In this document: positions 1 through 64,000 of the stretch, piece by piece
How positions within the stretch are numbered: position 1 is the first letter of the stretch
Layout: each line of letters begins with the position of its first letter
NCBI GenBank assembly: GCA_038885615.1
Contig: JAVZZP010000001.1
Coordinates: 119,191 to 183,190 of the forward strand
Origin: Candidatus Pacearchaeota archaeon
GTDB taxonomy: Archaea > Nanobdellota > Nanobdellia > Pacearchaeales > GW2011-AR1
Length of the DNA: 64,000 bases
Direction: 5' to 3'
Notes under the pieces: generated by a model
What the model saw: only the letters and a program-made list of their open reading frames with translations
Database searches by the model: none
What the model was told of the DNA's origin: nothing
Made by a program: the position numbers and the translations under genes

Positions 1-389
1 CTTGGTTTTGTGTGATTTTTTATTTCTTCTAAAATCTTGAAAACTTTTTTCTTTGAGATAAGATGAAAAACTCCTGTCGCAATAATAATATCATAGTTTT
101 CTTTGAATTTGAATTTTTCTAAATCTGTGACAATTGCCCCTAGTTTAATTTTTCTTCTTTTTATTTCTTCTTTAATCTTTTTAATTGCTGTCTTTGAAAT
201 ATCAACACAAACAACCTCAAAACCTTTTTCAGCCAAAAACAAAGAATTTCCCCCCTCACCACAACCCAAATCCAAGACTTTTCCTGATTTTTTGTGCTTT
301 AAAATTTCATTAATAACTTCTTCGTCTTTGTCGAAGTAAAACTTGAAGTTCTTTTTTGAATAAATTTTTTCGAAGAAAAATTTATCTTG
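1..389 (-). CDS. SAM-dependent methyltransferase (class I), 3' end truncated by window edge; start codon uncertain (possibly TTG)
   Basis: Reverse-strand translation gives ...KSGKVLDLGCGEGGNSLFLAEKGFEVVCVDISKTAIKKIKEE..., the canonical MTase motif I (hhDLGCGxG) followed by an acidic motif II. Absent from the ORF track because it runs off the window and has no in-frame ATG. Confidence 0.55.
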
Positions 390-396
390 CGGTATT

Positions 397-1176
397 TTAT
401 TTTTTTTTGAACATACCTCTAAATGCCTCCGCAATAACACCGAAAAACTTGTTTTTTTCTTCTAATTCTCCTAGAATTTGTCTTCTGTATTGTTCATCTT
501 TCATTTTTAATACTACGGTTTTTAAACTAGAAAAAAACCTAGAAAAAATCATTGAAAACAAAATTATCACGCCTACGGAGATTAAGTACCAAATCCATCC
601 CCATATTTCTTGCCTGTAAAAAATAAACTTAAAAAGAAGTTCTGAAATTTTGTCGAAAAATTGAATTTGTGCTAAAATTATTGTAATTCCTAAAGAAATT
701 ATTAAAGAAGTGCTATTTCCAAAAGTTGAAAATGTTGAAAGAATTTTATAAAACTGGTTCCAAAAATAAAACCATAAAATTATGAGAAATAAAAGAGTTA
801 AAGACAAAGAATAATCTTTTCCAAAAAGAACAACAAAAACAATGTTTCCTTTTTTAAAAATTCCATCGAGAAATGCAATTCCTTTATTTTTTAATAGAAT
901 CTCCCGCCAGTTTTTGCTTAAAATTTCCCATTTGTAGTCTTCTTTTGTCATTCTTTCAAGGTTTTTCTGTGTTTCTTCGAGCTTTTTTCCTCCGCTTTCT
1001 ATTTGTTTTCCCAAGTCATCTATATTAGCGGAAAAAACAGAAGATAAATTTCCAACTAGAAGGAAAAGAATTATGAAGATAAAAGCCGTTTTAAATAATT
1101 TTTCTTTCATTTTTTCCTTGCCCGATGAGAGATTATTATCTGCTAATCCAAAAAAGGTTACAATTTTGATTTCCAT
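397..1176 (-). CDS. hypothetical polytopic membrane protein
   Basis: 259-aa ORF with several hydrophobic segments; no recognisable catalytic motif. Confidence 0.4.
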   Translation of the reverse strand: MEIKIVTFFGLADNNLSSGKEKMKEKLFKTAFIFIILFLLVGNLSSVFSANIDDLGKQIESGGKKLEETQKNLERMTKEDYKWEILSKNWREILLKNKGIAFLDGIFKKGNIVFVVLFGKDYSLSLTLLFLIILWFYFWNQFYKILSTFSTFGNSTSLIISLGITIILAQIQFFDKISELLFKFIFYRQEIWGWIWYLISVGVIILFSMIFSRFFSSLKTVVLKMKDEQYRRQILGELEEKNKFFGVIAEAFRGMFKKK

Positions 1177-1414
1177 TTATCAGGATTTTCACGAACATAA
1201 GTTGCCCATCTAACAAGTTCTTCTTCATGTGATTTGTCTCTTTCAACCATCTTTTCTATACTTTCTTATTTTTTCTTTTATTTTGTTAATTTTTTCTTCC
1301 GATATCTTTCCTTCATAAATTATCCTTAAATGTTTTGCGTCTTCTAGGTCTTTTTAACTATTTTTTCATAAAAAATAAAAGAAAAAGAGGTTTTTATGCT
1401 TTTTGAAAAAATTT

Positions 1415-2053
1415 TTAATGAACCCCTTTGCTTAAGTCCGCACCCATCTCAGCAAGAGCTTTTGCAGCGGCTCCTGCTTCTAGTAGTTTTCCTCTAATTC
1501 CTATTTCTTCCTGCATTAATTTTCTTCTAAGAACAAACTCCTTAAATTTGGGAAGAAAAGCTCCAAGGCCAAGCTCAACTAACAAGAAAATGATGAAACT
1601 TGCTGCCAGTCCTAAATAAACTGCAGCTGCCCCAAAACTAACAAATAAATGAGTAACCTTCCCTACAAGTTTTCCGTAGGCTCCGGACATACCACCAATA
1701 ACTGCTAAACAAAAAGCGATTATCCAAGCGATGGTTGAATTAAATGTAGAGAAAGTTTCAATAATGTCTCCAAAAGTGACAAAAATAATCAGCCATATCA
1801 TTAAGAAAATTGTTGTAAAAGCATAAGTTGTAAACTCAATCCCACCAAAAACAGAGATTTTTTCTCCATCCTTAATTCCAAAACCAAAAATATATTCTCC
1901 TACTGCTTTTGAAGCTTCACCAATCCAAGAAACATCTTTTCCAAAAATTGTTCCTTTTTGAGCAATCGCTCCTCCAAAAAGTGATATTATAAAAAGAAAT
2001 CCAACAATTGTAAAAAGCCATTGCTTTCCCCGACTTTCTGCCATAAATATCAA
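1415..2053 (-). CDS. hypothetical membrane protein (tandem paralog of 2173-2835)
   Basis: Multi-TM ORF. Shares the motif FGDI(I/V)xxF(S/G)TF plus flanking helices with the neighbouring ORF. Confidence 0.45.
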   Translation of the reverse strand: MIFMAESRGKQWLFTIVGFLFIISLFGGAIAQKGTIFGKDVSWIGEASKAVGEYIFGFGIKDGEKISVFGGIEFTTYAFTTIFLMIWLIIFVTFGDIIETFSTFNSTIAWIIAFCLAVIGGMSGAYGKLVGKVTHLFVSFGAAAVYLGLAASFIIFLLVELGLGAFLPKFKEFVLRRKLMQEEIGIRGKLLEAGAAAKALAEMGADLSKGVH

Positions 2054-2172
2054 AGAAAAAAAGAGTTTATAAAGGTTTATCTAGAAAGGTTTATTTTATT
2101 TATTGTTGTAAACTCAGAAAAACCAGGAGAGTATCCCCCCGGATTAAAAATATAAAAAAAATAAAAAATAGA

Positions 2173-2835
2173 TTAAGAGTTTCTTCTACTATTTTCCCCT
2201 GCACTCTCTGTTTCTTCACCCATTGCGGCAGCAGCTCTCATACCGGTCCGAATTCTATCAATTCCTAAAGATCTCTTGTACATTAATCTTCTTGCTCTTT
2301 GCCAATTTGCTACTCTTTTCAAACCGAATTGGAGAAGAAGGAATACGATAAAAGGAATAGCTAAAGCTACAGAAACAGAAAAAACACCAAGAGTAGCGGT
2401 AAACATAAAAGACCATGCAGCAATAAGCATTACTAAATTCAAATTAGCCGCTATAATTGCAAGAATTGTACCTACTGTCCAACCAATCCATTTTTCAGAG
2501 AAAGTACCAAAAGCAGCAACAATATCCCCAAAAGTTAATAAAAGAATTAACCAAATTGCAAGAACAATTATTACAGCACTTATCGCATTGGTCTTATCAA
2601 CTAAAAATTGGGGTACTTTTCCAGTAAAAAAGCTAACCCAATTAAAAGATGGCTGGTTTATCGCTTCACCTATTGAAACAGCAGGTTCTATACTTATCTT
2701 AATTTCTCCCTTTAAAGTAGGATTATTTTTAAAATAACTAACCGTACCTATCGTAGCTCCAATAATTATTAATCCTAAAAGAACCCAAACTGCTGGATGT
2801 ACTGCTCCTTTATTATTCATCTTATTTTTCTTCAA
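2173..2835 (-). CDS. hypothetical membrane protein (tandem paralog of 1415-2053)
   Basis: LTFGDIVAAFGTF aligns with IIFVTFGDIIETFSTF in the neighbour; multi-TM. Confidence 0.45.
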   Translation of the reverse strand: MKKNKMNNKGAVHPAVWVLLGLIIIGATIGTVSYFKNNPTLKGEIKISIEPAVSIGEAINQPSFNWVSFFTGKVPQFLVDKTNAISAVIIVLAIWLILLLTFGDIVAAFGTFSEKWIGWTVGTILAIIAANLNLVMLIAAWSFMFTATLGVFSVSVALAIPFIVFLLLQFGLKRVANWQRARRLMYKRSLGIDRIRTGMRAAAAMGEETESAGENSRRNS

Positions 2836-2994
2836 CCTCCTTTCACTGACGTCTAAAAAATTTATTTGACATGTTTTTTAAAGAAAAAGAGGTTTAAAAA
2901 GATTTTTGTTTTAAAAAGATAAATACTCTAATATAATCATAAAAAAAACCATATTAAATTTAAAGCACAGAATGACTGTTACCCTTAATATGTC

Positions 2995-3564
2995 TTATTT
3001 TTTATTTTTTAAAAACCCAAAACCCAATCCTAAAAACGCCAATAAAAAAAATCCGCCAGGCGAAACCAAAAATTCATAATAATCTCTCCATTGCCAAGGC
3101 AATCTCCAAAAAACATCTTCTATAACTCCTGGAAAAATAAATTTCAAAACAGCCCAAACAATTATTCCAAAAAGAGGTCCTGCTACTAGTGAGCTAAAAG
3201 ATTTTTCCATAGCAACATAAAAAGGAAATGTAAGCAAAATAAAAACAACTATAGAAAAAATAAGAACTGCTAAAACTGTTCCTGCACCAAGATATGCTTT
3301 AAGATAATCGCTTTGTGTAAAAGCAAAAGAAATCAAAAGAGAAATACAAAGAGAGATGACTATTACAGGTCCTTTTGCGGTGTTTTCATTTTTTATTCCT
3401 AAAAGTACTTCTCTTAAGCTCTGTTCTTTCTTTCTAAAAAAGAAGTTTGACAAAGCAAGATAACACATAGCAAAAGAAATTAAAAAAACAATAACAAATA
3501 AAGACCATTCGTTTTCTAACAAATCTTTGGGCGAATTAATGTAATATCTCCAAGAGTACATCAC
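2995..3564 (-). CDS. hypothetical membrane protein
   Basis: 189-aa ORF with 4-5 predicted TM helices; stop/start overlaps the next ORF. Confidence 0.4.
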   Translation of the reverse strand: MMYSWRYYINSPKDLLENEWSLFVIVFLISFAMCYLALSNFFFRKKEQSLREVLLGIKNENTAKGPVIVISLCISLLISFAFTQSDYLKAYLGAGTVLAVLIFSIVVFILLTFPFYVAMEKSFSSLVAGPLFGIIVWAVLKFIFPGVIEDVFWRLPWQWRDYYEFLVSPGGFFLLAFLGLGFGFLKNKK

Positions 3565-3827
3565 TGCCTCCTATAACCAACTATCTTATTGCCGTGATAA
3601 ATAGGAACTTCACTCGGATTTGAAGATTGACCAGATTTCATTGAAACTATAAGAATTAATATTCCGACAATTATTAGTCCTAATCCTAAATAAATTGAAT
3701 ACTTTGGAAAATTCTCTTTTGGTATAAACTTTAAAACAGAAGAAATTTTCTCTGACATCTGTGGAATTCTAGAAGAAACTAATACTAAAACTCCCAACAA
3801 AGATGCAATATAACCAAATATTTTCAT
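3561..3827 (-). CDS. small membrane protein
   Basis: 88-aa ORF with two hydrophobic helices; ATGA overlap with the downstream gene. Confidence 0.35.
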   Translation of the reverse strand: MKIFGYIASLLGVLVLVSSRIPQMSEKISSVLKFIPKENFPKYSIYLGLGLIIVGILILIVSMKSGQSSNPSEVPIYHGNKIVGYRRQ

Positions 3828-3885
3828 TTTTCACCTCAGGAATAATTAGAAAAAAGAGTTTTTAAATTAAATTAAAGCCACCTCC

Positions 3886-4067
3886 GAGGATCGAACTCGG
3901 GACCTTTACCTTTTTGGTTGGAAAGACAAGTCTCCTCTTTTTTAGAGGAAGAGAGCACGACAAAGATATACTTGTCGCTATTGTAGTTTCTTCTCTCCAA
4001 GGTCTCTTCTTTTTTAAAGAAGAGAGCTTTACCAAGGTAACGCTCTAACCAACTGAGCTAAGGCGGC
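3886..4067 (-). tRNA. tRNA-Thr(GGU) interrupted by a ~125-nt structured intron in the anticodon loop
   Basis: Minus-strand 5' exon GCCGCCT-TA-GCTC-AGTTGGTTA-GAGC-G-TTACC-TTGGTA. Then ~125 nt containing three hairpins (CTCTTC..GAAGAG, CGACAAG..CTTGTCG, CCTCT..AGAGG). 3' exon (A)GGTAA-AGGTC-CCGAG-TTCGATC-CTCGG-AGGTGGC-T. Acceptor stem pairs 7/7 with one G-U. Anticodon stem TTACC/GGTAA is only restored after removing the insert. Intron position and anticodon (GGU) are inferred. Confidence 0.6.
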
Positions 4068-4103
4068 CTAAAATAAAGAAAAGAAAAGATTTTATAAATT
4101 TAA

Positions 4104-4646
4104 TCACGAAGCTAATGCTAACAAAGAAGAATCTTTTTCTCTTATTTTTCTAGTATTCTCTTCTATAATTGAAGAATAATCTACACCGCTTATTTCTTTA
4201 GCTTCAAACAACAACCATTCAAGAGCTTCTCTATAATGAGGATTTCTTTGAACCTTCTCTTTGTCTATGCCGCAGCATTCTGGATGCTCCAACAAAAAAT
4301 AAAGACGGAAATCCTTGCTTATATGATTTCTTTCTAATTCATCTAATTCTTCATCAGGAGTTAAACTTCTACCTAAAACCCAACTTCTTAAAGAATAAGC
4401 TTTTCTAAATCTTTTGTTTTGTTCATTCATATATAACTTATAATTCAATCTAAAATCAACTACTCTCGCAAAATCATAATAGCTAATAGGATCTCCTTTA
4501 AAAAAAGTATTCTGAAAACACCTCAATAAACATTCAATCCATCTAGGATCTCCGCTCTCGTCAAGAACCCTTATTAAATCAGGTGTTAAAGGCTCACCTC
4601 TTCTAAAAGCATCTATTGTTGCTTGGTCCAAAAAAAAAGTGACCAT
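4104..4646 (-). CDS. hypothetical protein
   Basis: 180-aa ORF, acidic, no recognisable motif. Confidence 0.4.
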   Translation of the reverse strand: MVTFFLDQATIDAFRRGEPLTPDLIRVLDESGDPRWIECLLRCFQNTFFKGDPISYYDFARVVDFRLNYKLYMNEQNKRFRKAYSLRSWVLGRSLTPDEELDELERNHISKDFRLYFLLEHPECCGIDKEKVQRNPHYREALEWLLFEAKEISGVDYSSIIEENTRKIREKDSSLLALAS

Positions 4647-4687
4647 CCTAAAAATATAAGAAAATATAACTATATAAAACTTTCTTT

Positions 4688-5980
4688 TTATGGGGTTAGT
4701 CTATCCCTATCTCTTGGAAACATTGTTGCCTCTTTAATATTATCTAGGCCACAAATAACTTGCGTTAATCTTTCAATACCAATTGCCCATCCTGCATGCG
4801 GTGGAGCCCCATATCTAAAAGAATTAATGTAACTCTCAAAATTTTTGGGATTTAGACCTTTTTTCTTTATCATTTCTTCCAATAATTTAGGAATATGAAT
4901 ACGCTGTCCTCCAGAAGATATTTCAACCCCTAAATAAAGAGCATCAAAACCATAACTCTCTTTTGATTCGGAATTTTCATCTTTTGGCATAATATAAAAA
5001 GGCTTAATTTTTGTTGGCCAAGAATGAGTAAAAACAATATCTCCCGAATACATTTCGCAAAGCTTTTTTTCCTGCTCTGGAGAGAAATCATCTCCAATTT
5101 TTCCACCGACTTTTTTTATTGCTTCTTCATAATGCAAATAAACACCTTTAGGAACTTTAAGATTTTTAACACTTAAAATTTCAAGTTCTTTTTTGCAATT
5201 TTTTAGAACATTTTCAACAACATATTGAACAGATTCTTCCAGAAGTTTCATAATTGAAAACTGATCGTGAAAAGCCGCCTCAACATCAATCATTCTTATT
5301 TCGTTTATGTGTCTTGTAGTATTATGTTTTTCTGCTCTCCAAGCAGGTCCGATAGAAAAAGTTTTTTCCATTGAGCAAGCAAGCATTTGTTTATAAAGCT
5401 GGGGACTTTGTGCTAAATAAGCTTTTTTCTCAAAGTATTGTACTGAAAAAAGTTCTGTTCCTCCCTCGCTAGCCGCTGAGATTATATAGGGGGGTTGAAT
5501 TTCAATAAATTTTTTTTGATAAAAAAATTCCCTAAAAGCGTGACAAATTTCTGTTTGTATTTTAAAAATTGCCTGAATTTTCTCCCTATGAAAATCTAGA
5601 AATCTGTTGTCTAATCTTATAGGCAAATCAGTTTTTGAATAATCTGAAACATCAATAGGCAAGGGATTTTCTGCTTCTGCTAAGATTTTTAAACTTGTTG
5701 GGTTTATTTCTTTTCCTCCTGGAGCTTGTTTAGAATCCTTGATAACTCCTTCAATTTCCACAACCGATTCTCTGTTGATTTTGTCCATCAAAGAAAAAAT
5801 GTCTTTTTCTGTTTCTTTTTCTATACCTACAATTTGAATTCTTCCCGTAATATCTCTTAAAATAATAAATCTAACTTTTTTCAGATCCCTCTTATCATAA
5901 ACCCAACCCTTAACCAAAACTTTTTCTCCTTCTTTCTTTCTAAAAACATCTTCTATATAAGTTCTTTCCATAAAAAACAA
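4688..5980 (-). CDS. aspS: aspartyl-tRNA synthetase, archaeal class IIb (AsnRS not excluded)
   Basis: N-terminal OB-fold (VRFIILRDITGRIQIV). Class II motifs (FREFFYQKKFIEIQPP, motif 3 GAPPHAGWAIGIERL). About 430 aa, typical of archaeal AspRS. The presence of GatA/GatD nearby favours a non-discriminating AspRS. Confidence 0.8.
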   Translation of the reverse strand: MFFMERTYIEDVFRKKEGEKVLVKGWVYDKRDLKKVRFIILRDITGRIQIVGIEKETEKDIFSLMDKINRESVVEIEGVIKDSKQAPGGKEINPTSLKILAEAENPLPIDVSDYSKTDLPIRLDNRFLDFHREKIQAIFKIQTEICHAFREFFYQKKFIEIQPPYIISAASEGGTELFSVQYFEKKAYLAQSPQLYKQMLACSMEKTFSIGPAWRAEKHNTTRHINEIRMIDVEAAFHDQFSIMKLLEESVQYVVENVLKNCKKELEILSVKNLKVPKGVYLHYEEAIKKVGGKIGDDFSPEQEKKLCEMYSGDIVFTHSWPTKIKPFYIMPKDENSESKESYGFDALYLGVEISSGGQRIHIPKLLEEMIKKKGLNPKNFESYINSFRYGAPPHAGWAIGIERLTQVICGLDNIKEATMFPRDRDRLTP

Positions 5981-6075
5981 ACTAAAAGAAGTTTTATAAG
6001 GTTTTTTATTTTATAGATAAATTTAAAAATAGTATTAACTTCAAAGTTACTACAAATAAAAAATATAAACGCAAG

Positions 6076-7155
6076 ATGCCTGTTGATTTAAGAACGAGAA
6101 AACTTGCTCAGTTTGCTGTAAGAGAATGTGTAAAAGTTAGGCCAGGTTACAAAGTAATAATTTCTGGCGGAAGCGAAGCAATTCCTTTTTTGGTAGAACT
6201 TTACAAAGAGATAATTCTACAAAAAGCAATACCTATTGTGAAAGTTGGTTTGCCTGATGTAAATGACTTTTTCTATAAATATGCGACAGAAGAACAATTA
6301 GAGCATTTTCCTCAATATTGGTTTGATACAGTAAAACAAGCTCAATGTTATATTGGCATAGACACTGAAGGAAACACCAGGGAATTGACAAATTGTGACT
6401 CTAAAAAAATTGCTTTGCGAGGAAAAGTTTTGCATCCTATATCTGACTATATATGCAATGAAAAAGATAAAATAAAGAGAACAACAATTGCTTATCCTTG
6501 TTTGGCCTTAGCGCAAGAGGCAAATATGTCTCTTACGGAATATGAAAACTTTGTCTATGGTGCTACTGTAGGTGTTAACTGGAGAGCTTTATCTAGAATA
6601 ATGAAAAAAATTTTGTCAAAGTTTAAGGAAGGAAGTAAAATTCATTTAATTGGAAAAAATGTTGACCTAAAATTTAAAGTACATGGTTCAAAAGCAAAAG
6701 ACGACCTGGATTTTGACAATATGCCGGCAGGAGAAATTTTTATGGCGCCTTTCAGAGAGAGTTTGGAGGGTTGGATAAAATTTGAATATCCCTCAATAAG
6801 AAGTGGAAAAGAAGTCAAAGACATCTTTTTAAGATTCAAAAACGGGAAGGTTGTCGAAGCAAAGGCATCAACTAATGAAGATTTTTTAAAAGAAATGTTA
6901 AAAACAGACGAAAATGCCTCTTATGTTGGAGAGTTTGGTATTGGTTGCAATCCTAAAATAAGTATCTATACAAATAATCTTCTTTTTGACGAAAAAATTT
7001 CCGGGACAATTCATTTAGCATTGGGAATGGCTTACAAAGATAACGGCGGCGGTAACGATTCGGCAATACACTGGGACATTGTTAAGGATATGAAAAAAGC
7101 AAGAATTATTGTTGATGGAAAGACCATACAAGAAAAAGGAAAGTGGGTTTTCTAA
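6076..7155 (+). CDS. aminopeptidase, M29 (AmpS/aminopeptidase T)-like
   Basis: N-terminus KLAQFAVRECVKVRPGYKVIISGG resembles the M29 family start (LAxLLVxYSxxVKxGxxVLI). Length 359 aa. Family assignment is tentative. Confidence 0.45.
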   Translation: MPVDLRTRKLAQFAVRECVKVRPGYKVIISGGSEAIPFLVELYKEIILQKAIPIVKVGLPDVNDFFYKYATEEQLEHFPQYWFDTVKQAQCYIGIDTEGNTRELTNCDSKKIALRGKVLHPISDYICNEKDKIKRTTIAYPCLALAQEANMSLTEYENFVYGATVGVNWRALSRIMKKILSKFKEGSKIHLIGKNVDLKFKVHGSKAKDDLDFDNMPAGEIFMAPFRESLEGWIKFEYPSIRSGKEVKDIFLRFKNGKVVEAKASTNEDFLKEMLKTDENASYVGEFGIGCNPKISIYTNNLLFDEKISGTIHLALGMAYKDNGGGNDSAIHWDIVKDMKKARIIVDGKTIQEKGKWVF

Positions 7156-8558
7156 AACAAAGATATAAAAAACCTTTTTTTACTTATTCTTTTATGCTTG
7201 AAAAAATTTCAAATGCAATAACTAACTCTATAAAGAAAGTAACAAACGCTATTTTTGTAGACAAAAAACTAATCGACTCAATTATAAAAGATTTACAAAG
7301 AGCGCTTATAGAATCAGACGTTAATGTACAGCAAGTTCTAGAAATAACAAAAAAAATAAGAGAAATTGCAATAAATGAAAAAATAAGAGACATAGACAAA
7401 AAAGAGCAAATTATTTCTTTGATACATAAAAGCTTAAGAGAAATTGTTGGTGAGGGAAAACAAATCCAGCTTGGAAGAAAAACTAAAATTCTTCTTCTTG
7501 GGATTTATGGTTCTGGGAAGACAACAACGATAGCGAAACTTGGTTTTTATTATGCAAAAAGAGGTAAGAAGGTTTGCGCTCTTGGTTTAGATACTCAAAG
7601 ACCTGCTGCAATGGATCAATTGGAGCAAATGTGTGAAAAAGCAAAAATAAAGTGTTTTATCGACAAAAAAGAAAAAGATCCTATAAAGATTTACAAAAAT
7701 TTTCAAAAAGAAATTGAAGAATATGAGTTGGTTTTAATTGATAGTGCCGGAAGAGATGCTTTAAACAAAGAACTTATAGATGAAATAAAAAAAATAGAAA
7801 AAAATCTTAAACCGGATTACAGGATTCTAGTTATATCAGCAGACATAGGACAGGCGGCAAAAAAACAAGCTTCCGAGTTCAAAAATGCTCTCTCTATAGA
7901 TGGAGTTATTATAACAAAAATGGATGGCACTGCAAAGGCAGGTGGAGCAATAACTGCTTGTGCTGAAACAAAAGCCCCAATTTTTTTTATTGGTAGTGGA
8001 GAAAAGATTCATGACTTAGAAAGTTTTGATCCCGACTCTTTTATTTCAAGAGTGTTAGGGATGGGTGACTTAAAAGCCCTCTTGGAAAAAGTACAAACGG
8101 CTATCGACGAAAAACAACAAAAAAGAATTGAAGAAAAATTAAAGGAAGGAAAACTAACTCTTGAAGATTTCTATGAACAAATAGAATCAATGAATAAGGT
8201 TGGCAGTTTTGATAAACTAATTTCTATGATTCCTGGTTTTGGTCAGGCAAAAGTTCCAAAAGAAATGTTAGAAAAACAAGAAGAAAAACTAAGAAGATGG
8301 AAATATGCAATTCAGTCAATGACGAAAGAAGAAAAAGAAAATCCGGAACTTTTCGAAAAACAAACTTCTAGAATATCGAGAGTTGCAAAGGGGGCAGGAA
8401 TTACAACTTCAGAAGTGAGAGAATTGCTAAAGCAGTATAAATTAATGAACGATTTAATAAAATCACAAAGTTCTTTGGAAGGAATTCAGGAAGGAAAATT
8501 AGATAAAAAAACTATGATGAAAATCGCAAAAAAGTTTAAAGGAAAGATAAAACTATGA
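7143..8558 (+). CDS. srp54: signal recognition particle protein SRP54
   Basis: NG-domain GTPase motifs LLGIYGSGKTTT, DTQRPAAMDQL, DSAGR, TKMDGTAKAGGA. C-terminal Met/Lys-rich M domain. True start may be the internal Met (MLEKISN...) about 17 codons downstream. Confidence 0.9.
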   Translation: MGFLKQRYKKPFFTYSFMLEKISNAITNSIKKVTNAIFVDKKLIDSIIKDLQRALIESDVNVQQVLEITKKIREIAINEKIRDIDKKEQIISLIHKSLREIVGEGKQIQLGRKTKILLLGIYGSGKTTTIAKLGFYYAKRGKKVCALGLDTQRPAAMDQLEQMCEKAKIKCFIDKKEKDPIKIYKNFQKEIEEYELVLIDSAGRDALNKELIDEIKKIEKNLKPDYRILVISADIGQAAKKQASEFKNALSIDGVIITKMDGTAKAGGAITACAETKAPIFFIGSGEKIHDLESFDPDSFISRVLGMGDLKALLEKVQTAIDEKQQKRIEEKLKEGKLTLEDFYEQIESMNKVGSFDKLISMIPGFGQAKVPKEMLEKQEEKLRRWKYAIQSMTKEEKENPELFEKQTSRISRVAKGAGITTSEVRELLKQYKLMNDLIKSQSSLEGIQEGKLDKKTMMKIAKKFKGKIKL

Positions 8559-9316
8559 GAATAGTCATAAAAATAGGTAGTTCTTTAACAAAAAAAGATG
8601 GAACTTTCAACGACGAATTAATAAAAAAAAGAGTGGAAGAAATTTCAGCAATAAATAAAGAAAAAGAGATAATTCTAGTAAGCTCTGTGGCAATAGCATG
8701 CGGGATGGAAATAGAAAGTTTAAAAGAACGCCCTAAAGATAGCTTTAATTTGCAAATTCTTTCTGGCGAAGGACAAGTTTTACTGATGAAAAAATATTAC
8801 GAGTTTTTTTCTGAAAAAAATGTTAAGATAGCCCAGGTCTTATTAACACACCATAATTTTTCAAAAAAAGAAGAAAAAGAAACAATAAAAAAAATTCTTG
8901 AAGAATTTATGGAGAGAAAAATAATTCAGATAATAAATGAAAATGATATGGTTTCAAAAGAAGAAATAGAATACAAAAAAATATTTACAGATAATGATAT
9001 TTTGGCTGCTTTAGTTTCTTTGCTTGTAAAAGCCGACTTGCTTATTATTTTAACAGATGTTGACGGATTGTATACAAAAAATCCTAAAGAAGATGGTGCT
9101 GTTTTAATAAAAAAAATAACAAAAATAACAAAAGAAATTAAAAAAATGGCAAGAGGTGAAACAAACTCTTATGGAACAGGTGGAATGTACTCAAAAATAA
9201 TTGCTAGCGAAATGCTTTTAAAAAAAGGAATTTCGACTATAATTGCAAATGGAAATTATTCTCTTATTGACATTTTAGAAAATAAAGTTAAAAGAACAAC
9301 AATAGAACATGAATAA
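8555..9316 (+). CDS. amino-acid kinase family protein (glutamate-5-kinase-like / isopentenyl-phosphate-kinase-like)
   Basis: MRIVIKIGSSLT...IILVSSVAIACG...ILTDVDGLYTKNP matches the carbamate/amino-acid kinase fold (ProB-like VxSGAIAAG; DVDGxYxxxP). Substrate is not assignable from sequence. Confidence 0.55.
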   Translation: MRIVIKIGSSLTKKDGTFNDELIKKRVEEISAINKEKEIILVSSVAIACGMEIESLKERPKDSFNLQILSGEGQVLLMKKYYEFFSEKNVKIAQVLLTHHNFSKKEEKETIKKILEEFMERKIIQIINENDMVSKEEIEYKKIFTDNDILAALVSLLVKADLLIILTDVDGLYTKNPKEDGAVLIKKITKITKEIKKMARGETNSYGTGGMYSKIIASEMLLKKGISTIIANGNYSLIDILENKVKRTTIEHE

Positions 9317-9755
9317 AAAATTGATAGTGAATTTACTTGTAGTTTTATTTTTTTTAGTTTCTTTTATTTTATCAATAAATATGAATTTAAACAAACCGGA
9401 AGAGGTTTGCTCTATTAAAACATGCGATATTGTAAGAAACTCCCAATATTCTAAGATTTTTGGCCTTGAACTGACTTTGATTGGGATGTTTGTATTTTCA
9501 ATTATGATTTTTCTTGTAATTCTCTCTTATTATAGCAAAAAAATATTTACATTAACTAAAATATTCTCTTTTTTTATCCTAATTTTTGCATTTTATCTTA
9601 TTTATTTACAGCTTTTTGTTATAAAGGCAATATGCGATAGATGTTTAATTGTGGATATATCTTCAATAATAGCAAGCCTTTTGTTAATATTTCAAAATGG
9701 AGGAAAAAATAATTTCTCAAGGAGCAGAAGCAAAAATAAAACTAATAGAAAATAA
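9309..9755 (+). CDS. vitamin K epoxide reductase (VKOR) family disulfide-generating membrane protein
   Basis: Loop cysteines CSIKTC followed by the VKOR signature C-x2-V-x2-S-x-Y-(A/S)-x2-FG (CDIVRNSQYSKIFG). Last TM carries the CxxC redox motif (AICDRCLIV). Four TM segments. Confidence 0.65.
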   Translation: MNKKLIVNLLVVLFFLVSFILSINMNLNKPEEVCSIKTCDIVRNSQYSKIFGLELTLIGMFVFSIMIFLVILSYYSKKIFTLTKIFSFFILIFAFYLIYLQLFVIKAICDRCLIVDISSIIASLLLIFQNGGKNNFSRSRSKNKTNRK

Positions 9756-10314
9756 AAAAGTTGTAAAAGAAAGAATAATAAAATCTTATCGCTTAAAAAT
9801 TTTAGACGAAAAATTAAGAAAATCTCGAACAAAGAAGGAAAGAAAAATTCTTGAAAAAGCCTCAAAAATTATTGATGTTCCAAAAATCTTAGGAAAAGAA
9901 AGCGATTTTTCAATTGAGATGGAATATATTGAAGGCGAAAAAATTTCTAATTGCCTTGATTCTTTTAATGAAGAAAAACAAAAAGAAATAATGACAAAAA
10001 TAGGAGAAATAATTGCAAAACTTCACAAAGAGGACATTATTCATGGCGATTTAACTACTTCAAATATGATTTTAAAAAAAGAAAAAATTTATGTAATTGA
10101 TTTTGGCCTTTCATTCATTTCTAAAAGAATAGAAGATAAAGCAGTTGATTTACATCTAATAAAACAAGCTTTAGAAGCAAAACATTGGAAAAATTATGAA
10201 AATTTATTTAACTGGCTTCTAGAGAGTTATAAAGAAAATTATAAAAAAGCTAATGAAGTTTTAGAAAGATTAAAGAAGGTTGAAAAAAGAGGTCGCTACA
10301 AAGGCAATTATTAA
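9697..10314 (+). CDS. bud32: KEOPS complex Bud32/PRPK RIO-type kinase
   Basis: N-terminus LISQGAEAKIKL; catalytic loop IIHGDLTTSNMIL; DFGLS motif. About 205 aa, as expected for archaeal Bud32. Confidence 0.75.
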   Translation: MEEKIISQGAEAKIKLIENKKVVKERIIKSYRLKILDEKLRKSRTKKERKILEKASKIIDVPKILGKESDFSIEMEYIEGEKISNCLDSFNEEKQKEIMTKIGEIIAKLHKEDIIHGDLTTSNMILKKEKIYVIDFGLSFISKRIEDKAVDLHLIKQALEAKHWKNYENLFNWLLESYKENYKKANEVLERLKKVEKRGRYKGNY

Positions 10315-11642
10315 AAATTAAAATTTCTTTTTTCAGAAATCTCTCCTGCCAGATTTTCAAGCATTTTTTTCTTTATTTCTTCGTTTTTTCCTAGCAAAGA
10401 TTTTTGTCCTAGAAGCCATGAGAGTTTTACAAAAGCAACTTCTGAAAGCATGTCACCTAATGGAACAAGTCCTGTTTTTAATAACTCTCTTCCGGAAGAG
10501 TAGACATTTAAGTTTAAGCCACCATAAATTGTCTGGGCTGTTCCGAATATAAGCATACCTTCGTCCACAAGTTTTTTTATTGTCGGTAAAAAATTATGCT
10601 TTGCATTAGAAGAAGGGACTTGACCAAGACCCGTAAGCTCTAAAATTAACCCTTTGTAACCTTTTTCCTTATAAAAATTTAATATTTCTGGGTCCTGCCC
10701 GGGATAAACTTTTACTAAAGCAACCTTATCGGAATATTGAGTATTTGCTTTTATTTTTATTTTATTGTTCCTTGCATTAAATTCTCTCAGAATTTTAAAT
10801 TCTTTTAAAGAAATCTCGGCGAAAGGTTCTGAGTTAATAACCTTAAAAGTATCTCTTCTGGAAGTGTGCATTTTTCTCACTCGTGTTCCCGGCATTGCTA
10901 AACAAAATTCATCGTTTAAATCCTTGTGGCCAACAATAGAAACTTCTGCAATATCCGAAACCGCATATTTAACAGCACAGAGCAAATTCAGAGCAGCATC
11001 CGTAGAAGCCCTGTCTATACTTCTTTGGGAGTATGTTAATGCAACTGGCTTATTTGGTTTTCCCAACATAAATGAGAGGGCAGCAGAAGAATAATGCAAA
11101 AAATCTGTTCCATGGGTTACAACTACTCCTGAAATATTATCATCGTTTAAATATTTCTCGCAAGTTTCAGCCAATTTTTTCCAGTCAGCAAAATGCATGT
11201 CTTCTGAAAATTTCATAAAAGGTTTTTCAATAGCGTAAATGTTACATAAATTTTTTATTTCTGGAACAATGTCAAGCAAGTCTTCAGCAGAGGTAGGAAT
11301 TACGCCGCCCGTTTTGTAATCAACTTTGGAAGAAATTGTACCGCCCGTAATTATAAAAACAATGTTTGGAAGTCCTTCTTTTTTTTCTAAAACAAAATCT
11401 TTTTTTTCTTTTTCTTTGGCTTTTTCTAAAATTTCAACATTTAAAATTTCTCTTTCTCTTATGCCTATATTGTAACCGGAAGGAAGCTTTAAGAAGATTA
11501 TTTCAGGATCAAAACTCTCTAGAACAATACCTTCCCAGTCTCTATCTTTGCACTTAAATCTTACCTTGTCGCCTACATTAAGAATTTTTTCCTTTAACAT
11601 AAATAAAGAAAAGAAAAGGAGTATAAAAAACTTTTTAATCAA
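10311..11642 (-). CDS. gatD: Glu-tRNA(Gln) amidotransferase subunit D (GatD), L-asparaginase-domain
   Basis: N-terminal AANH-like domain (VGDKVRF). Asparaginase motifs IVFIITGGTISS and VVVTHGTDFL. 443 aa. Confidence 0.85.
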   Translation of the reverse strand: MIKKFFILLFFSLFMLKEKILNVGDKVRFKCKDRDWEGIVLESFDPEIIFLKLPSGYNIGIREREILNVEILEKAKEKEKKDFVLEKKEGLPNIVFIITGGTISSKVDYKTGGVIPTSAEDLLDIVPEIKNLCNIYAIEKPFMKFSEDMHFADWKKLAETCEKYLNDDNISGVVVTHGTDFLHYSSAALSFMLGKPNKPVALTYSQRSIDRASTDAALNLLCAVKYAVSDIAEVSIVGHKDLNDEFCLAMPGTRVRKMHTSRRDTFKVINSEPFAEISLKEFKILREFNARNNKIKIKANTQYSDKVALVKVYPGQDPEILNFYKEKGYKGLILELTGLGQVPSSNAKHNFLPTIKKLVDEGMLIFGTAQTIYGGLNLNVYSSGRELLKTGLVPLGDMLSEVAFVKLSWLLGQKSLLGKNEEIKKKMLENLAGEISEKRNFNF

Positions 11643-11943
11643 TTACCTTAACTCTTATAGAAACAGAACGAGGAATTTGAAGCTTCATTATGCCATGCAT
11701 TACCCTATCATTTGAAGGTAAATCAATAATCCTTTTGTGAATCCTCATTTCAAATCTGTCATATGTTTCTGTTCCATTACCACAAGGACTTTTTCTTGTT
11801 GTAACTTTAAGTCTTTTTGTTGGCAAAGGAATTGGACCAGAAATAACTACGCCTGCGTTTTTGGCTATTTCTTTTATATTTTCAATTACGCTATTTAGAG
11901 CATCAATGCTTACACTTTGTAGCTTTATTCTTACTTTTGACAT
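11635..11943 (-). CDS. rps10: 30S ribosomal protein uS10
   Basis: KVRIKLQSVSIDALNSVIENIKEIAKNAGVVISGPIPLPTKRLKVTTRKSP...IHKRIIDL matches the uS10 pattern (RIxLxxxDxxxLDxxxxxIxxxAxxxGxxVxGPIPLPT). Confidence 0.85.
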   Translation of the reverse strand: MSKVRIKLQSVSIDALNSVIENIKEIAKNAGVVISGPIPLPTKRLKVTTRKSPCGNGTETYDRFEMRIHKRIIDLPSNDRVMHGIMKLQIPRSVSIRVKVID

Positions 11944-11993
11944 AGAGTTATAGAAAAAAATAGCTTTTTAAAACTTACTCATGGATAAAATAT

Positions 11994-12716
11994 ATGAAAA
12001 AAAAGAAAAAATTTCTTTTGTTGTTACTTTTTGTAATAAGTGGTCTTTTATATTATTTTATTTATTCTTTTGGAAATAATAGCGAGAAAGATTTTATTCA
12101 GGAAGAGATAAAAATCAAAAGAGCTCTTGATGGTGATACTCTAGAATTAGAAGATGGAAGGAAAGTCAGAATGCTTGGTATAAATACTCCCGAAAAAGGA
12201 AAATTTATGTCTAAAGAAGCATTAGAAATGACAAAAACTATTGAAAACAAAAAAGTGATTCTTCTTTATAACCAAAAAGACAAATATGGAAGAGTTTTAG
12301 GATACATTTTTTTTGAAGGAGAGAATTTTAACAAAAAAATACTAGAAAATGGTTTGGCTCATTTGTATTACTATGAAAAAGATAGGTTTTTTGAAGAAAT
12401 GAAAGAAACAGAAAAAAGAGCCAGAGAAAATAAAAAAGGTATATGGAAAGAATCTAGAAATAAAGAGTGCGTTTCTCTAATTAAATTTGATTATAAAGAA
12501 AAAAAGAGATGCAATAATGAAGAAATTTTAGTTTTAGAGAACTCTTGCAATAAATCAATAAAAGTTCTTATAAAAGACGATTCTACAAAACAAACAGAAG
12601 AAGAAATTAAACAAGGAATTTTCTCAAAAAACTTTTCTTGTGCTTTTAATGATGAAGGAGATAGCTTGTATGTATGGGATAACGAAGGACTAATTTTATT
12701 TTATAGATATCCTTAA
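11994..12716 (+). CDS. secreted staphylococcal-nuclease (SNase/thermonuclease)-like nuclease
   Basis: N-terminal signal/TM (KKKKKFLLLLLFVISGLLYYFI). SNase core KRALDGDTLELEDGRKVRMLGINTPEK...YGRVLGYIF. C-terminal Cys-containing extension. Confidence 0.75.
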   Translation: MKKKKKFLLLLLFVISGLLYYFIYSFGNNSEKDFIQEEIKIKRALDGDTLELEDGRKVRMLGINTPEKGKFMSKEALEMTKTIENKKVILLYNQKDKYGRVLGYIFFEGENFNKKILENGLAHLYYYEKDRFFEEMKETEKRARENKKGIWKESRNKECVSLIKFDYKEKKRCNNEEILVLENSCNKSIKVLIKDDSTKQTEEEIKQGIFSKNFSCAFNDEGDSLYVWDNEGLILFYRYP

Positions 12717-12740
12717 AAAACAAATATTGCTGAAAAAAAG

Positions 12741-13478
12741 ATGATAAAAGAAATATTGTTAGCTATAGTCCAAGGAATAACAGAGTTTCTACCCATTTCA
12801 AGTTCAGGACATTTGGCTTTGCTAGGAAAATTTTTTTCAGAAGTCAATTTTTCTATATTTATTTATCTACATATTGCTTCTTTTTTGGCTGTTTTGATTT
12901 TCTTTAGAAAAAAAATAAAAGATGTTATTTTAAACGACAGAAAAAAATTGGCTTTTGTTATTGTTGGAATAATTCCAGCCGCATTTATAGGATTTTTATT
13001 TAAGAATTTTGTTGAAAAAAGCTTTAACTCTTTATTTTTAATAGGAATTTCTTTTTTAATAACAGCAATTTTTTTATTTTTAACAAAATTTCGGAAGGAA
13101 GAAAGAAAACTAGACCTAAAAAGTTCTCTTTTAATAGGGCTATTTCAGATTCTTGCTTTGTTTCCAGGAATTTCTAGAAGCGGAATAACAATTTCTTCTG
13201 CAAGAATTTTAGGGATAAAAAAAGAGGAAGCTTTTGATTTTTCTTTTTTAATGTTTATTCCTTTATCTTTTGGAGCATTTTTAGTTGAAATATCTGAAAA
13301 TAGTACTTTTATTCTTTCAACGAGTTTTTTTATTCCTTTTTTGGTGTGCTTCTTTGTTAGCTATTTTTCTTTAGTTTATCTAAATAAAATTCTAAAAAAA
13401 GGAAAACTTTGGTTTTTTGGAGTATATTGTTTATTGATTGGCATTTTTTCTTTAATTTTTTCTTTCTTTTTTTCTTGA
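12741..13478 (+). CDS. uppP: undecaprenyl-diphosphatase (BacA/UppP)
   Basis: Motifs QGITEFLPISSSGHL and PGISRSGITI; 7-8 TM helices. Confidence 0.8.
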   Translation: MIKEILLAIVQGITEFLPISSSGHLALLGKFFSEVNFSIFIYLHIASFLAVLIFFRKKIKDVILNDRKKLAFVIVGIIPAAFIGFLFKNFVEKSFNSLFLIGISFLITAIFLFLTKFRKEERKLDLKSSLLIGLFQILALFPGISRSGITISSARILGIKKEEAFDFSFLMFIPLSFGAFLVEISENSTFILSTSFFIPFLVCFFVSYFSLVYLNKILKKGKLWFFGVYCLLIGIFSLIFSFFFS

Positions 13479-14045
13479 TTCTCTTCTAAACATTTCTAAG
13501 ACAGCATAACGAGTTCTACCGAGTTCTTGTCCTATTTCAGTTGCATTATACCCGGAATCTTTTAAAGAATATGCTAAAGAAATTTCTTCTGCAGTCCAAG
13601 GTCTTTGGCCTCTTGAAATGGCTGCTTTTTTGGCAGCTTCAGTTAGCTTTTCTTTTGATTGAAATAATGCACCTTTTTTGTTTTCTATTGCGCTCTGGTA
13701 AGTATTAAAAGCAGAATTTACTCTGTTTTGTCTAGACCTAAGCGAGTATTCTTCTTCGCTTAAAAGCCCATTATAAACTTCTCCTAAAAGACAATTCTTA
13801 TTTCCATAAAGAGCATATTTTATGGCACTTTCTAAAAGACCTCTATTTCGAATATTAACTCTTTCCATTAAGATGTCATCATTTAAACAAATCTCTGCTA
13901 TGTCTCTTATACTAAAATGCATTGGAAATTCTTCGTCATTTATTACTAGCTTCGCTAAATAAAACGAGCCCATTTCTGGGAACAACTCTTGTAATAACTT
14001 TCCCTTAGCTATTGCTGTTTTAATCAATCTAAATTTATGGTTCAT
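13452..14045 (-). CDS. hypothetical protein with C-terminal helix-turn-helix
   Basis: 197 aa; C-terminal GYNATEIGQELGRTRYAVLEMFRR resembles a sigma-70 region 4/LuxR-type HTH. Confidence 0.4.
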   Translation of the reverse strand: MNHKFRLIKTAIAKGKLLQELFPEMGSFYLAKLVINDEEFPMHFSIRDIAEICLNDDILMERVNIRNRGLLESAIKYALYGNKNCLLGEVYNGLLSEEEYSLRSRQNRVNSAFNTYQSAIENKKGALFQSKEKLTEAAKKAAISRGQRPWTAEEISLAYSLKDSGYNATEIGQELGRTRYAVLEMFRRESRKKERKN

Positions 14046-14056
14046 TTAGAAATAGC

Positions 14057-14105
14057 CGGCTGCGCCGCGAGCAGCCGACCTTTCATCACAGCCATTTGTG
14101 ATGAA
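14057..14105. promoter_or_regulatory. two adjacent perfect hairpins/palindromes in a divergent intergenic region
   Basis: GC-rich 7-bp stem CGGCTGC-(GCCGCGA)-GCAGCCG at 14057-14077, unusual in this AT-rich DNA. Immediately followed by a 9-bp perfect palindrome TTCATCACA-(GCCATT)-TGTGATGAA at 14082-14105. Located between the divergent genes 13452-14045 (-) and 14217-14657 (+). Confidence 0.35.
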
Positions 14106-14216
14106 CATGAAAAAGAATAAATACACCCAATCTTAAAAAACTATCGATTTTTTTACCACTTAATAAAAAGAAAAATATAAAAAGGTAGTTAATTATTTAA
14201 TTTTCTAGGTTTTAAA

Positions 14217-14657
14217 ATGCTGGAAGAGATTAATAAAGAAAAAACTAGTGCAGACCATCTTTTTTTTGTAAGTTTGAAATACACAAAAACATGTGATGTA
14301 ATTCTGAATCTCATAGAAAGATGGAGAAGCCTAATAGAACTATGCTTTGACCAAATGATAAAGAATAGCATAAAAAATAAAAAAATAAAGGAATTGCCAA
14401 AGAGCCCGAAACATAAAATAGAAGTCGTTGAAAAGAATTTTGGAAAGTATACTGAAGTAAAAGAGATACTCCCTCTTTATATCTTGTTCAAAAGAATTCC
14501 GCTTCTACCAAAGGTAAGGGAAGGGGAATTTAGAAAAAAAGTTGCCTTGAAAATAGATGATGGTGAAAAAACAATAGAAATAAATATGAACAAATTAAAA
14601 GAGTATTACGAAATAGTAGAAAGATTTATAAGTTTAGTAAAACAAAACTTCCTATAA
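14217..14657 (+). CDS. hypothetical protein
   Basis: 146-aa basic ORF, no motif recognised; immediately precedes the MinD-like ATPase. Confidence 0.4.
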   Translation: MLEEINKEKTSADHLFFVSLKYTKTCDVILNLIERWRSLIELCFDQMIKNSIKNKKIKELPKSPKHKIEVVEKNFGKYTEVKEILPLYILFKRIPLLPKVREGEFRKKVALKIDDGEKTIEINMNKLKEYYEIVERFISLVKQNFL

Positions 14658-14658
14658 A

Positions 14659-15414
14659 ATGGGGAGAATAATTGCAATACTATCTGGGAAAGGCGGTGTA
14701 GGAAAAACAACCACTTCAATAAACTTGGGTATGGCCCTAAATTCACTAGGAAAGGAAACTATAATTGTTGATCTTAATTTAAAAACACCTAATGTAGGAA
14801 TACATCTCGGAGCCCCTATAGTACCAATAACACTAAATCATGTTCTAAAAGGCAAAGCAGAAATAGAAGAAACAATATATGAACATTATTCTGGAACAAA
14901 AGTCATTCCTTCTTCTTTAACTTTAGAAGAAATAAATGATGGGTACATAAAAAAAATACCTTTTGTTATAAGAAAACTTCGCGATTTTGCAGATTATATT
15001 ATTTTGGATTCTGCTGCAGGTTTTCCAGAAGAAGTTCTTTCTTCTATTGATGCTGGTGACGAGATCATTGTAGTGACCAATCCTGAACTTCCTGCAGTAA
15101 CTGATGCGCTGAAAGCTATAAAAGTTGTAAGAAATAAAGGAAAAGATGTTAAGGGAGCAATAATAACAAGACACAAGGGAGAAAAATATGAAATGTCTTT
15201 GCCTGCAATAAAAAATATGCTTGAGGTGCCTATAATTGGAGTAGTCCCAGAGGATGAAGCAGTAAAAAAAGCAATTCATAAAAAAGATGCTGTAGTCCAT
15301 ATTCATCCAAAAAGCAAAGCGGCAAAAAAATACAGGGAGATAGCTCATAAAATAAACGGGACTTTTGAGAAAAAAGAAAGCCTAATAAAAAAGTTTTTTG
15401 AATTTTTAAGATAA
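14659..15414 (+). CDS. MinD/ParA-family P-loop ATPase
   Basis: Deviant Walker A ILSGKGGVGKTTTSINLGMAL; Walker B IILDSAAG; ~250 aa. Confidence 0.8.
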   Translation: MGRIIAILSGKGGVGKTTTSINLGMALNSLGKETIIVDLNLKTPNVGIHLGAPIVPITLNHVLKGKAEIEETIYEHYSGTKVIPSSLTLEEINDGYIKKIPFVIRKLRDFADYIILDSAAGFPEEVLSSIDAGDEIIVVTNPELPAVTDALKAIKVVRNKGKDVKGAIITRHKGEKYEMSLPAIKNMLEVPIIGVVPEDEAVKKAIHKKDAVVHIHPKSKAAKKYREIAHKINGTFEKKESLIKKFFEFLR

Positions 15415-15654
15415 ATTTTATTTCTTAATTTATAGAGATTTTGCTAAACTATCCTTAAAAAAACTGAAATTGAGATTTATAGTAAAAAAACAAGAAGAAA
15501 AAACCTGAAGGGACAAAGGCCTGCTCTGTACATTGCTTGTTTGTAGAACGAACTACAAAACCTAATTAGTCCAGAACAAATAATATATGTAAAGATTCTT
15601 CTAAAAAATGAAATAGCCTAAAGCCAAAATAATCTAGTTGACAATTTGATTAAT

Positions 15655-15680
15655 TTCTTTTAAATAAATTTAAATAATCT
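15655..15680 (+). promoter_or_regulatory. putative archaeal BRE/TATA promoter for pheS (near-leaderless mRNA)
   Basis: TTTTAAATAAATTTAAATAA lies ~20-40 nt upstream of the pheS ATG at 15698. No Shine-Dalgarno-like sequence intervenes. Confidence 0.3.
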
Positions 15681-15697
15681 TCTTTTCTAAAAAAAAT

Positions 15698-17206
15698 ATG
15701 GATAAAAAAGAGATTGTAGAAAAACTCTCTCCGCTAGAAAGAAAAATTTTTCCTTTGGTTGGAAATAGTATAGAGGAAATATGCCAAAAAACGTCATTGG
15801 ATAAAACATCTGTTCTAAGAGCGGTTTCCCTTTTAAAAGCAAAAAATCTTATTGAAGTCTTAGAAAAAGAAAAAAAGGTTATTGATCTAGGGTTAAATGG
15901 AGTTTTGTACTCTAGAAAAAGCCTCCCAGAGAGAATACTTCTAAATGAGTTGGCAAAGAAAAAAGAAATTTTAATTGAAAAGAATGAGATAAGTGAACTT
16001 AACGAAAATGAATTTAAAGTTGCAGTAGGAGTATTGAAAAAGAAAGCTCTCATCGAAATAAAAGACAAAAAATTAATATTAAAGGCGAAAGAAGAAGAAA
16101 TAAACAAAAAATTTTTAGAAGAAGAATTTTTAGAGAAGTTACCTCTAGAGTATGACTCTTTAACCCCTGAACAGAAATTTGCTTTTGAAAATTTAAAGGG
16201 TAGAAAAAATATAATAGAAATAAAAAACGTAAAAGAAATTTCTGTCAAACTAACTGAACTTGGGAAATCAATTTCCTCAGAAGATTTAAAGGAGGAACTT
16301 ATTGAGAAATTAACTACAAAGATGATTAAAACATCTTCTTGGAAAGGAAAAAAATTCAGAGCTTATGATATACAAAGCCAAGTTCCTAGAGTTTATGGTG
16401 GAAAAAGGCATTTTGTGAATCAAGCGATAGACTACGCAAAAAAAATTTGGATAGAAATGGGTTTTAAAGAAATGACAGGCAGTATTGTAACAACTAGTTT
16501 CTGGAATTTTGACGCTTTATTTACCCCCCAAGATCACCCTGCAAGAGATGTTCAAGACACTTTTTTTATTTCTAATGCAAAAGGAAAACTTCCTGATAAA
16601 AAATTAGTAGAAGAAGTCAAGAAAGCACATGAGGGAAACTTAAAACAAGGAAAGGGATGGCAAGAAAAATGGAATGAGGAAAAAGCAAAAAGAGTTTGCA
16701 TAAGAACACATACTACTTGCATTTCATCTCAAACATTAAAAAAAATCGCAGAAAAAAAAGAATTTCCTGCAAAATATTTTGCAATTGGAAAGTGCTTTAG
16801 AAACGAAACTGTTGATTGGAGCCATGGCTTTGAATTCAACCAAACAGAGGGAATTGTCGTTGATGAAAATGCAAATTTCAAGCAGCTTCTCGGATATCTA
16901 AAAGCATTCTTTGAAAAAATGGGACACAAAAAATTAAGATTTAGGCCACATTACTTCCCTTATACAGAGCCTTCTGTTGAAATTGATTCTTGGAATGAAG
17001 AAAAAAAATGCTGGATTGAGATTGGTGGAGCAGGAATGTTTAGACCAGAAGTTACAATCCCTTTCTTCGGAAAACATATACCTGTTTTGGCTTGGGGCCC
17101 AGGCTTTGATAGATTAATAATGAATTATTATGAAATAAAAGATTTAAGAGAGCTTTATAAAAACGATTTAAATAAATTAAGAGAGATTAAGTTCTGGATG
17201 CTATGA
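15698..17206 (+). CDS. pheS: phenylalanyl-tRNA synthetase alpha subunit (archaeal type)
   Basis: Class II core motifs FRNETVDWSHGFEFNQTEG, RFRPHYFPYTEPSVEID, GAGMFRPEV, AWGPGFDRL. 502 aa with archaeal N-terminal extension. Confidence 0.9.
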   Translation: MDKKEIVEKLSPLERKIFPLVGNSIEEICQKTSLDKTSVLRAVSLLKAKNLIEVLEKEKKVIDLGLNGVLYSRKSLPERILLNELAKKKEILIEKNEISELNENEFKVAVGVLKKKALIEIKDKKLILKAKEEEINKKFLEEEFLEKLPLEYDSLTPEQKFAFENLKGRKNIIEIKNVKEISVKLTELGKSISSEDLKEELIEKLTTKMIKTSSWKGKKFRAYDIQSQVPRVYGGKRHFVNQAIDYAKKIWIEMGFKEMTGSIVTTSFWNFDALFTPQDHPARDVQDTFFISNAKGKLPDKKLVEEVKKAHEGNLKQGKGWQEKWNEEKAKRVCIRTHTTCISSQTLKKIAEKKEFPAKYFAIGKCFRNETVDWSHGFEFNQTEGIVVDENANFKQLLGYLKAFFEKMGHKKLRFRPHYFPYTEPSVEIDSWNEEKKCWIEIGGAGMFRPEVTIPFFGKHIPVLAWGPGFDRLIMNYYEIKDLRELYKNDLNKLREIKFWML

Positions 17207-18846
17207 CAAACATCACATTAAATCGCAAAGAAATTGAAAAAAATCTTGGGAAAATTAATGAGGAGTTACAAAACAAAATAATCTCTACAGGAGTAGAAAT
17301 AGAAGACCTCAATGAAAATGAAATTATCTTAGGAATAACTCCGAACAGGCCAGATTTGTTATCTTTGCAAGGTTTTTTAAGACATATGAATCTTTATCTA
17401 GGAAAAAAGAAACCTTCTTCTTATATTGCAGAAGATAACAAGGAATATGAAGTCATTGTAGAAAAATCTGTTAAAGAAGTAAGGCCTTTTACTGCTTGTG
17501 CTGTTGCAAAAAATCTAAATTTTAACGATGAAAGAATAAAAGAAATAATTGACATACAGGAGAAATTGCATTTGACTCTTGGAAGAAACAGGAGAAAGGT
17601 TGCCATCGGGATTTACCCTCTGGAAAAAATAAAGTTTCCTATAAGATTTTTAGCAAGAAAACCTAAGGAAATTGTTTTTAGACCTCTGGAATTTGATAAG
17701 GAAATAGATGGTTTGAGAATTTTAAGAGATCATCCGACAGGAAGAGAGTATGCTTATTTGCTGGAGGGAAAAGAAGTTTTTCCTATTTTTGAGGATGCAA
17801 ACAATAAAATTCTAAGTATGCCGCCGATAATAAATTCTCACGAAACAGGAAAAGTAACTAACGAAACAAAAGATATTTTTATTGAGTGTTCCGGATTTAA
17901 TCTTTTTTATTTAAAAAAGGTTCTTAATATAATCTGTTGTGCTCTAGCAGATATGGGAGCAGAAATTTACAGAGTGAAAGTTAAAGATGGTTGGTCTAGT
18001 TTCTATACTCCGGAGTTTTCAGAAGAAAAAATAGAATTTAGTATAGAACAAATAAACAAAACAATCGGTCTAAATCTAAAAGAAAAAGAAATAGAAAAAT
18101 TGCTTTTGAGAATGGGAATAAAAATTGAAAAATCGAAGAAAGGATTTTTAGCTTTAGTTCCATCATATAGAGTTGATATTTTTAATTGGAGCGATATTGC
18201 TGAAGAGGTTGCTATTGCATATGGCTATGAGAATATTGGTTTTGAAATACCTTCTGTTTCAGTCATTGCAGAAGAAGATAAAAATTTTGTTTTAAAGAGA
18301 AAAATTGGTGAAATTTTGGCGGGACTAGGTTTTTTAGAATGCTCCTCTTTACATCTAAACACAAAAGAAGAAATTAAAAAAATGCATTATCAATTTAAAG
18401 ATTTTATTGAAATTGAAAACTCAAAAACAGAATACAACACCTTAAGAATTGACCTAATGACAAATATTCTTAAGATATTTTCTGAAAACTCTGACTCACA
18501 ATATCCTCAAAAAATTTTTGAAATCGGGCCCGTTTTTTCTCTTGGTGAAAAAAGTGAAACAAGCATTGAAGAAAAACAAAATTTAGCAATAGCGATTTGC
18601 GACGATGAAACAAACTTTACAGAAATAAAAAGAGTTCTCGACTACTTGTTTAAAATGCTTAATAAAAAATACTCGCTTGAAGAAACAGAAAATTCTAATT
18701 ACATACCTGGAAGGGTTGGAAAAATTATTGTAGGTGGTAAAGAGATTGGGTTCATAGGAGAAATTGCCCCAAGAGTTTTAAAGAACTGGAAGATAAATTT
18801 TCCTGTTGCCGGAGTAGAGATCTGTGTTGATGACTTCATCAATTAA
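17203..18846 (+). CDS. pheT: phenylalanyl-tRNA synthetase beta subunit (archaeal type)
   Basis: ATGA-overlapped with pheS. B3/4 and B5 domain pattern (ITPNRPDLLSLQG...), ~547 aa as for archaeal PheT. Confidence 0.85.
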   Translation: MTNITLNRKEIEKNLGKINEELQNKIISTGVEIEDLNENEIILGITPNRPDLLSLQGFLRHMNLYLGKKKPSSYIAEDNKEYEVIVEKSVKEVRPFTACAVAKNLNFNDERIKEIIDIQEKLHLTLGRNRRKVAIGIYPLEKIKFPIRFLARKPKEIVFRPLEFDKEIDGLRILRDHPTGREYAYLLEGKEVFPIFEDANNKILSMPPIINSHETGKVTNETKDIFIECSGFNLFYLKKVLNIICCALADMGAEIYRVKVKDGWSSFYTPEFSEEKIEFSIEQINKTIGLNLKEKEIEKLLLRMGIKIEKSKKGFLALVPSYRVDIFNWSDIAEEVAIAYGYENIGFEIPSVSVIAEEDKNFVLKRKIGEILAGLGFLECSSLHLNTKEEIKKMHYQFKDFIEIENSKTEYNTLRIDLMTNILKIFSENSDSQYPQKIFEIGPVFSLGEKSETSIEEKQNLAIAICDDETNFTEIKRVLDYLFKMLNKKYSLEETENSNYIPGRVGKIIVGGKEIGFIGEIAPRVLKNWKINFPVAGVEICVDDFIN

Positions 18847-19384
18847 AAGCTTCTTCTCTTAAAAAATCTTCCCATTTTTCGAAGTGTTCTGCTATTAATT
18901 CTTCCCCTATGCTTTCAAAGGTTCTTTTTCCCATTTCCCTGTAAAATTCTGGATGGGGGGCACCGTATCTCTTATAAAGCCTATTTAGTGCGTCATAAAA
19001 AAATGACAAAGAAAATAAACAACGTGAAGCAAAATCTTCCCCAAGTTCTTTATAACCTTTATAAAATCCTCTTTCCCTTTCCAAAGAAGAAATTTTCTCT
19101 AAAAAATCAATTGCTAAAGGTAAAAATCTTCCCTCAAAGTGGATGTATCTCTTAAAAAAGCTAGCTAATTTCATAGATTCTTCTTCATCAGCAAAACTAG
19201 CTCTTGAAAAAAGCAGAAGTATAATTTCACTATCAATAGGTAAAACTCCTTCTCTCATCTCACTTACTTTTTTTAAGATTAATGAAGGTAAAATTCTTTT
19301 AAAATCATTGTCATCTACCAATAAATCAATAGATTTCGTGCTCTGTTCTGGAAATAGAGAGTAAAGAGTTTCTCTTTTTGGCAT
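18839..19384 (-). CDS. hypothetical protein
   Basis: 181-aa acidic ORF; no motif recognised. Confidence 0.4.
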   Translation of the reverse strand: MPKRETLYSLFPEQSTKSIDLLVDDNDFKRILPSLILKKVSEMREGVLPIDSEIILLLFSRASFADEEESMKLASFFKRYIHFEGRFLPLAIDFLEKISSLERERGFYKGYKELGEDFASRCLFSLSFFYDALNRLYKRYGAPHPEFYREMGKRTFESIGEELIAEHFEKWEDFLREEAFN

Positions 19385-19474
19385 TAAGTTTGAAAAAAAG
19401 ATAGCTTAAAAAGAATTATTGAAAAAAAGAATATATTACAAAGATTTAAAAATACCGAAAAAAATGAGAATATA

Positions 19475-19627
19475 ATGAAAAAGTTTAATAAAAATCAATG
19501 GCTCGGCATAATTCTTTTAATTTCCGTTTTAATTATCTATTTGCCATTGCCATCTTTTCTTAGTATAACAAAGCAATTAGCCCCGATAGCAGTACTCATA
19601 ATAGGAATAATTCTTTTACTCAAATAA
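19475..19627 (+). CDS. possible small membrane protein (50 aa)
   Basis: MKKFNKNQWLGIILLISVLIIYLPLPSFLSITKQLAPIAVLIIGIILLLK in an otherwise empty 250-nt gap. Two hydrophobic helices. Below the ORF-track length cutoff. Confidence 0.3.
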   Translation: MKKFNKNQWLGIILLISVLIIYLPLPSFLSITKQLAPIAVLIIGIILLLK

Positions 19628-19631
19628 TTGA

Positions 19632-20468
19632 TTATTTCTTTACAAAATTAAAAATTTCGCATGCCCGACAAATTTCCCCTCTGGACGGATCTCCACAAAT
19701 TTTACATTTTTGAAATTGGAATTCTTTTCTTTTTTTAATTTCTGGCAAAATTTTAAGCCAATTTTTAACAATTAATAGTTTTTCTTTATTGGATATATCA
19801 TTTAGCCAAGCTCTCGTCTCAACTCTATAAGTACCTATTGCACAAGGACATCGGTCATAAAGAATTTTAAATTTTTTCTGAATTGCATATTTTTTTATTT
19901 CACTTTCTGGAACAAAAAATAAGGGTTTTACCCTTTGAACAAATCCCTCAACTTTTCTTTCTCCTGTAACAGGAAAAGAATTTATTCCTAAAAAAATATT
20001 TCCCTTAAGAAAGTTCATTAGAATTGTTTGACATTCGTCGTCTAAGTTATGGCCAGTAACAAGAACATCTGCCTTTAGTTTTTTTGCCCATTTGTTTAAT
20101 ATCCATCTTTTCGTAATGCCGCAAACTGCACAACCAGTTAGATTCTTCTCTCTTTTAAGAACCTCTTTTATAAAACAAATACCTTGACCTATCTCTTTTT
20201 TTAAATCGACTAAGTGAAAAAGAATGTTGTTTTCCTTGCAAAATTCTTCCATATTTTTTCTATGAATCTTACTCCATTCTCCAAGATGCAGATCAATCAT
20301 TAAACCGCTAACATTGTAACCGAATTTTTTCAAAATAAAAAGTATGCTTGTAGAATCTTTGCCACCCGAGAGGGCAACTAAAATTTTGTCTTTCTTAGAA
20401 AACATTCTGTATTTTTTTATTGTTTCTTCAACCTTTTTTTCTATATCCATAAAAAACACTCTTTCCAA
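19632..20468 (-). CDS. tRNA thiolation PP-loop ATPase (TtcA/TtuA/NcsA family) with Zn-ribbons
   Basis: PP-loop SGGKDS; central CAVCG; C-terminal CKICGDPSRGEICRAC zinc ribbon. Confidence 0.7.
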   Translation of the reverse strand: MERVFFMDIEKKVEETIKKYRMFSKKDKILVALSGGKDSTSILFILKKFGYNVSGLMIDLHLGEWSKIHRKNMEEFCKENNILFHLVDLKKEIGQGICFIKEVLKREKNLTGCAVCGITKRWILNKWAKKLKADVLVTGHNLDDECQTILMNFLKGNIFLGINSFPVTGERKVEGFVQRVKPLFFVPESEIKKYAIQKKFKILYDRCPCAIGTYRVETRAWLNDISNKEKLLIVKNWLKILPEIKKRKEFQFQKCKICGDPSRGEICRACEIFNFVKK

Positions 20469-20500
20469 AGATTTAAAAAGCCATCTTTTCTAAATTTTTT

Positions 20501-21469
20501 ATGGTCAAAAAGAAACCAAAAACAACAGATAACATAGAAGAAGCCCAATCCACGCAGTCTTCTTTTAATTGGAAAAAAATTAATCCTTGGATAGTTTCCA
20601 CAGTTGTTTTGGCTTTAGTTTTAGTTGTTGTGATTGGAATAAATTTAGGAAATAGAAGTATTTCAAAGCAAAAAGCAAGTGAAATTCTAGAAGAATTTGC
20701 TTCAATGCAAGGTGCTGATATAGAAGTTAAGGAAGTAAAAGATGTTGGCAATATTTATGAAGTGTCTTTTTCTTTCATGGGTCAAGAAGGAAAATATTAT
20801 GTTTCTAAAGACGGAAAATATGTCGGCCAGATGTTTGATTTTAGTGAAATAAAAAATACTCTGACAGGGGAAGTAGTAAAAGAAACCCCAAAAGAAGTCC
20901 CTAAGACAGATAAACCAAAATTAGAACTCTTTGTAATGACACACTGCCCTTATGGAACTCAGGCAGAAAAAGGATTTATTCCTTTTATGGAGGCAATTGG
21001 AAATAAAGTTGATACAAAAATAAGATTTGTTCATTACTTTATGCACGGACAAGTTGAAGAAGATGAAACTTATAGGCAAGTTTGCATAAGAGAAGAACAA
21101 GGCGATAAATATATTACATATCTTAGAGAATTCTTAAAAGAAGGAAATTCTGAAAATGCAGGAAAGGTAGCAAATATAGATGAGGCAAAAGTTAAGCAAT
21201 GTATTAGCAATGGAAATGCGAAGAAATATTATGAAGAAGATTCTAAACTAAGCAAACAATATGGGGTACAGGGAAGCCCAACTTTAATAGTTAATGGGGT
21301 TGAGGCGAGAAGCGGAAGAAGTCCTGCTGCTTATTTAGAAACAGCTTGTTCTGCCTTTAACACAGAACCTTCTGAATGTTCAACATTAAAACTATCCACG
21401 CAAACACCTACTCCTATGTGGGGGTGGGATGCTTCTAGCTCTTCTAATTCTGCTGCTCAATGTGGTTAA
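20501..21469 (+). CDS. membrane-anchored thioredoxin-fold (DsbA-like) thiol-disulfide oxidoreductase
   Basis: N-terminal TM anchor (WIVSTVVLALVLVVVIGI); CxxC active site in LELFVMTHCPYGTQAE; Cys-containing C-terminal tail. Confidence 0.55.
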   Translation: MVKKKPKTTDNIEEAQSTQSSFNWKKINPWIVSTVVLALVLVVVIGINLGNRSISKQKASEILEEFASMQGADIEVKEVKDVGNIYEVSFSFMGQEGKYYVSKDGKYVGQMFDFSEIKNTLTGEVVKETPKEVPKTDKPKLELFVMTHCPYGTQAEKGFIPFMEAIGNKVDTKIRFVHYFMHGQVEEDETYRQVCIREEQGDKYITYLREFLKEGNSENAGKVANIDEAKVKQCISNGNAKKYYEEDSKLSKQYGVQGSPTLIVNGVEARSGRSPAAYLETACSAFNTEPSECSTLKLSTQTPTPMWGWDASSSSNSAAQCG

Positions 21470-21546
21470 AAACAAGAAAATATAAGGTCGTCTAAAATAA
21501 AAAGCGACTTTTAAGTATATTTAATTATTAAATTAAAAAAAATAAA

Positions 21547-22092
21547 ATGACACTATATTTTATTACGGGAAACGAGAAAAAATTTCAAGAAATAAAAGAA
21601 ATCATTCCACAAGTTGAGAAGATAAATTTTGATTTAAGAGAAATTCAAGAGATTGATTCTAAAAAAATAATCGAGGAAAAGTTAAAAAAAGCATTAAAAA
21701 TAAAAAGAACAGAATTTATTGTGGAGGATACTTCATTATATTTAGACTGCTTAAACGGCTTTCCAGGACCTTTAATAAAGTGGCTTCTTAAAACGATAGG
21801 AAATGAAGGAATTTTTAATTTAACGGAAAAACTAGGCAATAATAAGGCAGAAGCTAAAACAATTGTTGGTTACGCAAGAAATGAAAAAGAAATTTATCTT
21901 TTTGAAGGTTCTTTAAGAGGGAAAATAGTCTATTCAAGAGGAAAGGAGGGTTTTGGTTGGGACCGCATATTTCAACCAGAAAACTCAAATAAAACATTTG
22001 CTGAAATGACAATAGAAGAAAAAAATAAGTTTAGTATGAGAAGAATTGCAGCAGAAAAACTTAAAAATTTTTTAGAAACTAAAAAACTATAG
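21547..22092 (+). CDS. non-canonical purine NTP pyrophosphatase (ITPase, Ham1/RdgB family)
   Basis: YFITGNEKKFQEIKEI..., EDTSLYLDCLNGFPGPL, GFGWDRIFQPENSNKTFAEMTIEEKNKFSMRRIA; all ITPase family signatures. Confidence 0.85.
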   Translation: MTLYFITGNEKKFQEIKEIIPQVEKINFDLREIQEIDSKKIIEEKLKKALKIKRTEFIVEDTSLYLDCLNGFPGPLIKWLLKTIGNEGIFNLTEKLGNNKAEAKTIVGYARNEKEIYLFEGSLRGKIVYSRGKEGFGWDRIFQPENSNKTFAEMTIEEKNKFSMRRIAAEKLKNFLETKKL

Positions 22093-23284
22093 GTTTGTCT
22101 AAATATTCTATTTCATCTTCTGTTAATTTAAGTTGCTTCTTTATATTGTCGTTTTTTAAAATTAGTCTTATTAAAAGAAAGTCTTTCATTGCTTGCTTTA
22201 TTGAGATGTGGCATGCTTTCGCATACTTTTCACAGATTGTTAGTTTCTTTTTATTTCTTTGATTTTGAAGCCAAATTTTTAATATTCTGGAAGGTTTTCT
22301 ATAGTTAGTCATACCTGGCCTATTATATTTTTTTGAGGCAGCTATAGCTGGTCCAATAAAAAAATTTTGGTAAACTAAGAATCTCCAATGTTGTTGTCTA
22401 TGAACTCTTCCTCTGAAAACGTCTGCTCTTGATAAGGCATCAAATGCTTTTGCTAATTCCTCTCCTTTGTATTCTACAGGTATGTTTTCCTCAATCCACA
22501 AAAATATTTCATCTGTTGTCATATTAACTTCGTCATAAACCTTTAAAATACGATCGTCTATTTTAGCAGATTTGAATATAAGGTGCATAGCATTAAATAT
22601 AGATTGTTCTTTGTTTCTTTCTTCAATCTCTTTTGCTAAAACACTTTCGTCCAGATTTGATAGTGATTGTAAATCATTTATAGCTGCTCTTGCATCACCT
22701 CTTGCTTTAATAGCTATTGACAGTAAAATATCTTTAGAAACAGCAATATTCTCTTTTTTACATATTTCTTCTAGGATGTTTAAGATTAGTTTATAATCTA
22801 AACTTCTTAGTTGGACTATTTCTGCTTTTTCTCTTAACAAAGAGAATTTTTTGTCCCATATATCGTTTGCAGTTATTATTATTGGAAAGGAAGTTCTTTC
22901 TATCAAAGCTAAAAGTTCTGGAAGGCCGCCTTTCTCAGAAGAGGAAATGCCCTCTATTTCATCTACGAGGATTATCTTGTACTTTCCAAAAAGAGATCCT
23001 TGCAAAGAGGCAGGGCCAATAATAGAGCTTATTTTTTGTTTGTCTCTAAAATCAGACGCATTTAATTCTAAAATCTCTGAGTCGGTTTCAGCCGCAACAA
23101 CATATGCCAGAGAGGTTTTTCCTACTCCTGCCGGTCCATAAAGGACAATAGCTCTTTTTTTAGGAAAATTTCGCAAAAAAGTTCTGACTCTTTCAATAGC
23201 TAATTCCTGGCCTCTAACGAAAGAATATGATGATGGGCGATATTTCTCACTCCACGGAATGTTTTTTTGATTTATCATCTTCAA
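22079..23284 (-). CDS. rfcL: replication factor C large subunit
   Basis: AAA+ Walker A VLYGPAGVGKTSLAYVVA; Walker B ILVDEIEG; sensor/arginine-finger region; 401 aa. Confidence 0.85.
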   Translation of the reverse strand: MKMINQKNIPWSEKYRPSSYSFVRGQELAIERVRTFLRNFPKKRAIVLYGPAGVGKTSLAYVVAAETDSEILELNASDFRDKQKISSIIGPASLQGSLFGKYKIILVDEIEGISSSEKGGLPELLALIERTSFPIIITANDIWDKKFSLLREKAEIVQLRSLDYKLILNILEEICKKENIAVSKDILLSIAIKARGDARAAINDLQSLSNLDESVLAKEIEERNKEQSIFNAMHLIFKSAKIDDRILKVYDEVNMTTDEIFLWIEENIPVEYKGEELAKAFDALSRADVFRGRVHRQQHWRFLVYQNFFIGPAIAASKKYNRPGMTNYRKPSRILKIWLQNQRNKKKLTICEKYAKACHISIKQAMKDFLLIRLILKNDNIKKQLKLTEDEIEYLDKPIVF

Positions 23285-24246
23285 ACTTTAGTTCCTCTGC
23301 CCGCCAGCACAAAACTGGCAAGAAGAGCTTCCAATTGAATGAATTCATCGCTACCTTCTACAAGACGAAATTCTATTTCACCTGTCTTTTCAGTTAATCT
23401 TACTTTAAGTTCTTCGTCTATTTTTAGATTCCATATTTCTTTTTGTATTGCTTTAATAATGTCTGTTCCAGAAACAGAATCTTTAAGCATTATATCCAAA
23501 AGCTTTTTTCTTGCGTTTTCAAAATCTCCTGCCAGGCAATAATCCAAGACAATTCTAACATCGGAAGGTTTTGCTTGAGAAACAATTGTATTTATCAAGT
23601 CAGGAGTTATATTGGGGGAGATAGAAGCTGTTGCTTGCAATAAGTTTATTATTCTTCTACAATCTCCTTCAGAATATTCATAAAGAGAATCAAATGCTTC
23701 CGGAGTTATGGTTAGTCCTTCACTAGAACAAATCAAGTCAACTCTTTTTTTGATGTCCTTTTTTTCTAAGAGCTGAAATCTAAAAACAACACAACGGGAT
23801 TGTATTGGGTCAATAATCTTTGAAGAATAATTACAAGAAAGAATAAAACGACAGGTATTCGTAAAATTTTCCATAGTCCTCCTTAATGCCTGTTGAGCTT
23901 CTCTTGTCAAAGCGTCTGCTTCGTCCAAAAAAATTACCTTGAAAGGAACATTACCTAATGCCTTTGTTCTTGCGAAGTCCTTAACTTTTTGTCTTATAAC
24001 ATCTATTCCTCGTTCATCAGAAGCATTTAGCTCTAAATAATTTTCTCTCCAGCTTTCCTTAAAAAGCTCTTTAACAATAATTAATGCTACGGTTGATTTT
24101 CCTGTTCCAGCAGGACCTGCAAATAATAAATGTGGCAAATTCAAGGAATTAACAAGGGATTTAACTCTCTTTATTACCTCTTCTTGCCCAACAACTTCTT
24201 CGAATTTTTTTGGCCTGTATTTTTCTGTCCAAATTTCATTTGTCAT
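23281..24246 (-). CDS. rfcS: replication factor C small subunit
   Basis: LLFAGPAGTGKSTVALII; Walker B IFLDEADALT; RFC-box SRC motif IQSRCVVFRF; 321 aa. ATGA overlap with rfcL. Confidence 0.9.
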   Translation of the reverse strand: MTNEIWTEKYRPKKFEEVVGQEEVIKRVKSLVNSLNLPHLLFAGPAGTGKSTVALIIVKELFKESWRENYLELNASDERGIDVIRQKVKDFARTKALGNVPFKVIFLDEADALTREAQQALRRTMENFTNTCRFILSCNYSSKIIDPIQSRCVVFRFQLLEKKDIKKRVDLICSSEGLTITPEAFDSLYEYSEGDCRRIINLLQATASISPNITPDLINTIVSQAKPSDVRIVLDYCLAGDFENARKKLLDIMLKDSVSGTDIIKAIQKEIWNLKIDEELKVRLTEKTGEIEFRLVEGSDEFIQLEALLASFVLAGRGTKV

Positions 24247-24291
24247 AAAATAAAATCAAAAAATAGATTTAAAAGGATTTGTGTAGTAAAA

Positions 24292-24933
24292 TTATAAAAG
24301 TAACACTTCTTCTAATTCGCCGACGCTTTTGACTGATTTAATATCTTGAGGAGGTAATTCCCATCCCAAACCTACCAAAATAAAATCAAATCCTGCCTCT
24401 TTTGCAGCTTTCATGTCTTTTCTAGTGTCACCTACATAAACAGGTTTTTTACTATTAAAGTGTTCTTGAAATAATTTCATAGCTTCTCTTTTACTTATTT
24501 TAAGTAAATCCATTTGTTCTTTGCTAAAAACTTTCTTAAAATAAAAAAAAGCATCTCCAAGATCTCTCTTGACATTTAGAAGAATATTAGAAGTTATTAA
24601 GCCAAGCACTATTTCTTGTCTGGACAATTTATTTAAAAGAGGGATTATCCCTTGAAATGGGCGAGAAGAATAAGAATCATTAGTGCCAAAAGATTTTTCA
24701 TAAAGATCAACTAATCTACCGACATCATCCTCGGGAAAACCATAATTCCTAAAAATTGTTGCTAAAGGCGTTCCAAGAATGCTTCTAACTCTCTCTAAAT
24801 TAGTTTGGTCTATCTCAGGAATGCCATATTTCCTCTGTCTGTTTATATCATTACACCATCGAATATGTGTAGCACCAGTGTCTGTAAGAGTTCCGTCACA
24901 GTCAAAACAAACAAGATCATATTTTTTGTCCAT
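24292..24933 (-). CDS. HAD-superfamily hydrolase (phosphatase)
   Basis: Motif I DLVCFDCDGTLTDT; motif III/IV (K...GDTRKDMKAAKEAG). Confidence 0.75.
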   Translation of the reverse strand: MDKKYDLVCFDCDGTLTDTGATHIRWCNDINRQRKYGIPEIDQTNLERVRSILGTPLATIFRNYGFPEDDVGRLVDLYEKSFGTNDSYSSRPFQGIIPLLNKLSRQEIVLGLITSNILLNVKRDLGDAFFYFKKVFSKEQMDLLKISKREAMKLFQEHFNSKKPVYVGDTRKDMKAAKEAGFDFILVGLGWELPPQDIKSVKSVGELEEVLLL

Positions 24934-25003
24934 TTTAACTAAATAAAGAAGGAGTATATAAATAAGACTCTTGCAGACTATATATTTTTAACTAGTTATA
25001 AAA

Positions 25004-25114
25004 TTATTTGCTTCTTCTTAAACGCCTTTTTCTCTTTTCTTCTTTAAGCTTTTTTCTTTGCCACTTCCATCTCATCTGATTTTTCTTTTTCCAACGACGA
25101 GAACTTCTTTTCAT
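25004..25114 (-). CDS. possible ribosomal protein eL41-like micro-ORF (36 aa; 23-aa form from internal Met at 25075)
   Basis: Minus-strand ORF MKRSSRRWKKKNQMRWKWQRKKLKEEKRKRRLRRSK. The internal MRWKWQRKKLKEEKRKRRLRRSK resembles eukaryotic/archaeal eL41 ([25 protein letters not shown]). An A/T-rich TATA-like box ATATTTATATC lies ~25 nt upstream. Not in the ORF track (<60 aa). Confidence 0.35.
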   Translation of the reverse strand: MKRSSRRWKKKNQMRWKWQRKKLKEEKRKRRLRRSK

Positions 25115-25475
25115 AATCTTATTTAAAAAAAGAGAGATATAAATATTATGAAATTCTTTTTTCAATTTTTTTATCTCTCTTATAATTTCAGAAAGATAAC
25201 GCCCATTTATAATTTTATATAAAGAAATTCCTCCTGATAGATGCGATCTCTTAGATAACTATTAAAAAGCTCCGCCCGATTCATCAAGAACCCCTTAGAA
25301 ATATAAATTCTTCCTCTTTCTATTCCCGAATTTAACAAATCTAAGAAGTTTATCTTCGCCCATTATTAATTTGTGTAGATAATTTCGCGCATCAAATATG
25401 CTGCTTAATAACTTTAATAAACCATTTTCTTCTTATAAAGAGCCCATATTAAAACAAAACAACTTTAAAATTTAA

Positions 25476-25548
25476 AGTCCAGTCGTCTAGCGGTCAAGGA
25501 TAGCGCGCTCTGGCCGCGCTGGCCCAGGTTCGAATCCTGGCGGGACTA
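25476..25548 (+). tRNA. tRNA-Gln(CUG)
   Basis: AGTCCAG-TC-GTCT-AGCGGTCAA-GGAT-A-GCGCG-CTCTGGC-CGCGC-TGGC-CCAGG-TTCGAAT-CCTGG-CGGGACT-A. T-arm and anticodon stem pair perfectly; U33 present; anticodon CUG. One A-G mismatch in the acceptor stem and two G-U pairs in the D stem. Followed by a T-run. Confidence 0.75.
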
Positions 25549-25643
25549 TTTTTTCAAAGTATTTTTAATTTAAATAAATACAACCTAATAGTATCAATAA
25601 AAATATCAGATAAATTTCTTTCCTCTTAGCAGAAGTTAGACAC

Positions 25644-26102
25644 TTAACTTGTTAAGATCCTATCACACCTTTCACCATTAACAAAAGTTTCTTTTAAAGA
25701 TTTTTCCTGATTATAAGAAGTTGAATTTACCCTACTACAAACTCTTTTTTTGAAATCTGTTTCATCACCACAATCCTTAGCATTCTGGCTTATTTCCAGC
25801 CCTTCGCTGACAGCACCTTTTTTGATGAATTCATCAATATAATGACAACTTACAATCATCTCACCGCCTGCTTTCAAATTAACTTTTTTTTCAGAATTAC
25901 AATAAGAAGCTTGCTGCCTTTGAATTTCCAATCTACATGACTCAACAGCAACAGTTACAGTGGGGTCACTAGCATCAACTAGGTTTCCAGCAGTACTAAA
26001 AAATTTCCAAGAAAAGAAAACTACTGTACCAGCAACAACCAAAGCTAAAATTATAAAAATAATAACGTTACTTTCTTCGGCCCCTTTTTTGTTTTTTGAC
26101 AT
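25644..26102 (-). CDS. small secreted/anchored Cys-containing protein
   Basis: N-terminal TM/signal (VIIFIILALVVAGTVVFFSW); 152 aa; six Cys in the exported part. Confidence 0.4.
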   Translation of the reverse strand: MSKNKKGAEESNVIIFIILALVVAGTVVFFSWKFFSTAGNLVDASDPTVTVAVESCRLEIQRQQASYCNSEKKVNLKAGGEMIVSCHYIDEFIKKGAVSEGLEISQNAKDCGDETDFKKRVCSRVNSTSYNQEKSLKETFVNGERCDRILTS

Positions 26103-26138
26103 AAAAAATTAAGAAAAAGAGAATTTATAAATCTTTCT

Positions 26139-26690
26139 TTAATCCAAAAAAACAGCTACCGCGACCGTTGTCGTCCAAAGGCCGTCTTTATTCCCCTCGG
26201 CAGATTGAACAATATTTGTTGTCTTGAAAATTTGCCCACTTGCTTTGTAAACTTGTTCTCTTTCTTCCCATGCTCTCTCTGGATCAAATTCTATACCAAG
26301 AGTTGTTGCTAACATTGTTGCAGCTAAATCTTCTGCATATTCGCCGGCTTTTTTTGCTGTTTCCCCGAATGAATGATGCTCCGACAAATAACCGTATTGA
26401 TTTGAATCTTTTGGAATTGCTAAACCGATTGCAGAGGCAATTAACCTATTAGGTTCGTTTGTTTCGTTTCTTGCCATAACACAAAAAGTAATCTGTCCTT
26501 CTTTTAACATTTTTAATCCCTCTTCCTTTGGTATAATTTTGCAATTAGGTGGAAAAATAGAAGAAACATGTACTAGATTAAATCTCTCTATTCCAGCATC
26601 TCTCAAAGCTAACTCAAAACTTGCAAGTTTGTCTTTGTGGACACCTACACCTTTAGTAAAAAAAACTTTTTGAGGAACAAAATTATCCAT
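26139..26690 (-). CDS. pdaD: pyruvoyl-dependent arginine decarboxylase
   Basis: [44 protein letters not shown] matches the PdaD N-terminal region including the Ser-Ser self-cleavage site context. 183 aa. Confidence 0.85.
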
Positions 26691-26724
26691 CTTATTTTTT
26701 GCATAAAAAAATATTTAAATTTTT

Positions 26725-27444
26725 CTATATTCTTTCCAAAATCCAGTCTGAAAGTTCAATTGTTCTTGCGTCGGCAATTTTTAGGTTTGAAGCACAAAGG
26801 CCGCAACAAGTTATTATTTTTTGAACTTCATTGGAAACTTCAGAAACTCTTTTTTTTGCTATTTCTTTTGCGGTTTCTGGAAAATTTGCTCTTAAACCTC
26901 CGCCGGCACCGCAACAAATTGCTTCATTTCTATTGTGCTTCATCTCTTTAATCTCACCTCCGAGAATTTTTATTATTTCTCTAGGTTCTTCGTAAATTCC
27001 GGCATATCTTCCCAAGTGACAAGGATCATGATAAGTTACAATTTCTTTCTTAGGGGAAAATTTTATTTTTCCACTTTTCAAAATTTTCAGAAAAGTTTGT
27101 GTAAAATGTTCGACTTCTATGTCCCATTTTGGAAAAATTTTTTTTGCTTCTGTTTTGAATGTTTTGTAACATCCAGGACAGGGAGTAACTATCAGTGAAA
27201 CATTTCTTTCTTTAAATAAATTGTAATTTTTCTCTATGAGCTTTCGAAAATCTTTTCTGTAACCAGCGTTTAAAATAGGGCTTCCGCAACAAACTTCATC
27301 TTTTATCATTATGAAGTCAATTCCGCTTTTGTTAAGAATTTTTTTATATGCTTCTAGTTCTTTTTCCATCGCAAATTTTAACATACATCCTGGATAGAAT
27401 AAATTGTTCTTTCCGAGGTTCTTAAAAAATGAGATTAAACCCAT
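26725..27444 (-). CDS. CCG-domain Fe-S protein (HdrB/LutA/GlpC-like)
   Basis: Two Cys-rich CCG-type motifs (FYPGC...CCGSP and CPGC...CCGAGGG...CCGLC). Confidence 0.65.
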   Translation of the reverse strand: MGLISFFKNLGKNNLFYPGCMLKFAMEKELEAYKKILNKSGIDFIMIKDEVCCGSPILNAGYRKDFRKLIEKNYNLFKERNVSLIVTPCPGCYKTFKTEAKKIFPKWDIEVEHFTQTFLKILKSGKIKFSPKKEIVTYHDPCHLGRYAGIYEEPREIIKILGGEIKEMKHNRNEAICCGAGGGLRANFPETAKEIAKKRVSEVSNEVQKIITCCGLCASNLKIADARTIELSDWILERI

Positions 27445-27485
27445 AAAAAAGATTAATTTAAAGAGAATTTAAAGTTTTCTGAATT

Positions 27486-28063
27486 TTACCAGTCCCATAA
27501 AGAAAGATATTCTCTAATCAATAAAGCGTCTTTTTTATCCTTGGGTTTTTTGCTTTTTTCTTTCCATTGCAGTACATAAGGCAGTTTAACATACATAAAA
27601 TCGCCAATTGTTTCAGAGTTATCGAACAATACAGAAATATTAAAATACGGCGACCAGTCTTTACAAATTTCTATGTGACCCATTTTGATTTTTCTTAGAT
27701 TGTCAAGAACACCAAAACTTTTCCAAACTCTTTCAGAGACGACTAAATCAATATCTTTGTTTGGTCTTATGCCTCTTATAGCCATTGGCCCGCTTCCAAA
27801 TATAACATACTCCTCTTCTGGCAAACCAATTTCTCTTAATTCGTTAGATAATTCATCCTGCTGAGTAAAATCTCTTCTAAGGCATTACGATGATAAAAAT
27901 TCGCACCTTCCTTGTCAAGCCTGTGATAGTATGTTACTAAACGAAGAAAATCGTCCCTTCCTTCTCCAAAGATCATTGTTTCTAACAGAAAATCAAGATT
28001 TCTTTCTATTTCTTTTTTATCAGAGCTTCCAGAAGAAATTATCAAATTTACACGAGCATGCAA
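27486..28063 (-). pseudogene. minimal nucleotidyltransferase (MNT)-like gene, apparently frameshifted/fragmented
   Basis: The downstream ORF (27486-27824) carries IFGSGPMAIRGIRPNKDIDLVV (GS-x9-13-DxD NTase motif). The upstream ORF (27836-28063) is in a different frame overlapping by 13 nt. Its reading frame continues upstream of its ATG without a start (..GETRGKAGNEIFDIIAESKKNARNLASSLHARVN..) after a stop. Confidence 0.35.
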
Positions 28064-28302
28064 AGAAGAAGCAAGATTTCTAGCATTTTTCTTGGATTCG
28101 GCAATTATATCAAAAATTTCATTTCCTGCTTTACCCCTGGTTTCGCCTCTGGCAAAATAGCATTAGCCATTGATTTTTGTGGGGTAAAACTATATTTTCC
28201 TTTTTTCATAAAGAGGTGTCAGTCTTTTCTCATTCTTTTTAAGATAGTTATCCTCTCGGTTTTTTGTTGATTGATAGCAGGGCACCATTTATTACCTTCA
28301 TC

Positions 28303-28608
28303 TTATTCAAAAACTCTTTTTTCGTAATCATATTTACAGCAAGCAGGAATTCTTGATTTAGGAAGTAATCTCAACCTAAATATTTTTCCATATTCCCAGT
28401 AAATTCTATCAGCTACTTCTAACAAAATTTCTAATTTTCTTGTCATTATTTGTTCTTTAGACATATTTGGAGAGTATACCTTCGTGTAATAATTTGCGTA
28501 TGTTTTTAACCAATCAATTAGCTTATCTCTATCAAATTCTATTTTTCTTGCCTGAATTTCTACTAATAATTTTTCAAGTTTCATTTTTTTCTCCTGTTGT
28601 TTCAACAA
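28303..28608 (-). CDS. hypothetical protein
   Basis: 101-aa ORF; no motif recognised. Confidence 0.35.
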   Translation of the reverse strand: MLKQQEKKMKLEKLLVEIQARKIEFDRDKLIDWLKTYANYYTKVYSPNMSKEQIMTRKLEILLEVADRIYWEYGKIFRLRLLPKSRIPACCKYDYEKRVFE

Positions 28609-29731
28609 GATATTTACAATATAATAGGGGATTTAATAAAAATCTTTCCAAATTCCTCCCCCATGTTTTTCTTATTTCATTATTGTACTCCAAAGGAATA
28701 ATTCCTTTATTATGATAATCTTCTTCAGTTGGTTTCCACTCTCTTAAAGTTCGAAGGCCAATACTTCCAGGTTTTGAGTTTAATTCCAATGTGTAAATAT
28801 CGCCTTTCTTATCAAAAACAAAATCAATTCCAACTTCGCCTACTACAAAAGATTTAGAAGTTGCCTCTATAATTTTATTTCCTTCTTTTTTTACAGCTCT
28901 TAAAACTTGCTCGTAATCTTCAAAAAAAACAAATGGGTCCTGCGGATGCCCGCCGTTACTTATATTTGCCTGTTGAGAATTTTTTGGACCAACTCTAACA
29001 TAAAAACAAGTCATACCAATTTTTCCTTGACTGCCCCTCTGAAAAATAGCTCTTATGTCATAAACTCTTCCGTCTATTGTATCAACATCAATTCCCTGTT
29101 GAACAATAAAATCCTTCCCAATTTTTCTTTCTCTTAATTTTTGTATAAGAAAATCAAAATTCGCTTTTTCTAATAGGTTTGTTTCTTCATCACTAGAAAA
29201 CAAGGAATAGCTTGAGGCCGATTTTTTTATTACAAGCTGATTTTTGCCCTGTGAAGAATTTCTTTTCTTAATAAAAACAAATTCAAATTTTCTAAGAAAG
29301 TCTTCTATAGCTTCTTCGCTATAAATCGAAGTTTTTGGCTGAGGTATTTTATTTTTTTCCAGCAACCGATAGGTTTTCCACTTGTCTATACATAGTTCTC
29401 TAAATCTAGGAGAATTCACAAAAAGACAACTATTATCCTCTAATAATCTCAATAAATTTTCTATACTATTTGGTCTGCTAACCACATCTGTTCTATCATA
29501 AAAGGAAGAGGGACATGGAATTTCTTTTTCTTCCATGCTCTTGCCATTCCAATACCTAACAAAAACATTGTCTCCGGAAGATATTCTCTGAATATTTTCT
29601 TCGTCTATTAACAAATTAACTAAAGAAATTCCCCTTCTTCTTGCCAATTCTGCTCTCTCCTTATATGCTCTCCATGCACCGATATTTTTATTTGATAGGT
29701 AACCTACTAAAATTCCCTTCATTTTCTCCAT
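28574..29731 (-). CDS. ATP-grasp domain protein
   Basis: C-terminal half has ATP-grasp-like elements (DGRVYDIRAIFQRG...; GEVGIDFVFDKKGDIYTLELNSKPG). Confidence 0.5.
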   Translation of the reverse strand: MEKMKGILVGYLSNKNIGAWRAYKERAELARRRGISLVNLLIDEENIQRISSGDNVFVRYWNGKSMEEKEIPCPSSFYDRTDVVSRPNSIENLLRLLEDNSCLFVNSPRFRELCIDKWKTYRLLEKNKIPQPKTSIYSEEAIEDFLRKFEFVFIKKRNSSQGKNQLVIKKSASSYSLFSSDEETNLLEKANFDFLIQKLRERKIGKDFIVQQGIDVDTIDGRVYDIRAIFQRGSQGKIGMTCFYVRVGPKNSQQANISNGGHPQDPFVFFEDYEQVLRAVKKEGNKIIEATSKSFVVGEVGIDFVFDKKGDIYTLELNSKPGSIGLRTLREWKPTEEDYHNKGIIPLEYNNEIRKTWGRNLERFLLNPLLYCKYLVETTGEKNET

Positions 29732-31320
29732 ACTCCTTCAACTATTGGTATTGCTTGAGCTAGACCATTTTTGTAAATTGCAACATTTCCGTGCATTGCT
29801 TTTGATGGTTGTCCTCTTTGATATTCTAGAGGTATTCTTGAATTTGTGCCGGCTGAAATTGCGTGTCCATCCACCTCTAGAGTATGGGTATGACCTGTAA
29901 CAACTTTTCCATAAGTTACTTTAAATTGTTTTAAACTTCCTTTTGAACCTTCAATACCTAAATGTCCGTGTGCAGAACAAACAAAATCGTGAGGTCGCTG
30001 ATCGGAATCTAAAAGAAGAAATTCTATATTCTTCGGAATTTTTCCTACTTGTTCTAAAGCAATTTGTACAATGCTTTTTTCACTGGAATAATTTTTTATA
30101 ATTCCTCCACCAATTCTCATGTTTCTAGGATCCCTAAGAATTCTTCCAGAGCTTATCCACTTCCTAACAAATTCGTCGTGATTTGAAGGCACGATATAAA
30201 ACTTCGTTTTTGGACACGAATCAGAAATTTCATTCAAGAATTCCAAAGCGAGCTCTAATTCATATTCCAAGCTATCAAGGCCTTTTTCTGCTATAAGCAT
30301 TTTCCATAAAGAATCTTCAGCAGAATGGTGGTTTATGCAATAAAAATCAAAAACATCGTGCAAAAAAACAGATTTCGGTTTTAAACTTTTAATCATCTCT
30401 ATTGATGCCTTTATTGAAAGAAAATCTTGAAATGGAACATGAATATCTCCTAAAACTAAAGCTTCGGCACCGATTTCTCTCGGTTCTCCTCTCGGAGAAT
30501 AAAGAACTCCTAAATCAATAAAACTTCCATCTTCTAATGCAGGAACTAATCTTGGAAGATATTTTTTTTCTCCTAAGATGTCAACTACTACAAAACCGTA
30601 TTGATGATGGCGGGCTGCTCTTTTTCCTCTTGCATTTGTTTCGTTATAATTTGGATAAGTACAACAACCGGTAGTTAAAAAAAGTCTTGGTAGTTTTCCA
30701 GCTAAATCTTTTGGGACAGAAACCAATCTTTGTTTTGAGTGAGGCATAATAATTGAAGTTCCTATATAATCTTGAACAATGTCTCTATTTCCTTTAGCAG
30801 GATCTTCATTTTGTGGCGGAGTTTGTGGTTCTATTAAAGCTATTTTTTTGTTAAGGTATAAGACATCTAAAGTGTTGTATTGAAAATCAGAAATTTCTCT
30901 CCAAAAATAATGCATCGGTATTTCTTTATCGCTTAGTGGATGCTCTTCCAGAAATTTCTCCATCTCTTCTCTTCTTTTTCTTTCAAATAATCTTTCTTGA
31001 TTTAATCTTCTTAAGGCAGAACTTTCCATAAAAACATCTTTTCTTCCCATAAAAAACTCGTCAAGCTCTATTTCCCCCGCATAACTTCCCCTTATTGCCT
31101 GAATAATCAAATCTGCGCTATTACTCTGACAATATCTTTCTAAAGAAGAAATAAGATCTTCATTTGGTCTTCCAGCCATTTCGTTTCGACCATATAAACG
31201 AGCAGAATTTGGGTTTTGATAGGCTTGGGCAGCAGTTATAACAAAACTTCTATTTTCTCCCCGCATAAAATAAAAAGAACAAAAAAAATATATTCTTATG
31301 CTATAAAAAGTATATAGCAA
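29719..31320 (-). CDS. calcineurin-like metallophosphoesterase with large N-terminal domain of unknown function
   Basis: C-terminal half contains MPE motifs VLGDIHVPF, HDVFD, IVPSNHDEF, VTGHTHTL. Overlaps the ATP-grasp gene by 13 nt. Confidence 0.55.
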   Translation of the reverse strand: MLYTFYSIRIYFFCSFYFMRGENRSFVITAAQAYQNPNSARLYGRNEMAGRPNEDLISSLERYCQSNSADLIIQAIRGSYAGEIELDEFFMGRKDVFMESSALRRLNQERLFERKRREEMEKFLEEHPLSDKEIPMHYFWREISDFQYNTLDVLYLNKKIALIEPQTPPQNEDPAKGNRDIVQDYIGTSIIMPHSKQRLVSVPKDLAGKLPRLFLTTGCCTYPNYNETNARGKRAARHHQYGFVVVDILGEKKYLPRLVPALEDGSFIDLGVLYSPRGEPREIGAEALVLGDIHVPFQDFLSIKASIEMIKSLKPKSVFLHDVFDFYCINHHSAEDSLWKMLIAEKGLDSLEYELELALEFLNEISDSCPKTKFYIVPSNHDEFVRKWISSGRILRDPRNMRIGGGIIKNYSSEKSIVQIALEQVGKIPKNIEFLLLDSDQRPHDFVCSAHGHLGIEGSKGSLKQFKVTYGKVVTGHTHTLEVDGHAISAGTNSRIPLEYQRGQPSKAMHGNVAIYKNGLAQAIPIVEGVWRK

Positions 31321-31342
31321 ACGAAAAATATATATAGCAGAG

Positions 31343-32221
31343 ATGATAAAAGTATATATGAATAAAACTTATAGAAAAATCCAACTCGTTGGAAATAGGT
31401 CTTTTTCAGTTTCTTTACCAAAAGATTGGATTTTGAAGAATAATCTCAAAAAAAATGATGTTATTGAGATAGTTGAAAAAGGAAATGAACTTCTTATAGC
31501 TAAAAAAAATTCCAATAACGGTGAAGAAACAAAAAAAATATTCATTGAAGATTTAAGTATCTTGACAGCTGTTTTGATTTTGTGTTACACCCGCGGAATT
31601 TTTAAGTTTATACTTAAATTCAAGAGTAAAGAAGATTACCTATCGGCTAAACCAATAGTTTTAGAAAACCTTTCTTTTCTAGAAGGTTATAAAATACTGG
31701 AAGAAGGAAATGATTCTATTACTATAATTGATTCTTATAAAGAAACAAATATTTTGATAAGAGAACTAGCGAAAAGAAATTGCGTCTTACTCAATAATAT
31801 GATTGAGAGCATTTTACTTTCAAAAACTAAAACAAAAGAAATTTTAGAAGCTGAAATAGACAGAATTTATCACTTATCTAAAAGAATTTTATATCTTTGT
31901 TCAACAGATAGTTCTTTTATGAAAAAAAATCAAATAAAAGACATCGAAGAGATTTTTCTTTGGAGATTAATCTTCAAGAAATTTGAAAATATAGCAGATG
32001 TTCTAGAAAACATTAATAAACAAACACTGGAAAAGGAAATTAATGATTTACTTGAAAACCTAAACGAAGTTTTTGTTTTAAACAAAAAATCAAATCTTTC
32101 AAAAATATCCTTGCTTAAGAAAAGGTCATATAAAAATGAGAAAATAGACAAGATAAAAGAACTTGTTATAGATGTATTGAACAATTACCTTCTTATTGAG
32201 TTAAACAAAAATCTTTTTTAG
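31343..32221 (+). CDS. AbrB/SpoVT-domain protein with PhoU-like helical C-terminus (putative regulator)
   Basis: N-terminus KIQLVGNRSFSVSLPKDWILKNNLKKNDVIEIVEKGNELLI is a swapped-hairpin AbrB/MazE-type fold. Remainder is helical, resembling archaeal PhoU-like regulators. Confidence 0.4.
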   Translation: MIKVYMNKTYRKIQLVGNRSFSVSLPKDWILKNNLKKNDVIEIVEKGNELLIAKKNSNNGEETKKIFIEDLSILTAVLILCYTRGIFKFILKFKSKEDYLSAKPIVLENLSFLEGYKILEEGNDSITIIDSYKETNILIRELAKRNCVLLNNMIESILLSKTKTKEILEAEIDRIYHLSKRILYLCSTDSSFMKKNQIKDIEEIFLWRLIFKKFENIADVLENINKQTLEKEINDLLENLNEVFVLNKKSNLSKISLLKKRSYKNEKIDKIKELVIDVLNNYLLIELNKNLF

Positions 32222-33558
32222 CTTAATCTTTTTACAAATTCAAAAATCCAATTTTCACAGAAGTGGGGGGCTAAAATTTGCATTCCTACAGCTTTTCCCT
32301 CGACAAAACCGCATGGTATTGAAATTGCTGGAATTCCTGCGATGTTGGCTAATGTAGTAAAAACATCATAAGAATACATTTCCTCAACTGAGATTTTTTC
32401 TCCTATTTTATGCGCCGTTCTTGGAACTGTTGGTAAAACAATAATGCCAACCTCTTTAAAAATTTCTTCGAACTGCTTTCTTATGTACTCTTTAGCTTTC
32501 AAGGCATTCCTATAATATTTTCCTTCGTATTCTGCTCGAGTTATTTCCTTTCCACCAGTGATCCTTCTTAAGACCTCTTCCCCACAATATTCTTCAATTC
32601 TTTTGCCAAATCTGCGTCCATCAAATTTTCTTGTTGCTGAAAAAAATTCAACATAAACTAAAAGATAATAAGTTTCTAAAGAAATATCAAGTGGAAGAGT
32701 TACTTCTTTTATCTCCCAGCCTAAATTTTTTTTCAAAGAATTTTTGATTTTTTCTTCAATCAAATTTTTTATTTCTTTTGTTGCGAATTTTTCGACATTT
32801 ACCAAACCGATTCTGATGTTTTTTGTATCCAATTTTTTCTCTTTTTCCTCTCTCGTTGTTGCGTCCCTTTCATCTTTTCCCTTAATTATGTTAAAAATTA
32901 GCTCTGTATCTTCTAAGCTTTTAGCTAATGGCCCTATTTGGTCAAAACTCATGCACATATCGATTAAACCATAACGAGAAACACTTCCGTATGTGGGCTT
33001 TAAACCATAAATTCCGCAATGAGAAGCAGGGTTTCTTATGCTTCCACCGGTATCACTTCCCAATGCAAAATCGCAAAAATCAGAAGCAACAGCAACAGCA
33101 CTTCCAGAAGAACTTCCACCGGGAATTAACTCTTGATTTATGGGATTCTTCGTCGGACCAAAAGCAGAAGTCTCTCCTGAACCGCCGCAGGCAAACTCGT
33201 CCATATTGACCATTCCAATAACAATAGCATCTTCTTTTTTGAGTTTTTCAATGACCGTTGCATCATATGGAGCAAGCCAATCTTTCAATACTAAAGAGGC
33301 ACAGTTTGTTTCAAGCCCTTTAACACAAATATTTGATTTTACTGCAAAACAAATTCCAGCAAGTTTGCCAACATCTTCTCCACCAGATATTTTTTTATCT
33401 ATTTCTTCTGCCTCTTTTAAACAATTTTCATTAAAAGAAAGAAAAACATTCAGGTCTTTGTTTTTTTCTTCAATTTTTTTTAAAAAATAAACTAAATTAT
33501 CTTTTGCTTTTAGCTTTCCTCTTTTAATTAAATCTGCTTTTTCTCTAATAGTTGGCAT
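32218..33558 (-). CDS. gatA: aminoacyl-tRNA amidotransferase subunit A (amidase signature family)
   Basis: Amidase signature GGSSSGSAVAVAS...GSDTGGSIRNPAS; 446 aa. Confidence 0.85.
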   Translation of the reverse strand: MPTIREKADLIKRGKLKAKDNLVYFLKKIEEKNKDLNVFLSFNENCLKEAEEIDKKISGGEDVGKLAGICFAVKSNICVKGLETNCASLVLKDWLAPYDATVIEKLKKEDAIVIGMVNMDEFACGGSGETSAFGPTKNPINQELIPGGSSSGSAVAVASDFCDFALGSDTGGSIRNPASHCGIYGLKPTYGSVSRYGLIDMCMSFDQIGPLAKSLEDTELIFNIIKGKDERDATTREEKEKKLDTKNIRIGLVNVEKFATKEIKNLIEEKIKNSLKKNLGWEIKEVTLPLDISLETYYLLVYVEFFSATRKFDGRRFGKRIEEYCGEEVLRRITGGKEITRAEYEGKYYRNALKAKEYIRKQFEEIFKEVGIIVLPTVPRTAHKIGEKISVEEMYSYDVFTTLANIAGIPAISIPCGFVEGKAVGMQILAPHFCENWIFEFVKRLS

Positions 33559-33868
33559 TGTAAAATATCTCCCTTATTTCTTCGTAAAGAGAATTTCTAA
33601 ACCTTGTTCCATCAGGAATCTCCTCTCTAAAAGACCTGAGGATAGCCTTACAAGATTTTTCAGCAACCTCCGCATCATTTGTTCCTGTGTAAGCATATTT
33701 ACGTAAATAAAGAGCCTTTAATCTCGGGCTTCCAAATTGGTCCGATAATTGAAAAAATTTATCCTCAAAGTACCTCCATTCACTAGACAAAGGAACTGTA
33801 TGTTGCATTTTGCATAGAATATCTTCTATTTTTCTGGCTAATCTTCTATCATTCTTGCTCATTTCCAA
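33545..33868 (-). CDS. hypothetical protein
   Basis: 107-aa ORF overlapping the gatA start; no motif. Confidence 0.35.
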   Translation of the reverse strand: MEMSKNDRRLARKIEDILCKMQHTVPLSSEWRYFEDKFFQLSDQFGSPRLKALYLRKYAYTGTNDAEVAEKSCKAILRSFREEIPDGTRFRNSLYEEIREIFYNANY

Positions 33869-34107
33869 CTACCTCTTTCAGCTATTAATGAATTTTCATT
33901 TTTTTCATGAGCATTCTTAAAGAAAATTCTCCTAAAATCTTCGGAATAAAAATTTTTTGTTTTTTCTACTCTTCCTCTTGCCTTTTCAGAAAGTTGTATT
34001 TCACCGTTGAATTTTAATTTCTCAAGCTTGCGATTAAATTCTACTAAAAGTTGTTTAGATTGCTCCTCTATTTCTTTTTTTTGTTGTTCTGTTAACCGAC
34101 TATTCAT
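33859..34107 (-). CDS. hypothetical small coiled-coil protein (GatC-like position upstream of gatA)
   Basis: 82 aa, helical, charged. Sits where gatC would lie in a gatCAB arrangement, but similarity to GatC cannot be confirmed. Confidence 0.3.
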   Translation of the reverse strand: MNSRLTEQQKKEIEEQSKQLLVEFNRKLEKLKFNGEIQLSEKARGRVEKTKNFYSEDFRRIFFKNAHEKNENSLIAERGSWK

Positions 34108-34349
34108 ATTTATTATTTATTTTTTTGTTTTAAAAGCTTTTGTTTAATTTACAAACAACCTCTATTGTCACTTTAAAATTACAACAAATAGAAAAGTTTA
34201 AAAACCCTGAAAACCATACATAATTATCACCTCTTTTTCCCCAGAAGGGGCTGAGATAGGGCATGCTCTTTCTGAACTTGCTCTGTCAAGCCCTTTCCAG
34301 GGTTTTAATGAAAAATTGATAATTATTTTTAAAAATTAATTTCTAGAAG

Positions 34350-34420
34350 CAGGCACCAGGATTTGCACCTGGGATCAGCGGGTTGCAGCCGCTTGCCTTA
34401 CTACTTGGCTATGCCTGCGT
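34350..34420 (-). tRNA. tRNA-Cys(GCA)
   Basis: Minus strand GCAGGCA-TA-GCC..AGTAGTAA..GGC-A-AGCGG-CTGCAAC-CCGCT-GATC-CCAGG-TGCAAAT-CCTGG-TGCCTGC-T. Perfect 7-bp acceptor stem; anticodon GCA. Confidence 0.85.
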
Positions 34421-34465
34421 AAAATTATAAAGAAAAATGAGTTTTTAAGGTTTATTTAACAAAGA

Positions 34466-34539
34466 TGGCTCCGACGGGATTTGAACCCGCGACACCTGGC
34501 TTAAAAGGCCAGTACTCTACCAGGCTGAGCTACGGAGCC
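34466..34539 (-). tRNA. tRNA-Lys(UUU)
   Basis: Minus strand GGCTCCG-TA-GCTC-AGCCTGGTA-GAGT-A-CTGGC-CTTTTAA-GCCAG-GTGTC-GCGGG-TTCAAAT-CCCGT-CGGAGCC-A; anticodon UUU. Confidence 0.85.
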
Positions 34540-34581
34540 ATAAAAATTAGAATAAAAAACGATTTAAAAATCTAACCTTTG

Positions 34582-34866
34582 CTATTCTATTAAATTTTTT
34601 ATTGCTTCTATATATTCTGCTATTTCTTGGCCTTTTTTAGTAAGCTTTATTATTTTTATTCTCCCTTTTTTTTCAAAAACAATAAGGCCTTTTTTTTCTA
34701 AAACTTGAAGAATCTTTACAGCATGAGAATAGGTACAATCAACTTCTTTGGCTAGAACAGAGCCATATCGGGCCCTTGAAACTCTTTTTAATGCTACTAG
34801 CATCATTGCTGGCTTTTTTCTAAAGAATAGTTCAAATCCATCGTCCTCGATTTTGTTTTTTTCCAT
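34582..34866 (-). CDS. winged-helix transcriptional regulator
   Basis: 94 aa; central wHTH (SVLAKEVDCTYSHAVKILQVLEKKGLIVFEKKGR). Confidence 0.55.
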   Translation of the reverse strand: MEKNKIEDDGFELFFRKKPAMMLVALKRVSRARYGSVLAKEVDCTYSHAVKILQVLEKKGLIVFEKKGRIKIIKLTKKGQEIAEYIEAIKNLIE

Positions 34867-35080
34867 TTTTAAAATATATTTTTTAAGATATATTTTCTAG
34901 TTGTTATTTACTTTTAAACTTTTCTTAAATAATTCGTCTCTTATTAGTAGAGAAAAAAGACGCACAAAACCAAAATGTATTATTTTAGCAAGTATTTTTT
35001 TATTTTTTCTCTAGCTATTACAGGGTTATCAATAGATAAAATAGCATGAGAAACTCTTAAACCAATCCCTGCATAACCCA

Positions 35081-35557
35081 TTAAACCTTCTTTTCCATAA
35101 GGAAGAACAATCGCTCCAGCACAGAGATAATAAATTGGATCTTCCATTTTAATGGTCTGTCCCTAATGCATCTCGTCCTTATATCTTGTAAGGACCTAGC
35201 AAGGCTTTTACTTTCTTGCCTACTAAGATTTATTGGCAGATCTCCTTCTTTTATTTTCTTTAAAAAATCAGCTACAGCATAGTATTCCTCTTCATAATTT
35301 TCCCTCACCTGTCTTATTGATTCTGCAATTCCTATTCTGTTTTGATGCTCTTTTCTGCACAACCAAGCAAAGCTTCTACCAAAAAGCAAATTTTCACCCT
35401 TAGATAAAATGCTATCTACGGATTCTTGTATTGTTTCGTAATATTGCTGCAATTCTTCTAAAAAAATTGATTCAGACATATTACCCCTTAAAAAATAGGC
35501 ATTTGTCCTTTTAAAAAATTTATATACTCTATAATTGCATTTAAGAGAATATAACAA
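35081..35557 (-). CDS. hypothetical protein
   Basis: 158-aa helical ORF; no motif. Confidence 0.4.
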   Translation of the reverse strand: MLYSLKCNYRVYKFFKRTNAYFLRGNMSESIFLEELQQYYETIQESVDSILSKGENLLFGRSFAWLCRKEHQNRIGIAESIRQVRENYEEEYYAVADFLKKIKEGDLPINLSRQESKSLARSLQDIRTRCIRDRPLKWKIQFIISVLERLFFLMEKKV

Positions 35558-35589
35558 AAATTTAAATAATCTGAAAATCTGTATATTTT

Positions 35590-36876
35590 ATGATAGATAT
35601 AAAGCTAATAAGGGAAAATCCTGAATTAGTGAAGGAAAACATAAGAAAAAAGTTTAAAGATGAAAAAATTCCATTAGTTGATGAAGTTTTAAAATTAGAT
35701 TCTGAGTGGAGGAAATATCGCTTAGAGGCTGACAAACTACGTTCTGAAAGAAATAAGATATCTGAAGAAGTAAACAAAGCAAAAAAAGAAAAAAACGAAA
35801 AAAAAGCTCAAGAATTAATAGAAAAAGCAAAAGAGATACCAAAAAAACTTGAGGAAATAGAAAAAAAAGAAAAAGAATTAGGAGAAAAAATAAGAGAGAT
35901 AATGTATAAAATCCCAAATATAATCCATGAATCAGTGCCGATAGGAAAAGATGATTCTGAGAATGTTGAAATAGAAAAATTTGGCGAGCCGAAAACCCCA
36001 AATTTTAAAGTGTTTCATCATGCAGAGTTGGCTGAAAAAATGTTTTGCGCAGACTTTGATTCTGCCAGGGAGACCTCTGGAAATGGTTTTTATTTCCTAA
36101 CAAATCATTTTGCGATTGTCCATTCTGCTATGCTTGCCTTCGCTCGCGACTATATGATAAAAAAAGGATTTCATTATGTCATTCCTCCATTTATGATTAG
36201 AAAGAAAGTTGTTGAAGGTGTGATGAGTTTTGAAGAAATGAACAACATGATGTATAAAATAGAGGGTGAAGATTTGTATTTAATAGGAACCTCTGAACAC
36301 TCAATGATTGGTAGATTTATAGATAAAACAATCAACATAAAAGATTTACCTATTTGTTTAACAAGTTATTCTCCTTGTTTTAGAAAAGAAATAGGTTCTC
36401 ATGGAATAGAAGAAAAAGGTTTTTATAGGGTCCATCAATTTGAAAAGCAAGAAATGATAGTTATTTGCAAACCAGAAGATTCTTATAAATGGTATGAAAA
36501 AATGCTCGGTTTTACCGTAGATGTTTTCAGAAAATTAGAAATACCTGTTAGAACCCTTGAAATTTGCTCTGGCGATTTAGCAGATTTGAAAGCAAAATCC
36601 GCCGATGTGGAAGCATGGTCTCCAAGACAAAAAAAATATTTTGAGGTTGGTTCTTGTTCCAATTTAACAGACGCGCAAGCAAGAAGATTAAACATAAAAA
36701 TAAATACTGGAAAAGGAAATATTTTTGCTCATACTCTAAATAACACTGTTTTAGCTTCTCCGAGGGCATTAATTGCTTTGTTAGAAAACCACCAACAAGA
36801 AGACGGCTCTGTAAAAATTCCAAAAGTTTTGTGGAAATATACTGGTTTTAAGGAAATAAAAAAGAATGAAAAATAA
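35590..36876 (+). CDS. serS: seryl-tRNA synthetase
   Basis: N-terminal coiled-coil tRNA-binding arm. Class II core (CFRKEIGSHG, motif 3 region); 428 aa. Confidence 0.9.
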   Translation: MIDIKLIRENPELVKENIRKKFKDEKIPLVDEVLKLDSEWRKYRLEADKLRSERNKISEEVNKAKKEKNEKKAQELIEKAKEIPKKLEEIEKKEKELGEKIREIMYKIPNIIHESVPIGKDDSENVEIEKFGEPKTPNFKVFHHAELAEKMFCADFDSARETSGNGFYFLTNHFAIVHSAMLAFARDYMIKKGFHYVIPPFMIRKKVVEGVMSFEEMNNMMYKIEGEDLYLIGTSEHSMIGRFIDKTINIKDLPICLTSYSPCFRKEIGSHGIEEKGFYRVHQFEKQEMIVICKPEDSYKWYEKMLGFTVDVFRKLEIPVRTLEICSGDLADLKAKSADVEAWSPRQKKYFEVGSCSNLTDAQARRLNIKINTGKGNIFAHTLNNTVLASPRALIALLENHQQEDGSVKIPKVLWKYTGFKEIKKNEK

Positions 36877-37510
36877 ACAAAACAGGGTTATAAAAGAATT
36901 TTTTCTTATAAAAAAAGAGTTTGAAAAGCAAAAAAAGCCTCGACTTGCTGCTGAGGGTTGGAATGATGATTGGAAAACTCTAATAGCCATAATCCTATCG
37001 GCACAGACAAGAGATTCTTTAACAATAAAAGTTTGCGAGGAGCTTTTTAAGAAATACAAAAATTCAAAAGAACTAGGTAAAGCTCCTCTTAAAGAAATTG
37101 AAAAATTAATTAGGCCTATAAATTATTACAAAACAAAAGCAAAAAACATAAAAGAAACTTCAAAGATTTTAGCTTCTTTGAAAAAATTTCCTGATTCTTT
37201 AGAAGAACTTATTAAACTGCCTGGAGTTGGAAGAAAAACAGCAAACGTTTTCTTAGCTGAAAGAAGAAAAGCTGCTTCTATTGGAGTTGATACCCATGTA
37301 GCCAGAATTTCTAGAAAAATGGGTTGGACAAAAAGCAAAAATCCCAAAAAAATAGAAGAAGATTTGATGAAACTTTTTCCTAAAAAATATTGGAACAAAA
37401 TAAATTATGTTCTTGTTGGTTTTGGACAAACAATAGGAAGAAGCAGAAAGAAGGAAGACGGGGTTTTGAAAAAAATCAAAGTTTATTCTTCCTCAAATTT
37501 TCCCAAATAA
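36866..37510 (+). CDS. HhH-GPD DNA glycosylase (endonuclease III family, no C-terminal Fe-S cysteine cluster)
   Basis: HhH-GPD motif LIKLPGVGRKTANVFL...D; catalytic Lys/Asp context present. Lacks the Cx6Cx2Cx5C cluster. Confidence 0.75.
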   Translation: MKNKQNRVIKEFFLIKKEFEKQKKPRLAAEGWNDDWKTLIAIILSAQTRDSLTIKVCEELFKKYKNSKELGKAPLKEIEKLIRPINYYKTKAKNIKETSKILASLKKFPDSLEELIKLPGVGRKTANVFLAERRKAASIGVDTHVARISRKMGWTKSKNPKKIEEDLMKLFPKKYWNKINYVLVGFGQTIGRSRKKEDGVLKKIKVYSSSNFPK

Positions 37511-39182
37511 ACTTAAAATATTCCTCGTTTGAAGTTTTTGCTAATTTTTCTATTATTAATTCTGGTGTTGAATTGGCAAGACGACCTAAAACAGGATTAT
37601 GATCAACAATTAAATTGAAATTCTCATCGAGACCTCTTGCTTCAATTCCATCTATACGGGCTTTTTCTGGCAAAATAGGTAAAATTTCTTTTCCTAAATG
37701 AGTTGCAAAAACGCAAAAACATTCTTTCTCTAAAAAATATTTCATAGTAGAAGAAATAATCTCTCCTGCAACTCCTGGTTCTGTTAGTGCTTCTATTTCA
37801 TCTGCCAAAATTATTGTTTTTCCCTTAGGTTTTATTGAAGACATTTGCATAAGAAGATTTTCAAAAGCACCCCTCGTTGGAGAACCTTTGTTTTTTGCAA
37901 AATAATAAACTTGTTCAAAAAAAGGAATAATTAATTCACCAGAAACTGGTAGTCCTAACTGAGAAATAAAAATTAATTGAATTAAATGCTCTAGCAAGGT
38001 TGTTTTTCCACCCGAATTTGCCCCTGTTAAAACAGAACCTCTTTTGTCTTTTAACTCAAAAGTTATAGGTTGCGGATTTTCTAGAAAGATATTCTTTGAA
38101 TTTTTTATGGACAAAAAATCAGAAAAAACTGGATAAATTTTTCCTTCTATATAATTATAAAGTCCAGAACAAAAATCAAAAAGCAAGAGATTTTTTTCTA
38201 GTTCAAAAACTTTTTTTTCTATGTCTTTTATTTTTTCTGCATTTTTCTGTAGTTTCGCCACAAAATCAGAAAATTTTTTTTGGTTTTTTCTTTTTATGTA
38301 TTTTTCTAGCCCTTCGTAATTTATTTTAAGGGGCAAACCAATTTCAAAAATCTCTTCTGAAAGATTCCTTTCTTTGATTTCTTTTTCTATTTTTGTTTTT
38401 ATTTCCTCGGGAAGACCTTTAGTTAAAAGGGAAACTAATTTTTCTCCGCTTATTGTTTGCCCTTTTAATTCTGTTAAAATTTTCTCATTGATTTCGTCGC
38501 ATTTTTCTTCTAATTCTTCAATTTTTATTTCTTCTTTTTCTTCTTCTAGCAAAGAAACCAAAGAAAAAAGTTCTTCTGCTATTTTTTTTATTTTCTCGTC
38601 TCCGCATTCTTTAATTATTATTTCTAGATTTTCTTTCCAACCGGACAGGAAAGAAAGGTGCCTTTCTAAATAAATGTCTTCAAGATTATCAATAAAAATT
38701 GTTTGGGGCAATCTTTCCAAAATTATAGAAAAATTCTCACAATCAATTACCTGAATTACGTCGTATTTTTCTAATTCATTTAAATCTCTTTCAGAGCTTA
38801 TTAAAGAAACAGGGCAATCTAAATTTTGTAATCTCAAAAAAGTTTCTTCACTTTCTGTAACAATTAAAATTTCATATTTGGGATACCAGAATGGCTTCGG
38901 CTTTTTTAGTTTTCTCAAAAATTCTGATTTTTCTTTTTTTATTGATTTAAAAAATTCTTGTTTTTCTTTTATTTTTTCAAAAGAATTCTCCCTTATAAAA
39001 AAGTTAAACAGATATTTTGTGTTTTCAAAAGAAAAATTTTCACATAAAAAATTAAGTATTTTTTGTACTATCGCTTTTGCATCTTTTGTTTTAAAAATTT
39101 TGCTTTGCTCTATATTTTTATCAGTTTCTTCAAAAAGCCTTAGTTTTTCTTTTTCAATAAAAGATAAAATTTCTTTTTCCAT
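37476..39182 (-). CDS. MutS2-like ABC-type ATPase (MutS domain V only)
   Basis: Walker A LTGANSGGKTTLLEHL; Walker B IILADEIEALTEP. No mismatch-recognition domain. Confidence 0.65.
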   Translation of the reverse strand: MEKEILSFIEKEKLRLFEETDKNIEQSKIFKTKDAKAIVQKILNFLCENFSFENTKYLFNFFIRENSFEKIKEKQEFFKSIKKEKSEFLRKLKKPKPFWYPKYEILIVTESEETFLRLQNLDCPVSLISSERDLNELEKYDVIQVIDCENFSIILERLPQTIFIDNLEDIYLERHLSFLSGWKENLEIIIKECGDEKIKKIAEELFSLVSLLEEEKEEIKIEELEEKCDEINEKILTELKGQTISGEKLVSLLTKGLPEEIKTKIEKEIKERNLSEEIFEIGLPLKINYEGLEKYIKRKNQKKFSDFVAKLQKNAEKIKDIEKKVFELEKNLLLFDFCSGLYNYIEGKIYPVFSDFLSIKNSKNIFLENPQPITFELKDKRGSVLTGANSGGKTTLLEHLIQLIFISQLGLPVSGELIIPFFEQVYYFAKNKGSPTRGAFENLLMQMSSIKPKGKTIILADEIEALTEPGVAGEIISSTMKYFLEKECFCVFATHLGKEILPILPEKARIDGIEARGLDENFNLIVDHNPVLGRLANSTPELIIEKLAKTSNEEYFKFIWENLRKNKL

Positions 39183-39223
39183 TATCTAGCCAGAAAATTG
39201 TTATTTATAAAAATAACCTAAAA

Positions 39224-41980
39224 TCATAAAGGAAAAAAACTTTTTCTAGCTGTTACGACTAAAGAACAATCCGTTGGTTCATTCCCAAATTCATCCTTGC
39301 ATTTTATGTAGTATGTTTTATCGTTGTCCCAAGGAGAAACATGAACTCTTGATTTAGCAAAAGGCATATTTGTTCCTTCATTAAATAAATAGTCACAACT
39401 CTCTGTTGAATAAACACAATCAGAAATTCTATTAGTTTCTATTCTTAAATAATCATCGCTGTAAAAAGCTCTTGCTATAAGTGGTGGCGTCGTTACAATT
39501 TCAAGTTCAAATTCTCCTTCTGTTTCTGCTAAATTTCCTCCGGCATCAATGCATTTAACATAATATTTATGTCTTCCATCATAAAGATCTAATCTTTGAG
39601 TGCTTATACCGTCGGCTTTATTTGTATCAAAGAAAGGTATAAAGCTATTTGGATATCCGGTTAATGAGTAGAAGCATGTTGCTTTATTGTCGTTACAACC
39701 AAACAAAGTTTCAACCTTCAATTCAACTGAAAAAGGAGAAAATCCTCCCACAACTTTTGTGTTGTTTGGTGATATTGATTTTATTTTTAGAGGATTTGAA
39801 CCTCTCACAGAATATTTGAAAGATTGCATCATTTTATTTCTTTCTTTTTCCTCTAATCCAGGATTATCTTTACATCTTATATAGTAATCAGTTCCTTCTT
39901 TCTTTATGCCTATTAAGTTTGCTCTACAAGTGTATAGAAGCATAGAATTTATTTCAAAAACATTTTGTACACAGGACATATTGTAAGTCATTTCTTCAAA
40001 GTCCTTATCCTTAAAATCCCATCTGCATTCCGCAGGTTCATCAGTATAAAATTCAACAATAGAAGAGTTTTGATCTGCTGCTATACAATTTTCACTTTCT
40101 ATTGAAACTGCTTTTATTTGTGGGGGAGTGTTGTCTGGAGCATCATCAACACAAAATCTTACCGCATAAGGTGCTTGATTTACATTTCCTTGTGCATCTC
40201 TGCACATAATATATAAAGTCATTTCTTTGCCCATCTCTAAAGTTAAAGAAGAATTTTGCAAATCTTTTGCTCTTGGAACATGAAGAATTGCGGAGAAATT
40301 CTTTCTGTAAGTGCTGTCTTCATCCATATAAGAGAGCATTTCTTCAAAGGTGTTTTTCTTTTCCAAGTCTATCTTGCATTGAGCAGGTTCATTTGTTAAA
40401 ACACCAAATTGTATTGGTGAGAATGCCTTGATACAAGGATTCACATCCTGTCTAACTATTCTAAATCCAGGACCAGGAGGAGAGGTTCTTACATCTGTAT
40501 AAGCATAACCCTCTGTTAGTTTCTCATTCCACGGCATTATTATAGGGGGAGAAACCTCTCTCTTACTATTATCAACACATAACTCATTACCAGTTCCCTG
40601 ATTTACTAGGGCACAGGTTTGTCCTAGGGATTTGCAGCGATATTCAGAACAAGGCAAGCCATCTTGATTGCATAAATCACAATCCTCCCCCCCGTGAGGT
40701 GCCTGCCAAGGAAGACATTTAAATTCAACTTGCTCCTCAAAAGTTTTTGTCTTCTCATAATTTTTTACATAATACCACCAAGCGACTGCGGCACCAATGG
40801 CAACATGAAATGTTTTTGAACCAAGAAATTTAACAAACTTATTTTGAGAGCTAGTTAAATCAAACCAACCTCCTTCTCCTAAAACCTGCTGTGCTGTTTT
40901 AAATGAAATAACTCCTAAAAAAGCTGCTTCAGCAATAGAATCAACCATTTCTTGATTTTCTTTTGCAACAAAGCTTCCGGCTGCTTTAATAAAGCCCCCA
41001 ACTGCTATTGCCCAAGTAAGCCCTTCAACCAAATGCCCAATTCCACCATATTTAAAAATTGAAAGATTTGCTTTTTTAGCCCATTCGAAAGGATAATCAT
41101 CTCTTTTACCTGACCAATAACCCGTCTTTTTACCTTCTGGTGGATCTTGCGTCGGACTATCTCTTTCTCTTGACTCCTCACTTCCTCCTTTTCCATTATC
41201 GCTATTACTTCTATCAACCCGCAAAGCTGTTCCCCCCTTTGTTGGTGTTTGCGCCAAACTAGTAGACTTACTATTATGCACCAAAACCCCCTCGGCAAAA
41301 TACCATTTTCCGCCTAAATCCAAGTCAAAAACCTCAATTCCTTCTGGCTTTTCAACAATTTCAATTTTTTCAATGAAAACTTTTTTTCCGTCAATTCCCA
41401 AAAAATAATCGCTGACTTTTGCGTTGCCGACAGGCTGCCATTTTCCATTAAGCAAAACCTCGTGATTCGGAGTTATTTCAAGCTTGTCATTTATCTTTAA
41501 ATAAGAATATTTCTTTAAAACAATAACATTTCGCACAACCTCTTTTGTCAGCGCGCGCTTTTCAAAATCATAACTAAGCACCTCGTCGCCCGGCCTTATT
41601 TCTGAGATCGGCTTTGTTTGAAGGTTCGCGAGGGTGATGAGAGTTGAAGGAGTGAGACATGATGCTGGGTTTAATTTTCTATTGAGAATTGATACAACAT
41701 CTTCTTCATCAGAAATATCTACATCTTCTTCTATGTTTCGGCTTTCTCCTACCTGCCTATACCATTTATCACCTTGCTTATAATAAACAATAGACTTAAA
41801 AAGAGCGCTTCCAACAAAAGTATCTACGACAATAGTATCATCAGAGATTGTTTTATAATATTCTCTTATTTCCTGGTTATTTCCACTCGCCCTCTCCGCC
41901 ATTCCAATCATATAAGCAAAACTCACAATTCCCAAAATCATTAAAAACATCTGGCTGTAGGCGAGTGCGCACTTGTTCAT
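39224..41980 (-). CDS. giant secreted disulfide-rich surface protein (918 aa) with N-terminal mini-intein, glycine-zipper hydrophobic segment and four C-terminal ~105-aa tandem repeats
   Basis: N-terminal signal/TM (MFLMILGIVSFAYMIGMA). Hint domain at aa 108-236. Hydrophobic Gly/Ala-rich segment at aa ~311-405. C-terminal domain opens FKCLPWQAPHGGEDCDLCNQDGLPCSEYRCKSLGQTC, homologous to aa ~843-880 of the 1341-aa ORF. Four repeats each end in YY(I/V)(K/R)C(K/I)D..GN. 4-nt ATGA overlap with the upstream 774-aa ORF. Confidence 0.8.
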   Translation of the reverse strand: MNKCALAYSQMFLMILGIVSFAYMIGMAERASGNNQEIREYYKTISDDTIVVDTFVGSALFKSIVYYKQGDKWYRQVGESRNIEEDVDISDEEDVVSILNRKLNPASCLTPSTLITLANLQTKPISEIRPGDEVLSYDFEKRALTKEVVRNVIVLKKYSYLKINDKLEITPNHEVLLNGKWQPVGNAKVSDYFLGIDGKKVFIEKIEIVEKPEGIEVFDLDLGGKWYFAEGVLVHNSKSTSLAQTPTKGGTALRVDRSNSDNGKGGSEESRERDSPTQDPPEGKKTGYWSGKRDDYPFEWAKKANLSIFKYGGIGHLVEGLTWAIAVGGFIKAAGSFVAKENQEMVDSIAEAAFLGVISFKTAQQVLGEGGWFDLTSSQNKFVKFLGSKTFHVAIGAAVAWWYYVKNYEKTKTFEEQVEFKCLPWQAPHGGEDCDLCNQDGLPCSEYRCKSLGQTCALVNQGTGNELCVDNSKREVSPPIIMPWNEKLTEGYAYTDVRTSPPGPGFRIVRQDVNPCIKAFSPIQFGVLTNEPAQCKIDLEKKNTFEEMLSYMDEDSTYRKNFSAILHVPRAKDLQNSSLTLEMGKEMTLYIMCRDAQGNVNQAPYAVRFCVDDAPDNTPPQIKAVSIESENCIAADQNSSIVEFYTDEPAECRWDFKDKDFEEMTYNMSCVQNVFEINSMLLYTCRANLIGIKKEGTDYYIRCKDNPGLEEKERNKMMQSFKYSVRGSNPLKIKSISPNNTKVVGGFSPFSVELKVETLFGCNDNKATCFYSLTGYPNSFIPFFDTNKADGISTQRLDLYDGRHKYYVKCIDAGGNLAETEGEFELEIVTTPPLIARAFYSDDYLRIETNRISDCVYSTESCDYLFNEGTNMPFAKSRVHVSPWDNDKTYYIKCKDEFGNEPTDCSLVVTARKSFFPL
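41273..41659 (-). mobile_element. mini-intein / Hint domain (~129 aa, no homing-endonuclease domain) inside the 918-aa ORF
   Basis: Block A C-LTPSTLITLA with Cys1. Block B LEITPNHEVLL (T-x-x-H). Blocks F/G VFDLDLGGKWYFAEGVLVHN with terminal His-Asn, followed by +1 Ser (HN|S). Coordinates calculated from ORF start 41980: aa 108 to aa 236. Confidence 0.7.
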
Positions 41981-44301
41981 TTCTCCTCCACTAAAAATTT
42001 AATTCCTGTTCCATACTCTCCAAGAGATAGTCCTTCTTCTGAGCTTCCACCTGAAACAATTTTTTTGGGAATCTCTTTTCCAGCCAACTTCTCCCACATT
42101 TTCTGAGCAAAAGTTTTATCCTCTTTAATAACTGTTTGCTGCTTTATTTCTTGAGGAAAGCTTAGTTTTTCAACTCTGATTTCCTCTCCGTCACTTGCGA
42201 CAATTACATCACCCACTTTTATTTCTTCTATTTGCTTCAAAGAATATTTATCTTCTTTTTTTAATAAAACATAACTTCCTTTTCTAACCTCTATTCTGTC
42301 ATTAATTAAAATAGAATCCTTTCTTTCTTTAATTACAAATCCTGTTCCTCTTGTTTGATGGCCTTGTTTCAAATTTCCTAGCAAACTGAAAGAAGAATTT
42401 TTGTATTTCCAAGAATAACCATCATCTGTATATTTATCATTTATATTTACATTAGCACCGCAATCACCCAAGGAAGTACAAATTGCATTTACTTTTACTG
42501 CCCAATCGTGCTTTGGAATTAAAGAGTAACTTTTTGAGCTTCCCTTAGGAGGACTTCCTCCTTCCCATTCTAAACACTCGCTCGTTACCTCAACCCCGCT
42601 TTCATTTACCATCTTAAATTCATATTCTTTGTCTCCAAAAGGACCTGCAATACTAGAATATTTTTCGGTTCTTTCTATTATTACCTTGCAAACAGCAGAG
42701 GCCATATTGCAATTTCCTTCACCAAGCCAGAACTTATTTCCAGGAGGAATCAAAGGAACACAAAGACCTCCTTCATCAACCTCGCTTTTATTGAATTTAG
42801 TAACTTTATTCAGAATATCATAATCAAATTCCCATATTCCTTTGCCGCTTGAAACAAAAGGATTGAGTGCTTTTCCTGTAATAACCTTTCCCGTAGGATT
42901 AGTAAAAAAAGGTGCTGCTTGTTGAACAAGTCCTGCTGCTTGCATTGCTGTGTCTACTCCTGACTGTCCTCCAGAAGTTGGATTCTGAAAATAGGGGGTA
43001 GGATTAGAAAAGCTAGATGTTTGCTGTTGTGCTTTGTTCCAATTCAAACCTTCAACATCGTCTATCCAGATACAATCCCTAACATCAATATTTTCACAAT
43101 CTTTCTTTCTCCATTGATAAATACAATCTTGCCAGCGATTTACACGGCAGGCTGCTGTTGAAAATTCTCCTGCAGAAGTCTGAATTCCTGAATGAATGCA
43201 AATCTGTTTTCTATAATCCGCACAAGGATCTGTAACAACTTCTCCGTCTATGCAAATTTGCCTGAAATGCCTTGAACCAACTTTTTCATAACCTTTTCCT
43301 GGTTCAATATCATAAACACACCAGCTTTCTCCGTTTAAGCGGGTTTTTCCACTCATATCTTTACATGTTGTTTTTTTACAGATATACTCTCCTTCTTTTC
43401 CTAAATCTGTTGTTTTCTTTCCATCTTTTCTCGCACAAACACTTCCTAAAAGATAATCGCAGTTTCCACAACTATTACTGCCACCGCTTCTTGGACAAAT
43501 TTCATCTGGATCGGCAACTCTTCCGCGATTCCAAGATTTATCTTTGTCAGAAGAATAAACATTTTCCCTATTTCCACAAGAATCAAACCAATAAACTTTT
43601 CCTTTATAACAACCAACACTTGTTTGCCTAGCACACTCCGTATGTAACTCTTCGGCAGAGCATAGAACATCTTTGTAAAATTTCTTTCCTGTTTCTTGCT
43701 CTAGAATAGATTTATTAACATTTAAAGCAATTACCCCATCTTTTGCCCCACACTCTTTTCTAGTCGTAAATTTGCACTCATTAACTCCTGTTCCTGTATA
43801 GGTGACACAAGCCCCCATATCTTGAGAATTAGCTAAAAAAATACACTCGCCTTCATCTGTAACCGAAGCTCTGAAATCCATTGAAATTCCATAATAAGTA
43901 GAAAGTTTTTTACAACGGGCTAAAGTAACCAATGCTGCTTGGTCAGCAATAATACAACAACCTAAACGACAAGTAGGAATTTCTGAAGCTTTTTTCTCGC
44001 TCCAGGTTCCATTTCTGTCTTGACAAACCTGCTGAGGAACATTTTCCATGCAAAGACCCTCTTTAGAATCATAACAAGTTCCTGTTTTACAAAAAGAGGT
44101 TTGCTCACAGAAAGAGGGGGCAATTCTAAAAGACGAATCACATTCGCTCTCCGCGGAGTTTAAACAAGCTCCTCCTGATTTTGTTCTCTCGCAACAAACA
44201 GAAGGGGTTGAAAGTATGGCGGAAGATAAACTAAGAAGGAATGTTAAAAGAAATAAAATCAAAAATAATTCTTTTATCAATAAGATCCTGCGGATGGCCA
44301 T
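41977..44301 (-). CDS. giant secreted disulfide-rich surface protein (774 aa), paralog of the N-terminal ~560 aa of the 1341-aa ORF
   Basis: Signal peptide (LFLILFLLTFLLSLSSAILS). Shared blocks with the 1341-aa ORF: three C..GCC modules; VYWFDSCGNRENVY ~ VYFVDSCGNIANIY; SCGNCDYLLGSVC ~ SCGNCNYIGGSVC; NGESWCVYDIEPGKGYEKVGSRHF ~ HGESWCVYDINPLSGISPVGSRHF. About 60 Cys. Confidence 0.8.
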   Translation of the reverse strand: MAIRRILLIKELFLILFLLTFLLSLSSAILSTPSVCCERTKSGGACLNSAESECDSSFRIAPSFCEQTSFCKTGTCYDSKEGLCMENVPQQVCQDRNGTWSEKKASEIPTCRLGCCIIADQAALVTLARCKKLSTYYGISMDFRASVTDEGECIFLANSQDMGACVTYTGTGVNECKFTTRKECGAKDGVIALNVNKSILEQETGKKFYKDVLCSAEELHTECARQTSVGCYKGKVYWFDSCGNRENVYSSDKDKSWNRGRVADPDEICPRSGGSNSCGNCDYLLGSVCARKDGKKTTDLGKEGEYICKKTTCKDMSGKTRLNGESWCVYDIEPGKGYEKVGSRHFRQICIDGEVVTDPCADYRKQICIHSGIQTSAGEFSTAACRVNRWQDCIYQWRKKDCENIDVRDCIWIDDVEGLNWNKAQQQTSSFSNPTPYFQNPTSGGQSGVDTAMQAAGLVQQAAPFFTNPTGKVITGKALNPFVSSGKGIWEFDYDILNKVTKFNKSEVDEGGLCVPLIPPGNKFWLGEGNCNMASAVCKVIIERTEKYSSIAGPFGDKEYEFKMVNESGVEVTSECLEWEGGSPPKGSSKSYSLIPKHDWAVKVNAICTSLGDCGANVNINDKYTDDGYSWKYKNSSFSLLGNLKQGHQTRGTGFVIKERKDSILINDRIEVRKGSYVLLKKEDKYSLKQIEEIKVGDVIVASDGEEIRVEKLSFPQEIKQQTVIKEDKTFAQKMWEKLAGKEIPKKIVSGGSSEEGLSLGEYGTGIKFLVEEK

Positions 44302-45044
44302 GGGTAGCTTCTTACAGCAAAATTAAATTTAATTTTTTCATTTTTTTCTATAACTGAATATACCTTAGTATCATCATCTCTTCTCTCCTTTAAAATTTTT
44401 ATGTTAGGATAGTATAACATTTGCTGCATTTGTTCGCTATCACCATAATAAGTTTCAAATTGAATCAATGAAGTCGCTATCATCAATACCTCATATAAAT
44501 TTGTTTTATATTTGTAAGTCAGATCTTTTTTTGAAGAGGTTGTTTCACCGAAAGATAGTTTTATCGGAGCTTTAATTTTAACCTTAACTTCTTTTGGCTC
44601 TATAAAAACCTCGTAAGAGATTTCTCCTCTTTCTACATCAAGGCCTCTCTTCTGTAAATCTTTAATTGAATTCTCATAACATTTTTCAAAATCTTCTTTT
44701 ACTAACTCCTTTAGTGATTGCTCAAATCTATCTTTCAAGAAAGGCTCTTGGTTCACACACGGTTTTAAATATTCGTTTGTATAACAAAGAATAGTATAAT
44801 TTTCCCCCTTATACATATAAGTAAATTTTGGCTCAAGAACCCCTGCTTTTAAAGATAACTCCTGAATTTTCTTTGACAAAGAGCCGTCTAAACAATTTTC
44901 AAAGCCGCTTGTTCTAAAACCAAGACGATTAGTAATAGGTTTAATAAATTCTGGTTTCAGAGAATTGATGATAAAAAAAACTCCAAAAACTAAAATAATT
45001 CCTAAAATAATAAATAAAGCAACTTGCCCCCTTTTGTTTTTCAT
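44277..45044 (-). CDS. class-III signal peptide (archaeal type-IV-pilin-like) protein, 255 aa
   Basis: MKNKRGQVALFIILGIILVFGVFFII: basic n-region, G at -1, Q at +1, ~20-residue hydrophobic stretch, no Glu+5 (archaeal PibD/EppA-type substrate pattern). Paralog of 49080-49841 (shared C..PC pair, DxTKVY...K(I/F)(K/N)FA(I/V)R). Overlaps the downstream 774-aa ORF by 25 nt. Confidence 0.6.
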   Translation of the reverse strand: MKNKRGQVALFIILGIILVFGVFFIINSLKPEFIKPITNRLGFRTSGFENCLDGSLSKKIQELSLKAGVLEPKFTYMYKGENYTILCYTNEYLKPCVNQEPFLKDRFEQSLKELVKEDFEKCYENSIKDLQKRGLDVERGEISYEVFIEPKEVKVKIKAPIKLSFGETTSSKKDLTYKYKTNLYEVLMIATSLIQFETYYGDSEQMQQMLYYPNIKILKERRDDDTKVYSVIEKNEKIKFNFAVRSYPWPSAGSY

Positions 45045-45078
45045 ATTTTTTAAAGAAAAAATGTCTTTATAAATTCTT

Positions 45079-48000
45079 TTATTTTAGGTTTATTGGTTTG
45101 ACAGAAATACAAAACTTCTGTTCATTTAGTTTTTTGTCTCTGCATTTAATATAATAAGTTTCATAAGGATTTGCAGAAAAACTATGCGTTTTAGACAAAT
45201 ATTTAGTTGAAGAAGCATTTTGAATATCTCTTAAACTTTTTTCGCAAACTTCGGAATAATTTAAATGATAAAAACACTCTGCGTCCTCATCTGTTTGCAA
45301 GGACAATCTATTACCATCGTAAGCTGTTCTTACTATTATTGGTGGTTGTTCGTCGAAAAAAACCTGGAAATTAAAAGTTGTTTCGTTTATGTTTTTAGCT
45401 TCATCTTCACACTTAACATCAATAGAATATTTTCCTTGTGGCAGCATTAATAATTGACTATGTGCTGTCCCACCAGTTTCATAGAAGTTTATAAATCCGG
45501 AGGAAAAATTTTCAATTTTATAAGAGCAAATCGCATTTCCTAAGCAACCAGAAGTACTAACTGAAAGAGTGAAGTTTTTCTCTTCAATAAAAGTGTTTCT
45601 ATTAATAAGGTTTATATTTATGCCCTCTCTACAGACATTTAAGATGTATTCTTTACTATGAAGATTTGGATTTCTTTTATCAAATTCTGTTTCTTCGGTT
45701 AAGTCAGGTTTATCCTTGCATCTGAAATAAAATTTATTTTGTCCTTCTTCTAAATTTGATAAAAGTGTGAAGCACCTCCATTCTCCAAGGAAAACACTAT
45801 CTTGAGAGGTTAGACAAGTCATATTATTTGGCATTTTCTCGTAACCTTGCTCTCCTGTAACAACATCATATTCCTGGATAAATCTGCATTCTGCCGGCTC
45901 ATTAAGATATAAGATAACTGCGGTCGAATTTGTTCCTTTTTTTAGATAGCTTCCACTAGCAGGTTCAAATCTTTTTAATTCAGCCGGAGTTAAGTCGTAG
46001 CTATCTTTTACTTTTATCTGAACAACAAATTCTGCCTCGTTTACTTGGCCCGCAAAATTCATACATCTTATATAATATTCATTTTCCTCTCCAACAGATA
46101 AACCAAGAGTGTTTGTTGAAGCTGTTTTATCTCTTAAATAAGGAGAAAGAGTTATTTTATGGTGTGTGCCTTCTGCTTTCCCTGTTTGAGGATTTATTTC
46201 AGAAATCATCTCAAATTTCATTTCATCATAGTTTTTTGTGTGTTCATAATCTATCTTGCATGTTGCTGGTTTGTCTGTGATAATACCAAAAGTTAATTCT
46301 TGCCATGGTTCTACTCCGCCGCCATTTGGTCCAGCAATTCTAAATCCGTTGTCTCTTATGTTTGTATATGAGTTCCCCTGTGTTAAAATCTCTGGCCAAG
46401 GAGTTATTTTTGCCTGCCATATTTCATTAATTGTCGCACAATAGCCCGGTTCTCCTTTGTCAACAAAATAATGACATCTTGCTCCTAAAGATTTACATCT
46501 GTATTCAGAGCAGGGCCTTACATCCTCATTGCAAAGCTCGCATTGAGATTCTTTTGGAGGTTTCCAAGATTGGCAGGAGAATTGCATGATGAAATATTCT
46601 TGTTCTTCATATTCATCGAAAAAAGCTGTATAAATAGTGTAAACAATTGCAGCAGCAAGAACAATCCAACCAATTGGATTTGTAGCTAAGAGACCTCCTG
46701 CTGTAGCAAAAAATCCAGAACCTGAAGCTGCTGCAGATCCAAATCCAGTAGACAACCCAATTCCCACGGCAGCACCAACAGCAGCACCGACACTTGCCAT
46801 GAACATATTAAATTGATTTGATTTTCCAGGACTCCAATCCTGGTTTTTGGAAATTAATTTTCCAATTTGATAACCTACAACGGCCCCTACTGCTGCAGCA
46901 CCTAAGACATAACCTCCTGCAGCTAAACCCCCTTTAGAAAAAGCTACAGCTCCGGCCTCCAACCAAGTACTTCCAGTAATAACAGCCAAACTAGTCCCAT
47001 AAGTACCTATAACTCCTGATAAGGCACTAAACCCTCCCAACGCCATTAAACCACTAATTACCATTGCTCCAGTCATTACATCATCAAATCCTCCTCCATC
47101 TCCAGGATTAACATTAGCTTGGCTCGCTAGTTTATTCAAATCAATAACTCCGGTTTGTGGGTCTCCGATAGTTCCTGCCGTATCTCCCGCATCTGCTGTT
47201 AAACCACTTCCTCGCGAAGCGATATCTTTAAGAGATTTTATTTGAGAAATTGATTTTTTTATTGAAGAAATATAATCCTCTGATAAAGTATAATTTTCAC
47301 TTGAAACCTCTTTTTGTTTTCCGGTTTTATCTATTTTCATTCTTTTTACTGTAAAACCTATTGTTGCATTATCATTATTCACTTTCCCAACAATATTAGA
47401 TGAAACTCCGCAAGTTCCAATTGCACGACATCTTTCATTTAAAGCAGCCATTAAAGCAGGCAAATCTTTTGTTTTTATGTTTTGATTAACTCCATCTATA
47501 TTGCATTCCCAATTTCTTTCATGGTCTTTCCAATCACCACAACCTCCTGCGAGAGTGCAATCCCTATGTATTTGACTAATACAAACAAAACTTCCTAAAG
47601 AACAGACTGCTGTTGATTCGAATTCGCTTCCACCATAATTTGCAGAAGAAAGTGTCTTTTGTTGCTGACTAGAAGAAGTTTGACTTGCTTTTCCGACAGG
47701 TGCTTTTGTTGTCCAGAATTGAAAACCTGGAGTAAATCTTGGTACGCAATGAGCTAAAACTTTGTTTTGGTCTTTTCCTAAATCATCAATTGCTCCTTGT
47801 TCAGCATTTGTTTTTTCAGGATCAAAACCAGCAAGAAATTTGTCATCGCTTCTTTTTAATTTGTCTTCTCCATAAAACTCATTAAACATTATGCATTGAG
47901 GGTTTTCATCGCATTTTTGTTTTACCTGCTCATAAGATTCTGCATCATTTGCATTTAAACAAGAACGCCAATCATTTACTAAGCATTTAGCAGAAGTATA

Positions 48001-49104
48001 ACCAGAAGAGCTATCTGTATTTTGGGCACAAATTTCTTGCATAAAATCAGCACAACCTTCAATGGTAATTTGCTCTTCAAAACAACGAGCTATAAAATGC
48101 CTTGAACCTACTGGAGAAATGCCGCTTAAAGGATTAATATCATAAACACACCAGCTTTCTCCGTGTTTTCTTTCTCCGCAATGCAAACTTTTACAAACAT
48201 AATCTCCGAAAGTCGGTTTTGGAGTTTTTCCTTGTTCATATTTTGTGCAAACACTTCCGCCTATATAATTACAATTACCACAAGAAGGGCTTTCTGGAGA
48301 ACAAGAATTCTCTGGAGGAATTGGTTTTTCCCAATAGCTTTGATCATCTGCCTTAGAAGCATCGTAGATATTCGCTATGTTTCCGCATGAATCAACAAAA
48401 TAAACTTGGTCTTTATCTTCAACACAGGTTGTTTTCTTTGTAGGTTTGCAAACAGTTTTTAATTCTTTTGCAGTACATAAATAGCCTGGCTTAAAATCCC
48501 CTGTTTTGCAGTTTTTCTTAGAGGTATAAACACAATTTTTCTCACCTGAAAAATCGCCCGAATCTGAAAGACAAGCTCCCAGTTCTTCTAAACCGAAATA
48601 TTTTTCGCAGCTCTCTCCGCTAGCCAAAGGGACAAATTTTTTTTCAAAATTATACTTGTTTGCTAGCAGGGTGCATTCTCGAGAGTTAGTTAGAGAAACT
48701 TGTGTTCCTAAAATACAACAACCTAACTGACATTGTGGAATGTTGCAACTAGGACTATCACTCCAATTTCCTCCGTTCTCCAAACATTTTTGTTTTGGAG
48801 AGTTCATTGAGCAGGTTCCTGTCGAAGGCGAATAACAGCAACCAATTCTACACTCATCAACAGAAGAACAAGAAGTTAAAAAAAGATTCTCCTTGCATAT
48901 GTCTGACTGAAAAAAAGGAATTTCTTGACAGATTGCTCCTTCTTTTGTTTCACGACAGCAACCCTTAATAGAGTCCTGTTGTGCAGAAACAATTTTTATA
49001 TCCTTTTCCGAAATTAAATAGGCAAAACTGAAAATAGCCAAAACCATTAAACTTATTTCTAAAGTTGCTATTTTCTTTTTCATATTCCGGCAGGCATTAC
49101 ACAA
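45079..49104 (-). CDS. giant secreted disulfide-rich surface protein (1341 aa), the unsplit form of the 774+918 pair
   Basis: Signal peptide (IATLEISLMVLAIFSFAYLI). N-terminal ~560 aa homologous to the 774-aa ORF. Gly/Ala-rich hydrophobic segment at aa ~672-829 (GAMVISGLMALGGFSALSGVIG...AAVGAVVGYQIG...VGAAVGAAVGIGLSTGFGSAAASGSGFFATAGGLLA...). C-terminal ~500 aa homologous to the 918-aa ORF C-terminus (FSCQSWKPPKESQCELCNEDVRPCSEYRCKSLGARC; four YY.(K/R)C.D repeats). No intein. Confidence 0.8.
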   Translation of the reverse strand: MCNACRNMKKKIATLEISLMVLAIFSFAYLISEKDIKIVSAQQDSIKGCCRETKEGAICQEIPFFQSDICKENLFLTSCSSVDECRIGCCYSPSTGTCSMNSPKQKCLENGGNWSDSPSCNIPQCQLGCCILGTQVSLTNSRECTLLANKYNFEKKFVPLASGESCEKYFGLEELGACLSDSGDFSGEKNCVYTSKKNCKTGDFKPGYLCTAKELKTVCKPTKKTTCVEDKDQVYFVDSCGNIANIYDASKADDQSYWEKPIPPENSCSPESPSCGNCNYIGGSVCTKYEQGKTPKPTFGDYVCKSLHCGERKHGESWCVYDINPLSGISPVGSRHFIARCFEEQITIEGCADFMQEICAQNTDSSSGYTSAKCLVNDWRSCLNANDAESYEQVKQKCDENPQCIMFNEFYGEDKLKRSDDKFLAGFDPEKTNAEQGAIDDLGKDQNKVLAHCVPRFTPGFQFWTTKAPVGKASQTSSSQQQKTLSSANYGGSEFESTAVCSLGSFVCISQIHRDCTLAGGCGDWKDHERNWECNIDGVNQNIKTKDLPALMAALNERCRAIGTCGVSSNIVGKVNNDNATIGFTVKRMKIDKTGKQKEVSSENYTLSEDYISSIKKSISQIKSLKDIASRGSGLTADAGDTAGTIGDPQTGVIDLNKLASQANVNPGDGGGFDDVMTGAMVISGLMALGGFSALSGVIGTYGTSLAVITGSTWLEAGAVAFSKGGLAAGGYVLGAAAVGAVVGYQIGKLISKNQDWSPGKSNQFNMFMASVGAAVGAAVGIGLSTGFGSAAASGSGFFATAGGLLATNPIGWIVLAAAIVYTIYTAFFDEYEEQEYFIMQFSCQSWKPPKESQCELCNEDVRPCSEYRCKSLGARCHYFVDKGEPGYCATINEIWQAKITPWPEILTQGNSYTNIRDNGFRIAGPNGGGVEPWQELTFGIITDKPATCKIDYEHTKNYDEMKFEMISEINPQTGKAEGTHHKITLSPYLRDKTASTNTLGLSVGEENEYYIRCMNFAGQVNEAEFVVQIKVKDSYDLTPAELKRFEPASGSYLKKGTNSTAVILYLNEPAECRFIQEYDVVTGEQGYEKMPNNMTCLTSQDSVFLGEWRCFTLLSNLEEGQNKFYFRCKDKPDLTEETEFDKRNPNLHSKEYILNVCREGININLINRNTFIEEKNFTLSVSTSGCLGNAICSYKIENFSSGFINFYETGGTAHSQLLMLPQGKYSIDVKCEDEAKNINETTFNFQVFFDEQPPIIVRTAYDGNRLSLQTDEDAECFYHLNYSEVCEKSLRDIQNASSTKYLSKTHSFSANPYETYYIKCRDKKLNEQKFCISVKPINLK

Positions 49105-49841
49105 GTGCGAATTGCAAATTTAATTTCTTTTTTAGAATCTCCGGCTGAATTTAAAATATAAACTTTAGTAGAGTCACCACCGCGAAATCTATCAATTTTA
49201 ACATCACGGTTCATTGCTTGCCAAACCATTAAATCAAATTCACAAAATGTTGATTCATAATTATTTATTGTCTCGGCAGTTCTTAGAAGAGCTGGAAGAG
49301 ATGATTTAAAGTTTCCTTTTAGATTTGAAATAGAAAGAGATGACTCCCCCTTGGAAAGATGAATATTTGTTTTAAAATCAAATGAAATTTGTTTTTCTTC
49401 AAAAATTAAATTAAAGGAATAATCTTCATATAAAAAAGAATACCCTTTTTTATCATAATTCTCCTTAATTGTTAATAAACATCTAGATAGATCCCTAGAA
49501 ACCTTATTTTCAATCTTTCTTCTTACTGACTCAATAAACAAAGGAGATTGTTGAACACAAGGAAAATAAAACTCAGAGGTAAAGCAAGAAAAAGGTACTC
49601 TTTCTCCACGATAAACATAAAAAACCTTAAACTCTTCTAAAAATTGTTTTTCTTTAAAAAAATTTTCTTCGTGCTTTTTTATAGAGTCTAAAATACAACT
49701 TCTTATGTCTAAAGAAGGGTCTTCTATGCTTTTTTTACTAAAGATAACCTCTGGTTTGATAAAAAAAAATAAAAAAACTGAAAAAAGAAGAATAATTCCA
49801 AGAATAATGAATAATACTGCTTGACCTCTTTTATTTCTCAT
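49080..49841 (-). CDS. class-III signal peptide (archaeal type-IV-pilin-like) protein, 253 aa
   Basis: MRNKRGQAVLFIILGIILLFSVFLFFFI: same KRG|Q + hydrophobic architecture as 44277-45044. Overlaps the 1341-aa ORF by 25 nt. Start lies 20 nt from the stop of the upstream DAC gene. Confidence 0.6.
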   Translation of the reverse strand: MRNKRGQAVLFIILGIILLFSVFLFFFIKPEVIFSKKSIEDPSLDIRSCILDSIKKHEENFFKEKQFLEEFKVFYVYRGERVPFSCFTSEFYFPCVQQSPLFIESVRRKIENKVSRDLSRCLLTIKENYDKKGYSFLYEDYSFNLIFEEKQISFDFKTNIHLSKGESSLSISNLKGNFKSSLPALLRTAETINNYESTFCEFDLMVWQAMNRDVKIDRFRGGDSTKVYILNSAGDSKKEIKFAIRTCVMPAGI

Positions 49842-49861
49842 ATAAAAAAGACAATTTCTAA

Positions 49862-50479
49862 CTATTTAAACTTATTTTTAATATATTTCTTAAAAAAGTA
49901 ATAAGGAACACCTAAAAGAATTATCCCGGGAACAACAGCAATCCCTAAGCCTGGAGCTAAAGCGGAAACTCCAATTGTTGAGAGTGTTCCAACACCAACA
50001 CTTTCCAAAATTTCATTTGCTTCTCTGACCTTTTTTTCAACATTTTTTTCAAGCGCATCTATTTGAACAGTTATCTTTCCTTGCCTAAAAATTTTTATTT
50101 TCTTCTCTTCTTGAGAAATTAAAACAGATAAGCTATCTTTTTCCAAGGAGGCCGAATATGCCGCCGCGTGCCTTGTGCCATACTCTCTAAAAACTCTTTT
50201 TGACTCAATCTTGGCTCCGTAATCTACAACCATTCCTTCCTTGTTTATTATTACCGCTCCATCTATTATTGCTAAAGATAAAAGAATTTTTTTTGCTCCT
50301 GGCTCAAAAATAGAAAAAGGCTCAAATCTCTGCTTCAGCATTTTTTTATACTTACAATTATCTGAAACAACAAACAAGGCTCCCTCCCCTTTTTTTGCTA
50401 TATCAATACCTACAGAAATAAGCAATTCCTCTATTTTTTTTATTTTTTTGATGGATCTATCTGTCATTTTAAAAATCAA
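49862..50479 (-). CDS. diadenylate cyclase (DAC-domain, c-di-AMP synthase) with C-terminal transmembrane segment
   Basis: GALFVV...IDGAVIINKEGMVVDYGAKI...GTRHAAAYSASLEKDSLSVLISQEEKKIKIFRQGKI matches the DAC signature (GALIV...DGAVII...GTRHRAA...DS..IVVSEE.G.IS). C-terminal GVGTLSTIGVSALAPGLGIAVVPGIILLGVPYYFF is hydrophobic. ATGA overlap with PCNA upstream. Confidence 0.7.
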   Translation of the reverse strand: MIFKMTDRSIKKIKKIEELLISVGIDIAKKGEGALFVVSDNCKYKKMLKQRFEPFSIFEPGAKKILLSLAIIDGAVIINKEGMVVDYGAKIESKRVFREYGTRHAAAYSASLEKDSLSVLISQEEKKIKIFRQGKITVQIDALEKNVEKKVREANEILESVGVGTLSTIGVSALAPGLGIAVVPGIILLGVPYYFFKKYIKNKFK

Positions 50480-51195
50480 TCATTATCAACTCTTGGAGCG
50501 AGAATAAAAGAAATACCCAAACTGTCTCCTGGAAAAACAAGTTTTAAAGGATAATTATCAGAAAACATAATTTTTACCTTTTCAGAAATTTTAGCGGCTT
50601 TTATAAATTTCATTAAATATTCAAGAGAATATTTGGCTCTTGCCCCGCCTTTGAATTCATAATTAGAAGGAAAATCGACCTTAACAGAACTTAAAGAACC
50701 TTTCGCTTCTATTCTAAAAAAACCATCTTTAACGGAAAAAGAACATGAATCTGCAACAACGTAGCAATCTTCTATTGTTCTTGAAAAGTCTTGTGAAGAA
50801 ATCTCTCCTTCAACTGAGAATTCCAAAGAAGGCTCCTTTTTTTCTTCAATGTCTGTTTCTATTAAAGAAAGATTGAAAGTTCTCTTTGACGAATCCTCCA
50901 AGGAAATTTTTAGTGTATTTTCATCTCTTTCAAATTCAACAAAATCAGAGTTATAGGCCCTTTTTAAAATCCTTTTTAAGTCTTCTAAATTAACAGCCAA
51001 TTCGTCATTTTCTGCTTCATAAATTGCAAAACTCTCTTTTGGAACCTTAAAAATAACCATTGCAACATTTGCAGGATCAACCGCACTTAAAGAAAGCCCT
51101 TCTTCTAAAAACTTTAATTTTACTTCTACAACTAATTCAGAAATTATATTAAGTGCGTCAATAAAAGATTTTGGATTTTCTAGTTTAATCTTCAT
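50476..51195 (-). CDS. pcn: DNA polymerase sliding clamp PCNA
   Basis: 239 aa; N-terminus MKIKLENPKSFIDALNIISELVVEVKLKFLEEGLSLSAVDPANVAMVIFKVPKESF typical of archaeal PCNA; two-domain length. Confidence 0.8.
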   Translation of the reverse strand: MKIKLENPKSFIDALNIISELVVEVKLKFLEEGLSLSAVDPANVAMVIFKVPKESFAIYEAENDELAVNLEDLKRILKRAYNSDFVEFERDENTLKISLEDSSKRTFNLSLIETDIEEKKEPSLEFSVEGEISSQDFSRTIEDCYVVADSCSFSVKDGFFRIEAKGSLSSVKVDFPSNYEFKGGARAKYSLEYLMKFIKAAKISEKVKIMFSDNYPLKLVFPGDSLGISFILAPRVDND

Positions 51196-51279
51196 ATAAT
51201 AGAATTTATTTAAACATTTATAAAGATTATTATTTGAAAAAGTAGGAATTTATTTAAATAAACCTATATAAAAAAGAAC

Positions 51280-52773
51280 ATGGAAGAAGAGGATAAAAAG
51301 ATAAATTTTATTTGTTTAAACCATTATTCAAAAAAGGAAATCCAGAATGCCATTTTTGATTTTTGCAAACACCGAGAAACAATACCCCTATACAAAGAAT
51401 TTTTTGGAAAAAGGCCTGACTGCTTAGAATATCCAGGTGATATTTACGAATTGGCAAAAAAAGGAGCTACTAGCTTCCATTGTTCTCAAGAAATTTGGAA
51501 AAACCCCTTAGAAATAGAAAAAGATTCTCAAAAAAAGGTTCTAGACGAAAAAAGAGAAGGATGGGACTTTCTTATTGATATTGATTCAAAATATTTTGAC
51601 TATGCAAAAATTTCTGCTATTATAATAGTAAAAGCACTAAAACACTTTGGCATAAAGAATTTTGGAATAAAATTTTCTGGCAGTAAAGGTTTTCATATAA
51701 TAGTTCCGTGGGCTGCCTTTCCAGAAGAAGTTAATGGAATAAAAACAAAGGATATGTTTCCAGAGTGGCCAAGATTAATAGCTCAATATCTACAAGAAGA
51801 GTTTATTAAAAAAAATCTAGAAAAAGAGCTTATTAAAATAACAAATAAAGATTATGAAAAAGAAATTATCTTTTCGCCTAAAAAAGAAAAAGCGATAGAA
51901 GGCATTCTATGTGAACATTATTGCGAAAAATGTGGGACGAAAACAACTAACATCTTAGAGAAAAATAGCAAAAAAAGAGTTTTTAGATGTCCAGTAAAAA
52001 ACTGCAATAGTCTAATGAAAAAAATAAATGAAGAAAAAATTTATTTATCTCCTGACAAAAAGTTTAATTCTCATAAGAATCCACAACTTTTCGAAGAAAA
52101 AATAAAAATAGAAAAAGATATTAATTCGGTTGATTTAGTTTTAGTCTCTTCTAGACATTTGTTTAGAACACCTTATTCCCTGCATGAAAAAACTGCCCTC
52201 TGTTCTGTTGTTTTAGAAGAAAAAGAGTTAGAAGAATTTTATCCTAACAAAGCAAAACCATCTAATATATTAATAAAAAACTTTTATCCGGAAACTGAAA
52301 AAGATGAAGCAAAAAGACTGCTTATAAATGCATTGGATTGGTCCCAGAAAAAAGAAAAAGAAGAAAAAAAATATTCCGAAATAAAAAGTATAAACCTTGA
52401 CGGAGTAAAAATTGATGAGAATTATTTTCCGCCTACAATAATGAAAATTCTTGAAGGAATAAAAGAAGATGGAAGAAAAAGGGCCCTAACAATTCTACTC
52501 TCTTTTTTTGTTTCCCTGAACCTTCCGAAGGAATACATTGAAGAAAAAATCTCTGAGTGGAATAAAAAAAATTATCAACCCCTAAAAGAAGGTTATATAA
52601 GGTCGCAAATAGAATGGTTCTTAAAAAATAAGAGGATGCCGCCCAATTATGACAAACCAATCTATCGAGAGCTAGGTGTTTTGATGGAAACAAACAATTT
52701 AAAAAATCCTATAAATTACACAATAAGAAAGATATTCAAAGAAAAAAATAAAAAAGAAAAGCTTAATAAATAG
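51280..52773 (+). CDS. priS: DNA primase small catalytic subunit PriS fused to a PriL-CTD-like C-terminal domain (no Fe-S cysteines)
   Basis: PriS catalytic motifs IDIDSKYFD and FSGSKGFHIIVPW, plus a Zn-ribbon (CEHYCEKCG...RCPVKNC). C-terminal ~150 aa carries YFPPTIMKILEGIKEDGRKRALTILLSFFVSLNLP, the PriL-CTD FPPC(I/M) region with Cys replaced by Thr. Confidence 0.7.
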   Translation: MEEEDKKINFICLNHYSKKEIQNAIFDFCKHRETIPLYKEFFGKRPDCLEYPGDIYELAKKGATSFHCSQEIWKNPLEIEKDSQKKVLDEKREGWDFLIDIDSKYFDYAKISAIIIVKALKHFGIKNFGIKFSGSKGFHIIVPWAAFPEEVNGIKTKDMFPEWPRLIAQYLQEEFIKKNLEKELIKITNKDYEKEIIFSPKKEKAIEGILCEHYCEKCGTKTTNILEKNSKKRVFRCPVKNCNSLMKKINEEKIYLSPDKKFNSHKNPQLFEEKIKIEKDINSVDLVLVSSRHLFRTPYSLHEKTALCSVVLEEKELEEFYPNKAKPSNILIKNFYPETEKDEAKRLLINALDWSQKKEKEEKKYSEIKSINLDGVKIDENYFPPTIMKILEGIKEDGRKRALTILLSFFVSLNLPKEYIEEKISEWNKKNYQPLKEGYIRSQIEWFLKNKRMPPNYDKPIYRELGVLMETNNLKNPINYTIRKIFKEKNKKEKLNK

Positions 52774-52791
52774 CTTATTTTTATAAGAGAT

Positions 52792-54759
52792 ATGGCAAAG
52801 AAAGGGGGAAAAATATTTTTTTTTGTAAATAGTATAGTTTTATTTTTACTTCTTCTGAATATCGCTATTTCACAAAATAATACAACATCTACAAATTCTT
52901 CTCAGGTCTCGCAACAACAAAACATAACTCAAAACAAAACAACGGTTGATAAGGCCTATGAGTGTTTAGAAAAAGAATTAAAAGATGATTGTTCTGGTGC
53001 AATAACGATACAACAACTGGCTTTTTCTATAATGGCTACTCCAAAAACAGATATACTTAGAAAATGTGTAGATAGGCTTAAAGCAAAAGAAAAAACCGAA
53101 GGTTGTTTTGGAGATTCTTCTTGTACAATAAAAGATACTGCTTTAGCGATTCTTGCATTAGATCATATTAAAGAGAATACCACAAAATATGAAAACTGGT
53201 TGCTCTCAAAAAATTTAAGTACAACAGAAGTTGAATGGATATTTCAACACGACTCTTCTAATGAAACAACATGTACTTTAAAATACGATGGGAATGACTA
53301 TCAATTTACTGCAAAAAATGATAAGAAATTAACTGGAAATTTTGGGTCTTGCTTTAGCCCAATATATCAAAACTATTGGCTTAGAATAAACGAAGATTGT
53401 TTAAACAAAGAGATAAAAATAGGATGTAATCAAAAATCGTCAATTTCTTTTATCTACAGAACTCCGGGCTCTTCGAAAATAAATGTTCTTTCAAACACAA
53501 AAGAAATTGTCCAAAACTCTGAAACAAGCTTTAAAATAGATTCTAAATGTTTTGGGATTGATAGCTGCAACTATGAGGACAATGTCTGGGCTGTATTGGC
53601 TCTTATGAGAAAAGGGCATAACATTAAAGATAACATTCCTTATATAATCACGACAGAAGAAAATAATAGGCAATATTTTTCTGAAGTTTTCTCTTATATA
53701 TTAACAAATTACGATAGAATTTATGGAGAGAAAATAATGAAAATGCAAACAGATGAAAAATATTGGGAGGCAGAAAACAGCTATTATGGAAAATATTATG
53801 ATACTGCTTTGGTTCTTTTAGCAATGGGGCACTTAAATCAAAAACAAATAGTCGATGCAAAAAATTGGGTTTGGTACTCTCAAGAAAGTAATGGGTGCTG
53901 GAATTCTAAAAACATAAGAGATAGTGCATTTTTATTATGGGCTACTCAAAGAAAAACATCTCCACAACCTAATACCTCACAGCCAAATACTACCAATGTT
54001 ATAACTACAACAAGATGCGACCAAGGGCCTGCTGGAGCTAGCTGTATAAGACAAGCAGAATGCCTAGAAAATGCAGGAAGAGTTTTAACTTCATATGATT
54101 GCAGTTATAGCCCCATTTCCTTTTCCGTATGTTGTAATATAACACCTGTCCTAAAATCATGCTCTGAACTAAATGGAAAAATTTGTTCTCAAAATGAAAT
54201 TTGTAGCGGTATTGAAAAAAATTCTACTAATGGAAAGTGTTGCTTGGGGGAGTGCAGACAAAATATTGCTCCTCGATCAAAACCTGAAGAAGAAGATAAG
54301 TGCAAGCTTGCTGGTGGAACATGTAGAACAAAATGCGGAAATGACCAAGAAGAAATAAGTGAAGATTGTTCTGACAGCTCAAAAGTTTGTTGTGTTAAAA
54401 AAACTTCTCCATCTTCGACTACAAAGAAAAATCTTTTGTGGTTATGGATTTTGCTTGGAATTTTGATTGTTTTAGTAATAATTGGAATTTTAATGAAAGA
54501 TAAAATAAAAGTAATGCTCTACAAAAAATCAAATAAGGATAGCGGTCAGAAACCTATCTTTGGCAGTGGAATTAGGCCGGCTAAACCAGGATTTCCGCCT
54601 ATAAGCGGACCACCCCGACCAATGGTTCCTGCAAGACCCCTCTTAGGTGTACCTCCAAGAACTGCACCAGGTGTTGAAAATAGGCCCCAGCCACCGATAG
54701 CTGCTAGGCCCCAGCAAAGACCTGCTGTGTTTGATAAACTAAAAGAGATATCTAAGTAA
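52792..54759 (+). CDS. secreted, C-terminally TM-anchored surface protein with alpha/alpha-toroid (prenyltransferase/squalene-oxidase-like) repeats, Cys-rich stalk and Pro-rich cytoplasmic tail
   Basis: Signal peptide. Recurrent (D/N)(T/S)A(L/F)x(I/L)LA(L/M) motifs (DTALAILAL, NVWAVLAL, DTALVLLAM, DSAFLLWA). Cys-rich C-terminal modules (CCLGEC, CKLAGGTCRTKCG..CC). TM LLWLWILLGILIVLVIIGILM. Pro/Arg-rich tail; no thioester CxEQ motif. Confidence 0.55.
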   Translation: MAKKGGKIFFFVNSIVLFLLLLNIAISQNNTTSTNSSQVSQQQNITQNKTTVDKAYECLEKELKDDCSGAITIQQLAFSIMATPKTDILRKCVDRLKAKEKTEGCFGDSSCTIKDTALAILALDHIKENTTKYENWLLSKNLSTTEVEWIFQHDSSNETTCTLKYDGNDYQFTAKNDKKLTGNFGSCFSPIYQNYWLRINEDCLNKEIKIGCNQKSSISFIYRTPGSSKINVLSNTKEIVQNSETSFKIDSKCFGIDSCNYEDNVWAVLALMRKGHNIKDNIPYIITTEENNRQYFSEVFSYILTNYDRIYGEKIMKMQTDEKYWEAENSYYGKYYDTALVLLAMGHLNQKQIVDAKNWVWYSQESNGCWNSKNIRDSAFLLWATQRKTSPQPNTSQPNTTNVITTTRCDQGPAGASCIRQAECLENAGRVLTSYDCSYSPISFSVCCNITPVLKSCSELNGKICSQNEICSGIEKNSTNGKCCLGECRQNIAPRSKPEEEDKCKLAGGTCRTKCGNDQEEISEDCSDSSKVCCVKKTSPSSTTKKNLLWLWILLGILIVLVIIGILMKDKIKVMLYKKSNKDSGQKPIFGSGIRPAKPGFPPISGPPRPMVPARPLLGVPPRTAPGVENRPQPPIAARPQQRPAVFDKLKEISK

Positions 54760-54814
54760 AAATTGAAAAAATTCCTAAATAAAAACTTTATTAAGTTAAA
54801 AAGATAGACATTGT

Positions 54815-56077
54815 ATGAACAAAAAACATTATATCTTTGTAATTCTAATCTTAACATTTAATTTAGTTTCCTCAATAGAATTGATTTCTCTTAATGAGAA
54901 AGTTTCTGCAGGCGAGACCTATATAGGTTATTTTGATGGAAAACCAAAAGTTTCTCTTACAAATGACGATTTAAAAATCTATGAAGGTAGAAGAGAGGTT
55001 TATTTTGAAAAAGGAATTTATAGCTATAAAAATCAAACTTTTATTTATGTCATTTTCCCAAAAGAAGGAAATTTTACACTTGTAACAGAAGATTTTATGT
55101 ATTACGTTGAAGGAACTCTAAATTTTGGCAGAATAAATCAAACAATAAATATTGAGGGCAATTCAACAAGAGCTCTTCAAATAAGTCCTGGAATAATTTT
55201 TGGAAGCAGAACATTTACTCTGGCCAATTTAGGAAAAGAAAACCTTAAAGTTGATTTTCAAAATTACAGCTACAATTTAAAAGTTGGTGAGATAAGAAGA
55301 GTTAGTGCAAATCCTGAAAAAGATTTTTTTTATATTGAAATAAAAAGTTACAAAAATTTTAAGGTCCCTGCTATTTTTATTTCTATAGAGAACGAAACAA
55401 CTAGTACTGAAAATAATACAAAAATTAATAAAACAGAAAATCTCTCTATAGATGAAAAAAAAATAAATAAATCTATAAAAAGAATTGAAGTTAATCAAAC
55501 AATAATTGAAAATAACTTCGAAGTAAACAAAACAGAGGTTATTTATTTCTTAATAAAAAATCTTGAAGAAGAAGAGGTAAAAATTTCTTTAAGAACAAAG
55601 ATGAAAAACCTAAATTTTAGTGAGAATATATCTTTATCGCCTTTAGAAGAAAGACCTGTCTTTTTAGAGTATTCTCCAAAAGAAACAGGAAATTTCGAAG
55701 AAAACCTCACCATAGATTATGAAAATGATAGCTTAGATATTAGTTTAAAATTTTATGTAACAACAAAAGAAGGATTAGAGATATCAAAAAATCTTTCCTC
55801 GGAAGATAAAGAAATAAATTCTTGCGAAGAGATAAATGGAACTTTGTGTACAGAAACAGGATACACTTGCAAAGGAGGAAATAATGTGCCTGTCATAGGA
55901 TTAGGATTTTGTTGTGTTGGTGGAGAGTGCATAAAAATTGAAGAAGACAAACCAAAAAAATCTTATTCTTCCTATATAATTGGAGTTGCTTTCTTGTTAA
56001 TTGCTTTAATTGCAGGATATATAATATATCAGAAGTACAAAAAAGCTAAACCATCTGAACCGGCTTTTAAAAAATAA
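54815..56077 (+). CDS. secreted, C-terminally TM-anchored surface protein with Cys-rich membrane-proximal module
   Basis: Signal peptide (YIFVILILTFNLVSS). Many N-x-(S/T) sequons. C-terminal CEEINGTLCTETGYTCKGG..GFCCVGGEC module, as in the preceding gene. TM YIIGVAFLLIALIAGYII; short basic tail. Confidence 0.5.
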   Translation: MNKKHYIFVILILTFNLVSSIELISLNEKVSAGETYIGYFDGKPKVSLTNDDLKIYEGRREVYFEKGIYSYKNQTFIYVIFPKEGNFTLVTEDFMYYVEGTLNFGRINQTINIEGNSTRALQISPGIIFGSRTFTLANLGKENLKVDFQNYSYNLKVGEIRRVSANPEKDFFYIEIKSYKNFKVPAIFISIENETTSTENNTKINKTENLSIDEKKINKSIKRIEVNQTIIENNFEVNKTEVIYFLIKNLEEEEVKISLRTKMKNLNFSENISLSPLEERPVFLEYSPKETGNFEENLTIDYENDSLDISLKFYVTTKEGLEISKNLSSEDKEINSCEEINGTLCTETGYTCKGGNNVPVIGLGFCCVGGECIKIEEDKPKKSYSSYIIGVAFLLIALIAGYIIYQKYKKAKPSEPAFKK

Positions 56078-56110
56078 ATTATATCTTTCAAACAAGTTCT
56101 AGAGAAGGTC

Positions 56111-56643
56111 TTAATGTTTTTTACCTGGTCTCCAGCTTGCTGGGCAAACTTCCTCTTTGTTTTCTCTGACATGAATAGCTGCTTGTAATTTTCTTAGAAT
56201 TTCTTGAGCGTTTCTTCCTATTGAATTATCGTTTACTTCAAACGAAACTAGTTTTCCATCCAGATCAATTAAAAAAGTCCCTCTTAGAGACACTCCTTCT
56301 TCCTCTATATAAACTCCAAAACTTCTTGCTATTTTTCCAGAAGGGTCTGCAACCATCGGAAAAGATATTTTGGATATCGCGGGGGACAAATCGTGCCAGG
56401 CCTTATGAACAAAAACGCTGTCATTACTCACACTCAAAATCTCTGCGTTTAATTTTCTGAATTCTTCATAAAGATTTACGAATTCCTCTAATTCTTTGGA
56501 CAAACGAAAGTAAAATCTCCTGGGTAAAAAAACACTATAAGCCATTTTCCTCTAAAGGAATCCATGTCTATTTTTTTTATAGAATTTTCATGAAAAACTT
56601 CAAATTTCAAATTGCCTATTTTCTCACCTATTTTAATAGCCAT
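56111..56643 (-). pseudogene. peroxiredoxin (AhpC/Prx family) disrupted by a 1-nt frameshift at the peroxidatic-Cys motif
   Basis: N-terminal part (56643 down to stop at 56488) reads MAIKIGEKIGNLKFEVFHENSIKKIDMDSFRGKWLIVFFYPGDFTFVCPKN*. The ORF-track ORF (56111-56545) continues in the -1 frame with ...ELEEFVNLYEEFRKLNAEILSVSNDSVFVHKAW...RGTFLID...VCPASW. The two frames meet at CCAAAGAATTAGAGG, where one extra base (e.g. AAGGAATTA) would restore FVCPKELEEF. Confidence 0.6.
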
Positions 56644-56686
56644 GAAAAGTTAATAAAATAAAATTTATAAGTTTTATTATAAAAAA

Positions 56687-57178
56687 CTATTTCTTTTTTC
56701 TTTTTGATTTTTCTGATTGCTTTTTATAAGACAGTGATTCTTTTTCTTCTCTGTTTTTAGGGTCTTCTCTCTGTTGGGGTGGAGGAGAAAGCTGCTTTAT
56801 TCTAGCATGCACTAATCTCAAGATGTCTTCATAATAATGAAGTTTCCCTGCTAAATTATTTAAAAAGTCATTTGCTTCGAAAGAATCGATATTTATATTG
56901 GAAGGTTCACTTATTTCAATAGAAGAAGGAAGCATTTCGGAAACAACAAAAACTAAATCTGAAAAACTTTTAGAGTAAAATTCAATTTCCGAAAAAACAG
57001 AAAAAAATTCTGGTTTGTCTTTTAGTGGTTTTGGCTCTGAAAATTTCTTTGAGATGACTTCAACGTTTTTAAAAGAATCCAGACGAGAAACGTGTGTTTT
57101 CAAGGTCTCTAGAAGATATTCTGGCGGAGCTCCAGCTAATTGGACAATAATAGTTGATTTTATTTTTTGATTTGTCAT
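56687..57178 (-). CDS. hypothetical protein
   Basis: 163-aa ORF with basic C-terminus; no motif. Confidence 0.4.
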   Translation of the reverse strand: MTNQKIKSTIIVQLAGAPPEYLLETLKTHVSRLDSFKNVEVISKKFSEPKPLKDKPEFFSVFSEIEFYSKSFSDLVFVVSEMLPSSIEISEPSNINIDSFEANDFLNNLAGKLHYYEDILRLVHARIKQLSPPPQQREDPKNREEKESLSYKKQSEKSKRKKK

Positions 57179-57179
57179 T

Positions 57180-58085
57180 TTAGTCCTTCAAAATTAAAAC
57201 CACTATAACAACAAGCAAAACTGCAAAAAAGTAAATTGCATATTTTCTTATTTTTTCTGTTTTTGATTCATAAACAACTTTTCCTGTTGCTAAGTTTGTT
57301 TTATTTTCTTCTTTATTTGAATTTAGGTTTATAATACTTTCTTTTTTTAATTCTTCTTGAAAATTATCACTTTTCTTGCCTTCTATTATTGATTGAGATT
57401 TTTGATTTAAATTCAAAGAAACTTTTTCTTCATTTTCTTCCGTCTTACAAAAGTTATCTTCTACATAAGCAACCCCTTGCTCTTTTATTTTTTCCAAGGT
57501 TTTTTGGCCTATCCCTTTAACTTTTAATAAATCGTCAATTGAACAAAAAGGCCTTGATTTTATAATTTCTTGCGCCGTTTTTTCTCCAACTCCAGTTATT
57601 TTTGTAAGCAAAGAGACAGACGCTGTATTAATATCTATTTTCTGATTTGTGTTTGTTGTCTGTTGTTGGTTTTGTGTTCGATAAGAAGAATTCTGAGTTT
57701 CTTGATTGCTATTCTCCAAAATTAGTTGTTGCCGAAGATTTTCTGAAATTTTATCTTCTTGGCTTTGAGAAACATCGGGCATATTTGATCGAGTGTTTTC
57801 AACTGAAACACAGGCTAAACCTTGTTCTTTAATTTTTTGAAGGGTCTTTTCACCAATTCCTTTAATTCTTATCAATTCTTCTATGGAACTAAAAGGCCTT
57901 TCCTCGATAATTCGCTGGGCATAGGCAGGACCTATTCCAACTAGTTTTTGTAAATCAATAACTGAAGCCGTATTAATATCTATCTGACCATCGGAACAAT
58001 TTGCATTTACAAAAGTAACAAAAAAAGATAATAAAAATAATGCTATAGTTCTTTTAGCAAAAAAACTGAGAAAATCTTTTGCCAT
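57180..58085 (-). CDS. ComEA-like extracellular DNA-binding protein with two helix-hairpin-helix modules
   Basis: Signal peptide. Two copies of DINTASV..L.K(L/I)(V/T)G(I/V)G...AQ.II..RPF.SI(E/D)(E/D)L...KGIG.KTL.KIKEQG (ComEA-type HhH). C-terminal TM YAIYFFAVLLVVIVVLIL. Confidence 0.7.
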   Translation of the reverse strand: MAKDFLSFFAKRTIALFLLSFFVTFVNANCSDGQIDINTASVIDLQKLVGIGPAYAQRIIEERPFSSIEELIRIKGIGEKTLQKIKEQGLACVSVENTRSNMPDVSQSQEDKISENLRQQLILENSNQETQNSSYRTQNQQQTTNTNQKIDINTASVSLLTKITGVGEKTAQEIIKSRPFCSIDDLLKVKGIGQKTLEKIKEQGVAYVEDNFCKTEENEEKVSLNLNQKSQSIIEGKKSDNFQEELKKESIINLNSNKEENKTNLATGKVVYESKTEKIRKYAIYFFAVLLVVIVVLILKD

Positions 58086-58443
58086 TTTTCTTTAATTCTT
58101 CTAGTTCTATAACGAAGTTTTTTCCTGCATCTTTTAGTTCATTGGGAAAAAGAAAAAACCACCCTTCTCTGTTAAAACGGACAGCTATAACAGGGGTTAA
58201 ACCGAAAATCTCAGAAAATATTAAGAATTTTTCTATTTGCTCTTTTGAGATATATTTTGAAGAAGAACTGGTTGATTTTACTTCAATTGCGTATTTTTTT
58301 CCTATTTTTCCAACCAATAAATCACAATCAGCAGTTTCCATTACCCCGCTTCCTGCAACTCGAACTGCCCTAAAATTTTCTTCTAAAAACATCTTTAAAA
58401 GCTCTCTTTCTGCTTTAGTTCCTTTGGATTTGTTTTTTTGCAT
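58054..58443 (-). CDS. hjc: Holliday junction resolvase Hjc
   Basis: KGTKAERELLKMFLEENFRAVRVAGSG...DLLVGKIGKKYAIEVKST matches the archaeal Hjc pattern (KG.xAERELxxxLxxxGFxVxRxAGS...DxxAxK...IEVKS). Confidence 0.8.
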   Translation of the reverse strand: MQKNKSKGTKAERELLKMFLEENFRAVRVAGSGVMETADCDLLVGKIGKKYAIEVKSTSSSSKYISKEQIEKFLIFSEIFGLTPVIAVRFNREGWFFLFPNELKDAGKNFVIELEELKKNGKRFSQFFC

Positions 58444-58444
58444 T

Positions 58445-59140
58445 TTACTTTCTTCTTTTTTCTATTTTTTCTATTTTACCATCTTTTAGATAGCAAATTC
58501 TTTGGGCATATTTGTAGGCTACATTTACGTCATGTGTTACGACGATAATTGTTTTTCCTTGTTCATGAAGTTTTTCTAAAAACTCTAATACGATTTGACC
58601 AGTTCTTGAATCTAAATTTCCGGTAGGTTCATCTGCCAAAATAACTTCTGGATCATTAACCAGTGCTCTCGCTATTGCTACTCTTTGTTGTTGGCCACCT
58701 GAAAGTTGATTTGGGTAGTGATTTTCTCTCTCTTCTAACTGCACGAGTTTTAATAGTTCTCTTGCTTTTTTTTCCTGCTCTTCTTTAGAAAACCCTTGAA
58801 AACTCATAGGTAACAAAATGTTCTCTTTCGCAGTTAGAGTTGAAATTAGATTAAATTGTTGAAAAATAAAACCAATCTTTCTACCTCTAATTTGTGCTAG
58901 TTCAGATTCGTGCAAATGAGAAATATCATGTTCTTCTAAGAAAATTTTTCCTTTAGTTGGGGTGTCTAAACAACCTACAAGATTCATCATGGTAGATTTA
59001 CCTGAACCAGAAGGGCCGAGAATAACTAAAAATTCAGATCTTTGGACTTGAAGATTTACTCCTGAAAGTGCATAAACCTTATTTTCCCCCATCTCATAAA
59101 TTTTGTAAACATCCACAAGGCGAATAATTTCTTTTTTCAT
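58445..59140 (-). CDS. ABC transporter ATP-binding protein (LolD/MacB/FtsE-like)
   Basis: Walker [10 protein letters not shown]; signature [15 protein letters not shown]; Walker [12 protein letters not shown]; H-loop VVTHD. Confidence 0.9.
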
Positions 59141-59190
59141 GTAAAAGTAAATAACAAAACATTTAAAAATCTTCTTTTTATCAAATTTTT

Positions 59191-59388
59191 ATGATAATCC
59201 CTGTAAGATGTTTTAGTTGTGGAAAACCAATAGGTCATTTATGGAAACTTTTTAAAGAAAAAACTTCAAAAGGCGAAGATGCAAAAAAAGTTTTAGATGA
59301 ACTCGGTCTTGAAAGATATTGTTGCAGAGCAATGCTGCTTGGACACGAGGATTATATAGACATAATTAACAAATTTAAGAAATATTAG
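59191..59388 (+). CDS. rpoN: DNA-directed RNA polymerase subunit N (Rpb10 homolog)
   Basis: [21 protein letters not shown]...YCCRAML, the Rpb10/RpoN zinc-bundle signature (CxxC...CC); 65 aa. Confidence 0.85.
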
Positions 59389-59438
59389 ATATATTTTTTT
59401 ATAAAAAAATTTAAAAAACAACTTTCAAAAGAAAAAAT

Positions 59439-62237
59439 ATGGCAAGAAAGTGGGTTTACACTTTTGAAGAAGGAAAAGCCGATATGAAATGGCTTCTTGG
59501 TGGGAAAGGAGCGAATTTGGCTGAGATGACAAAAATTGGCTTGCCTGTTCCACCCGGATTTACAATAACAACAAAAGTTTGTGACTATTTTTACAAAAAC
59601 AATAAAAGTTATCCAGAAGAATTGAACGAACAGATAGAAAAAGCTCTTTCTTGGCTTGAGAACAAAATGAAAAAAAAGTTTGGCGATGAAAAAGATCCTT
59701 TACTTGTTTCTGTAAGAAGCGGGGCAGCTAGTTCTATGCCGGGAATGATGGATACTATTTTAAACTTAGGTTTAAACGACACTACAATAAAAGGTTTAAT
59801 TGAATCCACAAAAAATGAAAGGTTTGCCTATGATTCTTATAGAAGATTCATACAAATGTTTGGTGATGTTGTTTTGCAAGTAGACCATAGAAAATTTGAA
59901 GAAATTTTAGAGGAAAAAAAGAAAACAAAAGGGGTTTCTCTGGATACAGAATTGGATTCTGATGATTTGAAAGAAATAGTCGAAAAATACAAAGAACTAG
60001 TTAAAAAAGAAACAGGAAAGGAATTTCCTCAGGATGTTAAAGAACAATTAAATCTGGCCATAAATGCTGTTTTTTCTAGTTGGAATAATCCTAGAGCAAT
60101 TACTTACAGGAAATTGAATGATATTAAAGGGCTTTTAGGAACAGCTGTGAATGTGCAGGCGATGGTTTTTGGCAACATGGGAAATGATTGTGCTACAGGT
60201 GTTTGTTTTACAAGAAATCCATCAACAGGTGAAAACAAATTTTACGGAGAATATTTGGTTAATGCTCAAGGAGAGGATGTTGTTGCTGGAATAAGAACAC
60301 CTAAACCAATAAGCGAGCTTGAAAAAGAAATGCCTGAAATTTACAAACAACTTCTTGAAGTAAGAGAAAAACTAGAAAAGCACTATCGTGATATGCAAGA
60401 TATTGAGTTTACAATTGAAAAAGGAAAACTTTACGTCTTACAGACGAGAAATGGAAAAAGAACAGCTTTTGCTGCAGTAAAAATTGCTGTAGATTTAGTA
60501 AGAGAGGGTTTATTGAAAAAAGACGAGGCAATAATGAAAGTTGATCCTGCCTCAATAGATCAGTTACTTCATGAAACAATAGACCCTATTGCTAAACAAA
60601 AAAACAAATCTGTTGCGAGAGGTTTGCCTGCTTCTCCAGGTGCTGCCGTCGGAAAAATTGTTTTTAATGCGGAAGACGCAAAGAAAAAAACAGAGGAAGG
60701 AGAAAATGTTATTTTAGTAAGACTAGAAACTTCTCCTGAAGATATTGAAGGAATGCACGCTGCAAAAGGAATTTTGACTGCAAGAGGTGGAATGACTTCT
60801 CATGCTGCTGTTGTTGCTCGAGGAATGGGAAAACCTTGTGTTGCTGGTTGCTCTGATTTAATTATAGATGAGAAAAATAAAAAATTAAGAATAAAAGATA
60901 TTGAACTTAAAGAAGGAGATTATTTAACTCTTGATGGAAGCACAGGAGAAATTTTTGTCGGGCAATTAGCATTAGTTTCTCCTGAAATAAGTGGAGATTT
61001 TGGAGAATTAATGAACTGGGCTAAAGAAATAAAGAGGTTAGAAGTTAGAGCAAATGCTGACAATCCAAAAGATGCTAAAGTTGCGAGAGATTTCGGTGCG
61101 CAAGGAATTGGCTTATGCAGAACAGAACACATGTTTTTCGAAGGAGAAAGAATTGTTTCAATGAGAAAAATGATTTTAGCAGACAGCGAAGAAGAAAGAA
61201 AGGCTGCTTTAAACGAGTTATTGCCTTATCAAAGAAGTGATTTTGAAGGAATTTTTGAAGTTATGAATGGTTTGCCTGTTATAATAAGATTGCTTGATCC
61301 TCCTTTACATGAATTTTTGCCAAAAGAAGAAGATGAAATAAAAGAATTATCTAAAAAAATTAATGTTTCTGTTGAAAAAATAAAGAACAGAATAAAGGAA
61401 TTACATGAATTTAATCCTATGCTGGGCTTTAGGGGTTGTCGTCTTGGTGTTGTTTATCCTGAGATTTCTGAAATGCAGGCGAGAGCTATTTTCGAGGCAG
61501 CAATAAATTGTGCTAGCAAAGGAATAAAGGCAATTCCGGAAATAGAAGTTCCAAATGTAATTTCCGACAAAGAGTTTAAACTGATTAAAGACATAATTGT
61601 TAAAGTTGCTGAAGAATTGAAAGTCAAAGAAAAAGGAATTTCTTACAAAATTGGCACGATGATAGAATTTCCTAGGGCCGCTCTCAATGCTGATAAACTT
61701 GCGAAAGAGGCAGAGTTTATGTCTTTTGGTACAAATGATTTGACACAAACTACATTGGGCTTTTCAAGAGATGACGCTGGGAGATTCATTAAAAATTATT
61801 TAGAAAAAAATGTTTTTGAAAAAGATCCTTTCCAAACTTTAGACATTGAAGGTGTTGGAAAATTAATGAGAACAGCTGTATTAAAAGCGAGAAAAGTAAG
61901 AAGAAATATTGATATTGGAATCTGTGGTGAGCATGGCGGAGATCCTGCTTCTGTAAAATTCTGCCATAGAATAGGTTTAAGCAATGTTTCTTGCTCTCCG
62001 TATAGAGTACCAATAGCAATTTTAGCTGCTGCTCAAGCAAGAGTTGAAGGAATTCAATACATAAGAGAAAAAAGAAAAAAGTTAAGAAGAAATAGAAAAA
62101 GATTTTTCAGAAGAAATTTTAGAAGTATGCGAAAAAAAAGTTTTTACAGGGCGCGTGCTGGCGTTAGAAAGCAAGGATTTTTTAGAAGATTTAAAATAGG
62201 TTTTAGAAATTTAAGAAGAAGAGTTTGGAGAAGGTAA
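59439..62237 (+). CDS. ppdK: pyruvate, phosphate dikinase with ~50-aa Arg/Lys-rich C-terminal extension
   Basis: N-terminus MARKWVYTFEEG. Phosphohistidine domain GGMTSHAAVVARGMGKPCVAGC. PEP-utilising TIM barrel (GLCRTEHMF, FGTNDLTQ, CGEHGGDPAS). Conserved PPDK end SCSPYRVPIAILAAAQARVEG near aa 880, then low-complexity REKRKKLRRNRKRFFRRNFRSMRKKSFYRARAGVRKQGFFRRFKIGFRNLRRRVWRR. Confidence 0.85.
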   Translation: MARKWVYTFEEGKADMKWLLGGKGANLAEMTKIGLPVPPGFTITTKVCDYFYKNNKSYPEELNEQIEKALSWLENKMKKKFGDEKDPLLVSVRSGAASSMPGMMDTILNLGLNDTTIKGLIESTKNERFAYDSYRRFIQMFGDVVLQVDHRKFEEILEEKKKTKGVSLDTELDSDDLKEIVEKYKELVKKETGKEFPQDVKEQLNLAINAVFSSWNNPRAITYRKLNDIKGLLGTAVNVQAMVFGNMGNDCATGVCFTRNPSTGENKFYGEYLVNAQGEDVVAGIRTPKPISELEKEMPEIYKQLLEVREKLEKHYRDMQDIEFTIEKGKLYVLQTRNGKRTAFAAVKIAVDLVREGLLKKDEAIMKVDPASIDQLLHETIDPIAKQKNKSVARGLPASPGAAVGKIVFNAEDAKKKTEEGENVILVRLETSPEDIEGMHAAKGILTARGGMTSHAAVVARGMGKPCVAGCSDLIIDEKNKKLRIKDIELKEGDYLTLDGSTGEIFVGQLALVSPEISGDFGELMNWAKEIKRLEVRANADNPKDAKVARDFGAQGIGLCRTEHMFFEGERIVSMRKMILADSEEERKAALNELLPYQRSDFEGIFEVMNGLPVIIRLLDPPLHEFLPKEEDEIKELSKKINVSVEKIKNRIKELHEFNPMLGFRGCRLGVVYPEISEMQARAIFEAAINCASKGIKAIPEIEVPNVISDKEFKLIKDIIVKVAEELKVKEKGISYKIGTMIEFPRAALNADKLAKEAEFMSFGTNDLTQTTLGFSRDDAGRFIKNYLEKNVFEKDPFQTLDIEGVGKLMRTAVLKARKVRRNIDIGICGEHGGDPASVKFCHRIGLSNVSCSPYRVPIAILAAAQARVEGIQYIREKRKKLRRNRKRFFRRNFRSMRKKSFYRARAGVRKQGFFRRFKIGFRNLRRRVWRR

Positions 62238-62477
62238 TGTTTGTTGGTTCTTGGCAAGGCTGAAAAAATCAGTTAGAATAAGTAAGAGTGTTTAATCTTT
62301 TTAGAAATTCAGTAATATTTATTAAGAAAAAGTTTCTCTTAAAGGTATGAATACATATAAAAAAATCTTAATTTTTTAAAAAAATTTATAAATAAAATAA
62401 AAAAAAGATTTTTCTTTTTAAAGAAAAAACAAAAAAAGAAAAAAATTATCAAAATAAAAAGAAAACAGATCGGACAG

Positions 62478-63947
62478 TTGAGAGAGAATTTTTTTAAAGA
62501 AACTTTTCAAAAAAAATTAAAAGATTTTTTAGAAAGAAATGATACAATTCAAAAATCGAATTTTTCTATAGAAAAAGAAAAAATTGAAGAAAACAAGGAA
62601 AGAAATTTTGTAAAGGTTAACGAAGGCATATACACTGGAAGACCTTGTTATAGTTTGTTTAAGGATTTTATTTTAAAAACAGAAGAGAGTTTAGATATAT
62701 CTACAAACGTCTTTTCTAACAAAACTCTTTTTGAGATTATAAAACTTTTAAAGAAAAATGTAAAAATCAGGATAGTTTCTGCTAGACAAAAAGACAAAGA
62801 TTATAATTTTAAAGAAGATTTAATAAATTTAGAAGTCTATCGTTTACCAAGAAATCATTCAAAATTTATTATAAGAGATAAAAAAGCTCTTTTAATCGGT
62901 TCTGCTAACCTTGAAGAGTCTTCTCTCTTAAATTTTTTTGAAACAAATTATATAACTTTTAATAAAGAAATAGTAGAAAGTGCTACAGAAATATTCGAAT
63001 CTATAATTAGTGGAGTTGATTTAAGAAAAAAGAAAAATTCTTTCTTGTTTTCTGGAAATGAAAAAGAAGATTTGCCAAAAATATTATTTGAATTAATAAG
63101 AAAAGAAGAAGAAATATCAATAATTTTAGGTTTGTCTTTATTTCAAAAAGAAGTTTTAGATTATATTTTGTCGACAAACCCTCAATTAAAAGTTAAAATA
63201 ATTTTAGGCGGAGACTGGCCAAAAAACATCTTTAGTCCTGTTGACAAAGAAACTGTTAAGTATATAAATAACTATAAAAAAACAGAAAATATTGAAATAG
63301 AATTCAAAAAGGAACCTATTCACTCCAAGGTTTATTTTTTCAAAAAAAACAGAAAAAGGATTATTTCTTCTATGAATATGACAAGGGATTCTTTTGGAAG
63401 GCTTTATGAATCTGGGATAATTATAGAAAAAGAAGAAGAAATAAAAAAATTTTTTGATATAATAAATAGTTTAGAAAAAAAAGGGATTCCCTCTTCTAGT
63501 TATTTTGATTTTTATAATGATGTTTATACCCCAAAAGAAGAAATAACTGATTCAAGTAGTGTATTAAATTTGCCTTGGAAAACTGCTTATGAGGATGAAA
63601 CTTGGCCCTTTTCGAGATATAATATTGAAAAAAAAGAAAAAGTAGTTATAGAAAAAAACAAGGAAGAAACCGAAGATAAAAAAATAATATACAAAGGTTC
63701 TTTTGATTCTTTTGTTGGTGGGAGGTATGGAAAGACTCTTATAAAAAGCTTATACGGCCACTCTACGAAAACTTCAAGTCCAAAAATAACAAAAGGACAT
63801 ATACATATAAAATCTTATGATAGAAAAAAGGATATAAAATCTTTGGAAAGAAAAAAAGAAATAATAGATGACGAAGAAGAAAAAAAGAAAATTGAAGAAT
63901 CTATTGAATGGTTAAAAAAAGAACTTAAAGAAAAATATAATTTATAA
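62478..63947 (+). CDS. phospholipase D-like (HKD-motif) domain protein
   Basis: First HKD motif NHSKFIIRDKKALLIGSANL (H-x-K-x4-D-x6-GSxN). Second degenerate copy IHSKVYFFKKNRKRIISSMNMT (D replaced by K). 489 aa with Lys/Glu-rich tail. Confidence 0.5.
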   Translation: MRENFFKETFQKKLKDFLERNDTIQKSNFSIEKEKIEENKERNFVKVNEGIYTGRPCYSLFKDFILKTEESLDISTNVFSNKTLFEIIKLLKKNVKIRIVSARQKDKDYNFKEDLINLEVYRLPRNHSKFIIRDKKALLIGSANLEESSLLNFFETNYITFNKEIVESATEIFESIISGVDLRKKKNSFLFSGNEKEDLPKILFELIRKEEEISIILGLSLFQKEVLDYILSTNPQLKVKIILGGDWPKNIFSPVDKETVKYINNYKKTENIEIEFKKEPIHSKVYFFKKNRKRIISSMNMTRDSFGRLYESGIIIEKEEEIKKFFDIINSLEKKGIPSSSYFDFYNDVYTPKEEITDSSSVLNLPWKTAYEDETWPFSRYNIEKKEKVVIEKNKEETEDKKIIYKGSFDSFVGGRYGKTLIKSLYGHSTKTSSPKITKGHIHIKSYDRKKDIKSLERKKEIIDDEEEKKKIEESIEWLKKELKEKYNL

Positions 63948-64000
63948 AATTTATACCTCAACTGTAAAGATAAATATGGATATAATCAAGATTTAAATAG

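Follow-up and report, generated by a model that had tools for sequence, protein, structure and literature searches.

Transmembrane glycine zippers are packing motifs of the GxxxGxxxG type in membrane helices (Kim et al. 2005, PNAS 102:14278; PMC10240207), and PMC10240207, in the passages that cite Kim et al. 2004/2005, describes them as over-represented in channel-forming helices. The two-helix zipper hairpins of SlyB and YfgH form rings (bioRxiv 10.64898/2025.12.22.696046), and in Tde1, Tse4 and TelE glycine zippers permeabilise target membranes (PMC10240207; PMC10434224). In this study, we analysed a window of 64,000 nucleotides, the whole stretch of DNA considered here, from Candidatus Pacearchaeota archaeon, in which a giant protein carries the same GxxxGxxxG pattern in two predicted long hydrophobic helices, H3 and H4. 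Such zippers are a motif class and not a homologous family; in the giants the motif stands midway along a chain of 1300 aa, with a large ectodomain on either side.

On the one hand, SlyB, YfgH and OsmB (PF05433-type) resemble the giants in having two adjacent zipper helices that, in the models, are joined by a short turn into a hairpin. On the other hand, those proteins are lipobox lipoproteins of the bacterial outer membrane, whereas the giants come from an archaeon with a single membrane and have no lipobox Cys, starting instead with a K-rich n-region, a long helix and a V-S-A motif. The giants gave no HMM match to them even at E=10, and their hairpin is flanked by the helices H1, H6 and TM0 and by the ectodomains. 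When aa 672-829, aa 640-860 and the corresponding segment of a 918-aa paralogue were searched with hmmscan at E up to 10, none of the glycine-zipper families tested (Gly-zipper_Omp, Gly-zipper_OmpA, Gly-zipper_YMGG and Rick_17kDa_Anti / 2TM glycine zipper) was found, and the whole proteins gave the same result. Neither the giants nor the isolated block had a significant match in Pfam, NCBIfam or the PDB sequences, and an exhaustive phmmer search of aa 722-832 against 1.84 billion (1.84e9) proteins returned family members alone. TauE/SafE was not matched by the window proteins in Pfam and NCBIfam, nor by the homologue P0012 in NCBIfam, and the TauE/SafE name that P0012 bears at NCBI is probably a mis-annotation brought about by composition.

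Proteins of the FtsX/MacB type and the SecDF type carry very large external domains on a compact helical core in the membrane, with an even count of passes separating those domains, as we propose for the giants. These have no sequence or fold relationship with the giants, near which no ATPase or transporter partner is encoded, but a pilin-like partner instead.

The N-terminus of VacA, the T6SS toxins Tse4 and Tde1, the T7SS toxin TelE and the BTH_I2691 family share with the giants G/A-rich hydrophobic helices containing tandem GxxxG. In the toxins, however, the zipper sits at the terminus of a secreted effector that is accompanied by adaptor or immunity genes and has a patchy distribution (PMC10240207; PMC10434224), whereas in the giants it is internal, behind an N-in/C-out signal-like helix, in a cassette that is syntenic across the lineage. 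In terms of distribution, the closest description is that of Module 98, 51 mostly unannotated families common to Pacearchaeota and Woesearchaeota, in a work noting that a membrane or extracellular location is predicted for many lineage-specific DPANN families (Castelle et al. 2021; PMC8204110). The giants have the same taxonomic distribution and plausibly belong to a set such as this; PMC8204110 itself describes no architecture, topology or zipper.

The two-lobed giants and their gene cassette

The giant of the window is the 1341-aa ORF of the ORF listing at 45079..49104 on the minus strand, on which all features below also lie. Its public record begins at M8 (nt 49083), giving 1334 aa, and the giant is a 100% match to 'hypothetical protein QXX68_01135' (P0001) of Ca. 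Pacearchaeota archaeon. The family comprises at least 489 loci, nearly all labelled Pacearchaeota, Woesearchaeota or Nanoarchaeota. As far as our literature searches reach, this family of giant two-lobed surface proteins was previously undescribed: a search combining DPANN with glycine zippers returned nothing, and searches on cysteine-rich, extracellular or pilin proteins of Pacearchaeota and DPANN gave no description of it.

The N-terminal ectodomain (aa 42-640, 47185..48981) has about 50 invariant or near-invariant Cys and an AF2 pLDDT mostly above 90. Its sequence showed no significant match in Pfam and PDB. With Foldseek, the model of the N-half found no match in the PDB (best E 0.75) or among the viral structures of BFVD (best E 0.18), and on these empty searches we set aside the idea that the N-lobe folds like a viral fusogen or a known adhesin. 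The C-terminal ectodomain (45082..46464) is a predicted chain of four to five Ig/FnIII-like beta-sandwich domains with conserved Cys pairs and pLDDT above 90. Foldseek matched it in the PDB to PTP-delta, cadherins, S-layer proteins and GhpA with E down to 7e-13, a resemblance that is generic Ig-like only. It is preceded by a junction (aa 830-880, 46465..46617) with an acidic stretch, a strand EYFIMQF and a conserved Cys cluster, C-x2-W-x-P-P...C-x2-C...C-x4-C, which opens the C-ectodomain. Both domains flanking the block contain dozens of invariant Cys and are modelled as confidently folded and beta-rich, and both are almost certainly extracytoplasmic.

The genes of the cassette run in the order partner, full-length giant, partner, N-only paralogue and C-only paralogue. 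Partner protein 1 (253 aa, 49080..49841) has a class-III-signal-like N-terminus, MRNKRGQAVLFIILG..., and partner protein 2 (255 aa, 44277..45044) is its paralogue (28% identity, E 6e-22). The pattern [KR][KRG][GAS]Q[IVL]T[IL]F[IV]II occurs in 89 of 107 partner ORFs with Gln7 invariant, and the partners have the features of a putative archaeal class III (prepilin-type) signal, namely a short basic leader up to [KR]-[GAS], then Q and hydrophobic residues, and a hydrophobic helix of ~20 aa. They had no significant match in Pfam, NCBIfam or PDB sequence searches. Of the 102 N-bearing ORFs, 89 have a partner immediately upstream, and the paralogous modules always occur in groups of two or three. 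The cassette is syntenic across the lineage, beside housekeeping genes and with neighbours that include PCNA and a DAC-domain protein, as would suit a core part of the envelope; the loci examined showed neither immunity-like genes nor genes of a delivery system. An identity of the giants as S-layer proteins is not supported, because at one locus (L002) an S_layer_C protein has its own gene close to the cassette.

The N-only paralogue of the window (774 aa, 41977..44301) consists of a generic signal peptide, the N-ectodomain and a 140-aa tail, and is 31% identical to aa 49-412 of the giant (E 2e-53). The transmembrane block is absent from it, its sole TM-like window being the signal. The C-only paralogue (918 aa, 39224..41980), named 'Hint domain-containing protein' at NCBI, comprises a TM0-like helix, a Hint domain, a linker, a degenerate block and the C-ectodomain, with 31% identity to aa 814-1332 of the giant (E 8e-60). 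The two classes number 51 and 42 complete ORFs, respectively. We considered whether the 774/918 pair is a broken pseudogene, and this was ruled out, as the ORFs are intact and annotated, the invariant Cys are kept and the arrangement occurs in dozens of genomes.

The Hint domain (mini-intein-like; aa 108-236, 41273..41659) carries Cys108, T170-P-N-H173 and H235-N236 followed by Ser237. It scored 28.8 bits with Pfam Vint (cutoff 27), while PT-HINT, Hint and Intein_splicing stayed under their own cutoffs, and it recurs at two further loci, L006 and L012 (local phmmer). A word-indexed homologue search with the N-terminal part of the 918-aa protein (aa 1-420) gave just four weak Hint matches and missed the protein's own record, though this was in the collection; accordingly, a finding of no relatives is unsafe for that region.

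The central block and its predicted zipper helices

The uncharged, G/A-rich hydrophobic block occupies aa 672-829 of the giant (46618..47091), exactly where a sequence-only reading of the window had placed it. As with the family distribution and the gene layout, its composition can be observed directly in the sequence: it has 19% G and 17.7% A, and a G/A/S/V/I/L share of 68% against 37% in the remainder of the protein, while charged residues make up about 5% of it, compared with about 24% elsewhere. That reading had described the block as dominated by small and aliphatic residues, which holds, and the motifs it quoted are present, but the first (aa 679-700, H1) and the third in its G/S-rich tail (aa 786-807) fall where conservation is poor and AF2 confidence low. 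An uncharged central block occurs at the same position in essentially all sampled homologues, with an extreme variation in length of about 70-350 aa. Its presence across loci was scored by hydrophobicity; an HMM built on the TM block found just 24 of the roughly 130 ORFs that bear it, a shortfall presumably due to composition filtering.

The helices within the block are predictions from hydrophobicity scales and two concordant AF2 models, which agree on an H3-H4 hairpin plus H6; the sequence-only reading had proposed to look for helical hairpins in such models. H1 (aa 677-699, 47008..47076) is a G/A/L-rich, weakly conserved candidate for the first transmembrane helix of the block, with a dGapp of 1.7 and pLDDT below 50 in both models. 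H3 (aa 727-754, 46843..46926; conserved G731, G740, G744, G748 and K753) is helical in both models (725/728-754) with pLDDT 68-88 and has a dGapp of 3.4. A conserved turn with the consensus N-Q-G/D-W-S-P-G-K (aa 755-761, 46822..46842) leads into the second zipper helix, H4 (aa 762-785, 46750..46821; conserved G773, G777 and G781), which is also helical in both (759-785), with pLDDT about 83-88 and a dGapp of 2.6. The following linker (aa 786-809, 46678..46749) is variable and G/S/A-rich, with a family median of 16 aa and pLDDT below 50, and in none of 82 sequences was a TM-like window (dGapp <= 3.5) present between H4 and H6. H6 (aa 810-829, 46618..46677) is an ordinary I/V/L-rich transmembrane helix in both models (810-829), with a dGapp of -0.3.

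Family median dGapp values were 3.0 (H3), 3.1 (H4), -0.55 (H6) and 4.0 (best upstream helix) kcal/mol, and as an ectodomain control the best window in 500 aa had a median of 9.6 kcal/mol. H1, H3 and H4 are G/A-rich and of marginal hydrophobicity. H3, H4 and H6 are present throughout the family, whereas an upstream fourth helix was found in 36 of 82 homologues at dGapp <= 3.5 and in 70% at <= 5.0; the giant of the window has four windows at dGapp <= 3.5 (H1, H3, H4 and H6).

The many GxxxG repeats on which a zipper had been proposed do not by themselves set the block apart. In this single sequence, 7 GxxxG were observed against 5.4±1.9 in shuffles (P=0.27), about what composition gives, while small-xxx-small motifs (38 vs 31.7, P=0.03) and a Kim-2005-style zipper pattern (12 vs 6.3, P=0.02) were in modest excess. 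Among the 82 homologues, however, the glycines stand in register as G740-x3-G744-x3-G748 in H3 and G773-x3-G777-x3-G781 in H4. Column conservation in H3 is 92% for G731, 61% for G740 (88% small), 76% for G744 (96%) and 84% for G748 (94%), and in H4 it is 80% for G773, 79% for G777 and 47% for G781 (73% small). The turn residues K753, G756, W757, S758, P759 and G760 are also conserved in the family, and across sequences that share just 28-60% identity the same glycines, W-S-P-G turn and hydrophobic positions stay in register. In H3 the glycine spacing was significant in a period-4 test (P=0.008), while the helical moment of Gly or small residues at 100 degrees/residue was not significant in H3 or H4, as GxxxG repeats would give. 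The case for a zipper is therefore one of sequence conservation across the family together with the period-4 spacing of H3, and not of the raw motif count.

The sequence-only reading had seen an analogous segment in the 918-aa paralogue, with correct coordinates (aa 311-405, 40766..41050). The segment is homologous to the block, but it is degenerate: it contains 0 GxxxG, it is hydrophobic only to a weak degree, its best windows having dGapp values of 4.1 (H3') and 6.9 (H6') kcal/mol, and charged residues lie inside its helices, the H4' equivalent containing D/E/K. The description of the segments as lying between disulfide-rich domains applies to the 1341-aa protein, whereas in the 918-aa protein the segment stands between the Hint domain with its linker and the C-terminal ectodomain.

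Proposed membrane topology and the alternatives

The giant begins with a conserved hydrophobic helix, TM0 (aa 10-31, 49012..49077), modelled by AF2 with pLDDT 74-82 and with a dGapp of 0.8. Its conserved residues are E/Q16, F25, F27 and Y/F29, with E/Q at position 16 in 78 of 81 sequences. Ahead of TM0 the K+R count is 3.5 and behind it the net charge is negative, as in an N-in/C-out start-transfer helix. A V-S-A motif (aa 39-41, 48982..48990), whose Ala is 98% conserved and which lies 7 residues ahead of the first Cys-Cys, is a possible signal-peptidase site, and in the N-only paralogues generic cleavable signals finish at the equivalent position. TM0 could serve as a signal anchor, or else be a specialised signal peptide. 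The TM0 motif was found in 24 of 51 full-length, 21 of 42 C-only and 1 of 49 N-only proteins; in split genes it accompanies the block, indicating that the membrane helices act as one evolutionary unit.

Considering that the block follows an N-in/C-out TM0, co-translational insertion into the archaeon's own membrane by the general Sec pathway would be the default expectation. One strong transmembrane helix (H6) and three marginal ones would make up the even count of passes that is required for both ectodomains to lie outside. The strand after H6 has a pLDDT of 92-96 only when the model includes the N-ectodomain, which suggests that the block's two ends come out on one side of the membrane. Among the loops of the block, H3-H4 alone has a net positive charge (+0.65), the rest being near neutral, and a four-pass topology places H3-H4 outside, so that the positive-inside rule gives that topology no confirmation.

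The block is most likely a conserved membrane-embedded helical core that anchors the giants in the archaeon's own membrane. In detail, we think it fairly probable that it is the resident membrane core of a two-lobed surface protein, with four passes, a zipper-packed H3-H4 hairpin and both lobes outside. TM0 would start export, and the 600-aa Cys-rich N-ectodomain would be translocated. The chain would then go through the membrane in an even count of passes, of which four (H1, H3, H4 and H6) is the likeliest, before the Ig-like C-ectodomain is translocated too, and both lobes would be docked together just above the membrane. In this arrangement H6 would be a normal hydrophobic anchor, and the G/A/S/T-rich stretches between the helices would be flexible loops of variable length. 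The H3-H4 hairpin, having few bulky side chains and being unstable alone, would be stabilised by tight packing through its period-4 glycines (GxxxGxxxG) against itself, H1, H6 and TM0, and possibly against the module of a giant's paralogue or against the pilin-like partner's N-terminal helix. We infer the helix-helix contacts and the docking of the lobes from the AF2 confidence values.

Alternatively, the zipper hairpins of several copies may line up into a ring or pore in the archaeon's own membrane, as glycine-zipper helices do in VacA, MscS-type channels or SlyB rings, with the full-length giant and a split or fused paralogue as the copies, possibly joined by partner helices. The lobes of the two ectodomains would then enclose a gated vestibule through which host-derived molecules are taken up. 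The conservation of GxxxGxxxG on two neighbouring helices and of polar residues in or near the membrane helices (E/Q16 of TM0; K753) speaks for such a channel, and the constant co-encoding of paralogous modules would agree with a hetero-oligomer; channel-forming helices are, in the passages cited, enriched in zippers (PMC10240207), and zipper hairpins do form rings (bioRxiv 10.64898/2025.12.22.696046). However, intramolecular packing explains the conserved glycines equally well, no transporter or channel family was matched, and in the window the C-only paralogue no longer has the zipper, a loss one would hardly expect in a subunit that the pore cannot do without. We therefore regard a channel as unlikely, if still the foremost of the alternatives.

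The sequence-only reading had taken the segments for membrane-inserting or pore-forming elements rather than simple anchors, which may insert into, or bridge to, a host membrane. What stands of this is a hydrophobic, small-residue helical region with conserved zipper helices between Cys-rich domains; the toxin-like pore finds no support, since H6 is an ordinary transmembrane helix and neither a toxin family match nor, in the loci examined, a toxin-type context was found. In that model a toxin- or fusion-peptide-like element, kept outside the cell, would enter a second membrane, that of the host, and bridge to or perforate it while TM0 and/or H6 holds the symbiont side. H1, H3 and H4 are indeed too weakly hydrophobic for confident autonomous transmembrane helices, and their composition resembles that of glycine-zipper toxins and of viral fusion peptides. 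The positive-inside signal is also at odds with a simple four-pass model, and zippers permeabilise membranes in Tde1, Tse4 and TelE (PMC10240207; PMC10434224). A weak NCBIfam match to the T6SS effector family BTH_I2691 (E 0.011, aa 660-826) scores 14.3 bits where the cutoff is 150, and it stays within the low-complexity block. The exhaustive search found no relatives beyond the giant family, the N-half has no significant fold match and the C-half a merely generic Ig-like one, and the lineage-wide synteny beside PCNA is unlike that of polymorphic toxins. In terms of topology, H6 as the sole pass would leave the Cys-rich Ig-like C-lobe cytoplasmic, whereas TM0 is N-in/C-out, the predicted helix count of the window's giant is even and the predicted docking of the post-H6 strand on the N-lobe puts both block ends on one membrane side. 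Furthermore, the giant has no amphipathic shielding domain to keep 150 uncharged residues soluble outside the cell. Accordingly, we consider insertion into a host membrane improbable.

Least of all do we expect a low-complexity, flexible G/A/S-rich linker with H6 or nothing in the membrane, which the variable block length, the large parts with pLDDT below 50 and the unremarkable GxxxG count would suit, but not the glycines, W-S-P-G turn and hydrophobic positions held in register, the long H3, H4 and H6 helices modelled twice with moderate to high confidence, the strict exclusion of charge, which is not expected of a linker, or the need for an anchor in the mature protein if TM0 is cleaved.

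Implications for Pacearchaeota and Woesearchaeota

Pacearchaeota and Woesearchaeota are abundant and have small genomes, and their metabolically most reduced members are predicted symbionts (PMC8204110). For their host contact, one bold and rather improbable extension would make the cassette, with its two or three paralogous giants and a pilin-like partner to each, an organelle, that is, a hetero-oligomeric conduit in the symbiont membrane with lobes binding the host envelope. Zipper hairpins of the paralogues, the E/Q-bearing TM0 and the N-terminal helices of processed partners would assemble into it, the N-lobes and Ig-like C-lobes would reach the host envelope and bind, and in one sub-clade the Hint domain would process or re-join the split halves. 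If this were true, it would be the long-sought route by which these DPANN archaea acquire lipids or metabolites. We know of no cultured representative of either group.

In summary, an odd hydrophobic stretch leads to a defined, lineage-wide family with an N-terminal helix, an N-lobe, a zipper module and an Ig-like C-lobe, whose cassette of pilin-like partners and a recurrent fused-versus-split paralogue pair is unannotated and undescribed as far as our searches show. Glycine-zipper composition by itself should not count as evidence of a pore-forming toxin. Our study pinpoints G740, G744, G748, G773, G777, E/Q16 and K753 as candidate residues for membrane assembly, and it makes the giants a concrete candidate for the principal structure of the envelope or of host interaction in Pacearchaeota and Woesearchaeota.

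Composition and conservation of the glycine-rich block

Translation of nt 46618-47091 gives exactly aa 672-829 of the 1341-aa giant protein (45079-49104, minus strand), a nearly uncharged segment of 158 aa that we call the block. It contains 19% Gly and 17.7% Ala, and G/A/S/V/I/L make up 68% of it versus 37% of the remaining giant, as the sequence-only reading had correctly described. When the query sequence was considered alone, seven GxxxG motifs were observed in the block versus 5.4±1.9 in shuffles (P=0.27), together with 12 matches to a broader zipper pattern versus 6.3 (P=0.02) and 38 small-xxx-small motifs versus 31.7 (P=0.03). On sequence grounds, the zipper of the query by itself would hardly exceed its composition, and we consider the homologues to give the decisive evidence.

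In an alignment of 82 sequences that are 28-60% identical to the query, the glycines of two helices of the block, H3 and H4, are kept in register. In H3 these are G731 (92%), G740 (61% Gly, 88% small residues), G744 (76%, 96% small) and G748 (84%, 94% small), and in H4 they are G773 (80%), G777 (79%) and G781 (47%, 73% small). A conserved turn of K753, G756, W757, S758, P759 and G760 lies between them, and in H3 the glycine profile taken over the family shows significant period-4 character (P=0.008). The GxxxG repeats claimed from the sequence alone are thus upheld for H3 and H4, but the first motif put forward falls in aa 640-725, which, together with aa 786-807, is poorly conserved and strongly length-variable among homologues. 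The length of the whole block spans about 70 to about 350 aa.

Predicted topology and external lobes

The giant was modelled with the family alignment as two overlapping halves, aa 640-1341 (mean pLDDT 82.7) and aa 8-840 (80.4). AlphaFold modelling had been proposed as a way of finding helical hairpins, and H3 and H4 are adjacent helices in both half-models. The two models agree on the helices: H3 spans about 725/728-754, H4 spans 759-785 (pLDDT about 70-88) and H6, an ordinary helix rich in I/V/L, spans 810-829. In both the pLDDT was below 50 for H1 and for the G/S-rich stretches between helices.

Insertion energies were calculated on the Hessa biological scale (dGapp, kcal/mol). The query values are 0.8 for the N-terminal helix (aa 10-31), 1.7 for H1, 5.5 for H2, 3.4 for H3, 2.6 for H4, 5.2 for H5 and -0.3 for H6, and the family medians are 3.0 for H3, 3.1 for H4 and -0.55 for H6. 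Upstream of H3, the most favourable helix has a family median of 4.0, whereas the most favourable window within 500 aa of ectodomain has 9.6. Between H4 and H6, where the linker has a median of 16 aa, a TM-like window (dGapp <=3.5) was found in none of the 82 homologues. Considering these energies and the lack of TM-like windows between H4 and H6, the predicted ground plan of the block is H1, H3, H4 and H6, an even number; with both Cys-rich lobes outside, an even helix count is required. No more than 36 of the 82 sequences have a fourth helix that passes the strict threshold. The charge bias is weak, with the H3-H4 loop as the sole net-positive one (+0.65), and does not confirm this topology, while the charge distribution of the N-terminal helix is clearly N-in.

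The block is flanked by two large lobes. The C-lobe, the C-terminal 500 aa, was modelled as four to five Ig/FnIII-like sandwiches with pLDDT above 90, and its Foldseek matches are generic ones to adhesion receptors, cadherins and S-layer proteins. The N-lobe (47185-48981, minus; about 600 aa) was also modelled with pLDDT above 90 and contains about 50 Cys that are invariant or nearly so, with several Cys-Cys pairs among them. Structural comparison of this model gave nothing significant in the PDB (best E 0.75) or among viral models (BFVD; best E 0.18), and the N-lobe seems to have a disulfide-rich fold that is undescribed. Just after H6, aa 831-839 form an ordered strand (pLDDT 92-96) in the model with the N-lobe and a coil (pLDDT 57-74) in the model without it. 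From this difference we infer that the strand may dock on the N-lobe, and such docking would place the two ends of the block at one face of the membrane.

Gene cassette, split paralogues and the N-terminal helix

Five co-directional genes occupy nt 39224-49841 on the minus strand, encoding a 253-aa protein, the giant, and proteins of 255, 774 and 918 aa. The longest reading frame of the giant starts from TTG at nt 49104, and the public record starts from an ATG seven codons downstream (49083-49104, minus; M8, 1334 aa). The ATG start (MKKKIATLE) provides a basic n-region of the typical kind and is the more plausible of the two. Directly upstream of the cassette are genes for PCNA (50476-51195, minus) and for a membrane-anchored protein with a DAC domain (diadenylate cyclase-like; 49862-50479, minus); PCNA is also next to the cassette in distant Pacearchaeota contigs (L001:1708-2436, L002:5742-6470, L003:264-992). 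The GC content is about 31% over the window and rises to 0.36-0.38 in the giant genes (40001-44000, 46001-48000) versus about 0.30-0.32 elsewhere, which probably reflects Gly/Ala-rich coding rather than foreign DNA.

A word-indexed search found at least 250 homologues of the giant, and species-representative genomes hold at least 489 family loci. Of the 79 loci listed, almost every one bears the name Pacearchaeota, Woesearchaeota or Nanoarchaeota in its title; a few titles say no more than 'archaeon' or 'uncultured archaeon', and a single locus is labelled Paceibacterota. This last locus (L079, DAOTCN010000002.1, a 379-kb contig titled 'Candidatus Paceibacterota bacterium', a CPR bacterium) has this otherwise archaeal cassette as C, partner, N602 and C809, and a taxonomic mislabel or mis-binning is the likeliest explanation of its title. 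Distant relatives keep the gene order of PCNA, a small gene, a gene of about 260 aa, a giant, a gene of about 260-280 aa and a giant. With custom HMMs, the recurrent layout in 82 loci (L001-L082) was a partner, a full-length N+C giant (median 1300 aa), a partner, an N-only protein (about 480-780 aa) and a C-only protein (about 680-940 aa), with 51 full-length, 51 N-only and 42 C-only complete reading frames. A partner stands directly upstream of 89 of the 102 N-bearing reading frames. In L002 and L003, a nucleotidyltransferase/HepT-like toxin-antitoxin pair (L002:16637-17240, L003:11159-11762) sits inside the cassette between the third partner and the third N-only giant genes, and some genomes therefore have three modules.

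The 774-aa protein is 31% identical to the N-half of the giant (E 2e-53) and the 918-aa protein 31% identical to its C-half (E 8e-60), so these two are the recurrent split pair. A broken gene was ruled out as their identity, as the same N-only and C-only layout recurs across loci. The partners of the window, partner 1 (49080-49841, minus) and partner 2 (44277-45044, minus), are 28% identical to each other; the partners (about 255 aa) share four conserved Cys and matched no Pfam family and no solved structure. Their N-terminus reads [KR]-[KRG]-[GAS]-Q-[IVL]-T-[IL]-F-[IV]-I-I, with the Gln invariant, in 89 of 107 partner reading frames from L001-L082, as in archaeal class III (prepilin-type) signals, which makes it a putative signal of that class.

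The N-terminal helix of the giant (49012-49077, minus; AF2 pLDDT 74-82) has conserved E/Q16 (78 of 81 sequences), F25, F27 (87%) and Y/F29, with the motif F-[AS]-F-[SA]-[YF]. A membrane-embedded E/Q and such an aromatic motif are unusual for a signal peptide. It is followed by a near-invariant V-S-A (Ala 98%), from which a 25-30-aa insertion separates it in some homologues. The strict motif of the helix was found in 24 of 51 full-length, 21 of 42 C-only, 1 of 49 N-only and 0 of 104 partner proteins. N-only proteins instead have short generic signals with an AxA site just ahead of the first Cys-Cys. C-only proteins keep the N-terminal helix in 29 of 31 cases and have a block reduced to one or two TM-like windows, compared with three or four in most full-length proteins. 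Splitting of the gene therefore leaves the conserved helix on the protein that holds block and C-lobe, and it turns the N-lobe into an ordinary secreted protein. Because the helix segregates with the block in split genes, we consider the two functionally linked; the helix may act as a specialised signal or be retained as a fifth helix.

The 918-aa protein had been thought to carry a shorter analogue of the block. Its aa 311-405 (nt 40766-41050) align to the family H3-H4-H6, and the segment is homologous to the block; the supposed zipper character is lost, as the GxxxG count is zero, D, E and K occur within the H4 equivalent, and the insertion energies are poor (4.1 and 6.9). Between the N-terminal helix and this degenerate block lies a complete, mini-intein-like Hint domain (41273-41659, minus; Cys108, TPNH, HN then Ser), which elsewhere is confined to C-only proteins from the two closest genomes (L006:5904-7472, L012:11361-14108). 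The 140-aa C-terminal tail of the 774-aa protein (41980-42411, minus) has a Hint-N-like 'IEEIKVGDVIVASDG' motif without Cys1 and TxxH, and this type of tail recurs in N-only proteins of the L006 and L012 genomes and more weakly in L005. It is conceivable that the split halves are processed or joined via the predicted Hint domain.

Relatives of the block and interpretation

When aa 722-832 were compared exhaustively by phmmer with 1.84 billion representatives, nine proteins were returned (best E 1.5e-8), all of them family members or fragments of these, and therefore the block has no detectable relatives outside the giant family in that set. Pfam glycine-zipper families and TauE/SafE did not match the block even at E=10, and the sole NCBIfam match was to the T6SS effector family BTH_I2691; it scored 14.3 bits versus a cutoff of 150 and was confined to the low-complexity block. 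One homologue (P0012) carries the NCBI name 'sulfite exporter TauE/SafE family protein'. TauE was matched neither in this homologue by NCBIfam nor in the window proteins by Pfam and NCBIfam, and the name is probably a mis-annotation driven by G/A-rich helix composition. The block is like glycine-zipper toxins (PMC10240207; PMC10434224) and 2TM zipper lipoproteins such as SlyB/YfgH (bioRxiv 10.64898/2025.12.22.696046) in motif and mechanism, but not by membership.

We consider it probable, as the best-supported reading, that the block is a resident membrane module of a giant surface protein. The chain would start with an N-in helix, and four membrane passes would then bring it back outside. H6 would be a normal anchor among the four passes, and H3-H4 would form a glycine-zipper hairpin in which the conserved small residues permit tight helix packing. 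The module would carry two large external lobes docked on each other. It is rather unlikely that the zippers build oligomers forming a channel in the archaeon's own membrane, an arrangement that would fit the obligatory co-occurrence of the paralogues and the conserved polar residues in the membrane helices. Still less likely is the proposal of the sequence-only reading that the block inserts into, or bridges to, a host membrane: apart from composition and three marginally hydrophobic helices nothing speaks for it, and architecture, genetic context and conservation across the lineage are all contrary. A flexible non-membrane linker is highly improbable, being contradicted by the in-register conservation and the confident helices.

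Glycine-zipper membrane helices are already known as a kind of element, but their setting here is new. They sit in giant archaeal surface proteins of a family that is undescribed and lineage-wide, whose N-lobe lacks a structural match and whose N-terminal helix is conserved; with it come pilin-like partners and a recurrent fused/split paralogue pair. No description of the giant family was found in the literature searched. Castelle et al. 2021 (PMC8204110) describe unannotated families common to Pacearchaeota and Woesearchaeota as their Module 98, and give a membrane-bound or extracellular prediction for many DPANN lineage-specific families. We speculate that the cassette may be a concrete candidate for an envelope or host-interaction apparatus of Pacearchaeota and Woesearchaeota.
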